The notes under the pieces: model-generated | Database searches by the model: none | Seen by the model: only the letters and a program-made list of their open reading frames with translations | What the model was told of the DNA's origin: nothing | Made by a program: the position numbers and the translations under genes | Shown here: one piece after another, positions 1 to 64,000 of the stretch | Layout of the letters: the number at the start of each line of letters is the position of its first letter | How positions within the stretch are numbered: position 1 is the stretch's first letter | IMG/VR virus record: IMGVR_UViG_3300002835_000006 | DNA length: 64,000 nt | Strand: one strand, 5' to 3' | From: a virus | Lineage: Duplodnaviria > Caudoviricetes

Positions 1-145
1 GTCCAATAAAAGAACGGAATGGGGTTGTAATAGATTTCCAGCATATTCAGAAGAAAGAGATTTCTGTCAACTTGCATCAAAAAAAATAAAATTCAAAGTC
101 AAGAGTGTAAAAAAACTTTTAGACGATATTGCCTTTATTGTAATA

Positions 146-874
146 ATGGATGTAAATGATGAAATTTCGAAAAAAATCAAGTATGTCAAAGAAGATGATG
201 AATATTTCACAGAAAATTTTAATAATTTTAGAATTTTAGAAGAGAAACTATCGGAGCAATGCGAATTGAATAAAGAAACGTTTGATGATTTCAGACTCAA
301 AATATCATCAAAATTTGTTATTCTAAAAGAATTGAATGAAAAATTTGTTTGGGATGAAATGAGTATGTTGGAAACAAATTATTCAGCCTTGGCTTATGTT
401 TTGACAAAATTTAGAGAAAAAGATAAATCAAAAAATAGTTTTGACTCTTGTTTTCAAAAATACTTTTTGGGGTCTTACATGCAAGACTTACCTGAATCCA
501 AACAGGATTTAACCATTTTTCAAAAACTTGTATTGAGTTATTTAGCAGATTCTTTGGATGAGTTTGACAACGAAATAATTGAAGGTGTTGTTGATACAAT
601 CAAAGGTACATATGGAATGGGAAAACGTTCAGAAATAGAAGCCTATGAAGAATTAAAAAATTCTTTTTCAAAAGTAATCAAATTCAGTGGTGACTTTTCT
701 TTTGCAGATTCTTTAGGAGTTGACTTTTTGATTTTTGATGATGGACTTGGTTGGATACCTGTACAGGTAAAAACTTCATTTATGAATTGTTATAGAAATA
801 CAAAATTTTGTAATAGTGTGTGTATGGGTAAGGAAAACGGTAGATGGAAAACCCAAACATACGAACAAGAATAA
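146..874 (+). CDS. Hypothetical protein, possible C-terminal PD-(D/E)xK nuclease-like fold
   Basis: 242-aa ORF; GVDFLIFDD...IPVQVK resembles the D...(Q/E)xK restriction-endonuclease-like motif. Confidence 0.5.
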   Translation: MDVNDEISKKIKYVKEDDEYFTENFNNFRILEEKLSEQCELNKETFDDFRLKISSKFVILKELNEKFVWDEMSMLETNYSALAYVLTKFREKDKSKNSFDSCFQKYFLGSYMQDLPESKQDLTIFQKLVLSYLADSLDEFDNEIIEGVVDTIKGTYGMGKRSEIEAYEELKNSFSKVIKFSGDFSFADSLGVDFLIFDDGLGWIPVQVKTSFMNCYRNTKFCNSVCMGKENGRWKTQTYEQE

Positions 875-881
875 TTTTCCT

Positions 882-889
882 TATATTTG
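882..889 (+). promoter_or_regulatory. Bacteroidota-type -7 promoter element TAnnTTTG
   Basis: TATATTTG 4 nt before ATG 894; same motif at 16557, 39718, 43820, 56799 (+) and 33732, 49497, 53448 (-). Confidence 0.6.
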
Positions 890-893
890 CCAT

Positions 894-1106
894 ATGCCAT
901 TCGAAAAAAAACCTGAACCTAAACCCATCAAATGGGAAGTTGTCTATGAAGACGAAGATACAATCTCTATATGGAGATACAACTCAAATAAAAACCCAAA
1001 TGGTCCTGTAGAGGTGGAATACAAGTATAAAAGGGGTTATCAACATCCATCCAACAAAAAGAAAAAAACCCTTGGAGATTTGGTCAAAGACTCAAAATCA
1101 AAGTGA
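894..1106 (+). CDS. Hypothetical protein
   Basis: ORF 816..1106; start moved to ATG 894 (MPFEKKPEPK) just after the TATATTTG motif. Confidence 0.65.
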   Translation: MPFEKKPEPKPIKWEVVYEDEDTISIWRYNSNKNPNGPVEVEYKYKRGYQHPSNKKKKTLGDLVKDSKSK

Positions 1107-1730
1107 TTTTAATTTAGTATCGATAATTTTTTTAATGTTTAATAGGGTTTTTTTATCGAAATTTTCGATAACCTTTTCTGTGTTTTCAGACAATAATTTA
1201 AGAATATTATTTTCAACGGACTCAGTATTCAAATCTTTCATAGATTTAACAGATTCAATTTTGAAATTAGTATTATCAGAATCGATAACTTCTCTTTCGA
1301 TTGGGGATTCACTAAAATAATCCCATGAGCCCTCGTTTAAAGAATCGGTGATTGAATCTTCAACCCATTCTTTTTTAAAACATTTCCAATCAGTTTTGTA
1401 ATATTCAACTACATATTCTCTAATACTTACTTGATAGAGAATTTCAAATTCTTCTATTTGAGGTAGTTTGAGACGGCTTGAAATATTTGAATATGACAGG
1501 TTACCATCAATCCAAGATTGTAAAATATGATAGTTGTCAACAATAAATGCACAAATGACTTCCACGTCATATATGTCAATATTAGAGTATCCAAAAAGCT
1601 TCGATACCGATTTAACGATATCATAGTTTGAATCTCTATAGGGCTCATTAAATTTCAAGCCCTTTTCTAAACAGATTTTCGCAATTGTTGCAAGTTCTTT
1701 ACGGTCGGCTATTTCGAATTGAGATTCCAT
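1098..1730 (-). CDS. Hypothetical protein
   Basis: 210-aa ORF, TATTTATA upstream. Confidence 0.75.
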   Translation of the reverse strand: MESQFEIADRKELATIAKICLEKGLKFNEPYRDSNYDIVKSVSKLFGYSNIDIYDVEVICAFIVDNYHILQSWIDGNLSYSNISSRLKLPQIEEFEILYQVSIREYVVEYYKTDWKCFKKEWVEDSITDSLNEGSWDYFSESPIEREVIDSDNTNFKIESVKSMKDLNTESVENNILKLLSENTEKVIENFDKKTLLNIKKIIDTKLKSL

Positions 1731-1747
1731 AACTTATAAATACAAAA

Positions 1748-1771
1748 AAAGGTGAGATTTCTCTCACCTTT
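1748..1771 (-). terminator. Rho-independent terminator
   Basis: AAAGGTGAGA-TTTC-TCTCACCTTT hairpin with U-tract on the minus strand. Confidence 0.75.
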
Positions 1772-2138
1772 AATAATTCAATTTTTTTTGGAAGTTCTCG
1801 ATGAGTTGAACAATATTATCACGACCAACAGGATTTGCGGAATGAACATTCCAAGTGGGGACAGGGAGTCCATTAGTCCAACAATATTCGCATAACCATT
1901 TAGCACAATCATATCCGGTTTTTTCGTGATATACAAACCCTTGTTTGAACGTTTCAGGGTCATAATGAACATCAGCTAAATCATGGTCAAAGGAAACTTC
2001 TTCAGGTAAACCGTTTTCTTCGATATGTTTTACAAATTCATCGTAGTTTCTGACGACGGTCCAGCCTGTTGTCTTCGGATTTCTCACGTCGTCCAGAAAC
2101 AACTTCACTAATTGACGGTCTTTCAAATTCTTTTTCAT
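1770..2138 (-). CDS. Cyclic-phosphate-processing receiver-like domain protein (RNA-repair associated)
   Basis: LFLDDVRNP...VVRNYDEF...SFDHDL...TGYDCAKWL...HSANPVG motif series of the stand-alone REC-like family. Confidence 0.7.
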   Translation of the reverse strand: MKKNLKDRQLVKLFLDDVRNPKTTGWTVVRNYDEFVKHIEENGLPEEVSFDHDLADVHYDPETFKQGFVYHEKTGYDCAKWLCEYCWTNGLPVPTWNVHSANPVGRDNIVQLIENFQKKLNY

Positions 2139-2328
2139 AAGTGTTATTACCCACCCTTTGATAGGCTTCTAAAAGATTGATGATACTAAATTTAATCAAT
2201 TTTTTTATTTCTTTATCCTTTTTTATTACAGGGTGTGACATAAGATACCTGTCCATAATATCTGTAACAAAAAATAATCTGTCGAGAGCTTCGACAAAAT
2301 GTCCATCGTTTATTTTATTCTTTTTCAT
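2038..2328 (-). CDS. Hypothetical protein
   Basis: ORF; probable ATG at 2328; 3' end overlaps the next gene by about 100 nt. Confidence 0.55.
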   Translation of the reverse strand: MKKNKINDGHFVEALDRLFFVTDIMDRYLMSHPVIKKDKEIKKLIKFSIINLLEAYQRVGNNTYEKEFERPSISEVVSGRREKSEDNRLDRRQKLR

Positions 2329-2794
2329 CGGAAATTTTTGCAATTAAATTATCATCAGATTCAATAACCATGCTAAAAATACTACCTGTACTAAAATTCA
2401 ACTCTGAGTCAGTAATTTCTGAATCCCAATATAGGTCATTAGAGACGAATCCTGACTCTTCTTCTTCGGTCAAGGGTTCTTCCCACTCAATGTTGGTAAT
2501 GTCAACCTCGCCATCTGTAGTTGTTTCTATTGAAAGGTCAGGAAAATCTACATCTTGCATCTCAGTCAATTCCTTGGTTTCGAGTAATTCTATTAGTTCT
2601 GAAACAGTAAATTGTTCACAGACAAGACTAGCACCTCTCCAAGTAGTTTCTGAATCACAGGTGAATTTTTTATCAAATTTCGAACCTGTATGATAACAGA
2701 CCTCTAATAAAGATTTTCGATAAAGGTCGATTGTCACCTTTACGGTCGATTCAGGGCCAAGTTTTTTTAATTCGATTACAGCATTTTCATTCAT
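2315..2794 (-). CDS. Acidic hypothetical protein
   Basis: 159-aa ORF coupled to its neighbours. Confidence 0.7.
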   Translation of the reverse strand: MNENAVIELKKLGPESTVKVTIDLYRKSLLEVCYHTGSKFDKKFTCDSETTWRGASLVCEQFTVSELIELLETKELTEMQDVDFPDLSIETTTDGEVDITNIEWEEPLTEEEESGFVSNDLYWDSEITDSELNFSTGSIFSMVIESDDNLIAKISDEKE

Positions 2795-3461
2795 AGTCTA
2801 TTTGTTTAGTTTCCGTATCAAAAATAATTTTTATTGGTTCATTTTCATATTGATACCTCTCATTCAAAACTGAGGCGTTTAAAAATTCAACACCAAAAAA
2901 ATTTTTTTGACCATACGCCCAATGGATATGACCACAAACGTGAATTTTTGGTTGTACTTCCATAACCCTATTGAATAGGTCTTTACAACCCACGAGTTCT
3001 CCTTGAGGAGTATGGTCGAGCATTCCATGTGCGGGTCCATGAGTAATAAGAACATCAGTGTTACCAGGTATCTTCTTCCATTTTTCTGCCAACTTTTCTC
3101 CTCTTGGAAGATTGAAAGCCCAATTATAAAATTCAGGTTGCCAAGGACTACCATAAAATTTGACACCATCGATTACTACTTCACTATCGAATAGATAATG
3201 AACACCCTTTTCTTTGTATTCAGGAGCAATATCCTGAACAACCTCAAAACCAAAATCATGATTACCTGCGATAAAGATTTTGTGAGTGTAATCTGTATTT
3301 GAGAACCAATCAAGAAAATCCTTGATTTCACCAACTTTTCCAAGATTAGAAATATCCCCAGCGTGAATTATACAGTCCCCGCTTCCGAGTATGTTATTAT
3401 ACGCCTTGGAGGTTAGGTATTTATGTTTACCATGAGTGTCACTTATAAAGGTCATTCTCAT
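2787..3461 (-). CDS. Calcineurin-like metallophosphoesterase
   Basis: SDTHG, AGDIS, AGNHD, ITHGP, CGHIH metal-binding motifs. Confidence 0.92.
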   Translation of the reverse strand: MRMTFISDTHGKHKYLTSKAYNNILGSGDCIIHAGDISNLGKVGEIKDFLDWFSNTDYTHKIFIAGNHDFGFEVVQDIAPEYKEKGVHYLFDSEVVIDGVKFYGSPWQPEFYNWAFNLPRGEKLAEKWKKIPGNTDVLITHGPAHGMLDHTPQGELVGCKDLFNRVMEVQPKIHVCGHIHWAYGQKNFFGVEFLNASVLNERYQYENEPIKIIFDTETKQIDYE

Positions 3462-3600
3462 ATTTCTTCATTTTGTCCCAATTCAGAAAGTCTTCACCTT
3501 TGTAATCAGGATGATTTTTTTTCATATTATCAATCCCTCGAACCCAAACGATTGAAATTGTCAAAACGAAGATAAACATAAAAAACCAGAATGCAATCAT
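3439..3600 (-). CDS. Small membrane protein
   Basis: ORF 3439..3702; start moved to ATG 3600 (MIAFWFFMFIFVLTISIVWV, one TM helix). Confidence 0.55.
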   Translation of the reverse strand: MIAFWFFMFIFVLTISIVWVRGIDNMKKNHPDYKGEDFLNWDKMKKYENDLYK

Positions 3601-3602
3601 TT

Positions 3603-3791
3603 TTATAAAATTTTGTTTTGAGGGATAACAATACAGGCTAAAAGATAAAATAGTACGGTAGGGAAGGGTGCAAAAATTAAAGCCAAAAAAAGTATTCTCC
3701 AAATTGTCGGGTCACTATTTGTATACTCTGCAAGACCGCCACAAACACCACCTATTCTTTTATCGATAGTACTTCTATATAATTTTTTCAT
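3603..3791 (-). CDS. pspC: PspC domain protein
   Basis: KKLYRSTIDKRIGGVCGGLAEY...D.TIWRI...YLLA.IVIP is the PspC signature. Confidence 0.9.
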   Translation of the reverse strand: MKKLYRSTIDKRIGGVCGGLAEYTNSDPTIWRILFLALIFAPFPTVLFYLLACIVIPQNKIL

Positions 3792-3812
3792 ATCTCTTTT
3801 CTAATAAATTTT

Positions 3813-4439
3813 TTAATCCCACCAATTTTTTATACCTGAACCATCGAACCAATTTTCCCAATGGTCGTGTTTCATTTTTTCTTCTTCAGAAAGTTGTTTG
3901 AATGTTTCATGGAACTCATCGTAGTTTTGACCCTTGAGTATTATCCAAAGTTCTTCGAACTCATCTTTCTCGATTTCTCTGGCTCTTTCAAACACCTTAC
4001 GATTATGTTCTTTTTCTTCAGGAGTTTCTTTGTCTAACATTTGATAGCCACCACTTTCAACTTCTTGAAAATCCCAATCGTGTAAAATAAGTTCTCCTAG
4101 TTCGGTTTCCGCTCTGTTTATGTAGGTTGACTCTCTCATGTCATTTATTATTTTAATAACTCTTTGAATTTTTTCAACTTTTTTCAAACGAGTTATTTCT
4201 ACCTCATGACCGTTTCTTAAAACATCAGAGGTCTTTTCTAAGGATTTTGCCAATAGAGATAGGTTGAAAGAATAATCCCAACCACGAAACTCCCACAGAT
4301 TTTTTCTGAAAAACCAAATATTTTTCAGAAACACAGGAATTTTAAATCGGACTGTTTCATATGTTTTGTACCACCAAGTCTCATGGCGTGATATAGTTTT
4401 TAATGATTCAAAAAAACTATTTTTTAACAAAATTTTCAT
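3813..4439 (-). CDS. Hypothetical protein
   Basis: 208-aa ORF. Confidence 0.75.
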   Translation of the reverse strand: MKILLKNSFFESLKTISRHETWWYKTYETVRFKIPVFLKNIWFFRKNLWEFRGWDYSFNLSLLAKSLEKTSDVLRNGHEVEITRLKKVEKIQRVIKIINDMRESTYINRAETELGELILHDWDFQEVESGGYQMLDKETPEEKEHNRKVFERAREIEKDEFEELWIILKGQNYDEFHETFKQLSEEEKMKHDHWENWFDGSGIKNWWD

Positions 4440-4674
4440 CGTTCAATCTTTTAATGTCTATACAATCGTTCTTTCCTACATCGTCAAATGATTTCCAGAG
4501 GTTTAAACTTTTACCAATTCTTGGTAGAGGATGATGTTCCCTATGTCCACAACAAGTACATTCTCTAACAATTACCCTGACAAATTCTCTACCATTAGGG
4601 TGACCAGTACATTGATGTTTTTCTTTTCTGTATTCCCAAAAATGTATACCGAGGAAACAAAGAGGACTTTTCAT
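4417..4674 (-). CDS. Small Cys/His-rich hypothetical protein
   Basis: LCFLGIHFW...RECTCCGH, possible Zn binding. Confidence 0.65.
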   Translation of the reverse strand: MKSPLCFLGIHFWEYRKEKHQCTGHPNGREFVRVIVRECTCCGHREHHPLPRIGKSLNLWKSFDDVGKNDCIDIKRLNDENFVKK

Positions 4675-4955
4675 TTCTTTTGATATTTGAATTTTAAATA
4701 TTCATCTCGAAGAGCCCAAGACAAAGTGATTAAATCTTCGTTTTTGTAAAGCCTCTCGAAGTTCAATAATAATCTTTCTGCGGCATCTTCTTGTTCCTTT
4801 GTTTGACATGAAAAATAGACTTTTCTTACCCATGCGAGTGAGTCTAACCAATGAGAGCTTCTTTTATCCATAAAAATTATTTTTACAAAGATAATAAAAA
4901 AAATAAGACCCACAAAAAAATTTGCGGGTCTTTTGGAAAGGATATATGAGAACAC
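4671..4955 (-). CDS. Hypothetical protein
   Basis: ORF coupled to the downstream gene; start uncertain. Confidence 0.55.
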   Translation of the reverse strand: MFSYILSKRPANFFVGLIFFIIFVKIIFMDKRSSHWLDSLAWVRKVYFSCQTKEQEDAAERLLLNFERLYKNEDLITLSWALRDEYLKFKYQKK

Positions 4956-5025
4956 CTTACGGTGATAACACTCATAAATATATCAAAAATTGAAAAAAAT
5001 ACAAGTTTTGATAGCATTGAGACCA

Positions 5026-5865
5026 TTATTTTAACAAATTATAGTATTCTTTAAAGTGTTTCAATCTGTCTGGTAATCCGATAGTTCCACCGTTCACACA
5101 CTTTGTAACAGACGTAACTGTTGCATTTGAGTCATCCACACATTTCTTTAGACAGTTTTTACTGAAAAACCACGCAGCTGACAACAGAGGATACTTCGAT
5201 GAGACCAAATCAGGATTACCTGTAATATCTTCGTTTATAGCTTTCCCGAAAGCCGTGTAATTGTCTTTTCCTGTGAGCTGAATGTAACCTCTTCCTCTGA
5301 ATTTGAATCCCTCACCTGTTGATTCAGGTCCATTACCCATTCTACCACCATAAACTTTGGATGCAATCTTCTGAGGGTTACGTGCATATGACTCTGAAAG
5401 ATTTCCTGGAAAATATTTTGGAAAAATGTTTTTTAGACCTTGTGCTGAGTAGTTCAAATTTTCCTGAGTAAGTCTGAATCCACCCGACTCATGACCACAT
5501 TGAGCCAAGAAGTGAGCAAGTTTCAATGGGGTGTCAATACCAAAAGTTTTTGCTGTATCAGGTATTTGAGCAATTACATTATCAGGAATATGACCTTTCA
5601 ATTTTTCTAATTTCAAACCACCCACGTTAGCAACAGGTTGAGCCACTTGAGCGACAGGTGCGGGTTCTGTAATAAGAACGCCTTGACCCATAATTTTTTG
5701 CCAAGTTTGTTCACCCACAATTCCGTCAGGAGTCAATCCTGATTTTGTTTGAAAGTTTTTAACTGATTCTTCGGTTCCTTTTCCGAAAACACCATCAGCA
5801 CCCAAACCAAGTTTTTGTTGGAGTTTTTTTACGTCTTCTCCCTTAGACCCCACTTTTAGTAGCAT
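5026..5865 (-). CDS. Endolysin: peptidoglycan-binding domain + GH19 lysozyme/chitinase-like domain
   Basis: N-terminal LKVGSKGEDVKKLQ...DGIVGEQTW (PG-binding); AHFLAQCGHESGG, FRGRGYIQLTGKDNY, VNGGTIGL.DR (GH19). Confidence 0.9.
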   Translation of the reverse strand: MLLKVGSKGEDVKKLQQKLGLGADGVFGKGTEESVKNFQTKSGLTPDGIVGEQTWQKIMGQGVLITEPAPVAQVAQPVANVGGLKLEKLKGHIPDNVIAQIPDTAKTFGIDTPLKLAHFLAQCGHESGGFRLTQENLNYSAQGLKNIFPKYFPGNLSESYARNPQKIASKVYGGRMGNGPESTGEGFKFRGRGYIQLTGKDNYTAFGKAINEDITGNPDLVSSKYPLLSAAWFFSKNCLKKCVDDSNATVTSVTKCVNGGTIGLPDRLKHFKEYYNLLK

Positions 5866-5891
5866 AGTAATTTACTTTTTCTATAAATATA

Positions 5892-7331
5892 TTACTGAGA
5901 CGAGTGAGATAAATTTACGTCCCCCAAAACACAATATTTTATGTTTTGAGTCACGTTTGATGTTGTCACGGAAATTGTAAAAAAGGTGACAGGTTGTATT
6001 GTTCCAAAATTATTTTTGGTTATTGAATCATAATTGGTTGGTGAGAACCACAAAACTTGTGTTGAGGGTCTAAATCCAGTAACGTGAGACAAGATTAAAT
6101 AAGAATCACCCAAATCCAAAATTCCATTCTGATTGAAATCTGCTGCTTTCCATTGTTTTGTTCCCGTCATCACTAATCCAGGCGCAGTATTATTTGGGGT
6201 ATTTACATTTTGTACCTCTTGAAATGCTAAATTGAAATCTGCCGTTGTAATTCCTTGAACACTTAAATTAGGTACCAATTTATAAGTTGAGTTCTGTGCG
6301 GGAAGAGTGAAAGAATAAGAACCTGATGATGAAACTGTTTTGGTCTCCACTAATACATCAGAGCCATTTACAATTCTGTATAAAGTTACCGTCGGTAGTG
6401 TGGATAACGTCGGAATAGATATTGTTCCGCTGAGAGTATTTGTAACCGCAACCATGTTAATTGTATTGGCTGCATAATATTCTGTGAATGTAGCATCAGA
6501 GGGATTTGACCAAGTACCAAACTCCACAACATACCCACTCGTCCAACCAGCTCCATCCGGTAAATCATTCCAACAATTTCCACCACCCCATTTTGTGACT
6601 GCATAATCCTCACCGCCAGCATCATTAGGTTCCCCACCACACCAATTTTGATAAGTCCCTGCTTGCGGATTACCGTTGTAGTTTCCTATATTGATTAAAG
6701 TACCATTTTCAGGTCCTGCATCTACTCTCCAATAACCTTCTTGAAGTCTATCGGAAAGGGCTATCCAAATGTTGTTTCCAGGTACGTTCGCACCTATGAA
6801 ATTCTGTTCATCCTGTGATGTTATTGTAACCAGATAACCTGTTTGACCTTTGAATGTTTGCGTTGCAGAAGCGTTTTTCGCTGCAGTATATGTTGAGGTA
6901 CCTGAAATGGGACGATAAAAGTGTCCGTTTGTCGCGTTATAGTAATACCCTGATGGATTTACAGTAGTTGAGACGGATATCTGTACATTACCTGTAGATG
7001 AACCTGTGTTTATCTTTAGAGAAGCCAATGCATTGTTGATATTCGATTGGGTACCTGTAAAACTGATTCTCGTAATATTGGACCAACTGTTATACCCTGT
7101 TGCGAAGGATAATCCTGCTGTTGTTGTTATTGAAAATGTTACACCTGCGGGAGGATTTACGAGCCCTACTGAAGTAAGTAGTGTTTCAGAGGTAAAACCA
7201 TTTACAATAAATCCGCTAGCATCCTGACCCGAAGTGTTGATTTGATAAGTTCTACCAACAGGAGCGGAAATAGATTGTGAAAATCCAAAACAAAAAATGA
7301 AAGAAAATAATATGGTAAAAATTATTCTCAT
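5892..7331 (-). CDS. Secreted protein: C-type lectin-like domain + dockerin-like C-terminus
   Basis: Signal peptide; GHFY...YLVTITSQDEQNF...WIAL...W..GEPN...EDYA...WND (CTL); ADFNQNGILDLGDS Ca-loop. Confidence 0.75.
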   Translation of the reverse strand: MRIIFTILFSFIFCFGFSQSISAPVGRTYQINTSGQDASGFIVNGFTSETLLTSVGLVNPPAGVTFSITTTAGLSFATGYNSWSNITRISFTGTQSNINNALASLKINTGSSTGNVQISVSTTVNPSGYYYNATNGHFYRPISGTSTYTAAKNASATQTFKGQTGYLVTITSQDEQNFIGANVPGNNIWIALSDRLQEGYWRVDAGPENGTLINIGNYNGNPQAGTYQNWCGGEPNDAGGEDYAVTKWGGGNCWNDLPDGAGWTSGYVVEFGTWSNPSDATFTEYYAANTINMVAVTNTLSGTISIPTLSTLPTVTLYRIVNGSDVLVETKTVSSSGSYSFTLPAQNSTYKLVPNLSVQGITTADFNLAFQEVQNVNTPNNTAPGLVMTGTKQWKAADFNQNGILDLGDSYLILSHVTGFRPSTQVLWFSPTNYDSITKNNFGTIQPVTFFTISVTTSNVTQNIKYCVLGDVNLSHSSQ

Positions 7332-8782
7332 AGATTTACTTTACTACCAATTAGAAAAAAGGAAAGGATTGGAAAGTCAGGATTTGTTGAAAGATTGGCT
7401 TTGTAATTTACGTTGAACTTGAACCTCCTTGAAATTTGATAATCAAATCCACTTCCCAAAAAAGCACTAAATGTTCTATCTGTCACGGTGATTTTATCTA
7501 CAGAAGAATAAACAACGGGAGTTGATATTAAATAAATTTCAGGAGATATTGTAAGTTTTTTATTGGGTGAAAATGGTCTCGTATAAAATGCGGTAAATGA
7601 CGGACTGATAAACAAATTACTATCCGATGGTAGTTTTGCAATTGCTCCACTGACGTTAAATCCTGTAATACCCCATTTCTTTGCGTTTATTATCATACTA
7701 TAACCCAAGAATGAAAATACGTTACCGTAGGAATATGCCCCCGTTAAATTGACGTTATGAACGAATTTGAGGGTTCCTGATTGATTCATTTTTATCTTGG
7801 TGTATCTTGAGTTGATTGCAAATTGTTTGAAGTTAAACCAAACCATTCCTGTTACACCCCAAGAACTTGTTCCCATAAGAGAGGTTCTTGACATTCCGAT
7901 GTTTGCAATACCAGTAAAAGATTTATCTAAATTTTGTGCTGAGGTCAAATCAGAAGAAACGATAAGAGGATTTTGGTTTCCTGATTTTCCATTACCCTTT
8001 TTTCCTCCACCACTCGAACCACCACTTTCAGAACCTTTGTCGTTTCTGACCTCTACGTTCATTAGGGTTGTTGCAACTACCTCCGAACCTTTTTCCTTAT
8101 CTTTCTCACTACCTCCCGAATTAGAATTTGAAGATACGCCACCACCGCCACCATTCCCACCAGTGTTATTATTACCGCTCCCCCCACTATTATTACCGCC
8201 AGTTTGAGAACCTTGGCCACCAGTTTGAGAACCTCCCACAGGAACAGACCCGTTGCCTTGACCGCTTGAGTTATTTGATGAACTTGTAGAACCATTCCCA
8301 TTAGAATTAGTAACAGAAGTGGAATTGCTAGAATTACTACTTTCATTTTTATTTTTTTTCTTTTCTGAACTGCTGTTACTTCCTTTGGATGCTGCGTCGT
8401 TTCCACCCATAGATGAACCCTGCATCACAGAGGAATTTATTTGACCCACAACACTACTAACAACATTACCGATAACTTGTGCTGTAATTTGATTTCTTGT
8501 AACTGTAACCGATTGAACTGAGCATGGGGTCAATTTTCTGTAATCGGCATATGCTTGATTGACCCAAGCGGCAAAGGCACCACTTGCCACATCTTGTGCG
8601 GTAAATGATGCCGAACGACCATAAAAATATACTACCGTACCCCCTTGAATTGGAATTGAAAAGTTTGTTACTTCTTTTGTGCAGGGGTCGATGAATGTAT
8701 AGACAACATTTTGTGCCTCAGCTTTGAAGCTGAGAAACAAGATAAAGGAAATACTTAAAAATGTTTTTAATCTTTTCCACAT
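7328..8782 (-). CDS. Secreted protein with Gly/Ser/Asn-rich linker and beta-barrel-like C-terminus
   Basis: Signal peptide; low-complexity centre; alternating amphipathic strands ending FFLIGSKVNL. Confidence 0.65.
   Translation of the reverse strand: MWKRLKTFLSISFILFLSFKAEAQNVVYTFIDPCTKEVTNFSIPIQGGTVVYFYGRSASFTAQDVASGAFAAWVNQAYADYRKLTPCSVQSVTVTRNQITAQVIGNVVSSVVGQINSSVMQGSSMGGNDAASKGSNSSSEKKKNKNESSNSSNSTSVTNSNGNGSTSSSNNSSGQGNGSVPVGGSQTGGQGSQTGGNNSGGSGNNNTGGNGGGGGVSSNSNSGGSEKDKEKGSEVVATTLMNVEVRNDKGSESGGSSGGGKKGNGKSGNQNPLIVSSDLTSAQNLDKSFTGIANIGMSRTSLMGTSSWGVTGMVWFNFKQFAINSRYTKIKMNQSGTLKFVHNVNLTGAYSYGNVFSFLGYSMIINAKKWGITGFNVSGAIAKLPSDSNLFISPSFTAFYTRPFSPNKKLTISPEIYLISTPVVYSSVDKITVTDRTFSAFLGSGFDYQISRRFKFNVNYKANLSTNPDFPILSFFLIGSKVNL
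8050..8420 (-). repeat. Low-complexity Gly/Ser/Asn coding tract
   Basis: SNSSNSTSVTNSNGNGSTSSSNNSSGQGNG...GGNGGGGG in the translated ORF; boundaries approximate. Confidence 0.7.
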
Positions 8783-9499
8783 TTATCTCGGAAACTTACC
8801 CTTTTTGATAAGTCTTACAAGAATTCTTGAACATGCAATGTCCAAAGCCTTCTTTGTTGTTATACCAATTGTAGATTGGTTGAATTTTACTTCACTCAAA
8901 TTATCATCATTGAGAAGTGTAAGTTCTCTAACAGTCTTAGCTTCACCGAGACCACTTGCCGCAACAATTTCACCTGTCTCAGCATCTGTAAATCTTACCT
9001 GAAGACCAAGTCTTGTATTGACAGTATTCTTTACCCCATCCTTTAGATTTACAGTCTCATCTTCTGATACAGAAAAGTCATAAACCTCCACAGTCACAAA
9101 ATAATGTGCAAGTCTAATCTTTCCTCTACCGTCCAACTTGTCCTGACTAATACCTGCCTGAGACGCTTGGAACTGCTTTACCATTCTGTTTTTTATCTCC
9201 GTCTTATCCTCAGTGAATGTAAATCTGTTGAGGTCAGAGAGATACTCCAAAACAATGTTTGCAACACCGAGTCCAACCTTTTTCTCCTTTAGTTCAGGAT
9301 ACTGCTCATAAACCTCATCACTTATACCGATAGTAAGGATTTGAATTGGTACTTGAGGACCATCATAATCCATAAGTGAGTCGATATTGATTTTTGTTTC
9401 GAAGCTAGCCTTATACTGCTCAGTCTTCGTAGTCCCTAACGTCTGAGAATAAACCGCAGACGTTAGAAACAAAGAAGTTAGAAATAAAATTTTTTTCAT
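8783..9499 (-). CDS. CsgG/HfaB-like outer-membrane channel/assembly protein
   Basis: Signal peptide; GLGVANIVLEYL...RF...E; V.LQVRFTDAETGEIVAASG is typical of the CsgG family. Confidence 0.7.
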   Translation of the reverse strand: MKKILFLTSLFLTSAVYSQTLGTTKTEQYKASFETKINIDSLMDYDGPQVPIQILTIGISDEVYEQYPELKEKKVGLGVANIVLEYLSDLNRFTFTEDKTEIKNRMVKQFQASQAGISQDKLDGRGKIRLAHYFVTVEVYDFSVSEDETVNLKDGVKNTVNTRLGLQVRFTDAETGEIVAASGLGEAKTVRELTLLNDDNLSEVKFNQSTIGITTKKALDIACSRILVRLIKKGKFPR

Positions 9500-9500
9500 T

Positions 9501-10040
9501 TTAATCTTGTTTAATCAAACCACATTTAAGACACTCTTCATCACCATCTCCATCAGCGTCACCCCATACGTGCTCACACTGACGATGTTCAAAATACATG
9601 TCTATAACTCCATCACCATCCTCGTCAATACCATCCATGATACCATCACCATCTTCATCGATTTCTACACCGACTTGAGGGGTAACTTGAGGGGTGACTT
9701 GGGGGGTAATAGATTGTTGTTGTGGAGGTGCTTGAACACTACCATCTTGGGTGTTGGAAAATGATACACCATCTTCTTCATCCATCTTTTGGACTAACAT
9801 TTTGTCTTTGTCGGTATCACTGAACCAATAGTCAATGATTTTACCATAAGACCCGATGAAAGCACCAAGTAAAAGGAGAAGTAATTCTTTCCATTCACCA
9901 CTGATAGCACTTTGTTCGAAAATTGCCATGAATATGGCACCCATAATTACGACAAATCCACCTAACACTAAGGCGGTAATCCACCATCTTCTTTTCATCA
10001 TGGAGTTTAATAACTCCTTAAATCCTGTGTTTGGTTGCAT
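9501..10040 (-). CDS. Two-TM membrane protein with DxDGDG Ca-binding-like repeats
   Basis: Two hydrophobic helices, TPQV x3, DEDGDG x2 and DADGDG, C-terminal CEH/CLKC. Confidence 0.7.
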   Translation of the reverse strand: MQPNTGFKELLNSMMKRRWWITALVLGGFVVIMGAIFMAIFEQSAISGEWKELLLLLLGAFIGSYGKIIDYWFSDTDKDKMLVQKMDEEDGVSFSNTQDGSVQAPPQQQSITPQVTPQVTPQVGVEIDEDGDGIMDGIDEDGDGVIDMYFEHRQCEHVWGDADGDGDEECLKCGLIKQD

Positions 10041-10043
10041 ACA

Positions 10044-10367
10044 TTACCATTTTGGTTCCTCTTGGAAAGGTTTTGGTTTAGGAGCTGGTTCAGCAGGTTT
10101 TGCTGCAGGTTTTTCCACAACACGCTCGATAACTTTAGTAGTTCCACCCGCAGGTGTTGCTTGTTGTTGAGAGTTGTTGATTACGATTGTTGGTTGTGCT
10201 TGGACGGGTGCATCAGGTTGTTTTTCCTCATGATTTCCACCATAAAGTAATGTTCCTAACCATACACCTCCACCTGTTACAACAGTTCCGAGGGTACCTA
10301 CGATTGTTTTTTTAAGACCCGACCATGTTCCGTCGTTTTGGTCTTGTACTTGTGTTTCTTCTGACAT
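10044..10367 (-). CDS. Small membrane-anchored protein
   Basis: One TM segment and a Pro/Gln-rich tail. Confidence 0.7.
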   Translation of the reverse strand: MSEETQVQDQNDGTWSGLKKTIVGTLGTVVTGGGVWLGTLLYGGNHEEKQPDAPVQAQPTIVINNSQQQATPAGGTTKVIERVVEKPAAKPAEPAPKPKPFQEEPKW

Positions 10368-10372
10368 TTTTT

Positions 10373-12274
10373 TTAAATTTTTACAAATGGTTTAGTTATT
10401 CTTTGTTCATTATTAGCCATAACTAGCAAATATTTTCCTTGAGCTAGATTTTTGGCGTTAATGGCTCTTGTGATTACGTTTGTAAAATCATCTGTTTTGA
10501 AATCTCCTAAGTCCATAACTTTTCTTCCTTGATAATCATAAACGTAACCCTTCATCCAATAATTATTCGGAAATGTTACAGTCAACTCAAATTGTCCTGT
10601 GTTCGGATTGGGTCTAATTTCTGCAATCGGTTTTGAAAATGTAGGTATTGGTCCTGCGGCTCTATAAGTCAAAACTATTCTTTCAGATGCTAATTCAATA
10701 TTGAAGTGCTCTCCTTCAGAGTTAGAAGCATCCATTAGTTGTCTAACAAAAACAAACGATGAGATATCTTCGCTTGGGTCTATTGGCGTAAATTTTAAAT
10801 TAAAGGGGGTGGATAAACCACTTATCCCCCCCTTTTTTTGATTATTCATTCCCCCGAATCTTATTATTCCAGTACGTTCATCATGTGTTACATATTGTAA
10901 CCATTCGTTTGGAACTTTCGAGATAATTTCTGAAAATTTGACTTTGGTTGGTTCGTATTTCATTTCAAATTGTAATCCATAATTTACTAAACCATTTGTT
11001 GAAACGTTGAAGGGTACAAACATCGGTTGACCCACAGAGTAAGAATTTGGAATTTCAACAGTAAATCTTCCGGTGTAAATTGCTGCTCTTACGAGGTTAC
11101 CGTTCGCATCGTAAACAGGAGAAGAGTGACTTCTATCCACATCACCTTGGATATAATACTTTAAATCAACAGTAATGTTTGAAGTTATTACAGTATCAAG
11201 AACAAAATTTAATCTTGAAGAGTAAGTAGTCCAATTTGTCCATTGATTTGCACCCAAAGCCAAACTATCAAATTCGTTTTTTGTAAAAACTTTAATTAAA
11301 CTATTTGTTGCTATTGGTCTTAGTCCTGAAACTGAAGCGTAAATACCATATGGGTCACCACCATCAAATTTTTGATTCCAATTTATATCTCCAATCAAAT
11401 AAGCTAAACCGTTTTGTAAATGTGTCCTCGGATAAGTTTGATTTAAATCAGCGTTTATAAATTCGTTAAAAGATTTTACCGCATCGGTAATTGTGACTGA
11501 GTTATCTCTTATTGAAACCAAACTATCAGGATTGAATCTCAATTCAATTTTATATCTTGTATATTCGTCGATATTATCAAGAGTATATAGACCTGTGTTT
11601 ATGTTCGGTATTGTGGTTGAAACCAAGTTTCCTGTTGCGTTCTCATAACAATAAAGAGTTGGGACCCATCCTCTTGATACTGCCGATGGAGGTAACCAAA
11701 CTTTTCCAGAAATTGTTAGATTTCCGAGAAGTTTCACTCTCATAGTTCTGTTATTCAAAACAGCCACGTTGTCTCCGATTGTTATGCCATTTACATCAAA
11801 CATTCTAGCCCAGTTAACATAAACTGAATCAGATTCGAAATTTGGTATGACTGCGTTTATTTTGTATTTGTTATGTATGATATAACCGTTTGATAAAGCT
11901 GAAGCACCTGCGGGAACCACCAAGTAATTTCTTCCAACAGTCCAATTGGTGTCGGAAATATAGGTATAGTTCCCATTTGCGTAAGAGCTATATTTTTGAT
12001 TTTCCCATGACCTATAGGAAATTTCTGCAGACCTACCATTCAGAGAAGCATCCACCGTTGTTTCAATATGAGTAAACAACCTTTTTTTATATTGCCAATC
12101 CACTTGGAAACTTCTTATATTATTTCCCGATGGTCTGAAATACCAAGCCACATCTAAAGTGTCTCCACGTCTCACAGTAGATAGTTGTTGGAAATGACCA
12201 ATTTCGGGAGATTGTGCAAGTCCCAAAAACGGAATCGACAATAATGAAATAATTGATAAAATTTTTTTCATCAT
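10373..12274 (-). CDS. T9SS cargo protein (type A CTD) with dockerin-like and cohesin-like modules
   Basis: Signal peptide; C-terminal IRPNPNTG...VYDYQGRKV...LAQGKYLLV...ITKPFVKI; GDINWNQKFDGGD; VPFNV...GLQFEMKYEP.KVKF. Confidence 0.8.
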   Translation of the reverse strand: MMKKILSIISLLSIPFLGLAQSPEIGHFQQLSTVRRGDTLDVAWYFRPSGNNIRSFQVDWQYKKRLFTHIETTVDASLNGRSAEISYRSWENQKYSSYANGNYTYISDTNWTVGRNYLVVPAGASALSNGYIIHNKYKINAVIPNFESDSVYVNWARMFDVNGITIGDNVAVLNNRTMRVKLLGNLTISGKVWLPPSAVSRGWVPTLYCYENATGNLVSTTIPNINTGLYTLDNIDEYTRYKIELRFNPDSLVSIRDNSVTITDAVKSFNEFINADLNQTYPRTHLQNGLAYLIGDINWNQKFDGGDPYGIYASVSGLRPIATNSLIKVFTKNEFDSLALGANQWTNWTTYSSRLNFVLDTVITSNITVDLKYYIQGDVDRSHSSPVYDANGNLVRAAIYTGRFTVEIPNSYSVGQPMFVPFNVSTNGLVNYGLQFEMKYEPTKVKFSEIISKVPNEWLQYVTHDERTGIIRFGGMNNQKKGGISGLSTPFNLKFTPIDPSEDISSFVFVRQLMDASNSEGEHFNIELASERIVLTYRAAGPIPTFSKPIAEIRPNPNTGQFELTVTFPNNYWMKGYVYDYQGRKVMDLGDFKTDDFTNVITRAINAKNLAQGKYLLVMANNEQRITKPFVKI

Positions 12275-12762
12275 TCGAATAAATTTTTGATTAATGTCTC
12301 GCAGGATTTTTTAATCACATTTGAGACGGATTGTTGATTTATTTTACCTCCTTCTGAAATTATCAACGTTGACATTGAAATTTCAGAAGATTTTTCAGTT
12401 ACGACAGTTTCTTTAATTTTCTTTCCTGATTCATTTAATAATTTAGCTCTCACTCTCAATACTGTTTCATCATTTTCCTTGTGAATTACAGAGAAGCCCG
12501 TTTTGGTGTTCAAGACATCAAAAAAAATAAGTTCAATTTGTAATCTGTTATTAGCAAGATTACAACTATCAACCAATTCAAAATCTTTATCCTGAAGATA
12601 TTCCAATAAAACATTTTTGAAGCCAAATGTTAGATTTCGATTACCCAACATTTGTCCAATTTGTATTTTATTTTCTATGGAAGAAAGACATACTTTTCTA
12701 TCTTGTGTAAAAGAAAAAATGGGTAATGAAAGCAATACAAATGCAATAAGAAACTTTTTCAT
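12271..12762 (-). CDS. Secreted hypothetical protein (first gene of the surface operon)
   Basis: Signal peptide; coupled to 10373..12274. Confidence 0.7.
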   Translation of the reverse strand: MKKFLIAFVLLSLPIFSFTQDRKVCLSSIENKIQIGQMLGNRNLTFGFKNVLLEYLQDKDFELVDSCNLANNRLQIELIFFDVLNTKTGFSVIHKENDETVLRVRAKLLNESGKKIKETVVTEKSSEISMSTLIISEGGKINQQSVSNVIKKSCETLIKNLFE

Positions 12763-12813
12763 TTTCTGTCAATAACTTGGTAATCATAAATATTCCATAT
12801 CTAACTTATGGGA

Positions 12814-12821
12814 TATTTATA
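12814..12821 (+). promoter_or_regulatory. Recurrent TATTTAT(A) upstream motif, putative phage promoter
   Basis: Also at 20616, 38906, 41907, 45187, 63757 (+) and upstream of many minus-strand starts (1730, 5865, 12762, 26188, 49016, 53282, 54101, 55261, 58292). Confidence 0.6.
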
Positions 12822-12832
12822 AAGAAAATTTT

Positions 12833-13936
12833 GTGCTAATTCACGAGGAAATTGAAAAAATAAAAATTGTAATGGGGATTTCTGAAGCAAAAAAAACTTC
12901 AAACGATGCCCCTTTTATGAACGTCAATCTAAGAAAAGTTGTTGATACTCTAACCTTTCTGAAACTCTACAACAAAAAAATAGAAAATTTACTTTGGAAA
13001 ATATCTAAATTGTCGGAGGACCGAATTATCGATTTTGAGATGGTGGATAGAGGTTTAAGAAAAATTCTTCTCAAAAAAGGGGATAAAAAAAAGAATATTG
13101 AAGAATATTTCAGAAACATCCTTATCTCTTTGAAATTCAGAGAAAGAGGTGGTTATGGGGTCGAACCTGAAAGTGAAGATTATGAATTTGAACCCGAGGA
13201 ACCGTCAATTTTACCTAAAAAGGTTTATAAGAAGGAATTATATTTTCTACAAATTGAACTAGTGAAGATGCAGGAATGGTTGAGAAAAACGGGAAAAACT
13301 GTGATTATAGTTTTCGAGGGTAGAGATTCTGCGGGTAAGGGTTCCACAATCAAAAAATTTACAGAAAATTTAAATCCAAGATACTATAATGTAATTGCTT
13401 TAGGTATACCCAACCCCGAAGAAAGGAAAAATTGGTGGAATAGATACCGAGACAAAATCAAACCAGGAATGATAAATTTCCTCGACAGAAGTTGGTATAA
13501 TAGAGGTTTAGTCGAGCCTGTTATGGGATATGGTACCCCTGAAGAATATGAAGATTTCATGGAGAACGTTGAGGATTTCGAGAACGATTTGGTAAAAGAA
13601 GGAGATTATCTCTTTAAACTATGGTTTTCAATTGATAAAGAAACTCAAAAAAGAAGATTTCAGATGAGACAACAGTCTCCATTAAAATATTGGAAGTATT
13701 CCCCTAATGACGCTCAAATGCAAGATTTATGGGACAGATTCACAGAATTCAAAGAAAAATTGTTTGATAAAACTTCAACAGTAAATCACCCGTGGGTAAT
13801 TATTGATTCACAAGATAAAAGAATCTCAGGGTTGAATTCAATAAGATATGTTTTACAGAACATACCATATGAAGGTAAAAACGAAAAAGTTTTAGAGGGA
13901 GTTTATCCTGAAGTTTTAGCCGTTTTGAGGCCTTAA
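12833..13936 (+). CDS. ppk2: Polyphosphate kinase 2 with N-terminal extension
   Basis: VFEGRDSAGKGSTIK (Walker A), LDRSWYNRGLVEPVMG, KLWFSIDKETQKRRF, WKYSPND. Confidence 0.92.
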   Translation: MLIHEEIEKIKIVMGISEAKKTSNDAPFMNVNLRKVVDTLTFLKLYNKKIENLLWKISKLSEDRIIDFEMVDRGLRKILLKKGDKKKNIEEYFRNILISLKFRERGGYGVEPESEDYEFEPEEPSILPKKVYKKELYFLQIELVKMQEWLRKTGKTVIIVFEGRDSAGKGSTIKKFTENLNPRYYNVIALGIPNPEERKNWWNRYRDKIKPGMINFLDRSWYNRGLVEPVMGYGTPEEYEDFMENVEDFENDLVKEGDYLFKLWFSIDKETQKRRFQMRQQSPLKYWKYSPNDAQMQDLWDRFTEFKEKLFDKTSTVNHPWVIIDSQDKRISGLNSIRYVLQNIPYEGKNEKVLEGVYPEVLAVLRP

Positions 13937-14124
13937 AAATCTTTGTTTATATCTCGTATGGACATCATCATCCATATGTCAAAAATTATGAACACTAATA
14001 TGTGTTCAATTTCTGATATGGGTAAACTATTCTTATAATAACTCCGTTGGAATAACCACATGAATATTTTGTAACCACAATAAATTCTACAGAAAAGGAA
14101 TAAAAATCCCACTAAATTTTTCAT
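13933..14124 (-). CDS. Small membrane protein
   Basis: 63 aa, two hydrophobic segments. Confidence 0.55.
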   Translation of the reverse strand: MKNLVGFLFLFCRIYCGYKIFMWLFQRSYYKNSLPISEIEHILVFIIFDIWMMMSIRDINKDF

Positions 14125-14164
14125 AACTAAAAATAAAACTATTTATATAAAAAAACAATTTTTT

Positions 14165-14791
14165 ATGGATAAACTGAAAACCCTAATAAAAGAGAGTTTA
14201 GAAGAATACTTGGACAGGTCTTTAGTGATGAAAGAAAATGTTGAAATTTCTGATTCATTAAAATATCACATTGAAAACGGATTATCACTTACAAATAACA
14301 TTTTTAGAGTTTATTCAGAGGGATATTTTAAATTGGTAAATGAGGTGAGAACTCTTTGGGAAAACGGTTCTATTGAATTAAATGAAGAAGATACATTGAT
14401 GGTTGAATCAGACTTAGGAAAGAAGGTAAAAATAGACGGAGAGATAGTTTATTTGGATGCACCCTATATTTTAGAGGAATGGACAGAGGAAGAAATCATC
14501 GAAGAAGCCAAACACAGAGGTAAAAATGTAAAATTAAATAAACCTTTCAGAACACCGGGTGGTCCTAAGAAATTTGCGGTTTATGTTAAATCAAAAGGGG
14601 GTGGTGTTAAAAAAGTAACCTTTGGTGACCCTAAATTGAAAGTTAGGAATAGAAATAAAGGTGCTGCCAAATCTTTCAGAGCACGACATAGATGTGACCA
14701 AAAAAAGGATAGAACTACCGCTGGTTATTGGTCATGTAATGTTGGAAGATATGCAAAACAATTAGGTTTGGCTTCTAAAAATGCTTGGTGA
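14165..14791 (+). CDS. Phage protein with a basic C-terminal domain
   Basis: KKFAVYV...KVTFGD...SFRARHRC...AGYWSC; TATTTATA upstream. Confidence 0.75.
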   Translation: MDKLKTLIKESLEEYLDRSLVMKENVEISDSLKYHIENGLSLTNNIFRVYSEGYFKLVNEVRTLWENGSIELNEEDTLMVESDLGKKVKIDGEIVYLDAPYILEEWTEEEIIEEAKHRGKNVKLNKPFRTPGGPKKFAVYVKSKGGGVKKVTFGDPKLKVRNRNKGAAKSFRARHRCDQKKDRTTAGYWSCNVGRYAKQLGLASKNAW

Positions 14792-15132
14792 TGGATGTCG
14801 AAAGAATAAAAAAATATTTACAAAATTATTTGGATTCAGTTGTAACCTCTAGAATCAAACAAGATTTACCAGAAGGTGAAGATGTCAAGTTTATTGTTCA
14901 CGATATCCTAAAGGGAAGTTATAATCCTCCAATAATTCATGTTTTTATTGATACTGAGCCTGAGTCTTTTGTGTCTAAAGGTTGGGATGTCCCACATAGA
15001 AAACATAAATCTGTAGAAAAAGATGTAGAAGATTTTTTCAAACTATTATCTTTAGATAATAAGATAAAGGTACATTGGAACAAAAGACCCTTTTTCAGAA
15101 AAGGAAAACAGAGAAATGACTTTTCCATTTGA
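14791..15132 (+). CDS. Hypothetical protein
   Basis: ATG overlaps the upstream TGA. Confidence 0.65.
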   Translation: MDVERIKKYLQNYLDSVVTSRIKQDLPEGEDVKFIVHDILKGSYNPPIIHVFIDTEPESFVSKGWDVPHRKHKSVEKDVEDFFKLLSLDNKIKVHWNKRPFFRKGKQRNDFSI

Positions 15133-15382
15133 ACAAAATAAAACGGAATCTGGGAAAATTATTAGAACTTTCTATCCTGATGTTGATACAGAGGAGTTGA
15201 AATGGCATCAAGATTTGAAAGACCGAAAAGTCACAATTGTTGAAGACGGAGGGTGGTCTTTTCAAATTGATGATGGATTGCCGAACAAATTGTCCGTTGC
15301 CGAGCAAATCTTTATCCCAAAACTTGTTTGGCATAGAGTTATCAAAGGTACAGGAAAACTTATAGTTGAAATTGAAGAATAA
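15116..15382 (+). CDS. Small cupin-like protein
   Basis: WHQD.KDR.V...IFIPKLVWHRVIKG (cupin His motifs). Confidence 0.65.
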   Translation: MTFPFEQNKTESGKIIRTFYPDVDTEELKWHQDLKDRKVTIVEDGGWSFQIDDGLPNKLSVAEQIFIPKLVWHRVIKGTGKLIVEIEE

Positions 15383-15409
15383 AACCCACCATCAGGTTGG
15401 TTTTATTTT
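15381..15409. terminator. Probable bidirectional terminator between convergent genes
   Basis: AAAACCCACC-ATCA-GGTTGGTTTT. Confidence 0.55.
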
Positions 15410-16382
15410 ACGCAATATCCGGTTGTTCGTAAATTGGAGGTGCAGTTTCAGTTACGAATAGATTTTGAATTTGGTTTTGATATGTCCTGTAATTTTGGGT
15501 TTCTTCGACAAATTCAATAGGAATGACTCTTGATTCAGTAGTCTCTTCAGTATAGTTTATACATTCTTGATGAACTTGTTCCTGTATTTCGGCGGAACAT
15601 AAATTTTTGTTAGTTTCTTTAGATGAGAAAATTTTTCTCACTGTGGAAAACAAATAATCATCTACATCTAATAAAAGATAATCAACCCTGCTATCTTCAG
15701 CATTCCAAAAACTAAGTTCTTTTTCTCCATCCAAAGATTTATATCCTGCGAATTTATAACCTGAAATTTTATTGATGAAATAAACCAAAATACCCCGCCT
15801 CCAATACTTCTCGAAATATTGTTTTTCTCTACTGTAAGTTGTACACCATCTTGTTGTTGCACCATATTTTGCGGAAGCGGCAAAGGTCAAAGGTCTGATA
15901 ATAACCCACTTGTCGTCCTCATATTCTTTTATAATTTCACCCTCTAAATCTTTAGTCCATTCTTTCATTGAAGCGAGTGCGATGGCTCCTCTGATTGAAT
16001 CTAAATCATCGTATTTTAGGACATCTTTGTTTTCAATCAAACCCCTTTCCATATATTCCATAAATTGAGTGATTGAGTTTAGGTTGTCGTTGGTAAAATA
16101 ATCAATCATATGGGTTATTACATAAATCTCGTTTGCATCTAAATCTTCCACGTCAAGTCCTGAAGAGGTCAATCTTGATTTGTATTCTTCGATTCGGGAT
16201 TTTACTTCATTTTCATATTGATGATTTACGTCAAATCTTTTTGAAAAAATCTTACAAATTAGAGGTAAATATTTGTTTGATTTTGAAATGTCCAACCTTG
16301 TCATAATATCAAAAAAAGACAAGTTTAGATGAGGATACTTTTCTTTGAGTTCTTTTATACGAGACATGATATTTTTTTTCAA
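15408..16382 (-). CDS. Protein with KYG.xT.WCTT motif (paralog of 47538..49016)
   Basis: YEDDKWVIIRPLTFAASAKYGATTRWCTT aligns with YEDDKFLVMKPKTHQASCKYGANTKWCTT. Confidence 0.7.
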   Translation of the reverse strand: MKKNIMSRIKELKEKYPHLNLSFFDIMTRLDISKSNKYLPLICKIFSKRFDVNHQYENEVKSRIEEYKSRLTSSGLDVEDLDANEIYVITHMIDYFTNDNLNSITQFMEYMERGLIENKDVLKYDDLDSIRGAIALASMKEWTKDLEGEIIKEYEDDKWVIIRPLTFAASAKYGATTRWCTTYSREKQYFEKYWRRGILVYFINKISGYKFAGYKSLDGEKELSFWNAEDSRVDYLLLDVDDYLFSTVRKIFSSKETNKNLCSAEIQEQVHQECINYTEETTESRVIPIEFVEETQNYRTYQNQIQNLFVTETAPPIYEQPDIA

Positions 16383-16415
16383 ATGATAATCGAAAATTGA
16401 ATTACAGTCAAAAAA

Positions 16416-16442
16416 AAAGAAGGTGAGTTATTCACCTTCTTT
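16416..16442 (-). terminator. Terminator after tRNA-Ser
   Basis: AAAGAAGGTGA-GTTAT-TCACCTTCTTT followed by a U-run on the minus strand. Confidence 0.75.
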
Positions 16443-16445
16443 TAG

Positions 16446-16532
16446 CGGAGGCTCAGGGATTCGAACCCCAGTTACCCTCACGAGTAATTCAGTTTTCAAG
16501 ACTGACGCATTCGACCGCTCTGCCAAACCTCC
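16446..16532 (-). tRNA. trnS: tRNA-Ser(UGA)
   Basis: GGAGGTTTGGCAGAGCGG...TCAGT-CTTGAAA-ACTGA, long variable arm, GGTTCGAATCC. Confidence 0.93.
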
Positions 16533-16568
16533 GTTGGTTTTACAAAACAATAATACTATATTTGTGAT

Positions 16569-16994
16569 ATGAAAACAATATTTTTTATAATTTTTATTCT
16601 AACATTTCAGATTTCTTATTCACAAACATCTGACCTTCTTTATGTACCTGAGGATAAATCTCTTATTGTTACCTACAACAATAATTCAGGAGTTGGTTTT
16701 TACGTAGGAGGTAGTTTTATCACATATTTTAGTCAACAGTTCGTCTATACAAGACCAGTTGCTATTATAAACAGACTAGGTTTAAATTTAACTTATAAAA
16801 ATAAAACCTCCGTTTTATTAGGAGCCTCGATAAATAAAAATTTTAATTTATTAGATTTACAACCCGAGATGTGGTTAAAAATAAATCCTCTAAGAATTAT
16901 TCTTAAAACACCTAAAGGGTTCGATTTATCGTTTGCTGTTGGATATTCACAGGACATCAAATATGGTCTCGGAATGTCAATAAACTATTGGTAA
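16569..16994 (+). CDS. Secreted/outer-membrane hypothetical protein
   Basis: Signal peptide, amphipathic strands, terminal aromatic residue. Confidence 0.65.
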   Translation: MKTIFFIIFILTFQISYSQTSDLLYVPEDKSLIVTYNNNSGVGFYVGGSFITYFSQQFVYTRPVAIINRLGLNLTYKNKTSVLLGASINKNFNLLDLQPEMWLKINPLRIILKTPKGFDLSFAVGYSQDIKYGLGMSINYW

Positions 16995-17005
16995 TATTTA
17001 TCAGT

Positions 17006-17749
17006 ATGTATGTAAATTTTTTTAAAAAGATAATTGTTGGAAAACCTATAATTGTTGGTACTTACCAATATAATTTTTTGGATGTAGTACCATATGAAGA
17101 AGGTCTTGAAGATACTCCTGCTTTTATTGTAAATGTTACAACAAAGAATCCATTTCAATCTTATTGTAAACAAAAAATGTTGGACGATATCCAACAAATA
17201 ATATACGATAAAATTAGATTGATTGGTTTAGATAATAAATTATCGTTTGGTTTGGATTTAGAATTTAACGGCATGGAGCCTTTGAGCGTTTTTGTAAGTC
17301 AGGAGGACAGAGAAAAACTCATTTTCCAATTAAACAAAAAACTAAAATTTTTCAAATATAAGAATCAAAAAAAACAAGAAGTTGTTTTTGAGGTTGAATT
17401 TTCAGCATCGGAAAACTTTGTAAACGTCGAACGGAGTGATGAAATATATTTCAGTTTCGATTTGAATCTTAGACGTTTTGAAGTTGATGGTCAACCAATT
17501 CCTGTAATACAAAAATATGGGAATAGATTTAATGATTTTGCAACGATGATTCAGCAAGAAATATGTTCAAATGATGATACATTTCGTGTTGAAATTGAAA
17601 ATATAATTTATGATGTGATAGAACCATCTATGCAATTGACCTCAACAGAAATGTACTATGTTGCTAATTTTTTTGTTAGAAAAATAAATGGTGTTGAAGT
17701 AGAACAAAAATTCGGTGTTGACCCGGCAGACTATCCAGAATTTATTTAG
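17006..17749 (+). CDS. Hypothetical protein
   Basis: ORF 16988..17749; ATG 17006 follows TATTTATC. Confidence 0.7.
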   Translation: MYVNFFKKIIVGKPIIVGTYQYNFLDVVPYEEGLEDTPAFIVNVTTKNPFQSYCKQKMLDDIQQIIYDKIRLIGLDNKLSFGLDLEFNGMEPLSVFVSQEDREKLIFQLNKKLKFFKYKNQKKQEVVFEVEFSASENFVNVERSDEIYFSFDLNLRRFEVDGQPIPVIQKYGNRFNDFATMIQQEICSNDDTFRVEIENIIYDVIEPSMQLTSTEMYYVANFFVRKINGVEVEQKFGVDPADYPEFI

Positions 17750-18362
17750 AAATTCTGTTTTTTATTTGTAATAATAATTCTCTCAAAATTTCGGAAACGG
17801 CGAGAACTAATCCTGAACCTATAATTCTTGAAACAATCAAATCCAAATTTTTTTCCAAATCTCCTGTTTTCAAAAAATCAACAATATCCATAACTATTGG
17901 GACTAGAAATCCGTAGGATACTATTTCTGAAATCGAACTCAAGCTGATTCTCAACGACTGAATAAAATTCATGAAAGATTTTTTTAACTGCAATCCTACT
18001 GATAGAACTTTCTCAAAAGGTTCTTCCAAATTTTGATTTTTGATTTCTTCATGAATTCTTTTGAAATACTTTTTGTTATCGTAGAAGATTGCCGCCGCAC
18101 AACCAATCAATATCAAAGCGGCTTGATTTTCATCTAATTGAAAATTTCCTGTTTTTATCAGTTGGTCCAATGGTAGGACCATTCCACCTAATGCCGCGCC
18201 CCATGTAAGTAATAATTTTGTGTTGATGGAATATTTTTTCTTTACACGGTGTACAATATTTTTTGCAAAGGAATACATTTCCTTCATGTATTCGGAAAAT
18301 TTCTCACTGTTGGTTTCCAACACTAATCTTCTAAATTGATTTTCAGTAATTACAAAATCCAT
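17742..18362 (-). CDS. Hypothetical protein with hydrophobic segments
   Basis: 206 aa; N-terminus MDFVITENQFRRLVLET. Confidence 0.7.
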   Translation of the reverse strand: MDFVITENQFRRLVLETNSEKFSEYMKEMYSFAKNIVHRVKKKYSINTKLLLTWGAALGGMVLPLDQLIKTGNFQLDENQAALILIGCAAAIFYDNKKYFKRIHEEIKNQNLEEPFEKVLSVGLQLKKSFMNFIQSLRISLSSISEIVSYGFLVPIVMDIVDFLKTGDLEKNLDLIVSRIIGSGLVLAVSEILRELLLQIKNRISK

Positions 18363-18395
18363 AACAATAAATATACTCGTAGTATTTATTATAGT

Positions 18396-18995
18396 ATGAA
18401 AAGTATAACAAATGCTCCTTTGTCTGTTGGAGATAGAATAATGTGTTTATACATGGAAGGTGAAACTTCTGTAACTCCTGGTACTTTGGGGAAAGTTACG
18501 GCAATAACAAAAGACCCTTTCGAAAAGGATTCGGAAATAATTTCAGTAAAATGGGATAATGGCTCTTCACTTTCCTTACTTACTGTCACCGACGCATGGA
18601 AAAAAATTGTAGACGACAAAATCAATGAGTCCAGGGATTCGGCTTTGGAGTCTTTTAAAAGAAATAAAGAAATTTTCAAACATTTTGATTGGAGATTTTT
18701 TAGAGATTTCCTATACAAGTTGAGGGACACAGGAATTGTAAATATGTTCGGTGCAGCACCTTTGATTTATGCAGGTAAGGACCATATTGACCGGTATTAC
18801 GGAGAAGGTAAAGAAGATGATGAGGATTTTCAAGAATTCTTGAACGATGCCGAAAAGGCTAGAAATCTTTTTATTTCAAACTTGATAGAATATATGGCGG
18901 CCAAAAATATGGATGTTGATAATATGGATTTGGTAAATTCAAAGGCCAGAGAAATCAGTAAGAAATTTTTAGATATATATATTTCCTTTAGTTAG
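18396..18995 (+). CDS. DUF4314-like + DUF5049-like protein
   Basis: GDRI...PGTLGKV...VKWDNGSSLSL...D; LRDTGIVNMF. Confidence 0.55.
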   Translation: MKSITNAPLSVGDRIMCLYMEGETSVTPGTLGKVTAITKDPFEKDSEIISVKWDNGSSLSLLTVTDAWKKIVDDKINESRDSALESFKRNKEIFKHFDWRFFRDFLYKLRDTGIVNMFGAAPLIYAGKDHIDRYYGEGKEDDEDFQEFLNDAEKARNLFISNLIEYMAAKNMDVDNMDLVNSKAREISKKFLDIYISFS

Positions 18996-20052
18996 ATAAA
19001 GGTGCCTTGATTGATGGATGAAATTTATAATTTTTCAATTTCAAATCCTCAAATTTAATTTCATCCCAATCTACCAAATATCCATCTTTGAATTTGAAAT
19101 CAAAATCTAAATCTAAGGTAGGTAAATTGAACGGTTCACGTTCAATTTGTTCTTTGGCTTGTTCGATGTGGTCAAGGTATAAATGTGTGTCACCCAAATT
19201 ACCAATAAGTTGGTCAGGTATCATGTTTGTTAATTTGCCGAGCAACATAAGTAAAAGTCCATATGATGCGATATTGAAGGGCAACCCAAGAAATGTATCC
19301 ACAGAACGTTGGTTCCACATAAGAGAAATTGCTCTTTTTGGAGTTTTGTCGTAATAATCATTCTCGAAATCAGGAACTACGTTTTCATCATACTCCATAC
19401 CGGTTTCGTAGTTTTTATTGAACCAAAGTCTATACCTTTCAGAGTAAGAAAGTTCTCTTGTATAAACTTGAAACCCATAGTGACAAGGGGGTAAAACCAT
19501 TTCATCAAGTTCAGCAACATTCCATGCATTTACCATGAGTCTTCGGCTATCAGGTTCATTCCTAAGTTGGTAAATCAATCTCGAGATTTGGTCATACCAA
19601 ATTGAACCTCTTCTATCTCCATCATTCAAATCCATCCAACCTTGCCAACATCTCCATTGTTTACCATAAATTGGACCTAACTCACCAAACTTTTTGGCAA
19701 AATCAGAATTTTTTTTGATTTCATCAATGAACCATTCTTTTGATGGAATATCCTCATGACCCATGAATACTTTTTGATAATTTTTGTAAGCATCACCATC
19801 CCAAATATGACATCCATTATCAACTAAGAATTTTATATTAGTATCACCTCTTAAAAACCACAATAGTTCAGTGACCATAGTCTTCCAAGCCATCTTTTTC
19901 GTCGTCAGTAAAGGAAATCCTTCACTCATATTGTGACGGATTTGTCGTCCAAAAACTGATAACGTGCCTGTTCCTGTTCTATCTTTTTTTTCCACACCCC
20001 AATGAAGAATGTCTTCAAGTAGTGCTTGATATCTTGCATCTAAATTATTCAT
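18988..20052 (-). CDS. thyA: Thymidylate synthase ThyA
   Basis: DRTGTGT, PLLTTKK, ELLWFLRGDTN, LPPCH, QRSVDTFLGLPFNIASY, GDTHLY. Confidence 0.97.
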   Translation of the reverse strand: MNNLDARYQALLEDILHWGVEKKDRTGTGTLSVFGRQIRHNMSEGFPLLTTKKMAWKTMVTELLWFLRGDTNIKFLVDNGCHIWDGDAYKNYQKVFMGHEDIPSKEWFIDEIKKNSDFAKKFGELGPIYGKQWRCWQGWMDLNDGDRRGSIWYDQISRLIYQLRNEPDSRRLMVNAWNVAELDEMVLPPCHYGFQVYTRELSYSERYRLWFNKNYETGMEYDENVVPDFENDYYDKTPKRAISLMWNQRSVDTFLGLPFNIASYGLLLMLLGKLTNMIPDQLIGNLGDTHLYLDHIEQAKEQIEREPFNLPTLDLDFDFKFKDGYLVDWDEIKFEDLKLKNYKFHPSIKAPLSN

Positions 20053-20260
20053 AGTTTCTCTTAGTAAAAAATCCTGAATGTAGTTTTGCGTTATTTAAAG
20101 CGAGTTGAACAGCATTCAATTTATCCATCTGAGGATTTAATCTCATGAGATTTTCAACGGAATGTAGAACGTGGTCTTTAACCTTTAGTTTTTCGGCTTC
20201 TTTGAGTAAGCTTTCAATTAGTTCATCATTTTTCATAAAAAAAACAAATTCATTTTTCAA
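20045..20260 (-). CDS. Hypothetical protein
   Basis: Short ORF coupled to thyA. Confidence 0.6.
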   Translation of the reverse strand: MKNEFVFFMKNDELIESLLKEAEKLKVKDHVLHSVENLMRLNPQMDKLNAVQLALNNAKLHSGFFTKRNYE

Positions 20261-20459
20261 TCAACATGATTGTATTTTGGATAGGAAATCTTGCAACAGG
20301 TAGTCTACTTGATTCTTCATTTGTGGTTTCTTTCATTACCTCGTAGAACCCCTCTTCTTTCACTTTGACAGTTGGAACATTAGAACAGGAAAAAATGATT
20401 TTTGTGTTTTCGGTAACCTGTACGGTTTTGGTTGTTGTGTTAAATAATAATGTAAGCAT
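20250..20459 (-). CDS. Hypothetical protein
   Basis: Start moved to ATG 20459 (MLTLLFNTTTKTV). Confidence 0.6.
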   Translation of the reverse strand: MLTLLFNTTTKTVQVTENTKIIFSCSNVPTVKVKEEGFYEVMKETTNEESSRLPVARFPIQNTIMLIEK

Positions 20460-20634
20460 TTGATTATGTTTTAAAAATGGAAACAAGCGGATTTAAATAA
20501 GGCTACAAGCAAATTACCAAGTTACTAACAGAAATTTGAATCACACTTGTTTCCAAAAACAAAATTACAACAATTTTTATTTCTAGTCAAATATAAAAAA
20601 AGATATTTTCAAAGATATTTATAAAGAAAAAATT

Positions 20635-22362
20635 ATGAATCCTTGGTTTTTACAACAAGTTTCTAACGAAGAAAAAGAAAATATTTTATCAAAACATAAA
20701 GAGCTCTATAATGGTTATCAAACGATGCAACCCAAAGTATCGAATGAACAACCACTTTATGTTCAAGATTTTGCAAAAGATAAGTTGGGTGCTACTTTGA
20801 CAAATGATGGTAAACTTGTTGGATACACTAATAAGATTTATGAGCAGTTTGACCAACATATGACTGAAGAAAAGACTATGTGTTCCGAATGTGGTTCAGA
20901 AATGAGAGAAGGAGAATGTTCAGAGTGTGGTTACAGAATGGAAGAAATCGATGAAAATCAAATAGTTGTTAAAGGGATTTGTGACAATTGTGGAGGATTT
21001 TTAGAAGGGGGTGAATGTCCTGAATGTGGACATAAATTGGAAGGTGAAATGGAAGAGGAAACTGATACAAAGGAAAGAAAAAAATCTAGATTTGAAAAAT
21101 GGATGGAGAGTGATGAAGATACAAAGTTGGAAAGGGCTTTGAAAAAATTCGGAGACTTTTTAATGGATTTGGAAGATGAAATAGACGGTAGAAAAAAAGA
21201 AAAAGAAGAAACTAATGAAGGAATTTTTGATATACCAGACATTAAAAAGGTTTTCAAAAAAAGAGAGGTTAAAGATAGGAGACCTTACGAACCTGAAGCA
21301 ATTGAAAAAATAATCAGGCTAATACAAGACGCAAGAAATGAACAACATTTGGATTCTGCGATGAGAATGTTTAGAACCTTGGAGGACATGAACCCCGAAA
21401 TGCACGAAATTTATAAAATGAGGGTCCTAAATGCATTCAAGAGAAGGGCTGATGAATTGGATTATTATTTGAAGAAGAAAAATATTGGTGAAGGTAAGGG
21501 TAAACTCAGTGACATCTATAGTGTAAAAGATTTAGACTTAAAAGGGGAGTTTGATTATGTGGAAGGTGGTGATAACTACGACAATTCATTTGAGAAAGAC
21601 CATCACATGAAAAAAATCATGAGTAAGGAAAATGCAACCTCTAATGCTCCTATGGGAAAACACTACGATGAAATAGAAGAACCTTATAATTTTAAATCAG
21701 GCGGACCTGTTGGTGACGGAGGGACTTTGAGACAAAAACCAATATCTAGTATAAAATCGGCTGCAATTGGACTTAAAGAAGGTGGTTTCACGGGAGGTGG
21801 AAATGCTCCCGATATGGATTTGAGTAACGTGGACCCAGCTTTCAATTTCGATTCAGAAGGACCCGTTGATGATACATTCACAATTCCGGCTGATGATATG
21901 GATTTAGATGAGAAAGACGTAAAAAAACCATATAAATTTGTATCAGGTGGAGGTAACGAAAATGGTGGGGATGTTTACCCTGTGTATGAGGATATGTCCT
22001 CTGCTTGGGATGAAGAACTTGAAGAAGTTGATATTTCAGGGGCTCAAGCATCACAAACTTCAGCAAAAAAACCATATGCGTTTGTTAGCACAGGTCCAGG
22101 TAAAGCGGGTCCATATCAAACTCATAGTTGGGGTGGTGAACTGCTCGGTGGGTATGAAGGAGAGAATGAAGATGCTTATTGGGATTTAGAACCAAATGAG
22201 TTAGACCCTGATAAAATAGACAGAGAAGCCTCTTGGGAAGATATAACATCTATGACAGGTGAGGATGAATTTTCAAATCTGAGTGAAGATATCGTTGAAA
22301 ACATTGTGGTTCAGAAGAACAAAATCAACGAGATGATGGAACGAATGAAAAAATTTAATTGA
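20635..22362 (+). CDS. Acidic protein with CxxC zinc ribbons and internal PY/F-x-F-x-S-x-G repeats (putative virion protein)
   Basis: CSECG x2, CDNCG, CPECG; EPYNFKSGGP, PAFNFDSEGP, KPYKFVSGG, KPYAFVSTGP. Confidence 0.75.
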   Translation: MNPWFLQQVSNEEKENILSKHKELYNGYQTMQPKVSNEQPLYVQDFAKDKLGATLTNDGKLVGYTNKIYEQFDQHMTEEKTMCSECGSEMREGECSECGYRMEEIDENQIVVKGICDNCGGFLEGGECPECGHKLEGEMEEETDTKERKKSRFEKWMESDEDTKLERALKKFGDFLMDLEDEIDGRKKEKEETNEGIFDIPDIKKVFKKREVKDRRPYEPEAIEKIIRLIQDARNEQHLDSAMRMFRTLEDMNPEMHEIYKMRVLNAFKRRADELDYYLKKKNIGEGKGKLSDIYSVKDLDLKGEFDYVEGGDNYDNSFEKDHHMKKIMSKENATSNAPMGKHYDEIEEPYNFKSGGPVGDGGTLRQKPISSIKSAAIGLKEGGFTGGGNAPDMDLSNVDPAFNFDSEGPVDDTFTIPADDMDLDEKDVKKPYKFVSGGGNENGGDVYPVYEDMSSAWDEELEEVDISGAQASQTSAKKPYAFVSTGPGKAGPYQTHSWGGELLGGYEGENEDAYWDLEPNELDPDKIDREASWEDITSMTGEDEFSNLSEDIVENIVVQKNKINEMMERMKKFN

Positions 22363-22367
22363 TAAAT

Positions 22368-22392
22368 AAACCCCTCTTATGAGGGGTTTTTT
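22368..22392 (+). terminator. Rho-independent terminator
   Basis: AAACCCCTC-TTAT-GAGGGGTTTTTT. Confidence 0.8.
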
Positions 22393-23531
22393 AATAAGTC
22401 ATAAATTCGATTATTTTTTATATCAAACCAAGTGAGTTTGGTTGATGTATCTTTGTGAAGAATTTCATCAAAAATACAAAATTCGAAAATATCTTGATTT
22501 AGGCAATTTAATTTCGTTAGAATATTTTTTATTTCATTCAGTCCGAATTCTAATTCAAATTTCAATGACTCGTAAAATTTCTTTTCAGGTATATAAATGT
22601 TAAAATTAGTTAGGTTATTTGGTAAAATAACTTTATGAGGGTAATCATAAGATTTGGTAAAATTAAAGTTCAGAACCAAGTCATATTCCGAAAAATTCGA
22701 CACATCTAAAAAATTCTGATTGTAATTTAATATGACTAAATTTTTTTTTGATTCAATTGGTTCAAAAAAATTATTTTGAATCATCATTATGTTCTTAGGT
22801 AATGTGCCCTCGTAGTTTTTAAAAAAGGGATGAGTATCATCCCAATACCTCAAAGTTTTTCTGAAATTATTTATATCCTCCAAGGTTATTTCCTTTTTTT
22901 CAATCAACTTAGTTTTTTTAATAATTGATTTTTCGTCACCGAATTTTGAAAAATGAAATCCCCCTTCAATTATTCTATAATGTATAGAGTAAACTACGTT
23001 TTTGTTGAAATAAAGATTTTCTATAATCTTATCGTCTCTAAGTAATTGTGAAAAGGTGAAACAAAATGTTCCCAAATGGTTTTCATTGTTTACATACTCA
23101 GTAGAACAAATGAAGTTTTTCTGTAAAAATGCAATTGGTTCAAAAGTTAAAATTTTATCAAAATCGTTCAAATTAAACTTAGGAGGTAATTCATCCACTT
23201 CAGAGAAAAGGATATAATCCTCATAGTCTAAATTCATACTTTTCAATTGATTGGAAATTACTGATTGAATTTTCGGAATTTGAAATTCAATATCAGTATT
23301 TTTGTGATGAGATTCAATGTCACACTTCAAATAAATAATTTTGTCTGACCAATTTTGAAAAAAAATTTGTTTCGTCTGATAGTTGAAATCTTTTTTTTCT
23401 CCTTCAAAATCACGGTTAGATTCAACTACTATGAAATAGTCTACAAAATCGTATAACTCCGAAAATCTGAATCTAAGCATGTCAATTTCATCGTATATGA
23501 AACAACAGTCAATAATTGATTTTTTTTTCAA
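22377..23531 (-). CDS. Glycosyltransferase family 17-like protein
   Basis: IIDCCFIYDEIDML.FRF.EL...VDYFIVVES...F.G.KK; SEVDELP; GGFHFS. Confidence 0.7.
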   Translation of the reverse strand: MKKKSIIDCCFIYDEIDMLRFRFSELYDFVDYFIVVESNRDFEGEKKDFNYQTKQIFFQNWSDKIIYLKCDIESHHKNTDIEFQIPKIQSVISNQLKSMNLDYEDYILFSEVDELPPKFNLNDFDKILTFEPIAFLQKNFICSTEYVNNENHLGTFCFTFSQLLRDDKIIENLYFNKNVVYSIHYRIIEGGFHFSKFGDEKSIIKKTKLIEKKEITLEDINNFRKTLRYWDDTHPFFKNYEGTLPKNIMMIQNNFFEPIESKKNLVILNYNQNFLDVSNFSEYDLVLNFNFTKSYDYPHKVILPNNLTNFNIYIPEKKFYESLKFELEFGLNEIKNILTKLNCLNQDIFEFCIFDEILHKDTSTKLTWFDIKNNRIYDLLKNPS

Positions 23532-23599
23532 TATAAAAAAATATTAGATTGAGTTTATTGATAAAAGTATCTATTTTTAATATACAAAAATTTATAAAA

Positions 23600-24193
23600 A
23601 TGTCATCAAACTATTTTTTAGCCGACCAAAGAAATAATACCAATCATTTGAATTACTATTATTTCACAGACGGATTTACTCCTGAAGAAATAATTGAAAT
23701 AAGAAAAATTGGAGATAACGCTCCCAAAGAAAAAGGTACAACCGTATCTGACGATAAGAATATAGTAAACGAATATAGAATTAGCGATATATCTTGGCTC
23801 GGAGATAATTCAGAAACAAGTTGGATTTATAAAAAAATCTCTGATTTAGCTAAAATTGCAAACAGAGAAATGTGGAATTTCGATATTTGGGGTTATCATG
23901 ATAGTTTACAGTATACAATTTATTATGGTGATGGTGGACATTATGATTGGCATGCAGACTTAGGCCCAGGTATTTCTAACAGAAAACTTTCTGTGGTGCT
24001 TCAACTATCAGACCCAAGCGAATATGAAGGTGGTGAATTGGAAATGAACCCGGGCGGAAATTTATTGACAGTACCGAAAAAATTAGGTTTGATTTGTTTC
24101 TTTCCTTCATTTCTTTTACACAGGGTAAAACCTTTAACCTCTGGTACCAGACGTTCCTTGGTTACATGGTTGTGTGGTGCAAATTTCAGATAG
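23600..24193 (+). CDS. 2OG-Fe(II) oxygenase (prolyl-4-hydroxylase/PKHD type)
   Basis: LQYT.Y..GGHYDWHAD, RKLSVVLQLSDP.EYEGGEL, FPSFLLHRVKPLTSGTRRSLVTW. Confidence 0.9.
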   Translation: MSSNYFLADQRNNTNHLNYYYFTDGFTPEEIIEIRKIGDNAPKEKGTTVSDDKNIVNEYRISDISWLGDNSETSWIYKKISDLAKIANREMWNFDIWGYHDSLQYTIYYGDGGHYDWHADLGPGISNRKLSVVLQLSDPSEYEGGELEMNPGGNLLTVPKKLGLICFFPSFLLHRVKPLTSGTRRSLVTWLCGANFR

Positions 24194-24194
24194 A

Positions 24195-24644
24195 ATGATA
24201 AGAGAAAAAGTAACCGTAAAGGATTTTTCCACAATAGCTAAAGAGCACAAACATTATTTGTGGCATTTTGTCCAAAAAAAACAGAACAAAACAAGACTAG
24301 CGTATTATTCTTATTTTGACGAAACAAATCATTCAGGACATCCAAACCCTATGATTCCATTCGTCGATAAGTTAGATTTACCCTACTTTGAATCGTACAC
24401 TGAAGAGAGTATTGATTTTTTAATGGATACAAATATACACGGGGACAAACTTTATCGACCTATTTTTGACCCCGTTGAGTATGTTTATCGTAGACAATTT
24501 TATTCACCCATTTTTTCTTCGTTTAACCATTACAATCGAGTGAGTTGTACTTTAAACTATTGTTATTGCCCTGAGGGTTTCATTCAAGTTATTGCAGATT
24601 TAGATTTGAAGTATGTCTTGGACTTGGAGTTGAAATTAGACTAA
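24195..24644 (+). CDS. Hypothetical protein
   Basis: ORF directly after the oxygenase. Confidence 0.6.
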   Translation: MIREKVTVKDFSTIAKEHKHYLWHFVQKKQNKTRLAYYSYFDETNHSGHPNPMIPFVDKLDLPYFESYTEESIDFLMDTNIHGDKLYRPIFDPVEYVYRRQFYSPIFSSFNHYNRVSCTLNYCYCPEGFIQVIADLDLKYVLDLELKLD

Positions 24645-25222
24645 CGTTCGGTGTTAAAGAAAAACACTTGGAATAATCTACCATCATACATGTCTTTACC
24701 GAAATAATCCAAAGAGACGTGGTAATTGTCGGCTCTGTACATTACACATCTATTGAAAACATTACCTATTCTGTCAACCATTTCCCATTTTGTATAATCT
24801 TGACAATCTGAGCCCGGAGGAGCGGTCTCTTTATAACCAGGTTCATTCTCTCTTTTATAGTCGAAATGTTGCCAACCTGTGGCTTTGTGTCTGAAAATAC
24901 CTGTTCCTGAACTAAGAGGAGCGTCAGGTGTCAAATATATAAGTGCTGCCCAATCTGTTGTTGAATCAGCATGAATCCATGAACGGTCAGCAGCAACTGT
25001 ATATTGGAATGAACCGGTATATTCACCTCCCCACCATACAATATCACCTGCAAAAGGAGAAAGAATCTCTCTGAACTTATTTTTTAAAGGTTCATTCAGA
25101 AAAGAAATTGTTCTTTGACCGGGATAATTTCCTCTAACCTTGAATTCTTGTTTTAGTGCGAAGTCACGAACTTCTTGAGGATTTTCATAGAAGTTATCTA
25201 TTGTTAGTGAATTAAATCTCAT
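24641..25222 (-). CDS. DUF6445-like 2OG-Fe(II)-fold protein
   Basis: IDNFYENP.EVR.FAL...YPG.R; WIHAD...WAALIYL.P; FNR...Y....H; RLFQVFF. Confidence 0.65.
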   Translation of the reverse strand: MRFNSLTIDNFYENPQEVRDFALKQEFKVRGNYPGQRTISFLNEPLKNKFREILSPFAGDIVWWGGEYTGSFQYTVAADRSWIHADSTTDWAALIYLTPDAPLSSGTGIFRHKATGWQHFDYKRENEPGYKETAPPGSDCQDYTKWEMVDRIGNVFNRCVMYRADNYHVSLDYFGKDMYDGRLFQVFFFNTER

Positions 25223-25340
25223 TTGATAAAATTTGTTAAATAAAATATAGGTAGAAACTCGAGAAAAAAAAATATTATTTTTTTTGTGGGATATGATTTT
25301 TACTATCTTTTTAAATATTTGTATATAAATTAGTTGGTAT

Positions 25341-25643
25341 ATGGAAATCAAAGAGATAGTATCATATTTTTTGAATACAGATGCAAATATTTTAGAAGTA
25401 TCTTTCAGAACAATTGAGGATAATGAGGATGTTCTAAGAACCGATAATATTGACTACACTTTCGTGCAAGATTATGGATTTGATTTAGTTACTGAGTCTT
25501 TTGATTTTTTCGATGATGAATTTGAAGACTTGGAAGAAGGAGAATCCGAAAAAATTGAACTAGATGAGGACCAACTTGTTATATTTTTGAACGAATACTA
25601 TACAATAAATCCACAAGATTTACCTAAGGCAGATTTCTACTAA
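25341..25643 (+). CDS. Acidic hypothetical protein
   Basis: 100-aa ORF. Confidence 0.65.
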   Translation: MEIKEIVSYFLNTDANILEVSFRTIEDNEDVLRTDNIDYTFVQDYGFDLVTESFDFFDDEFEDLEEGESEKIELDEDQLVIFLNEYYTINPQDLPKADFY

Positions 25644-26188
25644 GGTCCTACTCTGTTTAAAGAAATTATAAGTCTATAATGCGGACCATCTTTCCCATTT
25701 GGGGCAAAATCTAAACCTGATAACTGTAAGGTTTCAAACAAATCACTATCCACTTGGAATAAAATTCTGTGGTAAGTACCTCTATCTTTTGGTTTATAAT
25801 CAAATTGGATTTTTCCAAGTGTGTAGGCATCGTAACTCCAAGGCACCCTTGAATAAAAAATTTCTTCGGGTTGTTCCCCATATTCCCATCTGTCTCTTTG
25901 TCCATTTTGTATTCTATTATGCCATACCATTTTAATACTTGCGTAATCAAAATGTAAATAAAAATTATCTATTATAATTGAATCAAATGGGTCTGGTAAA
26001 CTTGTATTGTGGAAAAGTTGGCCGGAAAGATAGGTGGTGTCTTTGGTGTTTGGTTGGGAGGTTTGAATTACGGTAAGTTTTGACACAACGTATTTACCAC
26101 TTAGAGTAAGTGTACTAATATTTGTTACATACTTCTCACAGGAAGTGAAACTTACTAAAAAAAATAGTATTAGTATTCTCAAAATCAT
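25640..26188 (-). CDS. Putative lipoprotein
   Basis: Lipoprotein-type signal MILRILILFFLVSFTS-C. Confidence 0.7.
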   Translation of the reverse strand: MILRILILFFLVSFTSCEKYVTNISTLTLSGKYVVSKLTVIQTSQPNTKDTTYLSGQLFHNTSLPDPFDSIIIDNFYLHFDYASIKMVWHNRIQNGQRDRWEYGEQPEEIFYSRVPWSYDAYTLGKIQFDYKPKDRGTYHRILFQVDSDLFETLQLSGLDFAPNGKDGPHYRLIISLNRVGP

Positions 26189-26236
26189 CCTATAAATATA
26201 GAAATCAAATTTGATGAAATCAAAGTATTTATTTTA

Positions 26237-26500
26237 ATGAATTTAGACGTAGAAAACCTGATAAAATTTTTCGAAAAACACACAGTAAATTCCTCAAAAC
26301 GAGAGATGGGTGAACAAGAAGCTGGTGGTGGAGCGGGAGGTGCTGGTGGTGGAAAAGGTAATAATCCTTCCAAATGGGCAGACACTGTTGGTGGTCCAAA
26401 AAGGGGGGTTGCAAATAGTTTACCTAAGAAAGGTCAGTTTTGGGCTCAAATTCATGGAGGACCTGCCAGGGGGGTTGCAAATAAATTGGGAACCGCATGA
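26237..26500 (+). CDS. Gly-rich small protein with a duplicated GGP.RGVAN.L motif
   Basis: VGGPKRGVANSL / HGGPARGVANKL. Confidence 0.7.
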   Translation: MNLDVENLIKFFEKHTVNSSKREMGEQEAGGGAGGAGGGKGNNPSKWADTVGGPKRGVANSLPKKGQFWAQIHGGPARGVANKLGTA

Positions 26501-28239
26501 AAAACAAAAATATTTCTCCTAAAGATAGTTTGAAATCAATTCTTCTGAGGATGAATTATGATTCAAAAAAAACCTTGGCAGAAAATTTGAAATTTTTGAG
26601 TGAGCAAGCTGGAGGTGCTTGGGCGGGTACCCCTGGTGCACCTACCCCATTTATGACAAATGATGTGAATGATGTAAAAAAAGTTTATCCTCAGGATTGT
26701 GCCTTCCCTGATAAGGCTGTTCTACCGGGTACTAATAAGTACGGTTTGAAAGGTCTTGATGCCATACCTAAAAATTTCTGTGCTTATCAGAGACCGTCTA
26801 TAAATTGTGATATAGACAAGGACGTAGATAATCAAGCTACTTGGATTTTACTACCCGATTCGAGTAAAAACATTTCTTTTTTTACCACTTATGAAGATTA
26901 TGCGAGTTCTGTTGATTTGTATTTAGATGAATTATCACCTGAATCAAAAAACAAAATAAATAGGGACACCCTGATAGAAAAGTTCCAAAAAATCATACCT
27001 CCCAATTCGGTTAAACAATTCAAACTTAAAAGTGTAACCAAAGATGGGGATATAGTTGAAAAAACTTATTTACCTTACGTTTGTTATAGTGTACTTCTTG
27101 AGAAAGACCTGCCGAGTTTTATCGGTTTCAAAGGGTTTTTCGACGAACAGAATCAGCCCTTTGTTTATGCTGAAAAAAGAGATACAAGAACTGAAACAGA
27201 AAAAATTTTAGATGAATGGGAGGGAGCAATTTATTTTGCACAATTCTTGGTTGCCGTAGTGGCCACCGCTGCGTGTAATGGTTGTGCAGCTTCTATTTGG
27301 ATTGATTTGATTGTTTCCCTCGGTGTAGGTGCTGCTTATACCACGAGAAATTTTGAGAAAGGAGAAGAAGTTGATGCCGTATTGGCCGCGTTTTTCGCTG
27401 TTTTGCCTGGATTATATTTTTTCAAGGGATTAAAAGGGGTCACACCAAAAATTGCAAAGGAGTTAGAGACAAAATTTGCTAGGTCTGGTTTAACCGCTCA
27501 ATCTTCAGTCGCTCAATATAAAAATTTTACGAAAAGTTTATCCCCCGAAGCTCAAAAAGTTTTAAATAATCTTTTTAGAAATGACCAAGTTTTATTCAAA
27601 GAACTTATAAAAAAAGGAAGTGGTGGAGGTAAAGATATTGTCAAAGCAATAAACGCCAAGTTTGCCGACATGTTTGTTAGATATCCAAAATTGATAAAGG
27701 AAATCCCTGTAAGGGACAGAATTTGGTATAAAACTATGTTTTTACCTGCAGCGACCGCTTTTATTGCCGCTGCGGGGGTGAATTATAAATGGGGGTCTCA
27801 GTTGAACACAGTAGATAGTGAAAAACTTACTGATGAAGAAAAAGATAAATTAGATGGAATTTGGGAATTCATTCCTGAGGAATTGAAACAAGAAATGGTG
27901 GTGAATTTCTTTAACAAACCTGAAAATATATCACAAGTAATCAACGACCCGCAATGGAAAGGAACCGAACAAGAAATTAACGCAAACGCAAAGAAAAATT
28001 TACCTGAAGCTCTCAACTTACTTTTTGTCAAAAACAAAGTCAGAGAAATTTTTGAAAAAAACGGGTATAAGTATGAAGATTTCATGACATTAGACCAAGA
28101 AATCAAATTGTCGAAGTCTGAACTAGAGGTTTTGAAAAAAGAAGGTTGGGTTATGGCGGACGAATGGGACGATGAATCACAGGTGGACATGACACTATTT
28201 ATAAATGGTGACTTATATTATAAAATAAAGAAAAAATGA
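26497..28239 (+). CDS. Large putative virion/ejection protein with hydrophobic segments
   Basis: 580 aa; FLVAVVATAAC...LIVSLGVGAAY and AVLAAFFAVLPGLYFF. Confidence 0.65.
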   Translation: MKNKNISPKDSLKSILLRMNYDSKKTLAENLKFLSEQAGGAWAGTPGAPTPFMTNDVNDVKKVYPQDCAFPDKAVLPGTNKYGLKGLDAIPKNFCAYQRPSINCDIDKDVDNQATWILLPDSSKNISFFTTYEDYASSVDLYLDELSPESKNKINRDTLIEKFQKIIPPNSVKQFKLKSVTKDGDIVEKTYLPYVCYSVLLEKDLPSFIGFKGFFDEQNQPFVYAEKRDTRTETEKILDEWEGAIYFAQFLVAVVATAACNGCAASIWIDLIVSLGVGAAYTTRNFEKGEEVDAVLAAFFAVLPGLYFFKGLKGVTPKIAKELETKFARSGLTAQSSVAQYKNFTKSLSPEAQKVLNNLFRNDQVLFKELIKKGSGGGKDIVKAINAKFADMFVRYPKLIKEIPVRDRIWYKTMFLPAATAFIAAAGVNYKWGSQLNTVDSEKLTDEEKDKLDGIWEFIPEELKQEMVVNFFNKPENISQVINDPQWKGTEQEINANAKKNLPEALNLLFVKNKVREIFEKNGYKYEDFMTLDQEIKLSKSELEVLKKEGWVMADEWDDESQVDMTLFINGDLYYKIKKK

Positions 28240-30338
28240 CACGTAAAGATAAATTAGTAATAACTGAGCTCAAAAGAATCCAAGAAATAATGGGGGTAGA
28301 AAATAATTTACCTATACTTTTAGAACAGCCCAAACCGTTACTTACCGCTTTAAAAAGTATTTTTACCAACGCGGAGCCTTTGGAAAAGGGTGCAATATAT
28401 CAGCTTACACATAATGGTAAACCGTTAAAAAAATTGGCGAATGCTGAATTTCAAGAATTGAAAAGTTTGGTTTCCAAACCAAATTTCAGATTTGCCGACA
28501 TTACAGATGATGGTTTAAGATTGACTCTGAAACAAATAGTACAAAGTAATGAAGAATTACAAGCGTTAGCAGAAAAAACGATTCAAGATATAGCAAAAAG
28601 TCAGGGGAAGACTGTTTCACAATTGATGAAAGAATTCGCACAAGACTATATCGACACTAACGCAGAAAATTACACTCCCGAAGAATGGATTAAAAATAAA
28701 TTATCTACTCTTACAGTTCCTGATGGTACTGCTAGTGGTGGTCGTCGTCCTTTGAATATAGATGACGGCTCTATTGAGTTGATTGAAAATTATTTAGTAC
28801 AACAGTTGAAAAAGTATGTACCTGAAATAGAAGTGGCTGGTAGAAAAATTAGTGCCGCTTCAAACTCATGGTGGACAACAGGAACGGGTGCACAACTCAA
28901 ATCGCTTGGTAATGCCCTGTTACCATATTATTTCAAAAACCTTTGGTATAAATTTGTACCATGGGCAACAGAAATATTACCAAATAAATTGTTAAAAAAA
29001 TGGAAAATAGAAGTTCCTAGTATTGTAGACGACCTTGAAGGTCAAGTTGCTGAAATTATGAGGAAGCAACAAACCTTAGACCCACAAGGAGAGGAAATGA
29101 GTTTTGATGTATTGGAAAATTTGGACAATATGTGGGCAATAATATCACGAGGACGAAAGAGCATGATGGAACAACAATATAAACAAATGATTCAAGATTG
29201 GTTTGTAACGAATTCAGCAATTCCAAAGAAAGAATTGGAGGTATTTTTAAACAACCCGGGAGTTAAAAAGGTCTTGGAGACACCGCCAGAATATTTGACA
29301 AAAAAAATGGATTATATTTTCATGACTTATCTCAAGGCTCATGTGAAAAAAATTCCAGCTGTTGGTGCAACCCTACAAGCGATTAAAAATGCTAAAGCTC
29401 GAGGTGGAATTATGAAATCTTTTAAAGAACAAGATTTCTTTGAATTCATTCCTAGATTAAAAAATGAAATTCTCTATAAAACTCCCCTCACCAAAGCCGA
29501 AATGATGGAATTAGGTATGAGGACTACAAAAGCTGGTACAATAATAGAATTTGCCTTCATTTATTTGATTTGGGTCCCTGTAGTAGAAAATTTGATAAAA
29601 AACTATTTTGCAACAATTTATCAAAACTATTTTGTTATAGATGATTTTAACAAAGAATTAGAAAGATACAGGCAATTGTGTAAGGTCGGTCTCATAGAAG
29701 AGAATGGTAAACCTATCCCACCCTCAGAATGTAACAAAAGATTTGCGGAAATAAAAAGAACAACATGGGATGGTATGATTGAAAATGTAAAAGCTAATTA
29801 TCCTTTTAGAGCTTACATTAGGGACGTAAAAGAAGGTTTTGGAGAGGGTATACCAGAAGGGTTGTGGAACCTTTTATTAAATCCGGCCACAAGGATTGAT
29901 GAGTTATACAGTGCACTTAAAAAGTCTGTAAGTGAAGGGGAAAGTGTTATTCCATTTGAGCGTTGGAAAGATGAGGCATTGGAACCTTTCGAGCCCATAA
30001 GAGAGGATATGGAAAAACAACTTAGAAGTCTAGGTTTACCGGTGGACAATGAAAAAGAATTAGATGCTGCAACGGCCGAACTAATTAGAAAACAGGAAAA
30101 AGAAAATCCTGAGCTCAGATATATGTCAGGAAACCTTAAAGAAAATTTAGTAGATTTTAAAAAGTTTCTAACAACTCCACCTAATACTATGACAATGTCT
30201 TCTTTGACTAATGCTGCGGAAATGACAGATAATGTTGGAAAATATTATTTAATCGATAAAACAAAACCGGTCGATATTTACGACAACCCTAAATTCAGAT
30301 TTTTTGAAGGAACGTTTACACAAGATTATGCAAACTAA
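28236..30338 (+). CDS. Large putative virion/ejection protein
   Basis: 700 aa; N-terminus ELKRIQEIMGVE...LLEQ; one TM-like segment. Confidence 0.65.
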   Translation: MTRKDKLVITELKRIQEIMGVENNLPILLEQPKPLLTALKSIFTNAEPLEKGAIYQLTHNGKPLKKLANAEFQELKSLVSKPNFRFADITDDGLRLTLKQIVQSNEELQALAEKTIQDIAKSQGKTVSQLMKEFAQDYIDTNAENYTPEEWIKNKLSTLTVPDGTASGGRRPLNIDDGSIELIENYLVQQLKKYVPEIEVAGRKISAASNSWWTTGTGAQLKSLGNALLPYYFKNLWYKFVPWATEILPNKLLKKWKIEVPSIVDDLEGQVAEIMRKQQTLDPQGEEMSFDVLENLDNMWAIISRGRKSMMEQQYKQMIQDWFVTNSAIPKKELEVFLNNPGVKKVLETPPEYLTKKMDYIFMTYLKAHVKKIPAVGATLQAIKNAKARGGIMKSFKEQDFFEFIPRLKNEILYKTPLTKAEMMELGMRTTKAGTIIEFAFIYLIWVPVVENLIKNYFATIYQNYFVIDDFNKELERYRQLCKVGLIEENGKPIPPSECNKRFAEIKRTTWDGMIENVKANYPFRAYIRDVKEGFGEGIPEGLWNLLLNPATRIDELYSALKKSVSEGESVIPFERWKDEALEPFEPIREDMEKQLRSLGLPVDNEKELDAATAELIRKQEKENPELRYMSGNLKENLVDFKKFLTTPPNTMTMSSLTNAAEMTDNVGKYYLIDKTKPVDIYDNPKFRFFEGTFTQDYAN

Positions 30339-31659
30339 TATAAAAAAACTAATAGTCGAACAAATAGTTTATCCTCCGTGTGACCCCGTTGACCCTCCTA
30401 CCGATTTCACCGATGAAGAATGGGCAGGGTCAGGAAGACCGCCTGTAAGAAGTGGTTGTGCTCCGTGTAAAAAAGGAACTAAAATCTTCATAAGATGTAA
30501 GGCTTCTGTACAACCACCAATCGACGACAAATATGTAGGTGTGTATGTTAAAAAAGGATTTGGAATTATTCAGGATTTCAAAGTCAAATTCAAACAATTT
30601 AGAAATCAGTTGAAAATGACAATGGGTGGTGGTCAATACGTACTTACCAAATCAACCAACACTGAAGATGTTTTTTGGAATCAAACTTTTGGAATCGATG
30701 TTACTTTTGATTTTACTGAGGACCCACCTCAAGCTATTATAAATTTATCTACACCGAACGCTAGTGTTCTTACAACTTTGGAAGGTGCAAACGTAGTTCG
30801 TCTTATGGCACCACCTCCAGTCGGTCAAGGTAGTGAAATAACTGTTACAAAAACTGATGAATCCGTCAACCCTGCAGCAGAGGACTCCGCAGTTTGGAAT
30901 TGTGTGAAAACCGCTCTTGATAATTCGGGTGCAATAATGATGGGAACAAGTCTAAAAGGTGATTATAAATATTTTCCTGTAGATACCATTTATGAGGGTG
31001 AAGAAACTGATTTTTATTTGTACAAGAACTATAAAGCTGAATGGAAGACTTCAGATTCCATGAAAACAATAAAAACAGGTAAATGGGAATGTACTGAAAA
31101 TAATAAAGGATTTAAAATTACATGGGATGATGGTAAAGTTGAAAAATTTCCTGTTAGGGCTCGAATATCTGGTGATGAAAATGAAGATAATAATCAAGAT
31201 GATGGTTCAGACGGAGGAGAAAATCAATCAAAGATAAAAAATTGTCGTTCGTTTGTAACTGAACCAAATGAGAAAGATATTTTGAGTGGAAGAAAACAAA
31301 TAAAAAAATGTATGAAAGGTCCGATTATTGCAAGTATACAAAAAATGCCTGTATTTCAATCATACCTTTTTGATGTGCTAAGAGGAAATAAACAACCTGA
31401 AGTTACCGATGAATTTTTCGGACCTTATATGGAAAAGGCAATCAAAATTTATCAAAGTACAAACGGATTATATTCGTTAAACAGAACTTTAAGTGGTACC
31501 ATAGATAAAAAAACATATGAACTTCTTTTATCACAAAATAAAAATAGACCAGGACCTGAACCTGAACCACCGAAGCCCGCACCTAAACCTGAACCTAAAC
31601 CTGCTCCAGCGCCAGAACCTCCAAAACCAAAATTTGCTGACGAAAAAACAAAATTTTAA
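30328..31659 (+). CDS. Putative virion protein with PG-binding-like motif and Pro-rich tail
   Basis: YMEKAIKIYQSTNGL...SGTIDKKT; PEPEPPKPAPKPEPKPAPAPEPPKP. Confidence 0.6.
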   Translation: MQTNIKKLIVEQIVYPPCDPVDPPTDFTDEEWAGSGRPPVRSGCAPCKKGTKIFIRCKASVQPPIDDKYVGVYVKKGFGIIQDFKVKFKQFRNQLKMTMGGGQYVLTKSTNTEDVFWNQTFGIDVTFDFTEDPPQAIINLSTPNASVLTTLEGANVVRLMAPPPVGQGSEITVTKTDESVNPAAEDSAVWNCVKTALDNSGAIMMGTSLKGDYKYFPVDTIYEGEETDFYLYKNYKAEWKTSDSMKTIKTGKWECTENNKGFKITWDDGKVEKFPVRARISGDENEDNNQDDGSDGGENQSKIKNCRSFVTEPNEKDILSGRKQIKKCMKGPIIASIQKMPVFQSYLFDVLRGNKQPEVTDEFFGPYMEKAIKIYQSTNGLYSLNRTLSGTIDKKTYELLLSQNKNRPGPEPEPPKPAPKPEPKPAPAPEPPKPKFADEKTKF

Positions 31660-31661
31660 TT

Positions 31662-32975
31662 ATGAAACGTAGAATTATACAAGAACAAGACGAGAAACAA
31701 ACCAAAAAAACAAATTTAACAAGAGCGATTGAGTTAGGTTGTTTTGATAGATTGGGTATAACAATAAATCCAGAAACACCACAAGAAAAAGACGGTAACG
31801 TTATTTTATTTGCTAAAGGGAATGAGTCTCAAGCGGATTTTCAAGTGACTTTTGAACCTGACGTGAACCAAAAAGATGCTAAAGGATTACAACAATTAGG
31901 AAAAATAGTTAAAACTTTAGACCCCAAAGAATTTAACATTTGGACTTGTAGACCTTTACAAACTGAGTTATCGAAAAAACCCGAAGAAAAAAAAGAACCC
32001 CCTAAGGAAGAGGAAAATAACAATGACCCTGAACTAACGACTTTGAAAGATGCTTTGAAAGCCGCAAAGGCTAACCCTTTGAAAGAAATTGAAGTGAAAG
32101 ATTGTGTTTCAGCAATAAAATTATTTTTTAAATATTCCAAAAATGCTCCACAAGCTGATTTAGGTCAATTCCATGAAGTCGTGAAAAATAGTGTGTCCAA
32201 GTGTGCTAGACAGGAGAACATGAAAAAATTAAATAGGAAAAACAAACAAGAGATAAATACGATGTTACAAACGATAGCTAACTATGCTCAAAGAGATAAG
32301 GATAAAGGAAAATACAAGATTGTGAATTTACCACTCATTGAAAATAGAAATTTGAATTCGTTGGTGAAGGAGGTTTTGAATGAAACTAAAGTATTAAAAG
32401 AAAATAGACTTATCCTTGAAAAGATATGTGAAAGTAGATTGAAAATTGTCTCGGAAAACATGGATGATTTTGAAAATATGAGTAGAGTTAGAAAAATTAA
32501 ATTTGGTTTTAGATTCTTGAAAGAATCCTCTGAGTTATTAGAGATTGGTCTTATAAAAGAAAATCTAACCGATATATTTCAAAATTTATACGGTAAGAGT
32601 ATGGAAGATATGATTGGTGCAATATCTGAACCCCTTCTAATTTCATTATTGACAAAAATTGGTTTAGACGAAGATTTGAAGGGCAAAGTTCTGACGAATA
32701 TTCAATCGAAAGGAACAGAAATTATACCATCTATGGGAGATTGTAAATCTCTGACAAATTTTATATCGGCAGCAATTTCAGAAGAACTTACCAAAAAAAT
32801 GAACACTGAAAATATAATCCAAAGTGATGTGGTCAATACAAGTCTTATGGACACACTAAAAAATTCAAGTTTTTTAGAAAATCTGAATTCTAAATTAGAA
32901 AGTTCGGTTTGTGAGTTATACGATAAATTCACAGAAAATGCAAAAAATTTGGTTGTCAGAATGTCAGCACTCTGA
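31662..32975 (+). CDS. Putative virion protein
   Basis: 437 aa, Glu/Lys-rich; last gene of the cluster. Confidence 0.6.
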   Translation: MKRRIIQEQDEKQTKKTNLTRAIELGCFDRLGITINPETPQEKDGNVILFAKGNESQADFQVTFEPDVNQKDAKGLQQLGKIVKTLDPKEFNIWTCRPLQTELSKKPEEKKEPPKEEENNNDPELTTLKDALKAAKANPLKEIEVKDCVSAIKLFFKYSKNAPQADLGQFHEVVKNSVSKCARQENMKKLNRKNKQEINTMLQTIANYAQRDKDKGKYKIVNLPLIENRNLNSLVKEVLNETKVLKENRLILEKICESRLKIVSENMDDFENMSRVRKIKFGFRFLKESSELLEIGLIKENLTDIFQNLYGKSMEDMIGAISEPLLISLLTKIGLDEDLKGKVLTNIQSKGTEIIPSMGDCKSLTNFISAAISEELTKKMNTENIIQSDVVNTSLMDTLKNSSFLENLNSKLESSVCELYDKFTENAKNLVVRMSAL

Positions 32976-33023
32976 TGACCAGTATAAATGGTAGGAAAAC
33001 AAAAAGGGGGTGTTCCAAATCAA

Positions 33024-33052
33024 AAAAAAGAAGGGTTTAACCCTTCTTTTTT
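33024..33052. terminator. Bidirectional terminator
   Basis: AAAAAAGAAGGG-TTTAA-CCCTTCTTTTTT between convergent genes. Confidence 0.8.
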
Positions 33053-33714
33053 GTTTTCACTACTTCATCGATGATACCATATTCAACAGCTTCATCGGCC
33101 GACAGCCAAAAGTCACGTTGAGAGTCTTCAGTAACTTGCTCGGAAGTTTTTCCACAAAATTCTCCAAGTAGTTGGAATAAAATTTTGTTGGTTTTTTCCC
33201 ATTCTATAAAATTGATTCTTGCATCTTGAATATTACCACCAGCACCACCAGATGTTTGATGTAACATAGTTTTAGAAAAACGTAAAGATGCTCTTTTTCC
33301 TTTGGTTCCAGCACCTAAGAGGACTGAACCCATGGAAGCTGCCATTCCTGTGTTTACAGTTCTAATATCACAGGTAATGTACTGCATAACGTCAACCATA
33401 GATAAACCACTCTTTACTGAACCACCAGGCGAATCGATATGCATGGTAATATCAGTCTTATCTGAGTTATCCAAAAACATAAGTTGAGCTTGAACTATGG
33501 TGGACATTCGGTCATCTACGGGACCTGCAACCCAAATGATTCTATCTCTCATCAACCTCGAAAAAATATCAATTTGAGTTGCCCTCATTTCTCTTTCTTC
33601 AAGAATGTAAGGGGTCATAGAGGATTCAATTTGTTGACCAAAATAATGTAAATCCAAGGAACCCTTTCCTAAATGTTTTGTGTAATAATTTGTAAAATCG
33701 TTCGTCAAATTCAT
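33037..33714 (-). CDS. clpP: ATP-dependent Clp protease proteolytic subunit
   Basis: DIFSRLMRDRII, IDSPGGSV, MAASMGSVLL (Ser), MLHQ (His), RDFWLSA.EAVEYGIID (Asp). Confidence 0.95.
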   Translation of the reverse strand: MNLTNDFTNYYTKHLGKGSLDLHYFGQQIESSMTPYILEEREMRATQIDIFSRLMRDRIIWVAGPVDDRMSTIVQAQLMFLDNSDKTDITMHIDSPGGSVKSGLSMVDVMQYITCDIRTVNTGMAASMGSVLLGAGTKGKRASLRFSKTMLHQTSGGAGGNIQDARINFIEWEKTNKILFQLLGEFCGKTSEQVTEDSQRDFWLSADEAVEYGIIDEVVKTKKKG

Positions 33715-33750
33715 ATGTATTAAATTTGAAACAAAAATAACAAAAAAAAG

Positions 33751-34395
33751 TTACAACCCCAAAATGTCATCGACAATTTCTTGACTTGACAAAGTTTTCC
33801 AAGGTCTTGGGTGTTGATATGACCAAAAGGTTTTCCAATTTCCATACCAAATTACTCCCTCCATTCTATGGTCCAAAGTTCTAAAATCGGTTGAGGTTTT
33901 GGGAAACCTTCCTATGTTATAAGTTTTGTAAAAATCTATTCCGAAAGTGGAATAATAATCTCCGAACATTTTATTTATCTCGTCGAATTTAGAATTTAGG
34001 ACTATTTTACACCCATGTATTTTTTGATATACTTTTACTCTTTCCGTCCACAAAAATGCCTCTTCCTTATCTTCAGTGACTAAATTAAATAACACATGTT
34101 TACCATAGTCATTAAATCTGTGTACAAAAATTTTGGACATTCCATAATTTGGGACATACTTGGAAATTTGTATCTCAAAATCGTAATAGAATTCTATTGG
34201 ACAAGTGAAATCTACTCTCCATCTTGGGTATGAACCTGAAGATATTTTGTATCCCTCGATATAAAGAGATTGGTCCTCGTTCTTCTTATATTCTCTCAAT
34301 TCAACATAATATAATTTGTCAGGACCCGCGACTCTAACATGTACGCTAGGGTTTGTATTAAAAACAATTTGTTCACTATTCAGAGTAATATACAT
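33751..34395 (-). CDS. Hypothetical protein
   Basis: 214-aa ORF in the operon with the carbamoyltransferases and clpP. Confidence 0.7.
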   Translation of the reverse strand: MYITLNSEQIVFNTNPSVHVRVAGPDKLYYVELREYKKNEDQSLYIEGYKISSGSYPRWRVDFTCPIEFYYDFEIQISKYVPNYGMSKIFVHRFNDYGKHVLFNLVTEDKEEAFLWTERVKVYQKIHGCKIVLNSKFDEINKMFGDYYSTFGIDFYKTYNIGRFPKTSTDFRTLDHRMEGVIWYGNWKTFWSYQHPRPWKTLSSQEIVDDILGL

Positions 34396-35971
34396 AATCT
34401 TCTAATATGAGTTCATCAATTATTTTTTTATATAAAGTTTCAAATGCTTGGCGAGGATGTTCAATAATTGGTTCATTGTGGGAGTTAAATGAAGTGTTCA
34501 GAAGTACAGGAATACCTGTTATCAAGTAATACTCGTTTAAAATCTCCCAAAATTTAGGATTTGATTCTTTTACAACAACTTGAGGTCTTGCGGTTTTATC
34601 TGACTTTTGAATTACTGCAGGAATTTTATCTATCCACTCCTCTTTTGTGGAATAACACATAGTCATAAATTGTGCAGTATATTTTGACTTAGAACAAGTG
34701 AAAATTTCATCAAAGTGTTCGGACATGACGATAGGTGCAAATGGCATAGTATCATATCTTTTAAGTCTCCCGTTCAAAATTTTATGTGTTTCTTTATCTG
34801 TGGGTTTTACTAAAATACTTCGAGCACCCAAAGCCCTTGGACCCAATTCAGACCCACCCTGAAACCATCCAACTATATTACCATCAGCAATTTTTCTTGC
34901 CATTTCTTTTACATCATACTCTCTTCTCTTAAAATTGAATGAAGTTGAAGCCCTTTGAATTTTTTCTTCAGAATACTTCGAACCGAGAAAAACATTTTTT
35001 AAACGTTTTGGTTTAGTCCATTCACCTAATTCTACAGATTTAAAAATTGCGGCACCGAGAGCTAATCCCTCGTCACCCATCGGAGGTAAAATGTAAACTT
35101 CCTCAACCCAAGGTAGTTCGTTTATGTGTTGATTTAGTTTAACGTTTGCAAAAAGACCTCCGGCGAAACATAGTTTTGTATATTCTGGATATAACTTGTG
35201 TAAATCATTTATAAATCTCAACATCAAATCATTTGTCAATTTTTGTAAATTGAAACAAAACATTTCTTTGTTTATTTGACTTTCGAAAAAACCATCTTCA
35301 AACATCATATCACAAATAAACTGTGTTTTTGGTGCGGTACCCGAGGGGAAAAATCTCAAATTTTCATAATTTACTAATGAATTCAAGATTTTATATATTT
35401 TTTCATCATAAAATCCATCGGGCGCCATTCCCATAAGTTTTCCCTCATCTTTACACATTTTCCATTTTCCCTCATTATGTTCATCATAACCTCTCATACT
35501 AGACGTACTAAAACCCCACAAATGGGATAAGCTGGCAAAACCAGCATATGGCATATTTTTCACTAAGGTCATTTTTCCATTTTCACAAAGGAAAATTTTC
35601 ATTACTGATTCTTGACCACCGCCATCATATGTTATGGTTATCGTTTTACCTTCAAATCCACTTGTAAAATATGCACCGTAAGCGTGGGCGGTGTGATGAC
35701 TTACCCTTTCATAAGGTTTACCTTTGGAAATTCTTCTCAAAAATTCGTCGGGTACAGGCTGAGCAATAACCCTATAATCCGCTTCATGAAATTTCACGTT
35801 GGTTTCAAGCTCTGCCCTGTTCAAACACATTTCGGCCTGAATGTCGTAATTATCACCCGCCTTTATTCTAGTCAAACGTTCTTCTTCTATAGAAAAAATT
35901 ATTTCTCCATCTTCCAAGTAAGCTATACACGGGCTGTGTGAGCCTGTGAACATACCATAAATTCTACTCAT
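34376..35971 (-). CDS. Carbamoyltransferase (NodU/CmcH/TobZ family)
   Basis: EEERLTRIK, HHTAHAYGAY, YDGGG, EGKLMGMA, GGLFANV, GDEGLALGAA, GPRALGARS, RPQ, LNTSFN. Confidence 0.92.
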   Translation of the reverse strand: MSRIYGMFTGSHSPCIAYLEDGEIIFSIEEERLTRIKAGDNYDIQAEMCLNRAELETNVKFHEADYRVIAQPVPDEFLRRISKGKPYERVSHHTAHAYGAYFTSGFEGKTITITYDGGGQESVMKIFLCENGKMTLVKNMPYAGFASLSHLWGFSTSSMRGYDEHNEGKWKMCKDEGKLMGMAPDGFYDEKIYKILNSLVNYENLRFFPSGTAPKTQFICDMMFEDGFFESQINKEMFCFNLQKLTNDLMLRFINDLHKLYPEYTKLCFAGGLFANVKLNQHINELPWVEEVYILPPMGDEGLALGAAIFKSVELGEWTKPKRLKNVFLGSKYSEEKIQRASTSFNFKRREYDVKEMARKIADGNIVGWFQGGSELGPRALGARSILVKPTDKETHKILNGRLKRYDTMPFAPIVMSEHFDEIFTCSKSKYTAQFMTMCYSTKEEWIDKIPAVIQKSDKTARPQVVVKESNPKFWEILNEYYLITGIPVLLNTSFNSHNEPIIEHPRQAFETLYKKIIDELILEDYVYYSE

Positions 35972-35972
35972 T

Positions 35973-37640
35973 TTAGTTTTTCCAAATTAAAAAATTATTG
36001 AGAACCAAATAATTTAAATTTCGGGTAATAAAAGTTTTGATTGCGTCTGTTGGGGTTTCGACAATTGGCTCACTCGGCCCGTTGAAACTTGTATTCAAAA
36101 GAACAGGAACCTGAGTTTTCTCATAAAAACTTTTAATAAGCGTATAAAATTTATAATTATTTTTTTCTGTTACAGATTGAATTCTAGCAGAATTATCAAT
36201 ATGAACTACAGATGGTATTCTTTCTCTCCAGGATTCTTTCACAGTTGTAGTCACTAACATGTGAGGAGAAAAATAATCCATATCGAATATTTCATTCTGA
36301 TATTCGTAAAGGACTGCGGGTGCGAAAGGGCGGTACCACTCTCTACCTTTAATATCTGCATTTATGTGACCACACATCCATTTGGTCATTGGGGATGCGA
36401 CAATTGACCTATTACCAAGCGCTCTAGGTCCGATTTCAGAACCGTCCTGAAACCACCCAATAACTCTGTTTTGTGTCAACCAATAGGTTACTTGCTCAAC
36501 TAATTCGTTGAAATCTTTATATTCTATGAAATCTAATTCAGGGTGTTCGTTCAGTGCTGATATAATCTCATTTTTATGGTATGGTCTCCCAAAATAAGGA
36601 GAAATTTTTGAAGTATTTTTGATTTCTGTAACTTTCTGAAGTGCATACCATGCGCACCCCAATGGGATACCACTGTCATCAGCAGGAGGTAAGAAAAAAC
36701 AATTTTCATACAAACCTGATTTCAGAATTAGTTCATTAGAATTACAATTCAAGAAAGAACCTCCAGCAACACAAATGTTTTTTGAATTGGTCATATTTTT
36801 TGCCATTTTCGCTAAAATTAGTGAAGCTCTTTCTTGTTCCCTTTGATATATTCCTGCAGCAACCGACCTTGAAAAGAAATCTGACGCCCAAGTAACTTTT
36901 GGGTAGATGCTGTTATTTAAAAGAGATATTTCCCCGTCAATTTCTTTCACAAACTCAGGTGCTTCAGAAACCAATTTTGGGTCACCGTATGATGCCAACC
37001 CCATCAGTTTTCCGGCGCTCCAAGTATGATTGGCGGGTTCGTATACCAATTGTAGAGTTCCCTCAGAATACATTGTTCCCAAGGAAGTTTCTTCATTAGT
37101 ATTCCAAGGAACCGGAAACTTTACCCATCTTTTATAGTGTTCTTCATAAGTGTCCTTTTTTAAATGAAGAATTGAAATTCCTTCAGCCCAATCAAAATCT
37201 GGATTCAAGTCCCACTTTTTGGGGTCATACCATTCGTGGGTTTTATTTTTATAAGTTATGATACTACCTGAAGCATCCGCAACAACAACAGCCGCTTCGT
37301 CAAATCCCGAACTGAAAAATGTTGAGTAAGCGTGTGCTAAATGATGTGGAATGAATTGTATCTTTTCTCGACTTATATGTGAAAATTTAGAAAAGAATTG
37401 GTCTTCTACATCATCAATATTTTCCGTAGTACTATATACAAAATAATCAATCTCCCTAATCGAACAACCTATCGCATTCAGACAATAGTTTATTGACTCA
37501 AAAGGGATTTTACCACCTTGATAAGCTCCATCGTGTTTGATTCTCGATAGTCTTTCTTGTGTTATACCCACAAGTATCCTTCCGTCTTCAATTATGACCG
37601 CTCCTTTGTCGTGGCCATTCGAAAAACCTAAAACTTTCAT
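35973..37640 (-). CDS. Carbamoyltransferase (NodU/CmcH/TobZ family), second copy
   Basis: TQERLSRIKH, HHLAHAYS, ADASG, AGKLMGLASYG, GGSFLNC, GPRALGNRS, REWYRPFAP, HIDNSARIQ, LNTSFN. Confidence 0.93.
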   Translation of the reverse strand: MKVLGFSNGHDKGAVIIEDGRILVGITQERLSRIKHDGAYQGGKIPFESINYCLNAIGCSIREIDYFVYSTTENIDDVEDQFFSKFSHISREKIQFIPHHLAHAYSTFFSSGFDEAAVVVADASGSIITYKNKTHEWYDPKKWDLNPDFDWAEGISILHLKKDTYEEHYKRWVKFPVPWNTNEETSLGTMYSEGTLQLVYEPANHTWSAGKLMGLASYGDPKLVSEAPEFVKEIDGEISLLNNSIYPKVTWASDFFSRSVAAGIYQREQERASLILAKMAKNMTNSKNICVAGGSFLNCNSNELILKSGLYENCFFLPPADDSGIPLGCAWYALQKVTEIKNTSKISPYFGRPYHKNEIISALNEHPELDFIEYKDFNELVEQVTYWLTQNRVIGWFQDGSEIGPRALGNRSIVASPMTKWMCGHINADIKGREWYRPFAPAVLYEYQNEIFDMDYFSPHMLVTTTVKESWRERIPSVVHIDNSARIQSVTEKNNYKFYTLIKSFYEKTQVPVLLNTSFNGPSEPIVETPTDAIKTFITRNLNYLVLNNFLIWKN

Positions 37641-37642
37641 AT

Positions 37643-37909
37643 TTAATTTTCCTCCTCTTGTTGTAAATGAACTGCGGTGCCTTCAGCAATGTCTTCGTCA
37701 CATTTGTAAATGTGAATTTTATCTGAAAACTTGAAAACAATTACTTTTTTCACTTCTTCGGAAAAGTTTACTTCATTATTAGTATCAACCACTATACCCT
37801 CACCATTTTTTAAAATAAAAGATAATGCTTTAGCAAATAAAAGTGATGGGTCTGTTGTCGGTTCTGAAGTTTGTTCTTCAGGAGTCTCATTTTTTAATTC
37901 TTGTTCCAT
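37643..37909 (-). CDS. Hypothetical protein
   Basis: 88-aa ORF in the operon. Confidence 0.65.
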   Translation of the reverse strand: MEQELKNETPEEQTSEPTTDPSLLFAKALSFILKNGEGIVVDTNNEVNFSEEVKKVIVFKFSDKIHIYKCDEDIAEGTAVHLQQEEEN

Positions 37910-37910
37910 T

Positions 37911-38186
37911 TTATTCTGTTTCGTCTGAGATTATGTCATTTAATTGTGACGTGGCATTCGGGTTTCTTTCTTCAAAAATTTCAACCGCTCTTTCGTATCT
38001 GAACAATTGTAGTTCTTTGACAAAAATTTCATTTTCTAAACTATCTATGTTTTTTTCCATAGAACTGATTTTGATTTTCAAGTTTTCGTTTTTTTTCGTA
38101 AGAGTTTGAACCCTCAGAAGAGAGAGTAGAAACCCTACACTTAAAACAAGAAACGCAATTGATAATTGTTTGAAGCTTAAATCCAT
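37911..38186 (-). CDS. Membrane-anchored coiled-coil protein
   Basis: N-terminal TM helix followed by a heptad-like stretch. Confidence 0.65.
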   Translation of the reverse strand: MDLSFKQLSIAFLVLSVGFLLSLLRVQTLTKKNENLKIKISSMEKNIDSLENEIFVKELQLFRYERAVEIFEERNPNATSQLNDIISDETE

Positions 38187-38208
38187 AGTATAAATCTATT
38201 ATAAAATT

Positions 38209-38697
38209 TTAATAAACAAATGATTTTTGGAAATCATTCCAAATTTTGGATAAAGTATGATTTTCATTTACAAGGGTTGGCGCAAATGGTTTTTGTCTCA
38301 TAACCATTCTTGCTTCTTCAGGGGTCTTATCTGCTTTCTTTAGATTACATTTTTGACATGAGGTAACCAAATTGGTCCATTCATTCTTTCCACCTCTTGA
38401 TTTAGGTATCACGTGGTCTAATGTCAAATTTCTCGAAGAACCACAATAAACACATTGATGGTTATCTCTTTTATAAATTCTGTTTCTATTTGCACGTAAA
38501 ACTCTAGTGAAATGTCTTATGTATTTTAATAAACGTATGATTACGGGTCTGACATAAGTTTTGTAGCCTGTCACAATAGGATTATCATCAGATTTTACAA
38601 TCTCAGCTTTACCCTTGTCAACTAAAACAAACCCCCGTTTGACGCTTGTTACATTCAAGGGAGTATAGTCATAATTCAAAACCAAGACGTGGCTCAT
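38209..38697 (-). CDS. HNH endonuclease
   Basis: VLVLNYDYTPL; RDNHQCVYCG...LTLDHVIPKSRGG...W.NLVTSCQKCNLKK. Confidence 0.92.
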   Translation of the reverse strand: MSHVLVLNYDYTPLNVTSVKRGFVLVDKGKAEIVKSDDNPIVTGYKTYVRPVIIRLLKYIRHFTRVLRANRNRIYKRDNHQCVYCGSSRNLTLDHVIPKSRGGKNEWTNLVTSCQKCNLKKADKTPEEARMVMRQKPFAPTLVNENHTLSKIWNDFQKSFVY

Positions 38698-38740
38698 AAT
38701 AAAAATTTTAAACAAAAATAGTTTATTTTATTAAAAAAAC

Positions 38741-38766
38741 AAAGGGGTCATTTATGTTGACCCCTT
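38741..38766 (-). terminator. Terminator between leader ORF and HNH gene
   Basis: Minus strand AAGGGGTCA-ACATAAA-TGACCCCTTTGTTTTTTT. Confidence 0.75.
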
Positions 38767-38781
38767 CAGATATAGAATGAT

Positions 38782-38865
38782 TTAATACTTGTTTATGGTT
38801 CGGAATTTAATTCGATTTCCAATCACCATGTTCTCATAAATGTTGTCGTTTTCCAAAAGACACAT
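38782..38865 (-). CDS. Putative 27-aa leader peptide MCLLENDNIYENMVIGNRIKFRTINKY
   Basis: Hand-translated; TATTTATA upstream, terminator 15 nt downstream. Confidence 0.4.
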   Translation of the reverse strand: MCLLENDNIYENMVIGNRIKFRTINKY

Positions 38866-38925
38866 CGTTTAATTCATTTATATAAATAAATATCAAATTT
38901 TGTTATATTTATAAATAAATTTTTT

Positions 38926-39675
38926 ATGAGATTTCTAAATTATTTCCAAGATTATATCACAGAGGCAAGATACTATTCCGATGAGAAATTTAATTGGGTT
39001 GCATCTAATATGGGTAGTTGGATTTTGGATAGTACAATAGATAATCCTGTAAAAATTCAGTCATTACCAATGCTTCAGGAATTTCAAAGTTGGTTGTCGA
39101 CAAATACTACAAAGGCCACAAAATCAAGTGATGATTTAGTTTTAGCCACAGACTATATTGATAGTTTCTTGAATAGTTTGAGTCCAAGAGATGCTCAAAA
39201 TTTTATCAAAACTGCAATGGAAAGATTTCCTATTGTAAAAACCAAAATTGCAAATTATCTAAAAGATGAAATACAAGATAATATTGGTAAAAAAAGAGGT
39301 AGGCCACTAGGTTCAAAGAACAAGCCAAAAATTGACTTAAACGACCCGAGTATAAAGGTTATAAGAAGACTTAAACCCGCACCTCAGGAACCTGTACAAG
39401 ACATTAGTAAAGATTTACCACCCGTAACTCCTCCATCAGTGATTGACCAACCTGAAGTTGAAATCTCAACTCCAAGAAGAGGAAGACCTAAAGTTTTCTC
39501 AGATGAAACAAGCGCAATTGATAGAGCTCGTTTCAAACAAGAAGGTAAAGATTATTGGGAATATCTCGAAGCAAAGAAAAAAATTGTTGATAATAAAATC
39601 AAAGTATTCAACCAACAATTAGTAAAACTTCAATCAAATATTGACAAAAGAAAGAAGTTTTGGGAGATAGAGTAA
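38926..39675 (+). CDS. AT-hook-containing putative DNA-binding protein
   Basis: KKRGRPLGSKNKPK and PRRGRPK motifs. Confidence 0.7.
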   Translation: MRFLNYFQDYITEARYYSDEKFNWVASNMGSWILDSTIDNPVKIQSLPMLQEFQSWLSTNTTKATKSSDDLVLATDYIDSFLNSLSPRDAQNFIKTAMERFPIVKTKIANYLKDEIQDNIGKKRGRPLGSKNKPKIDLNDPSIKVIRRLKPAPQEPVQDISKDLPPVTPPSVIDQPEVEISTPRRGRPKVFSDETSAIDRARFKQEGKDYWEYLEAKKKIVDNKIKVFNQQLVKLQSNIDKRKKFWEIE

Positions 39676-39733
39676 TCAAATTTTTCTGATAATTTTAATT
39701 TTTAATTTTTTTTATTATAATTTTGTGAGACTT

Positions 39734-39810
<77 letters not shown>

Positions 39811-39811
39811 C

Positions 39812-39883
39812 GTCTTCTTAGCTCAGTGGTAGAGCATCTCGCTGTTAACGAGAGGGTCCATGGTTCGAGACCATGAGAGGACG
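39812..39883 (+). tRNA. trnN: tRNA-Asn(GUU)
   Basis: TCTCG-CTGTTAA-CGAGA; complete cloverleaf. Confidence 0.92.
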
Positions 39884-39898
39884 CAAAGGGGATAAAAC

Positions 39899-39938
39899 GT
39901 GCAGTGGCCTCAGGGGTTCTAGACCCCACTGCACTCCA
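39899..39938 (+). ncRNA. tRNA-like minihelix (acceptor stem + T-arm + CCA) or deletion relic
   Basis: GTGCAGT/ACTGCAC 7 bp, GGGG-TTCTAGA-CCCC, T, CCA; abuts tRNA-Gly. Confidence 0.55.
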
Positions 39939-40011
39939 GCGGAAGTAGCTCATTCGGTAGAGCACGACCTTGCCAAGGTCGGGGTGGCCAGTTCGAGCCT
40001 GGTCTTCCGCT
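39939..40011 (+). tRNA. trnG: tRNA-Gly(GCC)
   Basis: CGACC-TTGCCAA-GGTCG; GCGGAAG/CTTCCGC, U73. Confidence 0.94.
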
Positions 40012-40017
40012 CAACAA

Positions 40018-40090
40018 GCCCGAGTAGCTCAGCAGGTAGAGCAACTGATTTGTAATCAGTAGGTCGCAGGTTCGATTCCTGTCTCTGGCT
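40018..40090 (+). tRNA. trnT: tRNA-Thr(UGU)
   Basis: ACTGA-TTTGTAA-TCAGT; one C.U mismatch in the acceptor stem. Confidence 0.92.
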
Positions 40091-40104
40091 CAAAATTTCT
40101 TGAA

Positions 40105-40458
40105 ATGGCACATCCCAACTTACATGCCAAATCTTCCGCAAAAAAATTTGGTGGTAAACCCGAAGATTACATACATCTACACGAGTGGTTAGATGAAACA
40201 AAAGGTTGGTTTGGTGATTCTCTCCACAGAATGTTCAGACATCATTCTGAAGGAATTTTTGAGATGGAACAACGTTTCGGAACTGAATTCAAGAACAGTG
40301 ATGGTAAAACTGTGTATACAAGGTATGTCGGTGAACAACATGTGAAAGAAGATTGTAATAACTACATACCTTCAGCTAAAGAATGGGTGAATAATCTGAG
40401 TGAAAATAAAAGACCGATTTGGATGATGAAAACTGTAAAACTTGAATTTGAAGATTGA
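40105..40458 (+). CDS. DUF6915-like protein
   Basis: MAHP..HA.SS.KKFGG..EDY..LHEWLDETK......HR..RHHSEGIF..E..FG...R.VGEQHV.ED. Confidence 0.65.
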   Translation: MAHPNLHAKSSAKKFGGKPEDYIHLHEWLDETKGWFGDSLHRMFRHHSEGIFEMEQRFGTEFKNSDGKTVYTRYVGEQHVKEDCNNYIPSAKEWVNNLSENKRPIWMMKTVKLEFED

Positions 40459-41033
40459 ATTATTCTCACAAAAATAAAATCTTATGGTTCACACCGATTC
40501 GTACTGCTTCACGAGCTTGTGTCCCAATTATGGAATATTTTAATTTTGATAGTACAAAATATCACGATGAAAATTTTCCAAAAGACTCGGATGACTATGT
40601 TTTAATAACCAACGTTCACAACCCATATAAAAGATTGGTGTCCATTTTTAAAATGTTTGAGGAACAAAAAAATTTATCAAACGTTTCCTTTCATGATTGG
40701 ATTCATACAAATTTGAAAAATTTAAATAAACACAATCAAAACCCACATCAATTATGGATTTCTAAATTTATCTTATCATTCAAAAAAAAACCTGATTATA
40801 TTGTAAGAGTAGAAAATATTGAAGAAGATTTATTGAAAATAAAATTTATTCAGGAAAATATGAGTAAGGAATTAAAAAAAATATTTTCTGAGAATATAAA
40901 AACAAATCAATACAGAGAAGATAATTTTGATTATTGGAAAAAAGAATACGATGAAAGTCTATCAAATTACATTTTTGATAATTTTAGAAATGATTTTGAA
41001 TTATTTGGATATGATAAGAATTCTTGGAAATAA
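40455..41033 (+). CDS. Sulfotransferase-family-like protein
   Basis: WFTPIRTASRA (PAPS-loop-like), VHNPYKRLVS, DYIVRVENIEEDL, F..DFELFGY. Confidence 0.65.
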   Translation: MNYSHKNKILWFTPIRTASRACVPIMEYFNFDSTKYHDENFPKDSDDYVLITNVHNPYKRLVSIFKMFEEQKNLSNVSFHDWIHTNLKNLNKHNQNPHQLWISKFILSFKKKPDYIVRVENIEEDLLKIKFIQENMSKELKKIFSENIKTNQYREDNFDYWKKEYDESLSNYIFDNFRNDFELFGYDKNSWK

Positions 41034-41051
41034 TCCAACATATTTATTTTT

Positions 41052-41768
41052 ATGAAAATAGAACAATCTTTACCCACAGTACTATCTCCCGAAGAAAAAA
41101 AATATCTTCGAAGTTATACAAGATACTTGAAAGCCTCAGGTATGAGTGAAGGACTTCTTGAGATTGAATTTGATGATTATGTAATTGATGATATTCATTG
41201 GGAGGAGTTCACCTCTTTTTCTAATAACTACAGAGTAGATATTACTGAAGAGTTACAACAAATCTTTGAAAAAATTTTTGATTTTATACAATCCAAAAAT
41301 CTTATTGAAGAACCTTATGAGGAATTAAATTATAGAAGACTTGAGATTGAAATAGATTGTAGAAATTCAACGATTACTATATCTGATTTTTATACCTACT
41401 ATGAAACTTCAGAAACCGAAGGTGTTTCTTACGAAGATGATGAACAACTAGACGAACTCTTTGATTCTATTTCAAAGGTTTTTGATGATAATGGCGTCAA
41501 AGATAAAGAATTCACTCTTGATTACAATGGTAGTGGTGACAGTGGTTATATAGAGGATAATTTCAGTAATAATATTCGTGTTCCAGACAAGGTCGAAGAT
41601 TGGTGTTATCGTCAGTTAGAAAATCATTTTGGAGGTTGGGAAATAAATGAAGGTTCTCAGGGTCAGTTTATCTTTGATTCCGATACAAAAACTATAGAGT
41701 TACTTCACACCGCAAATGTTGAAGAGCAAATCAATAAAACAATTTTCGAAGAAAAATTTTCTGAATAA
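41052..41768 (+). CDS. DUF6878-like protein
   Basis: LDYNGSGDSGYI...GGWEINEGSQG.F.F motif. Confidence 0.55.
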   Translation: MKIEQSLPTVLSPEEKKYLRSYTRYLKASGMSEGLLEIEFDDYVIDDIHWEEFTSFSNNYRVDITEELQQIFEKIFDFIQSKNLIEEPYEELNYRRLEIEIDCRNSTITISDFYTYYETSETEGVSYEDDEQLDELFDSISKVFDDNGVKDKEFTLDYNGSGDSGYIEDNFSNNIRVPDKVEDWCYRQLENHFGGWEINEGSQGQFIFDSDTKTIELLHTANVEEQINKTIFEEKFSE

Positions 41769-41793
41769 AATTTTTTTATTATTTTTGTCTAAT

Positions 41794-41879
41794 ACCTCGG
41801 TGTTGAAATAGGTAGACAAGAGAGACTTAAAATCTCTTGGACAGTAATGTCCGTGCCGGTTCGACTCCGGCCCGAGGTA
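41794..41879 (+). tRNA. trnL: tRNA-Leu(UAA)
   Basis: AGAGA-CTTAAAA-TCTCT; long variable arm. Confidence 0.92.
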
Positions 41880-41882
41880 CAC

Positions 41883-41914
41883 TTGACACTTTCAATATTT
41901 TGAATATATTTATA
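41883..41914 (+). promoter_or_regulatory. Promoter TTGACA-N16-TATATTTATA
   Basis: Same architecture at 45162-45194 (N17). Confidence 0.6.
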
Positions 41915-41919
41915 ACTGA

Positions 41920-42006
41920 ATGAAAACAATGAACTTCCATATAGAGTTTAGTAGTCAACAAGAGATTTGTTGGAAAACTCCTATGCGTAGTTCGGTAAAC
42001 ATGTAA
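41920..42006 (+). CDS. Putative 28-aa leader peptide MKTMNFHIEFSSQQEICWKTPMRSSVNM
   Basis: Hand-translated; lies between the promoter and a terminator. Confidence 0.45.
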   Translation: MKTMNFHIEFSSQQEICWKTPMRSSVNM

Positions 42007-42028
42007 ACTCCTGAAGAGTTATATATAC

Positions 42029-42068
42029 AACCTCGGACTACGTAAGTGGTTCGGGGTTTTTTGTTTTT
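42029..42068 (+). terminator. Terminator/attenuator hairpin with GUAA tetraloop
   Basis: AACCTCGGACTAC-GTAA-GTGGTTCGGGGTT, 13 bp including G.U pairs, then TTTTGTTTTT. Confidence 0.75.
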
Positions 42069-42118
42069 AGGAAGTTTATTTGGTTCTTTGAAATATTGGT
42101 TGTAAATTTGTAGTTCTT

Positions 42119-42190
42119 GGCCCCGTCGTCTAATGGTTAGGACGCCACCCTTTCACGGTGGAGATTTCGGTTCGACTCCGTGCGGGGCTA
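42119..42190 (+). tRNA. trnE: tRNA-Glu(UUC)
   Basis: CCACC-CTTTCAC-GGTGG. Confidence 0.9.
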
Positions 42191-42217
42191 CAAAATCTTA
42201 AATTTTAGCAATAATTC

Positions 42218-42290
42218 GGTAATCAAGCTAACTTAGTAGAAGCGTAGGACTGAAAATCCTGAGGAGTTGGAGCGTAACCAACGATTACCA
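42218..42290 (+). tRNA. trnF: tRNA-Phe(GAA), non-canonical T-loop
   Basis: GGTAATC/GATTACC; TAGGA-CTGAAAA-TCCTG; T-arm GTTGG-AGCGTAA-CCAAC. Confidence 0.75.
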
Positions 42291-42306
42291 CAAAAAAACA
42301 AATATT

Positions 42307-43116
42307 ATGAAAAAAACATGTTTAGTGATTTATGTCGGAAATGGATATTCCGAATTTGAACTTTCTCATGATGGTGCATACACCTATTCCACGGATATGA
42401 AAGAAAACTATGAAAATCATCAGGAGAATATTTTCAATCCACTAAGAGAACAAGGTTATGATGTGGAGTTTGCATTATTGACTAACAAACACGATAAGTA
42501 TGCCGAATATTTTCGTTTCTACAATGCCATTTTCTTGGATTACGATGAGGTTAGTCTACATGATGAGGAGGTAATGAAGAATTATTATTTTTGGAGATAC
42601 AATGTTCCTCCAGGTAACTTTCGTAGTGGAGGGAGATTTAAGAAATTGAAAAATAAAATTCCCGAATATGATATCTATGCAATCATCAGAACTGACACCT
42701 TTTTCCTCAAGAGTCTCAATGACCTGACTGTAGACTATGATAAAATGAATTGGTTATGGCCTGAGACAGATTGGCAAATGTTTACTGAATTTAAGGAAGC
42801 ATACCTAAGTGATGGTAAGACAGAATTTTGGCCTTGGCAAAAACATAATCGTGTAAACGGTAATGTTTTCAACATCGTACCAAAAAAGTTTTTCCGTATG
42901 TTTACAAATTATATCTGGATGGAACATGCAGCACTCTACGCGATGTTGAATGAGTTATCACCATTGGTGACCTTAGATGATGTCAACATGATGTTAGGAA
43001 TGGACAAATGTTATTGCACAGATATCAGATATTGTCAAAACCCTGTATATACGTTCAACAAAAAAATCATCAAGAATAGGTCTGATGCAAAACTCGAACA
43101 TTTTGGTAAAAAATAA
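42307..43116 (+). CDS. Hypothetical protein, possibly glycosyltransferase-like
   Basis: 269 aa; YDIYAIIRTDTFF resembles motifs of GT-like phage proteins. Confidence 0.55.
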   Translation: MKKTCLVIYVGNGYSEFELSHDGAYTYSTDMKENYENHQENIFNPLREQGYDVEFALLTNKHDKYAEYFRFYNAIFLDYDEVSLHDEEVMKNYYFWRYNVPPGNFRSGGRFKKLKNKIPEYDIYAIIRTDTFFLKSLNDLTVDYDKMNWLWPETDWQMFTEFKEAYLSDGKTEFWPWQKHNRVNGNVFNIVPKKFFRMFTNYIWMEHAALYAMLNELSPLVTLDDVNMMLGMDKCYCTDIRYCQNPVYTFNKKIIKNRSDAKLEHFGKK

Positions 43117-43121
43117 AATAT

Positions 43122-43193
43122 GGTCGGTTGGCCGAGTGGCTTAGGTGGAAGTCTGCAAAACTTTCTACACAGGTTCGAATCCTGTACCGACCT
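43122..43193 (+). tRNA. trnC: tRNA-Cys(GCA)
   Basis: GAAGT-CTGCAAA-ACTTT; U73. Confidence 0.92.
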
Positions 43194-43199
43194 CGAAAT

Positions 43200-43272
43200 T
43201 GGAATATAGCTCAGTTGGTAGAGTACTACTCTGATACGGTAGTTGTCGGCGGTTCGAGCCCGCCTATTCCAA
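43200..43272 (+). tRNA. trnI: tRNA-Ile(GAU)
   Basis: CTACT-CTGATAC-GGTAG; TGGAATA/TATTCCA. Confidence 0.9.
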
Positions 43273-43285
43273 CAACAATTTTGTT

Positions 43286-43816
43286 ATGAGACGAAAAATC
43301 ATTTTTATTGATGTTGATGGACCCTTGGCTTGGGGAACGTGGGATTTAGGACCTCAAAATTTCAATATCGAATGTGCTAATTCTCGCAAATTCCAAATTC
43401 CTTATCCTTGGGTACGGGAAGATTGTGAGGCATTACAGGAAATTTGTGAGCGAACAAATGCCGATTTAGTCGTCAGTTCAGATTGGAAACAATTCTATTC
43501 TATACGACAACTTAAAGACATTTTTGTCTCATACGGTGTATATGCACCTGTAATCGACCTAACAACTCATCTAAATTTGACTAACAAAATGAGTCCTCAA
43601 CCAGAGAAAGAAAGAGCACTTCAAATTGCTCAATGGGTCAAAGTCAATAAAGTTTCAAATTGGATTGCAATTGACGATATGAATTTATCCAAAGAGTTCA
43701 AATACCTGAAACCAAGAATACCTATGTGGAGACACGTACAGGTCGATGGGGATTGGGGTCACGGTGGCAGACTAAGAGATAAAGTTGAAGAATGTATCAA
43801 AAAGTTGGAAAAATAA
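43286..43816 (+). CDS. HAD-superfamily hydrolase (Swiss-Army-Knife RNA-repair-type HAD)
   Basis: IIFIDVDGPL, LVVSSDWK, NWIAIDD. Confidence 0.8.
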   Translation: MRRKIIFIDVDGPLAWGTWDLGPQNFNIECANSRKFQIPYPWVREDCEALQEICERTNADLVVSSDWKQFYSIRQLKDIFVSYGVYAPVIDLTTHLNLTNKMSPQPEKERALQIAQWVKVNKVSNWIAIDDMNLSKEFKYLKPRIPMWRHVQVDGDWGHGGRLRDKVEECIKKLEK

Positions 43817-43831
43817 TCATATCTTTGTTTT

Positions 43832-44380
43832 ATGAAAATCAATAGAGCGGATTTGTTATGGTTCTTGAGTAACATCCGTAGAAGACATGAAGGAAAAGAA
43901 TTGACTGATGAGAAGTTGGTTGATGAATTTGCCCACTACATGGAGGCGAACCCCCGTTGTATTGATGTGAATGGTGTTAGTAAAAGAGGGAGGTTCAGTT
44001 ATTCAACTGTTGGATACGGTGTATTCAGTTTGATGGGTGAAAAGTATAGAATGGGTAGAATTGAGGTTTTCGATAGAGAAGATGAAAGTGGGTATCAAGT
44101 TCATGAGGGAATCTACACTATGCCATTCGAAGTTGTAACTCAATTTGAGGATTTTATCGAATCGATTGAAACTGATTTACCAATCAACATTGAGATTGGT
44201 TCTCATAAATGGTGTGAAGAGGAGTGTGCAAAATCTTTAGGTTTTGAAAACTCCGAAGCAATGAGAGACCCTGAGAACGTGAAAAAGTATCAAAGGATGA
44301 AAAACGATGAATATGCACGTGAACAGGGTTATGAAGATTGGGAAGATTTGTTGAACAAAAGTAAATGGACTAAAAAATAG
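43832..44380 (+). CDS. Hypothetical protein
   Basis: 182 aa; TATCTTTG upstream. Confidence 0.7.
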   Translation: MKINRADLLWFLSNIRRRHEGKELTDEKLVDEFAHYMEANPRCIDVNGVSKRGRFSYSTVGYGVFSLMGEKYRMGRIEVFDREDESGYQVHEGIYTMPFEVVTQFEDFIESIETDLPINIEIGSHKWCEEECAKSLGFENSEAMRDPENVKKYQRMKNDEYAREQGYEDWEDLLNKSKWTKK

Positions 44381-44384
44381 TCAC

Positions 44385-44457
44385 GCGTGCGTAGCTCAAT
44401 TGGTAGAGTACTAGTCTCCAAAACTAGGTGTTTCAGGTTCGAGTCCTGACGTGCGTG
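44385..44457 (+). tRNA. trnW: tRNA-Trp(CCA)
   Basis: CTAGT-CTCCAAA-ACTAG; acceptor stem with three G.U pairs. Confidence 0.9.
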
Positions 44458-44462
44458 CACAA

Positions 44463-44588
44463 ATAGGTTGATTGGGGAAGGAATATACGTTAACCTGATG
44501 ATGGAGGTGGTATATTCGGAGTTGGAATCATCATAGTAATGCCAATCGTAAAAGGAGTTGTCCACGCGACCATCTTCTCCTTTCCTAT
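44463..44588 (+). ncRNA. Structured, pseudoknotted ncRNA candidate of unknown class
   Basis: Five Watson-Crick helices of 5-8 bp fill the tRNA-Trp/tRNA-CAT spacer; two of them cross. Confidence 0.65.
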
Positions 44589-44590
44589 AC

Positions 44591-44665
44591 GGACCCTTAG
44601 CTCAGTTGGTTAGCAGCGGCGCGCTCATAACGCGAAGGTCGTAGGTTCAAGTCCTACAGGGTCCA
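44591..44665 (+). tRNA. tRNA(CAU), probably Ile2 (lysidine) or elongator Met
   Basis: CGCG-CTCATAA-CGCG; G1-C72 rules out an initiator; overall similar to bacterial Ile2. Confidence 0.85.
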
Positions 44666-44670
44666 CAAAC

Positions 44671-44741
44671 TGTCGTATGGTGTAACGGTAACACAACAGA
44701 TTTTGATTCTGTTTTTCAAGGTTCGAATCCTTGTGCGACAT
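44671..44741 (+). tRNA. trnQ: tRNA-Gln(UUG)
   Basis: ACAGA-TTTTGAT-TCTGT; U1-A72. Confidence 0.88.
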
Positions 44742-44746
44742 CACAC

Positions 44747-44820
44747 GGTGGACGTAGCTCAGTTGGAAGAGCCCTAGCTTGTGGCGCTAGTTGTCGTGGG
44801 TTCGAACCCCACCGTTCACA
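44747..44820 (+). tRNA. trnH: tRNA-His(GUG) with genomic G-1 and A73
   Basis: CTAGC-TTGTGGC-GCTAG; GTGGACG/CGTTCAC. Confidence 0.88.
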
Positions 44821-44835
44821 CAAATATTTAATGTT

Positions 44836-45126
44836 ATGAATGAAATTGGATTGATAGGTAGTTTGTTATTAACATTCTGTGGTTTACCAGAACTCCTTAG
44901 AACCCTCAAGAATCGAAGATGTGACATTGGTTGGGGTTTTCTCCTTATGTGGTTTTTCGGGGAAATATTCTGTCTATTTTACGGTTTAGATTTGAATGAG
45001 GTTCCATTGTTGATAAATTATTCTTTCAATCTGATAATTGTAGGTACAATGTTATATTTCAAAGTCAGAGGAGAGTTGCCTGAGTGGTTAAAGGAGCAGT
45101 TTGCTAAACTGTGGTCGAGTAATTGA
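44836..45126 (+). CDS. PQ-loop/SemiSWEET-like membrane protein
   Basis: GLIGSLLLTFCGLPEL.RT.K...DI.WGFL.MW..G...LFYG...PLLINY; three TM helices. Confidence 0.75.
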   Translation: MNEIGLIGSLLLTFCGLPELLRTLKNRRCDIGWGFLLMWFFGEIFCLFYGLDLNEVPLLINYSFNLIIVGTMLYFKVRGELPEWLKEQFAKLWSSN

Positions 45127-45154
45127 CCCATTGGTTCGAATCCAATACTCTCCG
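45070..45154 (+). tRNA. trnS: tRNA-Ser(GCU)
   Basis: GCAGT-TTGCTAA-ACTGT; long variable arm; G73. Confidence 0.92.
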
Positions 45155-45236
45155 CAATAACTTGACAGTTTCTAAAGACTTTCATATATTTATAATCTCA
45201 AACGTTATAATAAACATTAACTAAAAAAAAACAAAA

Positions 45237-45425
45237 ATGAAAAAAATTTTTGCAATTGTATCACTTGTGGTTTTGTCTGCATGTGGTGGAAACGGAGCAT
45301 CAACTGAAGTAACAACAACTGATTCTTCAACTGTTGTAGTAGATTCAACTAAAGTAGATTCTACAGCCGTTCCTGTGGAACCAACAAAAGTTGATGAAGC
45401 TCCAAAAGTAGAAGAAGTTAAATAA
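45237..45425 (+). CDS. Small lipoprotein
   Basis: MKKIFAIVSLVVLSA-CGG lipobox; Thr/Ser/Asp-rich linker. Confidence 0.8.
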   Translation: MKKIFAIVSLVVLSACGGNGASTEVTTTDSSTVVVDSTKVDSTAVPVEPTKVDEAPKVEEVK

Positions 45426-45442
45426 TAAAATTTCTTCCAAAT

Positions 45443-45470
45443 AAAAAAACCCACGTTTGTGGGTTTTTTT
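45443..45470. terminator. Bidirectional terminator
   Basis: AAAAAAACCCAC-GTTT-GTGGGTTTTTTT. Confidence 0.8.
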
Positions 45471-46146
45471 ATATCTTGTCCTTATATCCAAAGAAATCTT
45501 TAATCCAATTTCCTCCTTTAAAAAAATCTTTTAAGTCCTCAGGTATTCCTGAGTTGACATCAGGTGAATTAGTATTATTCTCTGCTTTTTTTGAAACATC
45601 AGATGACGCCATTACACCACTTGATGTTCCAGCTTCTACATCCCCATCATATGCTTCATCAGTCATATTAGACACGTGAACATGGTCATCATGACCCTCG
45701 AAACCAAATGTCAAAAAAGCTTTCGGGTTACTTTTACCCTCCGAGTTCTTTTTGTAACCCATGTTCAAAAGAGTATTTGTAAATTTCTCAACGACTTCTC
45801 TATTTTTCGGAGCAACAACTACTTTTTTACCATCAGGTAGAATTATAAAATCGATATCCACTGCACCTTGTCTCCAATGTCTACTGACATGACCACTTGC
45901 ACTGAGTTTACGATGTCCTGTTTTCGCCCAATCAATTGTGATTTTGAAATTATTTACTTCAGCTGCTTTTTGTAAATCATCTAAAAGGGCTTTAGGTAAC
46001 TTATCCTTTTTTGTTCTTCCGTGGAAAATTAAATTTGGGTATTTTGATTCACTAGATTCTACATCAATCAAAACCTCATTGATAAAATTTTTGTTGGATA
46101 AAATCTTATCGAAAGTTTGCGATATTTTATGTTCTACTATATTCAC
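45469..46146 (-). CDS. Putative M15/LAS-type zinc peptidase
   Basis: SRHWRQGAVDID (H-x6-D) and GHDDHVHVS (HxH). Confidence 0.6.
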   Translation of the reverse strand: MNIVEHKISQTFDKILSNKNFINEVLIDVESSESKYPNLIFHGRTKKDKLPKALLDDLQKAAEVNNFKITIDWAKTGHRKLSASGHVSRHWRQGAVDIDFIILPDGKKVVVAPKNREVVEKFTNTLLNMGYKKNSEGKSNPKAFLTFGFEGHDDHVHVSNMTDEAYDGDVEAGTSSGVMASSDVSKKAENNTNSPDVNSGIPEDLKDFFKGGNWIKDFFGYKDKI

Positions 46147-46170
46147 AAATCATAAATATTTGAGAAATAA

Positions 46171-46195
46171 AAAAAACCTGTTAGACAGGTTTTTT
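46171..46195 (-). terminator. Terminator
   Basis: AAAAAACCTG-TTAGA-CAGGTTTTTT. Confidence 0.65.
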
Positions 46196-46483
46196 ATAAC
46201 TTAGAACTTTCTTCCCTTTAGTATCTGAAGGAGGTGGGACAATAGGTTTTTTTTCCTTTTTAGTAGGTGGATTCAATCCGAATTTAATCCATTTGTACCA
46301 AATTCTTTCATGAATATAATATTGGATTGGTTTATATATAAGCTCAACAACACCAAAAGCTGCACCAATTTTTATATCTCCCGAAACCCACCACATACCG
46401 AGAAAACCTATTGTTGTACTTAAAATTCTATAAGTAATTGTTTTAGCTAAATGCCTTTTGTAAGATACTTTAGTCTGACTCAT
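46181..46483 (-). CDS. DUF2061-like membrane protein
   Basis: KRHLAKTITYRIL...ELIYKPIQYYIHERIW. Confidence 0.75.
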   Translation of the reverse strand: MSQTKVSYKRHLAKTITYRILSTTIGFLGMWWVSGDIKIGAAFGVVELIYKPIQYYIHERIWYKWIKFGLNPPTKKEKKPIVPPPSDTKGKKVLSYKKPV

Positions 46484-46865
46484 ATTTTTCTATTGTTGGC
46501 GGACCACCAATACTGGCAAAACCACCGTCTCTGATAAAATTTATCCCAATCGCCCTTTCAATTTGAGGTGCTTCTGGGTCTTTATCATTAAATATAACGC
46601 GAGTGCCTCTTCCGCAATCCATAACTAACTGATGGTATTTCAATCCGACTTTTTCAAGTTCTTGTTTTGTGAATAATTCATATGTGGACGGTCTCGCCGT
46701 TGTAACAATTATGACCGAACCTTTTTCATATTGGTTGTTCAAATAATCGATTACGTCCTGTATAGGCTCTAAAATTGATTCAGAAAGTTTACTGAATTTT
46801 CTATATTTGACAATTGTACCATCAATGTCAACAAAAAAGGTCGGATTTTTAATTATTTTATTCAT
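46470..46865 (-). CDS. HAD-superfamily phosphatase (PNKP phosphatase-like)
   Basis: FFVDIDGTIV, TTARP, T...L...GL.Y..L.M, RVIFNDK. Confidence 0.75.
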   Translation of the reverse strand: MNKIIKNPTFFVDIDGTIVKYRKFSKLSESILEPIQDVIDYLNNQYEKGSVIIVTTARPSTYELFTKQELEKVGLKYHQLVMDCGRGTRVIFNDKDPEAPQIERAIGINFIRDGGFASIGGPPTIEKYESD

Positions 46866-46876
46866 ATGTAAAAATA

Positions 46877-46955
46877 AGTGGCCAGAGGTTGATGGGATTT
46901 TACCTCGGGGCTAGCACCCTTTCATTGCTGCAGCAATTACATCAACATAGCCACC
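46877..46955 (-). ncRNA. Structured multi-helix element upstream of the HAD/DUF2061 operon
   Basis: GGTGGC/GCCACT, GTTGATG/CATCAAC, ATTGC-TGCA-GCAAT, GGG...CCC. Confidence 0.45.
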
Positions 46956-46960
46956 ATTAG

Positions 46961-47086
46961 TTAGAATGTAATGTTATCGTTGTACTGTTCCCATTCGGAA
47001 CCTCCAACAAAAATATTTTCACTACTAACCGTTTTCTTTTTTTTCTTCAATTTCAGAAGATTTGAAATTTTTTTTATTAAGTTCAT
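46961..47086 (-). CDS. Possible 41-aa small ORF (not in the ORF track)
   Basis: MNLIKKISNLLKLKKKKKTVSSENIFVGGSEWEQYNDNITF; overlaps the upstream gene. Confidence 0.3.
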   Translation of the reverse strand: MNLIKKISNLLKLKKKKKTVSSENIFVGGSEWEQYNDNITF

Positions 47087-47243
47087 CAATCGATATTTCA
47101 TCATTTTTCCAGTTTTTCCAAATGTCAAAATCTTTCAAATCTTCAATTGTTTTTTCATGGATTAAAATGAAACCTTCAGGTGCACAACCTTGAAATTTCG
47201 TCTTTAATCCTTTTTCTTCAATAAGTTTTTTTAAATCAATCAT
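47025..47243 (-). CDS. Hypothetical protein
   Basis: 72-aa ORF. Confidence 0.6.
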   Translation of the reverse strand: MIDLKKLIEEKGLKTKFQGCAPEGFILIHEKTIEDLKDFDIWKNWKNDEISIDELNKKNFKSSEIEEKKENG

Positions 47244-47326
47244 TGTTCGAAGATAATCAAAATTAAACTATTTATTTCAGAAAACAAAGTCTTAGGACAT
47301 AAACTTTAAATAGTAATACATGGAAG

Positions 47327-47551
47327 ATGGTGAAAAAAATATCCACTTGGAGAAACACTCTCCAAGACAATTTATCTCAAGTGTTTCTAATGTTAGCACT
47401 TTTCTTCAATCCTTTTGGATTCGATGCCGTTCAGTATTCCCTGTTGTTACTGACAGGAAGTTTATGGAAAGCGAACTTCGTTTTGTATTGTATTGCGGCT
47501 TTCTTTTTTGGATTATATATCTATTTTCGAAAGTTATCTAAAGAGCTTTGA
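47327..47551 (+). CDS. Small two-TM membrane protein
   Basis: VFLMLALFFNPFGFD and FVLYCIAAFFFGLYIYF. Confidence 0.6.
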   Translation: MVKKISTWRNTLQDNLSQVFLMLALFFNPFGFDAVQYSLLLLTGSLWKANFVLYCIAAFFFGLYIYFRKLSKEL

Positions 47552-49016
47552 GTTCTCCTGATTTGAATGCATCAAAGTTTGGTCCTTTTGTTAAAAAGAA
47601 TTCTCTACCGACTTTTCTATATCCCAATATACCTGCGTTTTTTGCTGCGGCAAAGAATGAAGCGTGTTGACCTCTCAAATCACGTGGCGTGTACAAATGT
47701 TGACCATTGTGTCTTCTAAACATAATTTTCCCATAGTTATTTATTTTGACAATATACCCGATGTCTGTCAAAAAATCTAGTTTCGTTCCTATTTTCCCTG
47801 AATCTAAATAATCGACAAGTTTCTTCACCCAACCTTTATTTTTACTAAATGTATACCCATAAGTTGATGTAAACACCTTTGCAGAACCAACAACTTTTTG
47901 TTGTAATTCTGCGTTAGCTTTGACATAATCTAAAACTTTACTTGCGATATGATTTCTGACTGAATCGGCAGTGGTTTGTGGAAATCCTTGAATCATATAT
48001 TTGGAATCAAAACCCCAACCTTCCAAACCTAAATCGATAAAATCTTCTGTATCAATAAAATCATCAGTTCCCATAAACCCGATACTGGCAGAAAATGTTT
48101 TCCTATCCTCCGATTTATATGTTATAAAAATTACATAGGAATCAATCAGTTTTTTATTGTGAGAAATTGAAATTTGTCCGTTTGCATGACCAGGACCTAA
48201 GTCATTTATAGTTTCGAATCCTTCAGCTGATACAGTCAGATTACCATCTTTTCTCAAATACTTTTCTATTGTTCTGAGAGAAGCTCCTGATGAGTTGAAA
48301 ACTTCGTTCAAAAATGTTTCTTGTGCGGAGCTCGCAATTTTTTTATAATCCTTTTCTATAACTTCAATCATTTCGGGAAATGCGTATTTGAAAACTTCAA
48401 CTTCTCTTTCATTCATGCCGTCATCCTGAGAGTCCCAATATCTTGGATTACCCATTCCGTCATAATGAATTGCAACTTTTGAGTAGTTTTTATTTGTGGA
48501 ATTTGTTTTATTGATTACATAATACAAAGCTTGGCCTCCCGATGTATATCTTTTGAAGTGGTCATCAGATTGAGATGTTGTACACCATTTAGTATTTGCA
48601 CCATATTTACAAGACGCTTGGTGTGTTTTTGGTTTCATCACAAGAAATTTATCGTCCTCGTAAATTTTTTCTACTTGTTTTTCTAAAATTTTTTCTTTCT
48701 CTCTGACTCTGACAGGGTAAAGGGCTTTTTCAAGCTCAAGATAGCTTCCATATTGATTTATATCTTTTTTTTCTAACTGAGATTGATATTTGTCAAAATC
48801 TTTGATTGCCCAGATTGTACTCTCAATATCATCTTCTAATGTCTCACTATCCTTAGGTAAAGTTCTCAATACAAAGTCAGTGTATTTGTGATTGAAATCT
48901 TTTAAATCAGAAATATTCAAAATAAATTCTAAATCTTGTTCATTAAATTTAGTAGAATATTTTTTCTTCAAATCTTCCTTTCGACCTTCTTTAATTAAAA
49001 TGGAAACCAACTTCAT
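47538..49016 (-). CDS. Protein with KYG.xT.WCTT motif (paralog of 15408..16382)
   Basis: Start moved to ATG 49016 (MKLVSILIKEG) after TATTTATA; the longer ORF runs into the tRNA. Confidence 0.75.
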   Translation of the reverse strand: MKLVSILIKEGRKEDLKKKYSTKFNEQDLEFILNISDLKDFNHKYTDFVLRTLPKDSETLEDDIESTIWAIKDFDKYQSQLEKKDINQYGSYLELEKALYPVRVREKEKILEKQVEKIYEDDKFLVMKPKTHQASCKYGANTKWCTTSQSDDHFKRYTSGGQALYYVINKTNSTNKNYSKVAIHYDGMGNPRYWDSQDDGMNEREVEVFKYAFPEMIEVIEKDYKKIASSAQETFLNEVFNSSGASLRTIEKYLRKDGNLTVSAEGFETINDLGPGHANGQISISHNKKLIDSYVIFITYKSEDRKTFSASIGFMGTDDFIDTEDFIDLGLEGWGFDSKYMIQGFPQTTADSVRNHIASKVLDYVKANAELQQKVVGSAKVFTSTYGYTFSKNKGWVKKLVDYLDSGKIGTKLDFLTDIGYIVKINNYGKIMFRRHNGQHLYTPRDLRGQHASFFAAAKNAGILGYRKVGREFFLTKGPNFDAFKSGELKAL

Positions 49017-49030
49017 ATGGTATAAATATA

Positions 49031-49058
49031 AAGAAAGGGAGATTAAAATCTCCCTTTC
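49031..49058 (-). terminator. Terminator after tRNA-Arg
   Basis: GAAAGGGAGAT-TAAA-ATCTCCCTTTC. Confidence 0.75.
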
Positions 49059-49061
49059 AAA

Positions 49062-49136
49062 TGGTAGTCCCGCGTGGAATCGAACCACGAATAACTGCTT
49101 AGAAGGCAGTGGTTATATCCGTTTAACTACAGGACC
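49062..49136 (-). tRNA. trnR: tRNA-Arg(UCU), CCA encoded
   Basis: ACTGC-CTTCTAA-GCAGT; GGTCCTG/CGGGACT, A73, CCA. Confidence 0.93.
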
Positions 49137-49140
49137 ATTG

Positions 49141-49491
49141 TCATTTCCAAAATAGTTGTATCAAAAGTATAACAAAACTCAGACATAAACAAATTAAAGT
49201 TTTTGTTGTCATAGGTTCTTTTAATATCCACCAAGCCATAACGCTAAAAACTATAACTCCAATTGAAAAACCAATTATTCTGTTGGGCCAAGTTTCTCCA
49301 TTATACAAACTAACCATTTCTCTACTTGCTAAGATAACTAAATAACTAATCGGAATTCCAATTATTGTCATTAAAAATGGATTACGTTTAATCCAATTAT
49401 TCCACAGATGACCTTGCAATTGATAAAAAGTGAAAGCCTGAGAAAACAAATAAACTGAAAGAATAAATACTATTGATAAAACCTTGTTCAT
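49141..49491 (-). CDS. Four-TM membrane protein (SMR/EamA-like)
   Basis: Four helices; W.ILKEPMT.KT.I.L resembles DMT-superfamily termini. Confidence 0.6.
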   Translation of the reverse strand: MNKVLSIVFILSVYLFSQAFTFYQLQGHLWNNWIKRNPFLMTIIGIPISYLVILASREMVSLYNGETWPNRIIGFSIGVIVFSVMAWWILKEPMTTKTLICLCLSFVILLIQLFWK

Positions 49492-49524
49492 TGTAACAAA
49501 TATATTAAAAGTTTGTTACAAAAA

Positions 49525-49550
49525 AAACCCCTCGTTTAAGGGAGGGGTTT
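49525..49550 (-). terminator. Terminator
   Basis: AAACCCCTC...GAGGGGTTT with flanking A/T runs. Confidence 0.7.
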
Positions 49551-49553
49551 CTT

Positions 49554-49892
49554 TTAGAGTGTTCTGAGAACATAACCGATTACGGATAATAGTCCGAGAA
49601 TTAGTGGTACTTGTGTTTTTGCTCCACCCATAAGTGATAGGTGAAGAACAACAGCTGCACTCATAAATGAGGTAATCAACACCATTCCGTAGAGTGATGT
49701 CATTGGGATTGCAAGTAAGATTACTCCGAGAAGTTCTCCAACTCCTGTGAGCATTCTGTACTTTTCCAACTTCATGAATGCGAAGTTTCCGACCATTTCT
49801 TGTGTTCCGATGATTTTCTCAATTGCGCCTTTGCCGAGCATTGCTCCAACAACAGCGGTGAGAGCCCATCCAATCATTGCTAAAATTGTCAT
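49554..49892 (-). CDS. DoxX-like membrane protein
   Basis: GAIEKIIG..EMV.NF...GVGELLGVILL.IP.T...G. Confidence 0.75.
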   Translation of the reverse strand: MTILAMIGWALTAVVGAMLGKGAIEKIIGTQEMVGNFAFMKLEKYRMLTGVGELLGVILLAIPMTSLYGMVLITSFMSAAVVLHLSLMGGAKTQVPLILGLLSVIGYVLRTL

Positions 49893-49994
49893 AAGTTTAA
49901 TTTTAAGATAAAAAAATAGATGAATAATTTGACAATGTCAAATAAAAAACCCCCACCACGAGGGTGAGGGTTAGTTACTGCGAATAATGAAATA

Positions 49995-52900
49995 TTATCT
50001 TCCGAAGATATATCTTAAACCGAGTTGACCTTGCCAAACGTCAAATACAGATGTATTCCACTGATAAGTGTCTCTGATGAGACCTACAGTAGTTGTACCA
50101 TTTGCGTTGAGGATTGGTTGAGTTGACAATCTGTAGACAGGTTCACCAGCTGTGTTAGTTGATGAATAGCTAAGGATTGCAGGGTTTGTAGCTCTTTGAG
50201 ATACACCCCAATCGTTGTTTAACATGTTACCAAAGTTCAAGATATCCAATCTGATTTGGAATGTGTTTCTGTGACCTTTGATATCGATGAAGAAATCTTG
50301 TTGAACAGACAAATCAAATCTGTGTAACATTGGAATAGCGAGAGCGTTTCTCTCAGCGTATTGACCTCTTCTTGTAGAAAGATATTTGTCTTGGTCGATG
50401 TAAGCGTCAAAAGCTGCTTGTTGTTGAGCTTCAGTGAAAGTTACACCGCCTGAAGTGAATTGAGCAAATTTGATGTCCGAACCTTTGTTTGGAACAAAGA
50501 TAAGTTCATTGTTATTCACTCTGTCACCGTTTAGGTCACCCGCTACGAAGTAGCTGAATGGGTTACCTTGTTGTCCTACATAACCTAAAGTTACAGTAGT
50601 TGCACCAGCACCTTTCTTAGCACCGTTCTCTAATCTATAACCAAGAAGACCAACAAATCTGTTAGGAATCCAGTTATCAGAGAAAGCTAAAGGAAGGTCG
50701 TTGTTTCCGTTGATTGCTCTTGCTGACTGCCAAGAACCAGAAGCAATTGAACCAGCACTCATGAAGTCTTTAGAAAGTGATGTAGTCCAAGCTGCAGAAC
50801 CCCAAAGACCTTTTTGGATTGGATATTTTAACTCGATAGTTGCTGATGTATTGTAAGCGCCATTTCTGTTTGTTAAAACCGCACCCATAGATACGTTGTC
50901 ATTTACTCTTACGCCAGCATCGTTTCTTGCGAAAACAGGTCTTTTGTCAGGACCTGCGAATACTCCTACAGGAACATCCAAGTTAGCGTTGTAGTAATGA
51001 ACAGCGTTCAAAAATCTATTGTACATAAGTTCCACAGTACCTACAAATCCGAATGGTAACTTCTTGTCTGCAGCAAGGTTAGTTTTCCATACTTGTGGGA
51101 ATTTGTAGTTGGGGTCAGTGAAAGCTAAATCAAAAGTAGAAGGAAGTGTTGGTGTAGAAGGAATGAAGTATTGGTTAGGGTTAGCTGTGAAACCGTAGTT
51201 AGCAGCTGCCGCACCTGATACATCGATAAATCCTGTAAGAACACCATTGTTTCCTACTTGGTTTGAAACGAATACATAAGGAGGTCTACCTGTGAATACA
51301 CCGGAACCACCTCTTACTTGTAAATCATTTTTACCTTTGTGATTATAGTTGAAACCAATTCTTGGTTCGAAGAGAACTTGTGTTTTTGGTAAAACACCTG
51401 TGTTGAATTTCTCACCACCAGCGAAAGTCATTGCAGTTACTGCAGGATTTTCTAATGCCGTGTTTTCGAAACCAATTACAGCCGCTCTCAAACCACCTGT
51501 GATTTTCAAATTAGCGTTGTACTGATACTCATCCTGAACATAGAGGTCAAGACGAGATGTTTTCAAAACTTGCATTGGTTCGATTCCACCAGGTAACGCT
51601 GAGTAACGAAGTTGGAATCTTGCAGGAGCAAGAGTTGAAGGTCTTCCACCGTTTGCTAATGATTGATTAGCTGCGGTGTAGAAATCAGTCAAAGAATTGA
51701 AGATATATACACCGTTTGAAGCGGGGAAGAATAAGTTGTTAGAACGATATTTCTCGAAGTTAACACCAGCCACAATTGTGTGCTTGTCCATAAATTTGGT
51801 CAAGTTGTTAGTGATGTGGAAAGTGTTATAGTCCAACTTGTTACCAGGAGTGAATGGGTCAAATCCTACAGAAGCGTAGGTTGCGGTACCATTCATGATA
51901 TCAATAGTTGGAAACATCTGTGAAAGATATCCTCTATTTTCAATCTGCTTGTCATAACCAACAATTAGGTTGTTGTGTAAGGTATTAGAAAATTTGCTGT
52001 TGAGTTCTAATACTGAAGAACGTGTGTTATCTTGAATGATGTATCCACTGTTCTTAAAACTCATTGCGTTGAACTGAGTAGTTCTGTTTCCTGCACCTGC
52101 AGATTGAGAGTTTGAAATGTTTATCTCAGCTTCTGAATTGTGCCAAACATAACGAGCAGTCAATTTGTGCTTGTCGTTGATGTTCCAGTCCATTCTCACC
52201 AAGAATTTCTCAGAAGTGTTTGAGTTGTTGTACCCTTCCCAAGGACCCGTCTCATAATTGAAATTTGTTCTCATGAAATCAGAAAGAGTTTTCATATCTG
52301 AATACAGAACTCTTGAGATTTGAGAACCAGCTAAAGGTGAACCTTGTGAAATCCAAGTCGTACCAGGTTCAGTTTTTGTAAGGTTTTCGTAGTTACCAAA
52401 AATGAATAATTTGTTTTTGATAATTGGAGCACCTAATCTGAAACCTCTTGTAGTTTCTTCGAATTTCGAAGCGGTTACAGTAGTTCCTTTAGCGTTGTTA
52501 CCAACATAACGTTGGTTGTCTCTGTTAAACTGATAATAAGAACCCTCTACTTTGTTGGAACCACTTCTTGTAACAGCGTTGATTCCAGCACCAACGAAAC
52601 CACTTTGACGAATGTCAAATGGAGCTACGTTGATTTGTAGTTGGTCAATCGCATCCAAAGAGATTGCAGTTGAACCAGTTCTACCACCAGCCTGAGCTGA
52701 AGAACCAAGACCGAAACCGTTGTTAAACTGAGAACCGTCAATTGTGAAGTTGTTCAATCTGCTATCAGCAGCTCCGAAAGAACGACCGTCACCCATTGGG
52801 TTGTACTTGGTGATTCCGTCAATAGTTCTTGCACCAGTAATGGGAACAGAAGTTAGTTCTCTCCTTCCAAATTGCTGAGACGCACCGGTTCTACCTGAGC

Positions 52901-53282
52901 TGAAAATGTTGTTTTTGTTTGAATTTACAACTACTTCAGTAAGGGTTTTAACTTCATTGACCAACACAATTTCCAAGGTAGTTGAAATACCAAGATTTGT
53001 ATTGATGTCTGTAAGCTCCTTCATTTTGTAACCCACATTAGAAACGTGAATTACATAAGGACCACCAGGACGCACAGCAGGAATGTTGAAAATACCAACT
53101 TTGTTTGTGATTGCACGATACTCAGAACCCGTAGGTTGGTGAACAGCATGAACCGACGCTCCCGCTAAAGCATCTCCTTTTTCATTTTTCACTACACCAG
53201 ACAGGGCAGAAGTTGTAATTTGCCCGAAAGATGCGAGAGTCACGAACAAGGATAAAAGTGACATCATGATTTGCTTTTTCAT
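49995..53282 (-). CDS. TonB-dependent outer-membrane receptor (Oar-like, N-terminal carboxypeptidase-regulatory-like domain)
   Basis: Signal peptide; GQITTSALSGVV...L.GASV.A.H.PTG; NNFTIDG, SLDAIDQLQINVAPFD.RQSGFVGAGINAVTRSG plug; C-terminal QLGLRYIF. Confidence 0.9.
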   Translation of the reverse strand: MKKQIMMSLLSLFVTLASFGQITTSALSGVVKNEKGDALAGASVHAVHQPTGSEYRAITNKVGIFNIPAVRPGGPYVIHVSNVGYKMKELTDINTNLGISTTLEIVLVNEVKTLTEVVVNSNKNNIFSSGRTGASQQFGRRELTSVPITGARTIDGITKYNPMGDGRSFGAADSRLNNFTIDGSQFNNGFGLGSSAQAGGRTGSTAISLDAIDQLQINVAPFDIRQSGFVGAGINAVTRSGSNKVEGSYYQFNRDNQRYVGNNAKGTTVTASKFEETTRGFRLGAPIIKNKLFIFGNYENLTKTEPGTTWISQGSPLAGSQISRVLYSDMKTLSDFMRTNFNYETGPWEGYNNSNTSEKFLVRMDWNINDKHKLTARYVWHNSEAEINISNSQSAGAGNRTTQFNAMSFKNSGYIIQDNTRSSVLELNSKFSNTLHNNLIVGYDKQIENRGYLSQMFPTIDIMNGTATYASVGFDPFTPGNKLDYNTFHITNNLTKFMDKHTIVAGVNFEKYRSNNLFFPASNGVYIFNSLTDFYTAANQSLANGGRPSTLAPARFQLRYSALPGGIEPMQVLKTSRLDLYVQDEYQYNANLKITGGLRAAVIGFENTALENPAVTAMTFAGGEKFNTGVLPKTQVLFEPRIGFNYNHKGKNDLQVRGGSGVFTGRPPYVFVSNQVGNNGVLTGFIDVSGAAAANYGFTANPNQYFIPSTPTLPSTFDLAFTDPNYKFPQVWKTNLAADKKLPFGFVGTVELMYNRFLNAVHYYNANLDVPVGVFAGPDKRPVFARNDAGVRVNDNVSMGAVLTNRNGAYNTSATIELKYPIQKGLWGSAAWTTSLSKDFMSAGSIASGSWQSARAINGNNDLPLAFSDNWIPNRFVGLLGYRLENGAKKGAGATTVTLGYVGQQGNPFSYFVAGDLNGDRVNNNELIFVPNKGSDIKFAQFTSGGVTFTEAQQQAAFDAYIDQDKYLSTRRGQYAERNALAIPMLHRFDLSVQQDFFIDIKGHRNTFQIRLDILNFGNMLNNDWGVSQRATNPAILSYSSTNTAGEPVYRLSTQPILNANGTTTVGLIRDTYQWNTSVFDVWQGQLGLRYIFGR

Positions 53283-53301
53283 GTTTGTTTTGTTTATTGG
53301 T

Positions 53302-53409
53302 TTATAAATAAAAAATCCCGAAGACATGCGCCAACGGGATTATTGTATTTTCAAAATTGTTAAAATAGTTCAGTCGATAAAAACTCATAAAATTTCTCCA
53401 CCCTTTCAT
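53302..53409 (-). CDS. Possible 35-aa uORF running through the upstream hairpin
   Basis: MKGWRNFMSFYRLNYFNNFENTIIPLAHVFGIFYL; downstream of TAACTTTG at 53448. Confidence 0.3.
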   Translation of the reverse strand: MKGWRNFMSFYRLNYFNNFENTIIPLAHVFGIFYL

Positions 53410-53519
53410 AACTACCCTGTCGAAAACAAAAATCCCAATCGACAACACAAAGTTAATAATTTTTTAATTGAGAATCAATAGGCGAAAAAAAACCCCCGAT
53501 TTCTCGGGGGGTCTCTTGG

Positions 53520-53633
53520 TTACTTTTTAAGCTTACCAATAAGTTTTGTGATATGTGGTCCCACCACAACTCCGACAACGACACCTACTAAAAAGTGCCA
53601 ATGCCATAAAAATTCAAAATTTTCCATACTCAT
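53520..53633 (-). CDS. 37-aa single-TM protein (not in the ORF track)
   Basis: MSMENFEFLWHWHFLVGVVVGVVVGPHITKLIGKLKK, followed by a terminator-like hairpin. Confidence 0.55.
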   Translation of the reverse strand: MSMENFEFLWHWHFLVGVVVGVVVGPHITKLIGKLKK

Positions 53634-53654
53634 TTTGGTTTAATTTTTAGACTT

Positions 53655-54101
53655 TTAAAGGTGATATTTTAATCCAAATCCTGTAAGACTTGAATGTTTA
53701 CCATCTTTAACAGTTCTTAGAATTGATTGTTCTAAGCACCATCTTTTGTTTATCCTATAACCAATGGAAGGAGCATAAGTAAATTGTCCTTTTTGTCCAT
53801 TGAAGAAGGTAACACCGCCATCAAGACCGATATGGAGTCCTTTTTTGAGGTGCTTACGGTATCCAACTAAAGCCGGCATTCTAACGAAACCTGCTTTATT
53901 CTGCATGAAACCAAAAGAGACGTTCCAATTTTTTTTGGAAAAATCTACTTTTTGACCCCAAGCTTTGGAATCCCAATCAACATTTTTTGCAATCGGTGCC
54001 ATAGCTGTTGCTCCAACGGAAATGTCCCATCCCCCTTTTTTCTGAGCAAATGTTGCTAATGAGAATACCATAGCAAAAAATAACAAAATGTGTTTTTTCA
54101 T
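53655..54101 (-). CDS. Small outer-membrane beta-barrel-like protein
   Basis: Signal peptide; amphipathic strands; C-terminal GFGLKYHL. Confidence 0.7.
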   Translation of the reverse strand: MKKHILLFFAMVFSLATFAQKKGGWDISVGATAMAPIAKNVDWDSKAWGQKVDFSKKNWNVSFGFMQNKAGFVRMPALVGYRKHLKKGLHIGLDGGVTFFNGQKGQFTYAPSIGYRINKRWCLEQSILRTVKDGKHSSLTGFGLKYHL

Positions 54102-54132
54102 TTGTTTTTTGTTTATTGATTTATAAATAAAA

Positions 54133-54170
54133 ATCCCATTCACAGACTCTTTCGAGTTGCGGATGGGACT
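54133..54170 (-). terminator. Terminator-like hairpin with GAAA loop
   Basis: Minus strand GTCCCATCCGCAACTC-GAAA-GAGTCTGTGAATGGGAT then TTTT. Confidence 0.6.
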
Positions 54171-54193
54171 GATATTTCTGTATTATAAATATT

Positions 54194-54601
54194 TCAATTT
54201 TCCGAAATATTCATTTTTTCAGTTTGTTCTCTGAGATAGTTACATTCAAATTCGGAGCAAGTTTGGGGTCTGATTTCATAAACCATACATGATTTGACCT
54301 GTGGATTGTAGAAAATACAAGGTAGTTTGGGATTAAAAAAATCTAATCTAAGAGCGGGAAAATTTTTGGGGTCTTGCCATGTTGATTTGTTAGGAAAAAG
54401 AGATTTACCTTCTTCATAGGTGATAAAAACTTCTTTGAACATGATTTCTCTGCCTAATTTGTTCGATAACCTATCAACGAAATCATATGCATCAAGGTGA
54501 GGACCTATGATGAAATCCCTTTCAGCTACTGTACAACATCCTCCGTGATTACCAGGAAAACCCATACATCTGTTACTACATATATTACAATCTGTACCCA
54601 T
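54194..54601 (-). CDS. YkgJ-family Cys-cluster (Zn/Fe-chelating) protein
   Basis: CNICSNRC...GGCC, PCIFY...C.VYEIRPQTC.EFEC. Confidence 0.8.
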   Translation of the reverse strand: MGTDCNICSNRCMGFPGNHGGCCTVAERDFIIGPHLDAYDFVDRLSNKLGREIMFKEVFITYEEGKSLFPNKSTWQDPKNFPALRLDFFNPKLPCIFYNPQVKSCMVYEIRPQTCSEFECNYLREQTEKMNISEN

Positions 54602-54604
54602 AAA

Positions 54605-55261
54605 CTATTTTAATTTTGTTATTCCATATACCCAATTTAGGGGTAGAGGTTCTGTTTTTTTGATTTTTTTATTTTCATAACCATTTGTAATCCATTTTGT
54701 ACCAAATTGTGAATTTTTATTCCCTTTTTGGCTTATTGAATTTTTTTCACCTATTTTTTTCTTTGTTTCTTCGTTATGTTTTTTTCCGAGCCAGGAGTAA
54801 GAGTCTTGTATTGATTTTAATTTTCCATTTTTATGATTTTTTTCATTTGACGCAATACGGGATAGTGAAATTTTTTTTCTATAATTTGGGTCGGATTTCA
54901 ACATTTCTCTATGTTTTATACCCGCGGCTTTAGAACACTTGTATTGGTGAGTTGGATTATTAAACCCGCCAGTACCACCAGGTTTCAAATTATAACAATT
55001 CGGGTCATTTAGAAAATTCTCGTTTATAATTTCCTTTTCTCTTTTTATCAACTCTTCTCTATTGATACACCATTCGAGAATTTCGAATTTGAAATTATTC
55101 GGACCGTATTTTCTTATTGCAAATCTTAAATTAGTTCCACTCCCTATGTAACCATCGTTCAGGTTTGTTGTTGAATGCATTCCAACGTAAAATTTATTAT
55201 TGAGGAGGTTTGTTGTCTTGTATATAAAATGATATTTTTTTGACTTATTTGAGTTCGACAT
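54605..55261 (-). mobile_element. Free-standing GIY-YIG homing endonuclease (Seg-like) with NUMOD3-like motif
   Basis: HFIYKTTNLLNNKFYVGMH...DGYIGSG; CYNL..GG; GKKHNEETKKKI. Confidence 0.85.
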
Positions 55262-55298
55262 ACTAATAAATATGTCAAGAACTCAAAAAAGTCTGCGG

Positions 55299-55688
55299 TG
55301 GAGAAGACGGGAGTCGAACCCGTGTCTTGTTCGCGATAACTATAAGTGACTACACGTTTATTACAACATTGTTTCTCAATGTTCCGAAATATTAGGTTTG
55401 ATATATGTGAGAAACCTACCTACAAACAACTTGGTCTCAGAATTATTTTAAACGAGCTCTGACCTGTGACCCGTATAATGGACTTCTGTTCCTAGGTTAT
55501 ATGTCCTAACCGACCCGACGTTGTCAAAACTATCAAGCTTTAACAACAGCTTCCTCAGCGATAAGACCGAGAGCAGCCATTTTAGCAAAAGTATTGCCAG
55601 TTGTGTTTTAAATCAGTTTTTAAGGAGGTAATTTAGCTCCTACGTGCCACCTATACCTATACACGCCAATCGATGCCATTTCTTCCCC
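55299..55688 (-). ncRNA. ssrA: tmRNA
   Basis: 5' GGGGAAG pairs with 3' CTTCTCC-A giving G3.U70; T-arm GGTTCGACTCC; resume context ACAACT-GGC; tag frame ends TGA TAG. Confidence 0.92.
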
Positions 55689-55754
55689 GTAATTTCAAAT
55701 AACTTTTACAAATATAAGAATAAATATTTTAATTCCAAACCTGTATTTATCAAT

Positions 55755-56798
55755 ATGGGAAAATTTGATTCTTTTGTTGCTTTAAAAAATTTTATTCAAG
55801 GTAAAATTGATTCTTCAGATTTGAAAAATCTCATACCACAAATTTATAAAGTGGATGTGAATTATGATGATTTGAGTAAAAGTTTGGTAACATATGAGTT
55901 TGAAAATGAATCAGATTTATTGAAAATGATTGATATTTCTGATGATGATATTTGGTTTTATAATAGTATCTCAAATCCATATACAGGTTATTACATATAC
56001 GGTCCTGATAACTCTGAAACCGATTTTGAAGAAGGTTATGGTTTATGGGATGAGTTGGATGGTGATAATTGGGAAAAATTTGAAACTATTTCAAGATTTG
56101 TTATGAAACAACCCTTTTCACAAGACATTGATTTTCTTAGTGTCTTCGCTCACACTTTGCAAAGACTTTTCCCAAAAAATGTTCGAGCGATGATAAATGA
56201 TTATTCACAAGAAAGGGATAATCAAATGAAAGATGCTGCACAAAATGTAATTCAAAGAGATTTGGATGATTATTTTTCGCAACTTGGTATGGAGTATAAA
56301 AACGGTTTTTTAAAATTTGAAATAGGTAAAGTATTTGAACAATATGTTTATAGTGGTCAATTGACACTGTCATTCGAAAAAATTTTGAAAAAATATCTAA
56401 AATCAGAATATACGCCTGAAGGTGGGTGGAGTGATAGTACTTGGGAATATCAATCGTCAGATGGTTTTGACAGTGAATACTTCAATAGGGAGGTCGAAAA
56501 AGAATTAGATTCCATAATTGAAAAAATTATGGAAAATGAAGAGGAGTCAAAAAACTTTATTTCCATGGTTGAAAGAATTGAAAGTAAATTCAAACAAGGT
56601 GTACTGTATGATTTGCCAAAGGATAGGTCTAATAAAGTTAAATTCTCCATCCAAGCCTACGATTATCCAAAACAGGAAGTTATTGTTAAATTGAGAAAAG
56701 ATTTGAAGGAAAAGACATTTTCCATGAAAGAACAGAATTTTTATAATTTATTATATCAACCTGAATTATTTAAAATTGGAGAATTGCACGATTTGTAG
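55755..56798 (+). CDS. Hypothetical acidic protein
   Basis: Start moved to ATG 55755 after TATTTATC; the longer ORF overlaps the tmRNA. Confidence 0.7.
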   Translation: MGKFDSFVALKNFIQGKIDSSDLKNLIPQIYKVDVNYDDLSKSLVTYEFENESDLLKMIDISDDDIWFYNSISNPYTGYYIYGPDNSETDFEEGYGLWDELDGDNWEKFETISRFVMKQPFSQDIDFLSVFAHTLQRLFPKNVRAMINDYSQERDNQMKDAAQNVIQRDLDDYFSQLGMEYKNGFLKFEIGKVFEQYVYSGQLTLSFEKILKKYLKSEYTPEGGWSDSTWEYQSSDGFDSEYFNREVEKELDSIIEKIMENEEESKNFISMVERIESKFKQGVLYDLPKDRSNKVKFSIQAYDYPKQEVIVKLRKDLKEKTFSMKEQNFYNLLYQPELFKIGELHDL

Positions 56799-56810
56799 TA
56801 CATTTGTGTA

Positions 56811-57641
56811 ATGCAAAACGATTTATTATTCCTGAAAGAAGTATTATCAGTTCCTACTGTAACTTATCAAGAAGAATTTATGATAAGATTCATACTCGAT
56901 TGGCTAGAAGAAAATAAAATTGAAAATTATGTTGATGAGCGTGGTAACATTTATGCGACCAAAAAAATTTCCGAAGTGGATAATGATTTTTATTATCCTT
57001 GTGTTGTATCTCATACTGATACTGTTCACTCCATTAGACATTTGATAATTCGAGAAGAGCAGTTACCAAATGCTCAAGGAGAGTTAAAACTATCCTTAAA
57101 GGCTTACGACGTAAACGGTTCTCCTACAGGTATCGGTGGAGATGATAAAGCCGGAGTTTTTGCATGTCTGAAATTATTATCAGAGTTACCCTATTTGAAA
57201 GCTGCTTTCTTCGTGTCAGAAGAAACTGGCTGTCACGGGTCAAGAAATTGTGATATTAAATTTTTCGACAACGTAGGATATGCAATTCAATTTGACGCAC
57301 CCGAGAATTGGATGGTTACTGAAACATGTTCTGGTCAAGTTATGTTTGACCGAAACTCAGAATTTTTCAAAAGTTGTGATGAAGTGTTGACAGAGAACAT
57401 GCATAAGGATTACATAGATTATATGGTTCACCCCTATACTGATGTTTATGCATTGAGAAGTAAATTTGATTTTTCTTGTATAAATTTTTCGATTGGATAT
57501 TACGACTATCATTCACCTGATGAATATGTCGTTGTTGAAGATGTTTTCAACGGAATAAAGATGGGAAAACTTATGATTGAGAAATTGGGATATAAATTAC
57601 ACTTCAAAAAAGCGAAAGACCACGGAAAATTCTATTTATAA
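56811..57641 (+). CDS. M28/M20-family metallopeptidase
   Basis: GNIY.TK, VSHTDTVH, GGDDKAG, SEETGCHGS, QFDAP, GYYDYHSPDE. Confidence 0.85.
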   Translation: MQNDLLFLKEVLSVPTVTYQEEFMIRFILDWLEENKIENYVDERGNIYATKKISEVDNDFYYPCVVSHTDTVHSIRHLIIREEQLPNAQGELKLSLKAYDVNGSPTGIGGDDKAGVFACLKLLSELPYLKAAFFVSEETGCHGSRNCDIKFFDNVGYAIQFDAPENWMVTETCSGQVMFDRNSEFFKSCDEVLTENMHKDYIDYMVHPYTDVYALRSKFDFSCINFSIGYYDYHSPDEYVVVEDVFNGIKMGKLMIEKLGYKLHFKKAKDHGKFYL

Positions 57642-58292
57642 AAATTTTTCTAATTTTTCTATAAAGGGTTTCACCATAGGGTGGTCTTGTATATCTGAAT
57701 ATTCCATACCCTTTGATTTCATATGTTTTATGGTGTCAATAATTCTTTGTAAACTTGAACCCACAAATTTTGATGCTTGAGGATATTGTTGTATAAATTC
57801 CGACAATTTGAATATTTTTTTTGATTCTTCAATTGGCATTTTCAAACTGAAAACTAATCTTCCTAACATATTTTTCGCATATTGGTCCGCATCTAACTCC
57901 ATCTCCCAATATTGTTGATAAATTTTCTCGAAATCTTCCAAATCGTAATCTGTTAGAGGATTGGGCATTTTTATTTCTGAAATTTGTTGTTCGTGTCTTA
58001 TTTCATGAAATAAAGTATAAAGAAAATCCCCCAAGGTAGCCATTTGACTTGGAGCACAAATTATAACTTGGTCTCTTGTTCTCACTCCTGCATATGATGG
58101 ACAAGCATTTAAAAACTTCACATTGTAATTTGATTTTTCTATAAAATTTTTAACAAAACTTCTAATCATCGGTATCCTGTCTAAATAATTTTTTGGAAAA
58201 ATAGATTTGAAATTTTCCAAAACTTTGTCAAGATTTGAAGTGGGGTTTTCTGAGTCAGACTCTCTTAAAATTTTTCTTATCAATTCACGCAT
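57636..58292 (-). CDS. Hypothetical protein with HExxH motif
   Basis: LFHEIRHEQQ...WEMELDAD. Confidence 0.65.
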   Translation of the reverse strand: MRELIRKILRESDSENPTSNLDKVLENFKSIFPKNYLDRIPMIRSFVKNFIEKSNYNVKFLNACPSYAGVRTRDQVIICAPSQMATLGDFLYTLFHEIRHEQQISEIKMPNPLTDYDLEDFEKIYQQYWEMELDADQYAKNMLGRLVFSLKMPIEESKKIFKLSEFIQQYPQASKFVGSSLQRIIDTIKHMKSKGMEYSDIQDHPMVKPFIEKLEKFL

Positions 58293-58305
58293 TTCATATA
58301 AATAC

Positions 58306-58333
58306 AAAAAAAGGGACTTATCGTCCCTTTTTT
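58306..58333 (-). terminator. Terminator after the Clp ATPase gene
   Basis: AAAAAAAGGGAC-TTATC-GTCCCTTTTTTT. Confidence 0.8.
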
Positions 58334-60327
58334 GTTATTTTTATTTCTTCTTTCTCAACTTTCAAATGATAGGTTTTCCCTTCGATGAATTTTCCTGTGA
58401 GAACTTCCTCAGAAATTAAATCTTCAACTTTGTCTTGAATTGCTCTTTTCAAGGGTCTTGCTCCATACAATTCGTCATATCCTATTTTTGAAAGGTATTC
58501 AATAAGACTATCATCGTATGTGACAGTATATTTTAATTCAGAAAGCCTGTTAGAAAGTTTTTTCAATTCAATCTCCGTGATTTTTTTAATATCGTCTTTT
58601 GATAAAGAATTGAAAACAATCGTATCATCAATCCTATTCAAGAACTCAGGAGAAAAGAAATTTTTCATTTCTTTCATGAGAACCTGTTTTCTGGCTTCCT
58701 CATTTGAATAGGAATTAGAGAAACCAATCCCTGTACCGAAATCTTGTAATTTTTTGACTCCTAAGTTTGTTGTCAAAATAATCAAAGTATTTTTAAAATT
58801 GATTTTTCTACCGAGAGAATCTGTCACGTGTCCTTCATCAAGAATTTGTAACAAGATTGTGAAAACGTCTTTATGTGCTTTTTCTACCTCGTCGAAAAGG
58901 ATAACTGAGTAAGGTTTGTTTTTAACCTTTTCAGTTAGTTGTCCCCCTTCATCGTATCCGACATAACCAGGAGGGGCACCTACTAATTTGGATACAGTGT
59001 GTTTTTCTTGGTATTCACTCATGTCAACTCTGATAAGAGCTTCTTCTGAACCAAACATCTCTTTCGCAAGTTGTTTTGCCAAGTGTGTTTTACCGACGCC
59101 AGTAGAACCGAGAAAAATAAATGAACCGATTGGCCTGTTGGGGTCTTTGATACCCAAGCGGTTTCTTTTAATTGATTTAACCACTTTGATTACGGCCGAA
59201 TCTTGTCCAATAACCTTACCTGTTAGCTCCTTATCCAAGTTTATCAGAGATTTTGTATCATCAACACTCATTTTGTTTACAGGAATTTTGGTCATATTTG
59301 AAACAACATCATAAACCATGTTCAACGTGATTTCTTGTTTTTGTTTCTCCATTTCCTCATCAAATTTCTTTTTCTCCGAATCTAATTTATCCAACAACTT
59401 TTTTTCTCTATCTCGTAATTGCGCCGCTTGTTCGTAATTCTGTTTTTTTACAACATCGATTTTTTGTTGTTTGATTTCCGCAGCCTTTTTTTTGAGTTCC
59501 TCAATAACCTCGGGAATTTTCACTTCTGTTTGCATACGTGCACCAACCTCATCTAAAATGTCAAATGCTTTGTCAGGAAATTCTCGGTCTGTAATATAAC
59601 GTTCAGCAAGTTTGACACAAACCTCAATGACCTCATCAGAGTACCTGACCTTGTGATAAGATTCATATTTGGGACGAATGTTCTTCAGAATTTCTATAGT
59701 TTCAGCAACAGATGAAGCCTCAACAATAATTTTTTGGAATCGTCTTTCAAGAGCACCATCCTTTTCAATGTTTTTTCTGAACTCATCTAAAGTTGTGGCC
59801 CCAATAATTTGAATCTCACCACGTGATAAAGCGGGTTTGAAAATATTGGAACCATCCATAGAACCGGCAGAATTACCCGAACCAACCAAAGTGTGCACCT
59901 CGTCAATAAAAACTATAATGTTTGGGTTTGTCTGTAATTCTTCAATAATAACTTTCATCCTCTCTTCAAATTGTCCTCTATATTTTGTTCCCGCCACAAC
60001 AGAGGTCAGGTCTAAGTTTACAATTCTTTTATCAATAAGATTTTTGGGACATTCACCGCTTACAATTTTCATTGCTAAACCCTCTACAATTGCGGTTTTA
60101 CCACATCCCGGTTCTCCTAAGATAATTGGATTGTTTTTCTTGCGTCTTGATAGGATTTGTGCAATCCTCAAAATTTCTCGGTCTCTACCAATTACAGGGT
60201 CTAATTTACCTTCGGACGCAAGTTTATTTAAATCTCTACTGAAGTTGTCCAAAACAGGAGTAGAACTGTCGGAAGTCTTTTGCTTCCTACTTGTTTTCAT
60301 GTCGTCATCATCCATTAGTTCATTCAT
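58318..60327 (-). CDS. clpC: ClpC-type AAA+ ATPase lacking the N-terminal domain
   Basis: Two NBDs (GEPGCGKT, GSTGVGKT), UVR-like M-domain (YEQAAQLRDRE), IGF loop (GTGIGFS), GARPLKR. Confidence 0.88.
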   Translation of the reverse strand: MNELMDDDDMKTSRKQKTSDSSTPVLDNFSRDLNKLASEGKLDPVIGRDREILRIAQILSRRKKNNPIILGEPGCGKTAIVEGLAMKIVSGECPKNLIDKRIVNLDLTSVVAGTKYRGQFEERMKVIIEELQTNPNIIVFIDEVHTLVGSGNSAGSMDGSNIFKPALSRGEIQIIGATTLDEFRKNIEKDGALERRFQKIIVEASSVAETIEILKNIRPKYESYHKVRYSDEVIEVCVKLAERYITDREFPDKAFDILDEVGARMQTEVKIPEVIEELKKKAAEIKQQKIDVVKKQNYEQAAQLRDREKKLLDKLDSEKKKFDEEMEKQKQEITLNMVYDVVSNMTKIPVNKMSVDDTKSLINLDKELTGKVIGQDSAVIKVVKSIKRNRLGIKDPNRPIGSFIFLGSTGVGKTHLAKQLAKEMFGSEEALIRVDMSEYQEKHTVSKLVGAPPGYVGYDEGGQLTEKVKNKPYSVILFDEVEKAHKDVFTILLQILDEGHVTDSLGRKINFKNTLIILTTNLGVKKLQDFGTGIGFSNSYSNEEARKQVLMKEMKNFFSPEFLNRIDDTIVFNSLSKDDIKKITEIELKKLSNRLSELKYTVTYDDSLIEYLSKIGYDELYGARPLKRAIQDKVEDLISEEVLTGKFIEGKTYHLKVEKEEIKITKKGR

Positions 60328-60492
60328 GGTATATAATTTTTACAAAGATGTATCAAAAAATGTACACAAACAAATAATTTGTAATATTGTCATAATAAAT
60401 TTTTTTTTCATGACAATCTGTCATTTATTTAGTTTCGGCACACAACTTGACTCTAATTATATAAATAATAAACCTCAAAAACAAAAAAAACT

Positions 60493-60888
60493 ATGATTTT
60501 ATCTAACAACGAATTGAACAGAATTTTCGACGACATTTTCAATGGGACGTCCAAACCTTATTTCAAAACCTCAGTAATTTCAAAAAATCCTGATGAGGAG
60601 AATTATGAAATAAATCAAACAAAAGATGGTGCATATCTTTTCTTTGAGGTTCCTGGTTTTAATAAATCAAATCTCAAAGTAGAAATGGAAGACGGAATTC
60701 TAATCATTCAAGGAAAAAGAATTTATAAATTGAATGGTGAAGAAAAAACAAAATCTGTATCAAAAGAATTCAAAATTGGAAAGGAATATAATTCATCTGA
60801 GATTGAGGCAACAATAGAAGATGGTCTACTAACGGTATTCGTACCTAATTACAAAAAACAAGAAAAAAAGAGAATCAATCTCCTGTGA
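60493..60888 (+). CDS. Hsp20/alpha-crystallin small heat-shock protein
   Basis: EVPGFNKSNLKVEMEDGIL.I.G...IEATIEDGLLTV.VP. Confidence 0.88.
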   Translation: MILSNNELNRIFDDIFNGTSKPYFKTSVISKNPDEENYEINQTKDGAYLFFEVPGFNKSNLKVEMEDGILIIQGKRIYKLNGEEKTKSVSKEFKIGKEYNSSEIEATIEDGLLTVFVPNYKKQEKKRINLL

Positions 60889-60889
60889 T

Positions 60890-60921
60890 AAAAAAACCCT
60901 CAACTTAGTTGGGGGTTTTTT
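60890..60921. terminator. Bidirectional terminator
   Basis: AAAAAACCCTCAAC-TTA-GTTGGGGGTTTTTT. Confidence 0.75.
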
Positions 60922-61456
60922 CACACCAATCTATTATAAGATGAACTCTATCTTCATCACCATCATTCACCACAGAATGTGATAATTTATCATTATTCAT
61001 TTCCCAAATTTCACCGACTTTCATATTGATGGATTCTTCACCTACATTGAAAATACATTTTTCATTTGTAATTATTGGTATGTGTATCCTTTTAGAAAAT
61101 TTAAAAGTATTGTTTGCACTGTCAACGTGGGTTGGTATAATACTTTTTTTGTATAGTTTGACTAAAATAGCTCTGAGTAAATAACCTGAACCGCCGGTTT
61201 GTTTTTTTATAATTTCACAAATATTATTTAAATCCTCTTCGAAGAAGGTATAGTTTTTAGTAAACACTGGATTAAAGTTGGTAGAAAAAAAATCATTGTC
61301 ATAAACTATTTTAATTGTTTGTGTATTGACCATATCAGTACACGCTTTTTGTCTCAAGGTAAATTCGTTCCAATCTACTTTTTCACTATTTAATATCGTC
61401 AGAATATTCGATATGTCATAATGTCCATAATATTTGAAAGATTCATTTACATTCAT
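60905..61456 (-). CDS. Aspartyl/asparaginyl beta-hydroxylase-like 2OG oxygenase
   Basis: IPTHVD...RIHIPIITN...GEIWE.NN...HSVVN.GDEDRVHLIID. Confidence 0.85.
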   Translation of the reverse strand: MNVNESFKYYGHYDISNILTILNSEKVDWNEFTLRQKACTDMVNTQTIKIVYDNDFFSTNFNPVFTKNYTFFEEDLNNICEIIKKQTGGSGYLLRAILVKLYKKSIIPTHVDSANNTFKFSKRIHIPIITNEKCIFNVGEESINMKVGEIWEMNNDKLSHSVVNDGDEDRVHLIIDWCEKTPN

Positions 61457-61494
61457 ACTTATAATTATAATTCTTTAGTTAAAATAAATTTATT

Positions 61495-61737
61495 ATGTCA
61501 GTGATTAGAGAAACTATAGAAGGTTCAAAAATTATAAATGAAATTAAATCATCGAATCTCAAGAGGACAGAATATGATGTTGAAACAAAAATGATGATTG
61601 TTGAATTCAACAATGGTTCTAAATACCAATATGAGGACGTACCCCATCAAATTTATACAAGATTCAGAATGTCGGAGTCACAAGGAAAATTTTTTTCAAC
61701 TGATATTTCAAAAAAATACAAATTCAAAAAACTATAA
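61495..61737 (+). CDS. KTSC domain protein
   Basis: SSNL....YD.....L/M.VEF.NG..YQY.DVP...Y..F..SES.GKFF. Confidence 0.85.
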   Translation: MSVIRETIEGSKIINEIKSSNLKRTEYDVETKMMIVEFNNGSKYQYEDVPHQIYTRFRMSESQGKFFSTDISKKYKFKKL

Positions 61738-61758
61738 TTTTCGTGGTATTTATTGTGA

Positions 61759-63732
61759 ATGAAGAAGTTTCAAAAAATTTTAGATAGTTTTTCTTTGCAA
61801 GAAAATTTGAATCCCAAGGTTTGGGATAACTACGAGGATATTGATAAGGCAACTCTAAAATCTGAAGTAAGAAAAAAATTACTTGAGATTGCTGAGGAAT
61901 TTTCTGATGATTTAGGGGACGATGTCTTTATCGAAGATATTGTCTTGATGGGTTCTTTAGCAAATTACAACTGGTCAGAATTTTCGGACTTCGATTTACA
62001 CTTGCTTGTTGATTTCGGAAAATATGGTGAAGATGAGGAATTGTATAGAGAAATTTTCGAGTTAAAAAAGAAAGAGTTTAATAATAAATATGATATCACC
62101 ATTTATGGTTACGATGTTGAGGTTTATGCACAAGGTGCGGATGATGAACATTCCAGCAGTGCTGTTTATTCCATAATGAATGATGAATGGATTCAAAAAC
62201 CAGTCAAGGAAAATGCGGAAATAGATTTTGATTTTTTAAAAAAGAAAGTGAAATCTTGGATTTCAAAAATTGATGATACAATAGAAACCGAGGATATCGA
62301 TAAGATGAAATCTCTCAAAGAAAAAATAAAAAAATATCGTAAATCGGGATTAGAAAAAGAAGGAGAGTTTTCCTATGAAAATTTAGTTTTCAAATTTTTG
62401 AGAAGGTCGGAAATGATTGGAAAACTTTTTGAGGCAATAACAAAGGCTAAAGATAAAAAACTTTCAATCGAATCAAAAATCACTGAACAAAGTGATAGAT
62501 TATTTGGTTCCGCAAGTGTTAAAATACCCGCAGATGGTGCTCATGCGGGTCAAAGTGGATGGGCTAGTGGTAACGCTTGGGATATTAAAGCACCTATCGG
62601 AGAACCGGTTTATGCAATTGCGGATGGAACTGTTAAAACCTTCAAAGACTACGGACCTAAGGTAAGGAAAACTCAAGGGAAAAAACTTTTTGGTATAGGA
62701 TTCACTGTGAAGAGTGATAATTCATTACCCGATGTATATTATACTCATCTACAGAATGCTCAAGTACAAAAGGGTTCCAAAGTAAAATGTGGACAATTGT
62801 TAGGATATGTGATGGATTTTCCTGGAAGTTCCTATGACCACCTGCACATTGGAGTTGAGTATGGACACAATATAAGAGAATTTTTGAATGACGATGGTAC
62901 TCTAAAATGTGCCAAAGGGGAAATTGAAGTTACCCCTAAATCAAAACAAAAAAAACAATCTAATAAAGACCAACAGATGGTTTGGAATACTTTATCAGAT
63001 TCTGTTTTCTTGAAAAAGATTATGTCCTACGTGAAGGACGGTTTGTATTTTGAATATACTCCAGGACAAAAGATACCATATGAACAACCCGTAGAAGTGA
63101 TACAATCAGGTTTACAATTTTTTGGGTTTTCTTTACCAAGATATGGTGTTGATGGTAAATTCGGACCTGAAACCCAAGGAGCTGTTAAAGATTTTCAATC
63201 AAGTGTTGGGTTACCACAAACAGGAATTTTTGGAGTAGAAGATTCCAAATACCTTTTGGCTATGTTGATACAGAAAGGTTTTACTGATTCTGATTTGAGA
63301 GGTCTTCAATATGATAGGGATTTCGGATTAGAGTCAAAAAATGACCAAGATTTTTATCAAACTTTACTTACCAAACTAGGTGCACCTGTAACAAATGAAA
63401 ATATGAAGTTTTTATTGGCTTGGAGACAAGCTGAGGGTAAGGCAGGTAATTTTAATCCATTCAATACAACTCACAAACTCGAAAACTCAACCGATTTTAA
63501 CTCTGCGGGGGTCCAAAATTATCAGACATTAGATGATGGTATGTACGCAACACTAAGAACCCTAACCAATGGGAGATATAATTGTATCGTAAACGGTTTA
63601 ATAAATGATATAGGTGCTGCTGAAATAGCTAAATGTGCTTCTCTAGAAACTTGGGGAACGGGAGACTTAGTTGGTAAAGTAATCAGTGGTTATGAGAATG
63701 GAGCATCAATTAAAAGCCCAAGTCTCAGATAA
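61759..63732 (+). CDS. Multidomain: nucleotidyltransferase-like + M23 peptidase + PG-binding
   Basis: MGSLANYNWSEFSDFDLH (GS...DxD); DIKAPIGEPVYAIADG...YTHL...GQLLG...HLHIG; VDGKFGPETQGAVKDFQ. Confidence 0.75.
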   Translation: MKKFQKILDSFSLQENLNPKVWDNYEDIDKATLKSEVRKKLLEIAEEFSDDLGDDVFIEDIVLMGSLANYNWSEFSDFDLHLLVDFGKYGEDEELYREIFELKKKEFNNKYDITIYGYDVEVYAQGADDEHSSSAVYSIMNDEWIQKPVKENAEIDFDFLKKKVKSWISKIDDTIETEDIDKMKSLKEKIKKYRKSGLEKEGEFSYENLVFKFLRRSEMIGKLFEAITKAKDKKLSIESKITEQSDRLFGSASVKIPADGAHAGQSGWASGNAWDIKAPIGEPVYAIADGTVKTFKDYGPKVRKTQGKKLFGIGFTVKSDNSLPDVYYTHLQNAQVQKGSKVKCGQLLGYVMDFPGSSYDHLHIGVEYGHNIREFLNDDGTLKCAKGEIEVTPKSKQKKQSNKDQQMVWNTLSDSVFLKKIMSYVKDGLYFEYTPGQKIPYEQPVEVIQSGLQFFGFSLPRYGVDGKFGPETQGAVKDFQSSVGLPQTGIFGVEDSKYLLAMLIQKGFTDSDLRGLQYDRDFGLESKNDQDFYQTLLTKLGAPVTNENMKFLLAWRQAEGKAGNFNPFNTTHKLENSTDFNSAGVQNYQTLDDGMYATLRTLTNGRYNCIVNGLINDIGAAEIAKCASLETWGTGDLVGKVISGYENGASIKSPSLR

Positions 63733-63776
63733 TTAGATTATTTCTCAAAACTACTATATTTATAAAGAAAAATTAG

Positions 63777-64000
63777 ATGGCTTTATTAACATACCAAATA
63801 GCACCTTGTTTTGGCGGAACAACAATATTAGTTGATTTTGATAGTAGTAATTTACCTGCTGTAAATGGTTGTTATTTTTTGAGGTTCACGGGTGCAACTC
63901 AAGAGGGATGTTATGAGATAATTGATTATGCAGAACCAGCCACAGGAACTGATACTGTAAACTTCATGTCTATCAATCATGTTGATTGTGGGACTTGTTT
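63777..64000 (+). CDS. Partial CDS, Cys-containing (possible structural protein), runs off the window
   Basis: MALLTYQIAPCFGG...GCYEIIDY...HVDCGTC, open to the window end; TATTTATA upstream. Confidence 0.65.
   Translation, partial: MALLTYQIAPCFGGTTILVDFDSSNLPAVNGCYFLRFTGATQEGCYEIIDYAEPATGTDTVNFMSINHVDCGTC

What the first reader, a model, noticed from the sequence alone, without database searches (positions are those of the whole stretch)
39899..39938. 40-nt tRNA minihelix with encoded CCA embedded in the tRNA array
Seen: GTGCAGT-GGCCTCA-GGGG-TTCTAGA-CCCC-ACTGCAC-T-CCA, i.e. a perfect 7-bp acceptor stem, a T-arm-like hairpin, U73 and CCA, with no D or anticodon arm. It ends exactly where tRNA-Gly begins, so processing of Gly would release it, and it is one of only three elements here with genomic CCA. 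Established: minihelices can be aminoacylated, and U73 is a Cys/Gly determinant. Inference: a decoy for tRNA-targeting or tRNA-sensing defences, an aminoacyl donor, or merely a deletion relic (TGGCC resembles a D-stem start).
Basis: partly seen in the sequence, partly recalled or inferred. Interest (0 to 1): 0.7.

Follow-up and report, generated by a model that had tools for sequence, protein, structure and literature searches.

The report
Conserved pseudoknotted tRNA-like phage RNA
The 40-base "minihelix" is the 3' part of a conserved 50-54-base RNA found in the tRNA gene clusters of uncultured freshwater giant phages; it copies the top half of a tRNA, adds a pseudoknot, carries a self-complementary loop that probably lets two copies pair, and matches no catalogued RNA family.

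Summary
The 40-mer is exactly as described: a 7-bp stem, a 4-bp hairpin with a 7-nt loop, then U and CCA, abutting tRNA-Gly. It is incomplete, though. The real unit is window 39888-39936, with an AAA trailer before it. An upstream GGGG pairs with the "connector" CCUC, giving a pseudoknot (a-b-a'-c-c'-b').

I collected 81 distinct variants from viral and metagenome contigs. All three helices keep pairing through compensatory changes (99.9% of cells paired; 0 of 500 shuffles reach this).

The T-loop likeness and the CCA are not conserved. What is conserved is a perfect 6-nt palindrome in the loop (78/81 variants, 11 different palindromes), which points to loop-loop dimerisation. Also conserved is stem-U-C at the 3' end, the same "N73-C74 without CCA" signature that 934 of 947 tRNA genes in these phages carry.

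There is one copy per genome, it is absent from some complete relatives, and it always lies on the tRNA strand. A tRNA starts 2-9 nt downstream in 64/81 variants. It has no Rfam match, no cultured-phage match and no bacterial match.

Best reading: a small RNA that mimics the tRNA top half, is cut out by tRNA-processing enzymes and can dimerise. Expression and function are not shown. It is not a deletion relic. This scan has noted similar kinds of RNA elsewhere, but not this family.

The parts
39812..39884 (+). Upstream tRNA-Asn(GUU), ending N73-C74. Context, not part of the element.
   Evidence: ARAGORN; Rfam; 3' end read
39885..39887 (+). AAA trailer. This is the generic trailer after tRNA genes in this phage group and is probably not specific to the element.
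   Evidence: AAA follows 330 of 943 distinct tRNA genes. One true variant has AA-G instead of AAA-G.
39888..39891 (+). Helix a, 5' strand (GGGG). It pairs with 39908-39911 and forms the pseudoknot.
   Evidence: Pair 5-27 of alignment A1 shows UA 16, CG 15, AU 4, GC 4, GU 1; pair 6-26 shows GC 37, AU 3. The strand is present in all true hits of a pattern that did not specify it.
39892..39898 (+). Loop L1, 7-8 nt and A-rich (AUAAAAC here), with two invariant A and a pyrimidine at -1 before helix b.
   Evidence: Alignment A1
39899..39905 (+). Helix b, 5' strand (GUGCAGU), the acceptor-like stem. It pairs with 39928-39934.
   Evidence: Seven pairs, 100% of cells paired. Pairs 18-49 and 19-48 show compensatory changes (CG 23, UA 16, UG 1).
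39906..39907 (+). Two-purine linker. It is GG here and AA or AG in nearly all relatives, and sits where tRNA positions 8-9 would be.
   Evidence: AA 57, AG 21, GG 1
39908..39911 (+). Helix a, 3' strand (CCUC). It stands where a D-stem 5' strand would stand.
39912..39912 (+). Invariant A between helices a and c.
   Evidence: the search pattern fixed it, so its weight is limited
39913..39927 (+). Hairpin c: a 4-bp stem (GGGG/CCCC) and a 7-nt loop made of U plus the palindrome UCUAGA (39918-39923).
   Evidence: Three of the four stem pairs covary. The loop hexamer is a perfect palindrome in 78/81 variants, in 11 kinds. RNAalifold predicts the hairpin independently.
39928..39934 (+). Helix b, 3' strand (ACUGCAC). 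It is contiguous with hairpin c (0 nt between), so b and c can stack as an 11-bp minihelix.
39935..39938 (+). 3' tail UCCA. U (N73-like) and C (C74-like) are conserved; the last two bases vary (UU 28, CA 18, UA 12, AU 9).
   Evidence: C74 is present in 934/947 tRNA genes of these phages, but full CCA in only 79.
39939..40012 (+). Downstream tRNA-Gly(GCC). RNase P cleavage at its 5' end would make the element's 3' end.
   Evidence: A tRNA starts 2-9 nt after the element in 64/81 variants.

Best explanation
Window 39888-39936 encodes a small non-coding RNA of a new family carried by uncultured freshwater giant phages.

Shown: it folds as an H-type pseudoknot with an embedded hairpin. Helix b (7 bp) and hairpin c (4 bp) are contiguous and can stack into an 11-bp helix like the acceptor/T-arm half of a tRNA. 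It ends in U-C, as the phage's own tRNA genes end in N73-C74. The strand that stands where a D-stem strand would be pairs with the 5' leader (helix a). The 7-nt apical loop carries a covarying 6-nt palindrome.

Inferred: the RNA is co-transcribed with the tRNAs and cut out by the enzymes that mature them. Trailer cleavage of the upstream tRNA would make its 5' side. RNase P cleavage at the downstream tRNA, or tRNA-type 3' trimming at U-C followed by CCA addition, would make its 3' side. RNase P may also cut at the L1/helix b junction, as it does in loop 1 of a model pseudoknot. Two molecules then pair through the palindromic loops into a symmetric dimer.

My best guess is that the excised, folded RNA is itself the product: a trans-acting mimic of tRNA acceptor ends that binds, titrates or occupies an enzyme reading such ends. 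Its target is unknown.
For: Structure: 40 aligned variants give 99.9% paired cells and 10 of 18 pairs with changes on both sides. No shuffle of 500 reaches this, and slid controls give 30-51% paired. RNAalifold finds helices b and c on its own. Helix a is present in all true hits of a pattern that did not constrain it.

Palindrome: 78/81 variants are perfect, in 11 kinds, against a chance expectation of 1/64 per hexamer. Columns 37-38 are adjacent bases yet always complementary (UA 37, CG 3), which cannot be an intramolecular pair.

tRNA likeness: stem-U-C occurs in 78/81 variants. 934 of 947 tRNA genes in these phages have C74, but only 79 have CCA.

RNA level and co-transcription: G-U pairs occur on the + strand only. 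328 tRNAs lie within 1.5 kb on the same strand and none on the opposite strand. The element abuts an upstream tRNA in 48/81 variants and precedes a tRNA by 2-9 nt in 64/81. No promoter-like or terminator-like site lies in 39400-40500.

A product rather than a mere spacer: there is one copy per genome, with a score gap of 64-78 bits for members against 16.5 bits or less for noise. At least 11 variants have no downstream tRNA. Many neighbouring tRNAs are separated by only 1-6 nt, so tRNAs do not need such a spacer. The junction core (AGU-RR-C..C-AG ... C-ACU) is invariant.

Precedent: bacterial RNase P cleaves a pseudoknot in loop 1 when a 3' RCCA is present (PMC12710915).
Against: No expression or end-mapping data exist. 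The public RNA runs I laid covered only the conserved tRNA parts.

The stack is 7+4 = 11 bp, not the 12 bp of tRNAs. The loop has no T-loop consensus across the family.

If RNase P cut before helix b, helix a would be lost, which sits awkwardly with its strong conservation.

The element is absent from three of five complete relatives, so it is dispensable.

Much of the apparent invariance was imposed by my search patterns, and family diversity is modest (83% mean column identity).

Dimerisation is inferred from sequence alone. No target or phenotype is known.
Confidence: 0.55

Rival explanations
1. It is a cis-acting processing signal ('punctuation'), like the t-elements of plant mitochondria. 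On this reading the fold only tells RNase P and the 3'-end enzymes where to cut, or insulates the folding of neighbouring tRNAs, and the excised piece has no function of its own.
For: The element always lies in tRNA arrays on the tRNA strand, and 64/81 variants lie 2-9 nt before a tRNA. In several lineages it sits at the border between the last tRNA-like gene and an ORF that starts about 20-30 nt downstream (L100, L107, L125, L097), which is where a t-element would be useful. It carries the stem-U-C signature of these phages' tRNAs.
Against: tRNAs already carry these signals, and many neighbours are 1-6 nt apart. This model explains neither the covarying palindromic loop and helix a nor the invariant junction. 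There is a single copy per genome and none in three complete relatives. L157 has the element alone in an AT-rich intergenic region.
Confidence: 0.2
2. It is a small self-cleaving ribozyme that cuts the tRNA polycistron. Its topology (a-b-a'-c-c'-b' with an A-rich linker) equals that of the pistol ribozyme without P1. Theta (HDV-like) ribozymes set a precedent for ribozymes beside phage tRNAs.
For: The helix order and the A-rich 7-8-nt linker match pistol (my recollection of the published pistol fold). The junction nucleotides are invariant. Theta ribozymes lie next to phage tRNAs (PMC10879173). An RNA-repair HAD domain gene lies in the same array at 43286-43816.
Against: No pistol, HDV-like, twister, hatchet or hammerhead model matches, even at E up to 10. 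The junctions are far shorter than in pistol (2, 1 and 0 nt), and no unpaired dinucleotide lies between c and b' where pistol cleaves. There is no P3/L3 for an HDV fold. The generic N73-C74-AAA trailers also occur where 5-nt spacers leave no room for a ribozyme.
Confidence: 0.07
3. It is a DNA-level element: a palindromic protein-binding site, or a hairpin or cruciform used in recombination or in the mobility of tRNA-array modules.
For: The loop is a perfect DNA palindrome. The element's position within arrays varies between phages. An HNH endonuclease gene lies 1.2 kb upstream in the window.
Against: The palindrome changes identity 11 times, whereas a protein site would keep its sequence. G-U pairs occur on the + strand only, which would be A-C mismatches on the other strand. 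A pseudoknot has no DNA rationale. The orientation is always that of the tRNAs.
Confidence: 0.04
4. It is a decaying remnant of a tRNA gene that lost its D-loop, anticodon arm and variable region, and has no function.
For: The layout 7 + 2 + 4 + 1 + T-arm-like hairpin + 7 + N73 + C74 can be read as a tRNA with positions 15-48 deleted. The linker and strand 'AR-CCNC-AG' resemble tRNA positions 8-15 (UAGCUCAG) at 5 of 8 places (my reading).
Against: 81 variants show compensatory changes in every helix, plus a new helix with the leader and a selected palindrome. None of 1763 tRNAs shares the acceptor stem. The element is conserved where the flanking protein is 49% identical. An ancient tRNA origin remains possible, but the present element is under selection.
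Confidence: 0.02

Closest known systems
Phage T4 stable RNAs species 1 and 2 (rnaC, rnaD), and the stable RNAs of the T5 tRNA region
   Same: These are non-tRNA small RNAs embedded in a phage tRNA operon on the tRNA strand, butt-joined to tRNAs (T4 annotation). T4 rnaC ends in a tRNA-like T-arm plus stem (sequence read). From my own knowledge, the T4 species are matured by RNase P and their function is still unknown.
   Different: There is no sequence or structure homology: model R1 gives no hit on rnaC or rnaD, and its best score in the T4 region is 10.6 bits, elsewhere. The T4 RNAs are 119-139 nt, against about 50 nt here. A leader pseudoknot and a palindromic loop are not described for them.
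t-elements of plant mitochondria, mascRNA and tRNA punctuation
   Different: They occur in a different domain of life and are unrelated in sequence. mascRNA scores only 12.6 bits against a cut-off of 42.5. They keep a T-loop, and they lack the leader pseudoknot and the palindrome.
Pistol self-cleaving ribozyme (Rfam RF02679)
   Same: It is about 50 nt, with the same order of helices (PK5'-linker-P2-PK3'-P3 hairpin-P2') and an A-rich linker.
   Different: Here there is no P1 hairpin, the junctions are 2/1/0 nt instead of 5/3/2, and no cleavage dinucleotide is visible. There is no Rfam hit.
Theta (minimal HDV-like) ribozymes next to phage tRNAs (PMC10879173)
   Same: They are pseudoknotted RNAs of about 50 nt that directly follow phage tRNA genes and take part in tRNA 3' processing.
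   Different: The HDV fold needs P3/L3 between P2 and P1' and a J4/2 with a catalytic C. Here only 2 nt separate b from a', and 0 nt separate c from b'. No HDV-family hit was found.
Kissing-loop dimerisation sites such as the HIV-1 DIS (reviewed in PMC7357161)
   Same: A hairpin loop carries a 6-nt palindrome whose identity varies while self-complementarity is kept.
   Different: Here the loop has 7 nt with one unpaired base, sits on a 4-bp stem, and belongs to a DNA phage small RNA. Dimerisation is inferred, not shown.
RNase P model pseudoknot substrate (biotin aptamer; PMC12710915)
   Same: It is an H-type pseudoknot whose second stem plus a 3' RCCA acts as an acceptor mimic, and RNase P cleaves in loop 1 next to that stem.
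   Different: That substrate is artificial. Here the 3' end is U-C-N-N (CCA in 22% of variants), and cleavage has not been tested.
preQ1-II riboswitch (RF01054)
   Same: It is an H-type pseudoknot with a hairpin embedded in the last loop (my own knowledge).
   Different: It lies upstream of ORFs in Lactobacillales and sequesters a ribosome-binding site. There is no Rfam hit here and no expression platform.

Membership tests
tRNA / tRNA minihelix (acceptor-T arm mimic) | 7-bp acceptor-type stem followed by a single discriminator base | tested here: met
   Helix b has 7 bp with 100% of cells paired and two covarying pairs, followed by U in all variants, although the search pattern fixed that U.
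tRNA / tRNA minihelix (acceptor-T arm mimic) | 3' end as in the organism's own tRNA genes | tested here: met
   C follows the discriminator in 78/81 variants. 934/947 tRNA genes in these phages have C74 and only 79 have CCA.
tRNA / tRNA minihelix (acceptor-T arm mimic) | Genomically encoded or conserved CCA | tested here: not met
   UCCA occurs in 18/81 variants; UCUU, UCUA and UCAU occur in most others. This is also not met by 92% of the phages' real tRNAs.
tRNA / tRNA minihelix (acceptor-T arm mimic) | T arm: 5-bp stem and a UUCRANY loop | tested here: not met
   The stem is 4 bp. The loop is N plus a variable palindrome (GAUAUC, GGUACC, CCUAGG and others). ARAGORN and Rfam tRNA models do not call it.
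tRNA / tRNA minihelix (acceptor-T arm mimic) | Hairpin contiguous with the acceptor 3' strand, allowing coaxial stacking | tested here: met
   There are 0 nt between c and b' in all variants. The stacking itself is inferred.
tRNA / tRNA minihelix (acceptor-T arm mimic) | Cleaved by RNase P, extended by CCA-adding enzyme, aminoacylated | not testable with these tools
   Needs biochemistry. The stem has U2:A71 and G3:C70 or A3:U70, so Ala (G3:U70) and Gly (C2:G71) acceptor determinants, named from my own knowledge, are absent.
Pistol ribozyme | Match to the family covariance model, including P1 and the conserved junction nucleotides | tested here: not met
   No hit at E up to 1 over 7 kb, or at E up to 10 over 66 nt.
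HDV-like / theta ribozymes | Nested double pseudoknot with P3/L3 and a J4/2 catalytic C | tested here: not met
   Only 2 nt lie between b and a', and 0 nt between c and b'. There is no Rfam hit.
T4 rnaC / rnaD | Sequence or structure homology | tested here: not met
   Model R1 searched with filters off on T4 69000-75000 gives no hit at rnaC or rnaD.
Any Rfam 15 family | Covariance-model match | tested here: not met
   Searches (window; seven relatives' arrays) find only tRNAs.
Kissing-loop dimerisation element | Self-complementary loop kept through compensatory change | tested here: met
   78/81 variants have a perfect hexamer palindrome, in 11 kinds. Pairs 35-40, 36-39 and 37-38 all covary.
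Kissing-loop dimerisation element | Physical dimer | not testable with these tools
   RNAcofold favours a dimer by about 8-9 kcal/mol, but it models extended duplexes, not kissing complexes.

The most novel reading that the evidence does not exclude
The excised RNA is a CCA-tailed, homodimeric mimic of tRNA acceptor ends that giant phages use in trans. It could act as a decoy or sponge for host defence enzymes that attack or modify tRNA 3' ends or acceptor stems, or as a regulator of the tRNA-end machinery. That would make it a natural phage small RNA whose function depends on a kissing-loop dimer.
Probability: 0.12. Interest if true: 0.85.

Novelty: new variant of a known kind. Interest (0 to 1): 0.6.

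Why it matters
Phage tRNA operons have long been known to carry extra stable RNAs of unknown role; the T4 species 1 and 2 RNAs have been unexplained for about fifty years. This family is small enough (about 50 nt) for quick in vitro tests and has well-defined helices. It also offers two unusual handles. One is a leader-to-"D-stem" pseudoknot attached to a tRNA top half. The other is a loop palindrome that changes identity eleven times while staying a palindrome, which is the signature of RNA-RNA dimerisation and is rarely seen in natural small RNAs. In addition, the data show that these giant phages encode N73-C74 but not CCA on almost all their tRNAs. That points to a particular 3'-end maturation route which the element appears to share. 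If the RNA proves to be a processed, dimeric acceptor-end mimic, it would add a new kind of player to phage-host conflicts over tRNA.

Tried and rejected
1. RNA-seq: 23 public runs shared only 0-25% of sampled words. Four were laid. Their contigs cover the tRNA parts, mostly from other organisms. One low-depth RNA-run contig overlaps 39896-39937, and one run of unknown kind has relatives that join Asn to Gly without the element. All were contigs, so they give no ends. This is no evidence for or against expression.

2. Cultured phages (INPHARED): no match to the 54-mer at E up to 1. The 401-nt query hit only tRNAs. The neighbouring DUF6915 protein has only distant relatives, below 60% identity.

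3. Prokaryote genomes: the pattern scan gave 3 hits, all chance matches without complementary helices.

4. Rfam: nothing at permissive thresholds.

5. Parent tRNA: none of 1763 predicted tRNAs begins with GTRYAGT.

6. Extra copies or divergent relatives: model R1 finds only the one copy in the window. In 85 related loci nothing scores between 16.5 and 64 bits.

7. Promoter and terminator scan of 39400-40500: nothing.

8. Supplementary tables of the IMG/VR structured-RNA catalogue (PMC10690425) are not held. I therefore cannot exclude that the motif is among its 10,006 unnamed candidates.

9. Complementarity of L1 to the loop or to the 3' tail: inspected by eye, not consistent across variants.

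10. HDV-like mapping: rejected because P3/L3 is missing.

Full report
**Observation.** The window is part of an 80.6-kb IMG/VR virus record estimated to be 27% complete. Complete relatives are 274-326 kb, so this is a giant phage, and the samples holding relatives are mostly lake water. tRNA-Asn ends at 39883/4 and tRNA-Gly starts at 39939. Only tRNA-Pro, tRNA-Arg and this element carry a genomic CCA in the window. Folded alone, the 40-mer is only modestly better than shuffles (z = -2.2), so the case rests on comparison.

**Relatives.** The neighbouring DUF6915 gene (40105-40458) has 579 relatives in IMG/VR, and 80 loci were fetched. Listing all inter-tRNA spacers in those loci showed that the Asn-to-Gly spacer of the window recurs as a 54-60-nt spacer, mostly between tRNA-Asp and tRNA-Gly. 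Three pattern scans enlarged the family: viral contigs, metagenomes, and a scan that left the 5' part unspecified. This gave 81 distinct variants after removing chance hits (L183, L212, L246, L265, L268).

The family has no match in 50,697 GenBank phage records. In one genome each of 185,579 prokaryote species there were only three chance hits. Rfam 15 gave nothing.

**Structure.** The alignment of 40 variants (A1) shows four sets of covarying positions.
- Helix b (window 39899-39905 with 39928-39934) is 7 bp, with two pairs showing compensatory change.
- Hairpin c (39913-39916 with 39924-39927) is 4 bp, with three covarying pairs.
Its second pair occurs as UA 16, CG 15, AU 4, GC 4 and GU 1.
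- Because helix a's 5' strand lies before helix b and its 3' strand lies inside helix b, the fold is an H-type pseudoknot with hairpin c embedded in its last loop (order a-b-a'-c-c'-b').

Overall 99.9% of cells are paired, against 86% in column shuffles and 30-51% with slid partners. RNAalifold finds b and c on its own. In the scan that did not specify the 5' part, every true hit still had a complementary helix a. G-U pairs occur on the + strand only, so the structure is read at the RNA level.

**The loop.** The 7-nt loop is one variable base plus a hexamer that is a perfect palindrome in 78 of 81 variants. Eleven different palindromes occur: GAUAUC, GGUACC, CCUAGG, GCUAGC, GACGUC, CUUAAG, UCUAGA, GCAUGC, UCCGGA, CUGCAG and GAGCUC. 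The two central bases are neighbours and cannot pair within one hairpin, yet they are always complementary (UA 37, CG 3).

Selection for self-complementarity without selection for sequence is what an RNA-RNA loop-loop (kissing) homodimer predicts. It is not what a protein site or a T-loop predicts. The window's UUCUAGA looks like a T-loop only by accident.

**The 3' end.** After helix b comes U in all variants and C in 78 of 81. The next two bases vary (UU 28, CA 18, UA 12, AU 9), so the encoded CCA is not a family feature.

The phage's own tRNA genes behave in the same way, however. Of 947 distinct tRNA genes in the fetched loci, 934 have C at position 74 but only 79 have CCA, and CAA is the commonest continuation (the window's tRNAs). 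The element therefore carries the group-specific signature "7-bp stem, N73, C74". I take this as the best evidence that its 3' end is handled like a tRNA end. Trimming to C74 and completion by a CCA-adding enzyme are inference.

**Context.**
- All 328 tRNAs within 1.5 kb of the 81 variants are on the element's strand.
- 48 variants abut an upstream tRNA.
- 64 are followed by a tRNA 2-9 nt after the conserved U: Gly 41, Met 7, and also Glu, Thr, Cys, Gln, Ser, Leu and Arg.
- At least 11 have no tRNA downstream. Some of these sit before an ORF, some before a U-run, and one sits alone in an AT-rich spacer.
- There is one copy in the window (71.6 bits; the next hit is 13 bits).
- There is one copy in two complete relatives and none in three others.
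- No predicted tRNA shares its acceptor sequence (0 of 1763).
- The element is about 80% identical, with compensatory changes, in genomes whose flanking 249-aa protein is 49% identical.
- No promoter-like or terminator-like site lies nearby.

**What it is.** It is a conserved, structured, strand-specific RNA under selection, and not a relic. Its architecture can be read as a tRNA top half:
- acceptor-like helix b, stacked on hairpin c;
- two purines where positions 8-9 would be;
- a 4-nt strand where the D-stem 5' strand would be, whose partner comes from the 5' leader through a 7-8-nt A-rich loop.

The most economical mechanism is that the RNA is excised from the tRNA polycistron by the tRNA-processing enzymes and then persists as a compact pseudoknot able to dimerise. 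RNase P cleavage at the L1/helix b junction is possible, because bacterial RNase P cuts a model pseudoknot in loop 1 next to an acceptor-like stem with 3' RCCA (PMC12710915). It would remove helix a, so I leave open whether the mature form has about 54 or about 40 nt.

What the RNA does is not shown. I favour a trans-acting acceptor-end mimic for three reasons: tRNAs need no such spacer, the loop and junction are under selection, and the element also occurs away from tRNAs. The rivals are as follows.
- A t-element-like processing signal (0.2).
- A self-cleaving ribozyme with pistol-like topology (0.07). No model matches, the junctions are too short, and there is no HDV-type P3/L3 (compare theta ribozymes, PMC10879173).
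- A DNA-level palindrome (0.04).
- A dead tRNA remnant (0.02).

**Comparison with known systems.** The closest in kind are the T4 species 1 and 2 RNAs. They sit in the T4 tRNA operon in the same butt-joined way but are not homologous. Plant-mitochondrial t-elements and mascRNA are tRNA top-half mimics used as processing signals. Kissing-loop dimerisation sites such as the HIV-1 DIS share the covarying palindrome (review PMC7357161).

Earlier notes of this scan describe other undescribed structured RNAs in phage tRNA arrays, including one in this same window (44463-44588) and a "top-half tRNA with pseudoknot" in a marine phage. By sequence look-up this family had not been noted on other DNA.

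**Limits.** There are no expression data. Several "invariant" positions were fixed by my search patterns. Family diversity is moderate. Dimerisation, processing and function are all inferred.

Noticed in passing
L006:2631-2677, L012:2787-2833, L060:2204-2258, L079:4979-5031 (spacers Gly->Thr, Asp->Thr, Cys->Lys): A second family of 47-55-nt inter-tRNA RNAs has the same pseudoknot order (a-b-a'-c-c'-b') but a different sequence. It has a short 1-2-nt first loop, a conserved AWGA junction and a conserved 7-nt hairpin loop UGAUGAR. Its tail is AAAU with no C74-like base. It is not in Rfam.
   Followed up: partly
All fetched loci; window tRNAs at 39734-45155: Nearly all tRNA genes of this phage group encode N73-C74 but not CCA (934/947 have C74, 79 have CCA, 480 have CAA). 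AAA is the commonest trailer. This suggests a particular 3'-end maturation route that keeps C74.
   Followed up: partly
L012:4436-4534, L006:4433-4530 and many others (spacer Arg(UCU)->Leu(UAG)): A conserved 95-115-nt structured spacer RNA closed by a long terminal stem is present in most relatives, in at least two sequence types. It has no Rfam match.
   Followed up: no
L040:1735-1852, L057:1663-1779, L009:1736-1839, L029:1981-2085: A conserved 104-118-nt spacer RNA lies between tRNA-Asp or tRNA-Gly and the next tRNA and shares the motif CAAAATCCAATC...GATTGGGCTAA. It has no Rfam match.
   Followed up: no
L006:4248-4359, L020:2800-2912: A 112-113-nt spacer RNA is closed by GTAACGATTCG...CGTTACA.
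   Followed up: no
L118 (downstream of the element), L099/L107/L087 (upstream of it): These are tRNA-like genes with acceptor stems but long internal insertions (possible introns or long extra arms) that ARAGORN does not call. They abut the element just as ordinary tRNAs do.
   Followed up: no
window 43286-43816 (+): An ORF inside the tRNA array carries the HAD domain of 'Swiss Army Knife' RNA-repair proteins (PF18143, E = 3.8e-19).
   Followed up: no
window 55297-55688 (-): A phage-borne tmRNA gene has the predicted tag GNTFAKMAALGLIAEEAVVKA.
   Followed up: no
window 38209-38715 (-) and 35973-37640 (-): An HNH endonuclease gene and a carbamoyltransferase gene lie just upstream of the tRNA array.
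   Followed up: no
L100, L107, L125, L097, L087 (about 20-110 nt downstream of the element): In one phage lineage the element lies at the end of the tRNA array before a conserved ORF that begins MKNEVYTD... and contains the motif FHFNPY...W.AI.RD.Y.
   Followed up: no
L088 and L130 (3' of the element): In these two loci helix b is followed directly by a run of 8-9 U, so the element may double as an intrinsic terminator at the end of the array.
   Followed up: no

Follow-up and report, generated by a model that had tools for sequence, protein, structure and literature searches.

A putative leader-peptide attenuator preceding the second half of a phage tRNA array

A short segment of phage DNA lying between two blocks of tRNA genes carries a promoter, a 28-codon open reading frame, an intrinsic terminator and an alternative RNA helix competing with that terminator, and the codons of its reading frame match the tRNA genes that follow. 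We consider it likely that this element is a ribosome-mediated, i.e. leader-peptide, attenuator, and that it controls how much transcription passes on into the second half of the tRNA array. Its parts, their conservation among relatives, the alternative pairing and the codon match were established at the level of sequence comparison, and from them we infer where the transcripts start and what purpose the device would serve.

The window that we analyzed is the whole stretch of 64,000 nucleotides taken from an 80.6-kb phage contig with 34% G+C (IMG/VR record IMGVR_UViG_3300002835_000006), and the host of this phage is probably a member of Bacteroidota. ARAGORN detected a tmRNA and 16 tRNA genes in the window. 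The last gene of the upstream tRNA block is tRNA-Leu(UAA) (41794..41880, plus strand; ARAGORN, and Rfam with 52.6 bits), for which the motif listing gave a promoter box of its own, TATTTTTG, at 41780-41787. The putatively gated block, which was determined by ARAGORN and Rfam, extends over 42119..45155 on the plus strand and comprises tRNA-Glu, which begins at 42119, tRNA-Phe, which begins at 42218, and then Cys, Ile, Trp, CAU, Gln, His and Ser(GCU), with four open reading frames of the ORF list placed among them (42307-43116, 43286-43816, 43832-44380 and 44836-45126). Shine-Dalgarno sequences were absent from the genes of this region. The features that the original prediction had listed here, namely a promoter, a 28-residue reading frame, a small hairpin, a terminator and an 11-mer followed by tRNAs, were all recovered at their positions. 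Rfam searched at permissive thresholds returned nothing near the gathering score at 41883-42118, neither a T-box nor a leader family.

Blastn against 50,697 phage records yielded tRNA-sized matches only, and a protein-based locus search with the upstream ORF as query gave no match. Relatives of the element were gathered by pattern scans of IMG/VR and of metagenome contigs and then by nhmmer. A total of 71 instances were obtained from lake and marine viromes, and 46 distinct variants were fetched; the contigs that host them reach 321 kb, plus one metagenome contig of 786 kb. In all relatives with enough flanking sequence, the element occupied a fixed position between tRNA-Leu (or tRNA-Arg-UCU) and tRNA-Glu, and they shared the order of the array and its division at this point. 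The tRNAs found upstream of it were Pro, Asn, Asp, Gly, Thr, Ala, Leu and Arg-UCU, while those found downstream were Glu, Val, Phe, Lys, Cys, His, Ile, Trp, Tyr, CAU, Gln, Arg-ACG and Ser-GCU. Conservation across related phages had been proposed as a check on the original prediction, and the whole unit was indeed kept in the 46 distinct variants. The phage studied here is a lake phage and recurs in lake DNA runs from 2016-2024. Two public metatranscriptomes and two further runs of doubtful RNA nature yielded contigs only; one marine contig among them joins a variant terminator to the region of a second promoter (P2, described below), and may be DNA.

Promoter P1 occupies 41883..41913 on the plus strand. 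A sigma-70 scan scored 11/12 for TTGACA at 41883-41888 followed, after 16 nucleotides, by TATATT(TATA) from 41905; the same stretch can be read as TTG(ACA), a 19-nucleotide spacer and a -7 box, TATATTTAT, at 41905-41913. Among the relatives, the TTGACA hexamer was poorly conserved (majority fraction, 0.58), whereas TATATTTAT was well conserved (0.87); the conservation of the P1 spacer was 0.62. The box represents a second promoter class of the phage: 13 of its 16 copies are intergenic, and in most cases an ATG follows after 3-8 nt. Its distance from the transcript start was borrowed from Flavobacterium, in which the -7 box TAnnTTTG lies at -12 to -5 (PMC9723704). By this spacing, P1 is predicted to start transcription at about 41917, and the resulting RNA would have a 5' UTR of about 3 nt, thus being almost leaderless.

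The leader ORF of the ORF list is located at 41920..42006 on the plus strand and has 28 codons plus TAA; its codons 6-18 (41935-41973) encode F H I E F S S Q Q E I C W. The ATG was shared by all 46 distinct variants, in which the frame stayed open for 26-32 codons, whereas the other two frames contained 1-5 stops. The first 18 residues follow the motif M-x-T-x3-H-I-x-[FY]-S-x-QQEICW across the relatives, and synonymous variation was found at T3 (four Thr codons), E15, E20 (GAA/GAG) and Y19 (TAT/TAC). These observations suggest that the leader ORF is translated. Toward its end, the ORF overlaps an RNA segment, hereafter region 2, with a GUAGU core that is conserved and yet is read in two frames, as V-V or S-S, depending on the lineage; the leader stop followed this core by 4-21 nt in every variant (4 nt in 25 and 9 nt in 16). 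Given that the frame of the core switches while the stop position and the RNA are kept, the end of the ORF appears to be selected as RNA and as an open frame, but not as peptide. The original prediction had read the combination of promoter, short ORF and terminator as a leader-peptide attenuator, and the open frame, the antiterminator and the codon match found in the relatives back this reading; the last two had been missed by the original prediction. At 38741-38890 on the minus strand, a promoter, a short ORF and a terminator are likewise followed by a promoter and a gene, and the gene there is a non-tRNA gene.

The 161-nt leader RNA folded with z = -4.4 compared with shuffled sequences. Its folds and RNAalifold located a first hairpin, CAACAA-GAGAT-TTGTTG, at 41956..41972 (plus strand) within codons 13-18. 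This hairpin 1 was almost invariant, so that covariation was absent, and it may serve as a pause hairpin. One variant that had been retrieved without the hairpin-1 anchor, L149, carried two synonymous changes in QQEICW that weaken the hairpin. A small hairpin, AACTC-CTGAA-GAGTT (42007..42021, plus strand), occurred in the terminator and antiterminator folds alike; its loop was invariant, it was kept by 43 of the 46 variants, and its third pair was C-G, U-G or U-A. Reading the leader as a degenerate tRNA or a tRNA mimic was rejected, as no tRNA model matched and the loop of the small hairpin has 5 nt. Next follows the intrinsic terminator (42029..42068, plus strand), which consists of a 13-bp stem (42029-42041/42046-42058), a GUAA loop and a U tract at 42059-42068. 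Over the 8 kb covered by the terminator scan, no stronger site of this kind turned up; it folded at -22.9 kcal/mol (z = -4.5). Among the relatives, its stem showed one compensatory pair, from A-U to G-C, and its loops were GUAA, GCAA and GAAA, all of the GNRA type, which lineage A retained.

Region 2, at 41985..41995 on the plus strand within the last codons of the leader ORF, forms the 5' strand of the antiterminator. Its partner, 42033-42043, is a shared segment, being at once the antiterminator 3' strand and the 3' part of the terminator 5' arm together with the first loop bases. When the RNA was folded without the terminator 3' arm, an 11-bp helix between regions 2 and 3 (the 2:3 helix) formed at -19.3 kcal/mol and enclosed the small hairpin; once the 3' arm was included, the terminator outcompeted it. 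RNAalifold run on 13 variants minus the 3' arm predicted the 2:3 helix independently. Over the 46 variants, the 11 pairs of the helix were 92% paired, compared with 29-45% in slid controls. Five pairs changed on both sides, and the covariation score exceeded those of all 500 shuffles, a signal that goes back to a small number of deep splits separating three or four lineages. Bases of the terminator loop take part in two covarying pairs, one changing from C-G to U-A and the other from G-Y to C-G or U-G; because these lie outside the terminator stem, they support the antiterminator specifically. When the truncated RNA of each variant was folded, the minimum-energy structure contained fewer than 6 bp of the 2:3 helix in 17 of the 46. 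The arrangement of regions 2, 3 and 4 is the classical attenuator layout.

The codons of the leader were then compared with the tRNAs behind it. Of the 13 leader codons 6-18, 12 are decoded by the nine tRNAs downstream, a set that reads only 29% of the codons of phage genes, and none of 22,295 windows of 13 codons in phage genes scored 12. The unmatched codon is ATA (codon 8), which would be readable only if the CAU tRNA is tRNA-Ile2, an assignment that we presume from TilS identity elements. Among the relatives, the variable leader positions 6, 10, 12 and 19 stayed within the downstream set for 9/9, 6/6, 9/10 and 8/9 distinct codons, respectively, and the residues exchanged there differ in chemistry, being R/Q/Y/H/F/C at position 6 and K/Q/H/E/S/N/R at position 12. 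Leaders fitted their own arrays better than permuted ones (232 versus 215.6 +/- 3.6 of 336), although the shared ancestry of leader and array inflates this test.

A second, paralogous leader (leader 1) was found in 13 relatives, in which it stands with a homologous terminator directly before tRNA-Pro, i.e. before the first tRNA block. This unit has the same kind of promoter and an ORF of 30-34 codons, and its peptides, with the core TPTTPNGD-G-LCL, consist of T, P, N, G, D, A, L and R, which are the amino acids of the first block. When the two leaders were tabulated against the two tRNA sets within single contigs, Fisher p values of 4e-8 to 5e-3 were obtained. The leader-1 antiterminator pairs AGGUUCAG with CUGAACCU, and four variants switch to AGAUUCAG with CUGAAUCU, which is a compensation of G-C by A-U. 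In one such unit (L079), tRNA-Pro starts right after the U tract, leaving no space for a separate promoter. The leader-1 unit is an independent replication of the codon match. Nhmmer with leader-1 and leader-2 models detected no further copy in the phage studied here, which has the second leader only.

We propose that the element would work as follows. P1 would start a near-leaderless RNA, and a ribosome would translate its 28-codon leader. A ribosome keeping pace with the polymerase would reach the stop codon and cover region 2 (41985-41995); the terminator (42029-42058 plus the U tract) would then form and the transcript would end. If the ribosome were held at codons 6-18 (up to about codon 17), or were absent, region 2 would be left free and could pair with 42033-42043 before the 3' arm of the terminator is made, so that the polymerase would enter the block from tRNA-Glu to tRNA-Ser. 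The device would thus be a feedback sensor of decoding quality for the leader codons, slow decoding giving more of the downstream tRNAs. From this geometry, the switch would favor read-through when translation lags, which fits the original idea that tRNA supply rises when translation falters.

A second promoter, P2, is predicted downstream of the terminator. It is of the Bacteroidota sigma-A type and occupies 42079..42110 on the plus strand, with TTTG at 42079-42082, a 20-nucleotide spacer and the box TAAATTTG at 42103-42110, whose end is 8 nt from tRNA-Glu; the predicted start lies at about 42115, 4 nt before tRNA-Glu. The phage contains 128 copies of TAnnTTTG, 36 of which fall in the 12% of the genome that is intergenic, and the full pattern TTG-N18-21-TAnnTTTG is intergenic in 16 of 25 copies. 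The box occurs 6-8 nt before tRNA-Pro, tRNA-Leu and tRNA-Glu, and it often stands 4-5 nt before an ATG, implying leaderless mRNAs. Among the relatives, the P2 box showed a conservation of 0.93 for TA, 0.58 for nn and 0.93 for TTTG; seven different nn pairs were seen next to a stable TA and TTTG. The whole P2 spacer was conserved at about 0.9, in contrast to 0.62 for that of P1. Another candidate for the -7 box, GTTCTTTG, was discarded in favor of TAAATTTG, which lies 20 nt downstream of it, as the candidate lacks the TA and is not retained among relatives. A scan of bacterial genome contigs for the 23-nt P2 spacer gave 0 matches, and thus pointed to neither a host nor a host-promoter origin.

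The original prediction had placed the tRNAs under the control of the attenuator and had itself named a separate promoter after the terminator as evidence against this; with P2 predicted at that place from sequence, the tRNAs would not be controlled by the attenuator alone. In our view P2 does not remove the attenuator, however, since the codon match would otherwise be left without a purpose. The attenuator might add to a basal P2 route, replace the P2 route, or work at another time during infection. As P1 and P2 are of different promoter classes, they may, speculatively, act at different infection stages.

P2 also opens the way to another explanation, in which P1, the ORF and the terminator make up a self-contained small gene of about 150 nt, encoding a micro-protein of 26-28 residues or acting as a small RNA; the terminator would insulate this gene and the tRNA-Leu unit from P2, with P2 alone driving the tRNAs. 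P2 is conserved, complete and adjoins the terminator, the peptide motif is kept with synonymous changes, and the similar layout at 38741-38890 on the minus strand precedes a non-tRNA gene, all in line with this explanation. It does not, however, account for two paralogous leaders written in the codons of their own tRNA blocks, nor for C-terminal residues that differ according to the frame although RNA and stop position stay constant, nor for the covariation that links the end of the ORF to the loop of the terminator; furthermore, L079 has no room for a promoter between terminator and tRNA. We therefore regard a self-contained small gene as improbable.

Slightly less probable still is a switch operated by the nascent peptide, in which H-I-x-[FY]-S-x-QQEICW would arrest the ribosome from within the exit tunnel, as TnaC or SpeFL do, so that a small molecule or factor rather than tRNA supply would be sensed. 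The conserved N-terminal 18 residues would also fit such a peptide-specific function, as amino acids are conserved through synonymous changes, including the two in L149; moreover, judging from known arrest peptides, a length of 26-28 codons would mean that a ribosome at the stop codon has residues 7-18 in its tunnel. Against this, positions 6, 9, 12 and 19 differ widely in chemistry yet remain in the downstream tRNA set, and the peptide of the paralogous leader 1, although unrelated, is again matched to its own tRNA block. Arrest at the stop would also favor termination, which leaves no obvious sensor logic.

The third explanation concerns the 11-mer GTTCTTTGAAA at 42083..42093 (plus strand), which the original prediction took for a boxA-like element and which might load Nus factors and so yield a termination-resistant polymerase across the untranslated tRNA array. 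It presumably matches the Firmicute-type rrn boxA; the 11-mer is unchanged in 20 of 44 relatives and replaced by GCTCTTTGAAA in 5, and it would be present in P1 read-through RNA, where Rho could act on untranslated RNA. This explanation is very unlikely, since the 11-mer follows the terminator and cannot help the polymerase past it, lies in the P2 spacer and is missing from the predicted P2 transcripts, is no better conserved than the adjoining spacer (0.87 versus 0.90 for the rest, with the core broken in 8 of 44 copies), occurs in the window at chance frequency (6 copies with at most one mismatch versus 6.8 expected), and has no counterpart in most leader-1 units. The boxA assignment is thus not upheld, and on these sequence data we read GTTCTTTGAAA as P2 spacer.

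Leader-peptide attenuation as such is textbook knowledge. Similar to the attenuators of enterobacteria, such as thr (Thr + Ile), ilvGMEDA (Ile, Leu, Val), trpL, hisL and pheL, the phage element combines a short translated leader, as predicted here, with a mutually exclusive terminator and antiterminator, has the antiterminator 5' strand at the ORF end with the regulatory codons just upstream, and would sense several amino acids. Different from them, it precedes phage tRNA genes instead of genes for biosynthetic enzymes, and its leader samples about nine to thirteen codon families instead of runs of one to three; in addition, its leader mRNA would be almost leaderless, lacks a Shine-Dalgarno sequence and has a second promoter after the terminator, and it has no Rfam leader match. 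The pheM leader of Escherichia coli pheST and the T-box of Firmicutes resemble it in that a sensor of tRNA availability or charging acts on the choice between terminator and antiterminator, but these control synthetase genes, whereas tRNA genes would be controlled here. The T-box binds tRNA directly and has a specifier loop and the T-box sequence, neither of which was found in the phage element with Rfam, and the proposed sensor here is the ribosome. With rrn boxA/Nus systems the element shares an 11-nt boxA-like match near stable-RNA genes, although the phage match comes after the terminator, within a promoter spacer, at chance level and with patchy conservation. In the full text of the literature searched, no account was found of leader-peptide attenuation of tRNA genes, whether in phages or at pheU/pheV. 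Leader-peptide attenuation has been reported in amino-acid operons of Flavobacterium (PMC9723704), which makes such a mechanism plausible in the phylum of the host.

Phage tRNAs rescue infection from tRNA-cleaving defense systems (PMC10264068, PMC11464382, PMC11555353). Tentatively, and with a chance that we put well below even, the attenuator could be an alarm for tRNA depletion, in which an anticodon nuclease or another insult would lower the tRNAs that read the leader codons, stall the ribosome and release a burst of replacement tRNAs. The trigger might be host defense or ordinary tuning of supply to demand. If the depletion alarm were real, it would be an inducible counter-defense circuit made from an attenuator of the trp-operon style, and the relatives with both leaders would run two alarm circuits, one per half of the tRNA array.

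More generally, by sampling codons that the tRNAs encoded after it decode, such a leader would sense decoding capacity directly and by feedback, extending classical attenuation from amino-acid supply to tRNA supply. The leader also offers a clean natural example of a sequence apparently selected at once for RNA structure and for codon content, and the family is widespread in lake and marine viromes and small enough for reporter work. For annotation, the phage uses two promoter classes, TAnnTTTG and TATATTTAT, and probably many leaderless mRNAs.

The spacer of P2, the predicted TTTG-N20-box promoter lying between the attenuator's terminator and the tRNA-Glu gene (42079-42110), was highly conserved over 44 variants of the leader region, with a conservation of about 0.9 for its boxA-like part (an 11-mer at 42083-42093) and for TATTGGTTG alike, compared with only 0.62 for the spacer of P1, the promoter of the leader itself. 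The conservation of the P2 spacer could reflect either the binding site of a regulator or a function within the read-through RNA. A related word, GTTATTTGAAA, was located on the minus strand at 55693-55703, 5 nt upstream of the tmRNA gene and 3′ of its TATATTTG box, and because it lies downstream of that box, it would fall in the transcribed tmRNA leader. GTTATTTGAAA differs from the boxA-like word by one mismatch, and one-mismatch copies occurred in the window at chance frequency.

Within the leader, the small hairpin at 42007-42021 was kept in 43 of the 46 variants, being absent from three relatives (L039, L085, and L076), and its CUGAA loop was constant in nearly all of those that kept it, with CUGAU found in two. 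The loop includes the Glu codon GAA, and the first gene downstream encodes tRNA-Glu(UUC). The ATA at leader codon 8 was retained in 36 of the 46 variants. In the sole tRNA with a CAU anticodon (44591-44666), the acceptor stem contains C4 and C5 and the T arm contains GGTTCAAGTCC, features that we take to resemble those of tRNA-Ile2, which bears lysidine and reads ATA. If it is indeed tRNA-Ile2, ATA at codon 8 would also be decoded by a downstream tRNA. Relatives bearing two CAU tRNAs are consistent with a pairing of one Met and one Ile2 species.

Paralogous attenuators (leader 1) precede the first tRNA block in relatives, as in L079, within the 330 bases upstream of tRNA-Pro, and in L019 (160-334); in L079, the tRNA begins immediately behind the U tract of the leader-1 terminator. 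A unit at 38741-38890 on the minus strand shares the layout seen at 41883-42093. It begins with a TATTTATA-type box, a mini-ORF, and a 27-codon ORF; next comes a terminator of 11 bp and its U tract, behind which stand TATTTTTG and a protein gene. This unit could be a second attenuator bearing no relation to tRNAs.

Across the whole contig, TATATTTAT (e.g., at 38904, 45185, 49022 on the minus strand, and 63755) formed a second class of promoter-like motif, with 13 of 16 copies intergenic and most lying 3-8 nt upstream of an ATG. Together with the TAnnTTTG/4 nt/ATG layout, these motif-to-ATG distances imply that numerous mRNAs of the phage would be leaderless.

The lowest tRNA score of the array, 44.7 bits, belonged to tRNA-Phe(GAA) at 42218-42291, whose T loop, AGCGTAA, is unusual (TTCRANY being usual); tRNA-Phe is likewise placed behind tRNA-Glu in two relatives (L003 and L010). 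Finally, 16 metagenome runs from lakes or fresh water, with filing dates from 2016 to 2024, contained DNA near-identical to 40100-44400, indicating that the phage is recurrent in such samples across those years.

What the first reader, a model, noticed from the sequence alone, without database searches (positions are those of the whole stretch)
44463..44588. Unrecognised pseudoknotted ncRNA filling the tRNA-Trp / tRNA-CAU spacer
Seen, five Watson-Crick helices: P1 ATAGG 44463-67/CCTAT 44584-88; P2 GATTGG 44470-75/CCAATC 44542-47 (extends by U.G on the + strand); P3 GAATATAC 44481-88/GTATATTC 44510-17; P4 TGATGAT 44496-502/ATCATCA 44527-33; P5 AAAGGAG 44551-57/CTCCTTT 44577-83 stacked on P1. 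P3 and P4 cross (H-type pseudoknot) inside P2. An alternative 8-bp pairing of GGGGAAGG (44474-81) with TCTTCTCC (44573-80) competes with P2/P5, hinting at a switch. The element starts 5 nt after one tRNA and ends 2 nt before the next, so tRNA processing would excise it. Established: phage tRNA arrays host ncRNAs and self-cleaving theta (HDV-like) ribozymes, but this does not fit the HDV, hammerhead, twister or pistol cores by eye. Inference: a possibly new ribozyme, nuclease-resistant RNA or protein decoy class.
Basis: partly seen in the sequence, partly recalled or inferred. Interest (0 to 1): 0.85.

Follow-up and report, generated by a model that had tools for sequence, protein, structure and literature searches.

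The report
New pseudoknotted RNA in phage tRNA-operons
The 126-base gap between two tRNA genes of this lake-water giant phage encodes a real, intricately folded small RNA. About a hundred related phage sequences keep it through compensating base changes, no RNA-family catalogue lists it, and its function is unknown.

Summary
Observation confirmed. All five helices read by eye (P1-P5, including the P3xP4 H-type pseudoknot) are at the stated coordinates. Single-sequence folding is unremarkable (z -0.2); the support comes from covariation. I collected 103 copies (97 distinct) from uncultivated freshwater phage contigs. The nested helices pair in 99% of cells, against about 45% when partners are slid. 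P4 pairs in 96-99% of cells, with double changes at 4/7 to 6/9 pairs.

New here:
- A long-range tertiary helix, GUUK (44521-24) with SRAC (44567-70), switches G-C to U.G together in 94/96 sequences (12 joint changes on the tree).
- A loop-E-like internal loop (read by eye only).
- A paralogue and a minimal form share the P1/P2/P5 scaffold.

The gene is single-copy in four complete 317-326 kb genomes. It lies on the tRNA strand, within 12 nt of a tRNA in 84/103 copies. It matches no Rfam 15 family, and it does not fit HDV/theta, hammerhead, tRNA or T4 rnaC/rnaD.

Best reading: a new stable small RNA excised by tRNA processing that acts in trans. The function is not established; a ribozyme or a tRNA mimic remains possible. 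An unfollowed first-reader note (e1-5335767) recorded what appears to be the same family in another genome.

The parts
44385..44458 (+). Upstream tRNA-Trp(CCA); no encoded CCA. Its 3' trimming would set the 5' end of the RNA.
   Evidence: ARAGORN; Rfam tRNA 62 bits
44459..44590 (+). Whole spacer, taken as the presumed primary extent of the small RNA (folded core 44464-44587).
   Evidence: CM R1 hit 44463-44588, 148 bits, E 3e-38; single copy in the record
44464..44467 (+). P1 5' strand (UAGG); pairs with 44584-44587.
   Evidence: Pairs 3-5/133-135 are 99-100% paired. Pair 2/136 is AU:16 UA:16 GC:1 in the long type.
44469..44475 (+). P2 5' strand (U GAUUGG); pairs with 44542-44548.
   Evidence: 100% paired, 3-4 of 6 pairs with double changes (GAUUAG/CUAAUC, AAUCGG/CCGAUU, GAACGG/CCGUUC). 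The seventh pair is U-G or U-A.
44476..44480 (+). J2/3 GGAAG; its GAA is the proposed half of a loop-E / sarcin-ricin-like internal loop.
   Evidence: Nearly invariant columns. The motif assignment is inference from the AGUA/GAA signature, not tested.
44481..44488 (+). P3 5' strand; pairs with 44510-44517 (stem 1 of the H-type pseudoknot).
   Evidence: All 8 pairs change on both sides; 98.5% paired.
44493..44495 (+). Possible P3a (ACC) with GGU 44506-44508.
   Evidence: The equivalent helix 31-33/50-52 covaries in the long type (3/3 pairs). In the short-type MAFFT alignment only 61% is paired, so it is inconclusive for the window.
44496..44502 (+). P4 5' strand; pairs with 44527-44533 (stem 2, crossing P3).
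   Evidence: 95.8% paired, 4/7 double changes; 98.9%, 6/9 in the long type.
44510..44517 (+). P3 3' strand.
   Evidence: As for P3 5' strand.
44518..44526 (+). Loop 3 of the pseudoknot (GGAGUUGGA). GUUG 44521-44524 forms the tertiary helix PK2 with 44567-44570.
   Evidence: GGAGUU is invariant. The top non-helix mutual-information pair is 68/116. G-C in 44, U.G in 50, other in 2 of 96 sequences. Twelve joint switches on the tree; 5/5 independent pairs.
44527..44533 (+). P4 3' strand.
   Evidence: As for P4 5' strand.
44534..44541 (+). J4/2 UAGUAAUG; AGUA 44535-38 lies opposite GAA 44477-79 (loop-E-like).
   Evidence: AGUAA and G are invariant, and the base between them is free (U/C/A). The motif is inferred.
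44542..44548 (+). P2 3' strand.
   Evidence: As for P2 5' strand.
44551..44557 (+). P5 5' strand (AAAGGAG); pairs with 44577-44583 and stacks on P1.
   Evidence: 99.3-99.6% paired; 4 of 7 pairs with double changes and up to five pair types at one position.
44558..44576 (+). 19-nt P5 loop, WYGUCCAC-NNR-ACCAUCUU. CGAC 44567-70 is the 3' strand of PK2; the rest is invariant and unpaired.
   Evidence: Invariant columns. The loop is kept in the paralogue and in the 59-nt minimal form.
44577..44583 (+). P5 3' strand.
   Evidence: As for P5 5' strand.
44584..44587 (+). P1 3' strand (CCUA).
   Evidence: As for P1 5' strand.
44591..44666 (+). Downstream tRNA-Met(CAU). RNase P cleavage at its 5' end would leave a 2-3 nt tail after P1.
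   Evidence: ARAGORN. A downstream tRNA lies at <=12 nt (mostly 2-5 nt) in 74/103 family members.

Best explanation
The spacer is a single-copy gene for a new family of compactly folded small RNAs (109-141 nt; 126 nt here) that sits as one unit inside the tRNA operon of freshwater jumbo phages.

Shown: the RNA forms a tight three-way junction with joining strands of 1, 2 and 0 nt. P1 closes the two ends and stacks on P5. The P2 arm carries a conserved internal loop (loop-E-like by sequence) and is capped by an H-type pseudoknot (P3/P3a crossing P4). Loop 3 of that pseudoknot (GUUK) base-pairs with the 19-nt P5 loop (SRAC), which ties the two arms side by side. The functional strand is the tRNA strand.

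Inferred: the RNA is transcribed with the tRNAs and cut out by the enzymes that trim its neighbours. These would be 3'-end processing of the upstream tRNA 0-7 nt before P1, and RNase P at the downstream tRNA 2-5 nt after P1. That leaves a stable RNA whose ends are locked in P1. It would then act in trans through its invariant unpaired surfaces (the rest of the P5 loop, GGA of loop 3, the internal loop), binding a protein or RNA partner that is not yet known. A role in the tRNA-centred conflict with the host is possible, because RNA-repair-type genes lie within the same tRNA arrays.
For: Structure:
- 99.2% of cells paired against about 45% for slid partners; 17/24 pairs with double changes.
- All seven helices, including P4 and PK2, are 95.6-100% paired in 40 gapless long-type copies.
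- The window's own subtype gives the same result.
- PK2 shows G-C/U.G co-switching in 94/96 sequences, with 12 joint changes on the tree and 5/5 independent pairs.

Strand: G.U pairs are frequent (P3 pair 20/60 is GU:21 AU:19; PK2 U.G in 50). On the other strand these would be C.A mismatches.

Not coding: the 22-codon frame in the window hits a stop after 5 codons in relatives (alignment), and the helices change by compensating substitutions.

A dedicated gene rather than a repeat: one copy in each of four complete 317-326 kb genomes and one in this record.

An operon unit:
- 84/103 copies lie within 12 nt of a same-strand tRNA.
- 74 copies have a tRNA 2-5 nt downstream.
- The usual order is Trp - RNA - Tyr.
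- The paralogue sits 5 nt upstream in tandem.

Precedent: in T4 the order is tRNA-Arg, 1 nt, rnaD (119 nt), 6 nt, rnaC (139 nt), both annotated as 'small, stable RNA'.

The constant part is the P1/P2/P5 scaffold with its loop. The P2 cap is exchangeable: pseudoknot, another domain, or nothing. This fits a recognition head on a variable body.

A HAD_SAK_2 RNA-repair-type ORF lies in the array at 43286-43816 and near 14 of 91 other copies.

Weak: contigs of RNA libraries from three studies hold family members, one 84-nt contig at depth 92 over the 3' module.
Against: - No RNA ends, abundance or half-life were measured. The RNA-library contigs may include DNA, and they cannot show ends.
- No partner was found. 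No protein gene other than tRNAs is a consistent neighbour (the most frequent are Peptidase_M23 in 27/91 loci and HAD_SAK_2 in 14/91). There is no Ro/TROVE or RtcB gene in four complete genomes. No complementary target lies in the window.
- The gene is dispensable in some close relatives. L004 goes Trp-5 nt-Tyr without it, and L011 keeps only a truncated remnant.
- Roughly 45% invariant positions and a double pseudoknot fit a ribozyme or an aptamer as well as a binding RNA.
Confidence: 0.5

Rival explanations
1. A new class of self-cleaving ribozyme that helps release the neighbouring tRNAs, as theta (HDV-like) ribozymes are proposed to do for tRNA 3' trailers.
For: The RNA sits directly against tRNAs. 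It has a compact double-pseudoknot fold with many invariant unpaired nucleotides. Theta ribozymes set a precedent for ribozymes next to phage tRNAs (PMC10879173).
Against: No known ribozyme model matches at E<=10. The three-way junction has only 1, 2 and 0 joining nucleotides, leaving no obvious core there. The upstream distance to the tRNA varies (0-7 nt, or another element of 80-130 nt lies between), and 19/103 copies are not next to any tRNA, so a fixed cleavage-to-tRNA geometry is lacking. A 59-nt form without the pseudoknot domain keeps the P5 loop.
Confidence: 0.12
2. A tRNA mimic. P1 stacked on P5 (11-12 bp) imitates the acceptor/T-arm helix, and the PK2 contact imitates the D-loop/T-loop elbow. 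tRNA-handling factors (RNase P, the CCA-adding enzyme, or host anticodon or acceptor nucleases) would then bind it, as a substrate or as a decoy.
For: It is laid out like a tRNA gene in the array, with the same 0-7 nt spacing, and in tandem with its paralogue. P1 plus P5 gives 4-5 + 7 bp with no joining nucleotide. The arm-to-loop tertiary pairing is real. RNA-repair-type genes lie in the arrays. T4 rnaC ends in a T-arm-like GGGTTCGAATCCC hairpin (sequence), so tRNA-like small RNAs do occur in phage tRNA operons.
Against: There is no tRNA call by ARAGORN or RF00005. The P5 loop is 19 nt with no T-loop consensus. There is no anticodon-like arm and no 3' CCA or discriminator context. The length match of P1 plus P5 is the only quantitative resemblance.
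Confidence: 0.15
3. A cis-acting operon element, such as a processing or folding insulator or a ligand-sensing aptamer, that controls maturation or read-through of the downstream tRNAs rather than acting as a free RNA.
For: It is always on the tRNA strand and is tightly spaced to the downstream tRNA (2-5 nt in 74/103 copies). A three-way junction with two arms tied by a loop contact is also the layout of several aptamers (my knowledge).
Against: The identity of the downstream tRNA varies (Tyr, Val, Trp, Met, Asn, Thr, His). Some copies have no tRNA within 300 nt. No terminator or expression platform follows. Close relatives process the same tRNAs without it (L004).
Confidence: 0.08
4. A decaying tRNA gene or a small mobile insertion with no function of its own.
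For: There is presence/absence polymorphism among close relatives, and a truncated remnant in L011. The window has lost the tRNA-Tyr that follows the element in relatives.
Against: It is single-copy per genome. About 45% of positions are invariant across copies whose helices have been fully rewritten by compensating changes. Neutral decay or a selfish repeat would not maintain that pattern.
Confidence: 0.03

Closest known systems
Phage T4 small stable RNAs, species 1 (rnaC, 139 nt) and species 2 (rnaD, 119 nt)
   Same: They are non-tRNA RNAs of 119-139 nt placed head-to-tail after a tRNA in the phage tRNA operon, with 1-6 nt spacers. This family has the same layout, and some genomes carry it as a tandem pair of paralogues (109-126 nt plus 131-141 nt, 5 nt apart). 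The function of the T4 RNAs is, to my knowledge, still unknown.
   Different: There is no sequence or structure similarity. The family model scores nothing on the T4 region (best E 0.21, elsewhere in the locus). T4 rnaC ends in a T-arm-like hairpin; this family has a 19-nt loop and two pseudoknots.
Theta (minimal HDV-like) ribozymes next to phage tRNAs (PMC10879173)
   Same: They are small pseudoknotted RNAs directly adjacent to tRNA genes of uncultivated tailed phages, proposed to take part in tRNA end formation.
   Different: HDV-like ribozymes have a nested double pseudoknot with a hairpin (P3) between the crossing strands. Here only 5-7 nt separate them. No HDV family model matches at E<=10. 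The habitat differs (lake water, not gut), and the position relative to the tRNA is not fixed.
tRNA and tRNA-like domains (tmRNA tRNA-like domain, bacterial Y RNA YrlA)
   Same: The ends are paired in a short stem that stacks on a hairpin. A long arm replaces the D and anticodon arms and leads to a pseudoknot, as in tmRNA topology. The arm contacts the hairpin loop. The gene is placed among tRNAs.
   Different: There is no match to the tRNA, tmRNA or YrlA models in the element, no T-loop, no CCA, and no Ro (TROVE) gene in four complete genomes. The phage has a separate, normal tmRNA.
Three-way-junction RNAs whose two arms are held parallel by a loop-loop contact (type III hammerhead, purine riboswitch); comparison from my own knowledge
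   Same: Three helices meet at a junction, and two arms are tied by a covarying distal tertiary pairing (PK2).
   Different: In those RNAs the conserved core lies in the junction strands. Here the junction has only 3 joining nucleotides, and the invariant bases lie in the P5 loop, loop 3 and the internal loop. The hammerhead-like CUGAUGA in the window (44495-44501) is the P4 strand plus one base, and it is replaced by unrelated sequences in homologues.

Membership tests
HDV-like / theta ribozyme | Nested double pseudoknot (P1 crossing P2) with the P3 hairpin and L3 between the second and third strands | tested here: not met
   The crossing helices P3 and P4 are separated by only 7 nt in the window (44503-44509), with a single unpaired base (G49) between P4 and P3a in the long type. 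There is no room for a hairpin.
HDV-like / theta ribozyme | Match to the Rfam HDV-type covariance models | tested here: not met
   cmscan of 44350-44700 at E<=10 lists only tRNA and chance hits outside the element.
Hammerhead ribozyme | Conserved CUGANGA and GAAA core strands at a three-way junction | tested here: not met
   The junction strands are U, UA and none. CUGAUGA at 44495-501 is the covarying P4 strand (GUGUAUUUC, UGGUAGU and others in homologues). No Rfam hammerhead hit.
Twister, twister-sister, pistol, hatchet, hairpin ribozymes | Match to the family covariance model | tested here: not met
   No hit at E<=10 on the window, nor at gathering score on five homologous loci.
Any self-cleaving ribozyme | Site-specific self-scission | not testable with these tools
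   This needs in vitro transcription or end-mapping. Only contigs were available from the RNA libraries.
tRNA | Cloverleaf with D, anticodon and T arms recognised by ARAGORN or RF00005 | tested here: not met
   No call inside 44459-44590.
T4 rnaC/rnaD-type operon-embedded stable RNAs | Non-tRNA unit of about 120-140 nt, co-oriented with and a few nt from tRNAs in a phage tRNA operon | tested here: met
T4 rnaC/rnaD-type operon-embedded stable RNAs | Sequence or structure homology to rnaC or rnaD | tested here: not met
   The family CM finds nothing at rnaC or rnaD with filters off.
T4 rnaC/rnaD-type operon-embedded stable RNAs | Accumulates as a stable processed RNA in infection | not testable with these tools
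   Only presence in RNA-library contigs is seen.
H-type pseudoknot | A hairpin-loop strand pairs with a downstream strand, and both stems are supported | tested here: met
   P3(+P3a) and P4 both covary.
Loop E / sarcin-ricin (bulged-G) motif | AGUA opposite GAA in an internal loop, forming non-canonical pairs | tested here: inconclusive
   The sequence signature is invariant (GAA 44477-79, AGUA 44535-38). The non-canonical geometry cannot be tested here.
Bacterial Y RNA (YrlA) with Ro | Rfam YrlA match and a Ro/TROVE gene in the genome | tested here: not met
   The only YrlA hit is a 13-bit chance match over tRNA-Trp. There is no TROVE gene in four complete genomes.

The most novel reading that the evidence does not exclude
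The family is a categorically new functional RNA of phage tRNA operons. It could be a new self-cleaving ribozyme class that matures tRNA transcripts without host nucleases. Alternatively it could be an elbow-mimicking decoy that disarms host tRNA-targeting defence enzymes. In either case the invariant P5 loop would be the active or recognised site.
Probability: 0.15. Interest if true: 0.85.

Novelty: new variant of a known kind. Interest (0 to 1): 0.62.

Why it matters
Large phages carry tRNA arrays whose role in overcoming host defences is under active study, but the non-tRNA units inside those arrays have been almost ignored since T4's species 1 and 2 RNAs were found, and those still have no known function. 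This family offers:
- a well-defined fold with two pseudoknots;
- about 100 natural variants that serve as a mutational map;
- a single-copy gene with natural knock-outs among close relatives.

It is therefore a tractable entry point for asking what such operon-embedded RNAs do. If it proves catalytic or a decoy, it would add a new RNA mechanism to phage-host conflict. If not, it still adds a solid new family to RNA catalogues and improves the annotation of 'empty' tRNA spacers.

Tried and rejected
- Single-sequence folding of either strand gave no signal (z -0.20 and -0.80). It also cannot represent the pseudoknots.
- The per-sequence 'best helix versus shuffle' test for P4 was weak in these AU-rich sequences. 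It was replaced by column-wise counting on gapless subtype alignments.
- GenBank phages (50,697 records, blastn): only the tRNAs matched, and nothing matched over the element.
This says nothing about cellular genomes.
- Supplementary tables of the IMG/VR structured-RNA survey (PMC10690425) are not held. Whether this family is among its 8,495 unnamed candidates could not be checked.
- No target was found for the P5 loop by complementarity in the window (10 matches against 4.8 expected, all with 3 mismatches except the element itself).
- Ro/TROVE and RtcB genes were not found.
- The neighbour-gene enrichment turned up a spurious antisense ORF over the RNA and tRNA as its top 'family', and no consistent protein partner.
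- P3a in the window's subtype was only 61% paired in the MAFFT alignment, so it stays open.
- PK2 might extend by GGA with UCU across a 2-nt bulge. All these bases are invariant, so there is no covariation to test; not claimed.
- RNA-library contigs: parts of the stretch were without cover. No conclusion was drawn from the gaps.
- Literature searches found no description of this RNA.

Full report
**What is there.** The window is part of an 80.6-kb IMG/VR virus record (CheckV completeness 27%). Complete relatives are 317-326 kb. The same DNA occurs in lake-water and freshwater metagenomes of many studies. The finding lies in a tRNA array: tRNA-Trp 44385-44458, a 132-nt spacer, then tRNA-Met(CAU) 44591-44666, Gln, His and Ser. 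Rfam 15 finds only tRNAs and a tmRNA in the window. Nothing falls in the spacer even at E<=10.

**Is it more than chance?** Not from this sequence alone. The minimum-free-energy fold is no better than shuffles (z -0.20). The evidence is comparative.
- The flanking ORF 43832-44380 led to 19 related loci. In several of them the same element follows tRNA-Trp, with conserved ends and a rewritten middle.
- Three conserved-motif scans of IMG/VR gave about 150 further loci.
- nhmmer found 162 copies, 99 of them distinct.
- A covariance model found 103 hits in 93 representative loci, at 58-148 bits for full-length copies.

**Helices.**
- Model alignment, 97 distinct rows: the nested helices pair in 99.2% of cells, against 40-49% when partners are slid by 1-3 columns. 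17 of 24 pairs change on both sides, and no shuffle out of 500 reaches this.
- Long subtype: 40 copies align without a single gap. All helices, pseudoknot included, could be counted: P1 95.6%, P2 100%, P3 99.2% (7/9 double changes), P3a 98.3% (3/3), P4 98.9% (6/9), P5 99.6% (4/7).
- Short subtype with the window: P4 is 95.8% paired with 4/7 double changes.
- G.U pairs are common (for example GU:21 and AU:19 at one P3 pair), so the RNA is read from the tRNA strand.
- The small frame at 44468-44536 is closed by a stop after five codons in relatives. The 78-codon antisense frame is an artefact of conserved RNA sequence.

- The proposed alternative helix GGGGAAGG/TCTTCTCC is not conserved. Its 3' half is the P5 strand, which changes in step with 44554-57 (GGGG/CCCC, GAGG/CCTC, GTAG/CTAC, TCAG/CTGA, GATG/CATC and others), while GGGGAA stays nearly invariant.
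- Mutual information pointed to one strong pair outside the helices. This is the base after GGAGUU in pseudoknot loop 3 and the middle variable base of the P5 loop. Across 96 sequences the pair is U.G in 50, G-C in 44 and other in 2. Its neighbours (G-C, U-A, U-A/G) are constant and complementary.
- On a tree built without these two positions, each changes 12 times and always together. All 5 independent pairs on supported branches agree, p 0.06, the minimum possible for five.
- In the window this helix (PK2) is GUUG 44521-24 with CGAC 44567-70. It ties the tip of the P2 arm to the P5 loop.
- The invariant GAA (44477-79) opposite AGUA (44535-38) has the sequence signature of a loop-E / sarcin-ricin internal loop. 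This is inference from the motif, not a test.
- With U44469.G44548 (U-G or U-A in the family), the three-way junction has only 1, 2 and 0 joining nucleotides, so P1 stacks on P5.

**Family anatomy.** The constant part is P1, P2, the joining bases and P5 with its 19-nt loop (WYGUCCAC-NNR-ACCAUCUU). The cap of P2 varies.
- Short pseudoknot, 125-132 nt (the window).
- Long pseudoknot with P3a, 136-138 nt.
- A 141-nt form.
- A paralogue with a different inner domain (109 or 126 nt) that sits 5 nt upstream of the main copy in nine listed loci.
- One 59-nt form with no inner domain.

**Context.**
- 84 of 103 copies lie within 12 nt of a same-strand tRNA, and 96 within 300 nt.
- 74 have a tRNA 2-5 nt downstream. 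The commonest order is Trp - RNA - Tyr.
- The window and a few others have lost tRNA-Tyr and a further 66-nt unit, which puts the RNA next to tRNA-Met.
- Each of four complete genomes has exactly one copy, so it is a gene, not a dispersed repeat.
- It is not essential. L004 and L010 go straight from Trp to Tyr, and L011 keeps only a truncated remnant.
- No protein gene accompanies it consistently. The most frequent neighbours are an M23 peptidase (27/91 loci) and a HAD_SAK_2 RNA-repair-type protein (14/91 loci, and 43286-43816 in the window).
- Contigs of RNA libraries from three studies contain family members, one at depth 92 over the 3' module. This is weak, because such libraries can hold DNA and contigs show no ends.

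**Comparison with known RNAs.**
- HDV-like/theta ribozymes need a hairpin between the crossing strands. Here there are 5-7 nt. No model matches.
- The hammerhead-like CUGAUGA is a covarying helix strand.
- The tRNA, tmRNA and Y-RNA models do not match, and no Ro gene exists in four complete genomes.
- The closest parallel is organisational. T4 places two 'small, stable RNAs', rnaD (119 nt) and rnaC (139 nt), 1 and 6 nt apart after tRNA-Arg. The family model sees no similarity to them.
- No deposited phage carries a recognisable copy. I found no paper describing the family.
- A 2023 survey of IMG/VR lists thousands of unnamed candidates that I could not inspect.
- A first-reader note on another genome (e1-5335767) had recorded a unit that appears to belong to the same family, without follow-up.

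**Mechanism.**
- Shown: fold, strand, conservation pattern, single copy, and placement as a tRNA-like unit.
- Inferred: co-transcription with the tRNAs and release by the tRNA end-processing enzymes. This would give a roughly 130-nt RNA with both ends buried in P1 and a compact two-arm body, hence stable. It would act in trans through the invariant unpaired bases of the P5 loop, loop 3 and the internal loop. I put this at about 0.5.
- Rivals: a tRNA mimic or decoy (0.15), a new self-cleaving ribozyme (0.12), a cis-acting operon element (0.08), and a neutral remnant or mobile insertion (0.03).

**Verdict.** This is a real, previously uncatalogued structured RNA family with unusually strong comparative support and a newly found tertiary contact. 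Its function is open. I score it well above an ordinary motif but below a demonstrated new mechanism.

Noticed in passing
L100:4006-4131 (also L052, L061, L080, L112, L127; 109-nt form in L074:3589-3697, L083, L086): A paralogue with the same P1/P2/P5 scaffold and P5 loop (here ...CACGCACCCAUCUU) but a different inner domain. It sits 5 nt upstream of the main copy, forming a tandem pair like T4 rnaD-rnaC. In L074/L083/L086 the pair lies about 500 nt after a phage tmRNA rather than between tRNAs.
   Followed up: partly
L141:9706-9764 (-): A 59-nt minimal form. P2 is a 4-bp hairpin with no pseudoknot domain, yet the P5 stem and its 19-nt loop are intact. It lies 3 nt after tRNA-Thr. Only one instance was seen.
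   Followed up: no
L005:3853-3918 (also L002/L003 4364-4428): A separate 66-nt unit between tRNA-Tyr and tRNA-Met. It folds as a three-way junction closed by a 9-bp stem (MFE -17.9, z -3.06). The window lacks it, together with tRNA-Tyr.
   Followed up: partly
L002:4049-4139; similar in L003, L011:3641-3730, L024, L038: A further unit of about 90 nt, closed by AAAUGU.../...ACAUUU, inserted between tRNA-Trp and the RNA. L021/L026/L030 carry an unrelated unit of about 90 nt at the same place. These arrays hold several families of non-tRNA units.
   Followed up: no
window 1-64000: ARAGORN finds no tRNA-Tyr anywhere in the 64-kb window, although relatives carry it directly after the RNA. The array here has a Tyr plus 66-nt-unit deletion, shared with L171, L143, L024, L159 and L041.
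   Followed up: partly
window 43286-43816 (+): An ORF inside the tRNA array matches HAD_SAK_2, the HAD domain of 'Swiss Army Knife' RNA-repair proteins (E 4e-19). A related ORF lies near 14 other copies of the RNA.
   Followed up: partly
window 55296-55688 (-): A phage-encoded tmRNA (Rfam 91 bits) with an unusual 21-residue tag ending ...AEEAVVKA.
   Followed up: no
L019/L020:3982-4054: ARAGORN reports a tRNA-like gene with a four-base anticodon (ctta) in more distant relatives, at the position where others have tRNA-Trp.
   Followed up: no
L011:3731-3775: A truncated remnant of the RNA: the 5' 16 nt of the family consensus followed by unrelated sequence, directly before tRNA-Gln. This is a natural loss of the gene.
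   Followed up: partly
window 44591-44666 (-): The Rfam 'Plastid-ycf2' match (35 bits, below its threshold of 66) is just the antisense of tRNA-Met and is an artefact.
   Followed up: yes
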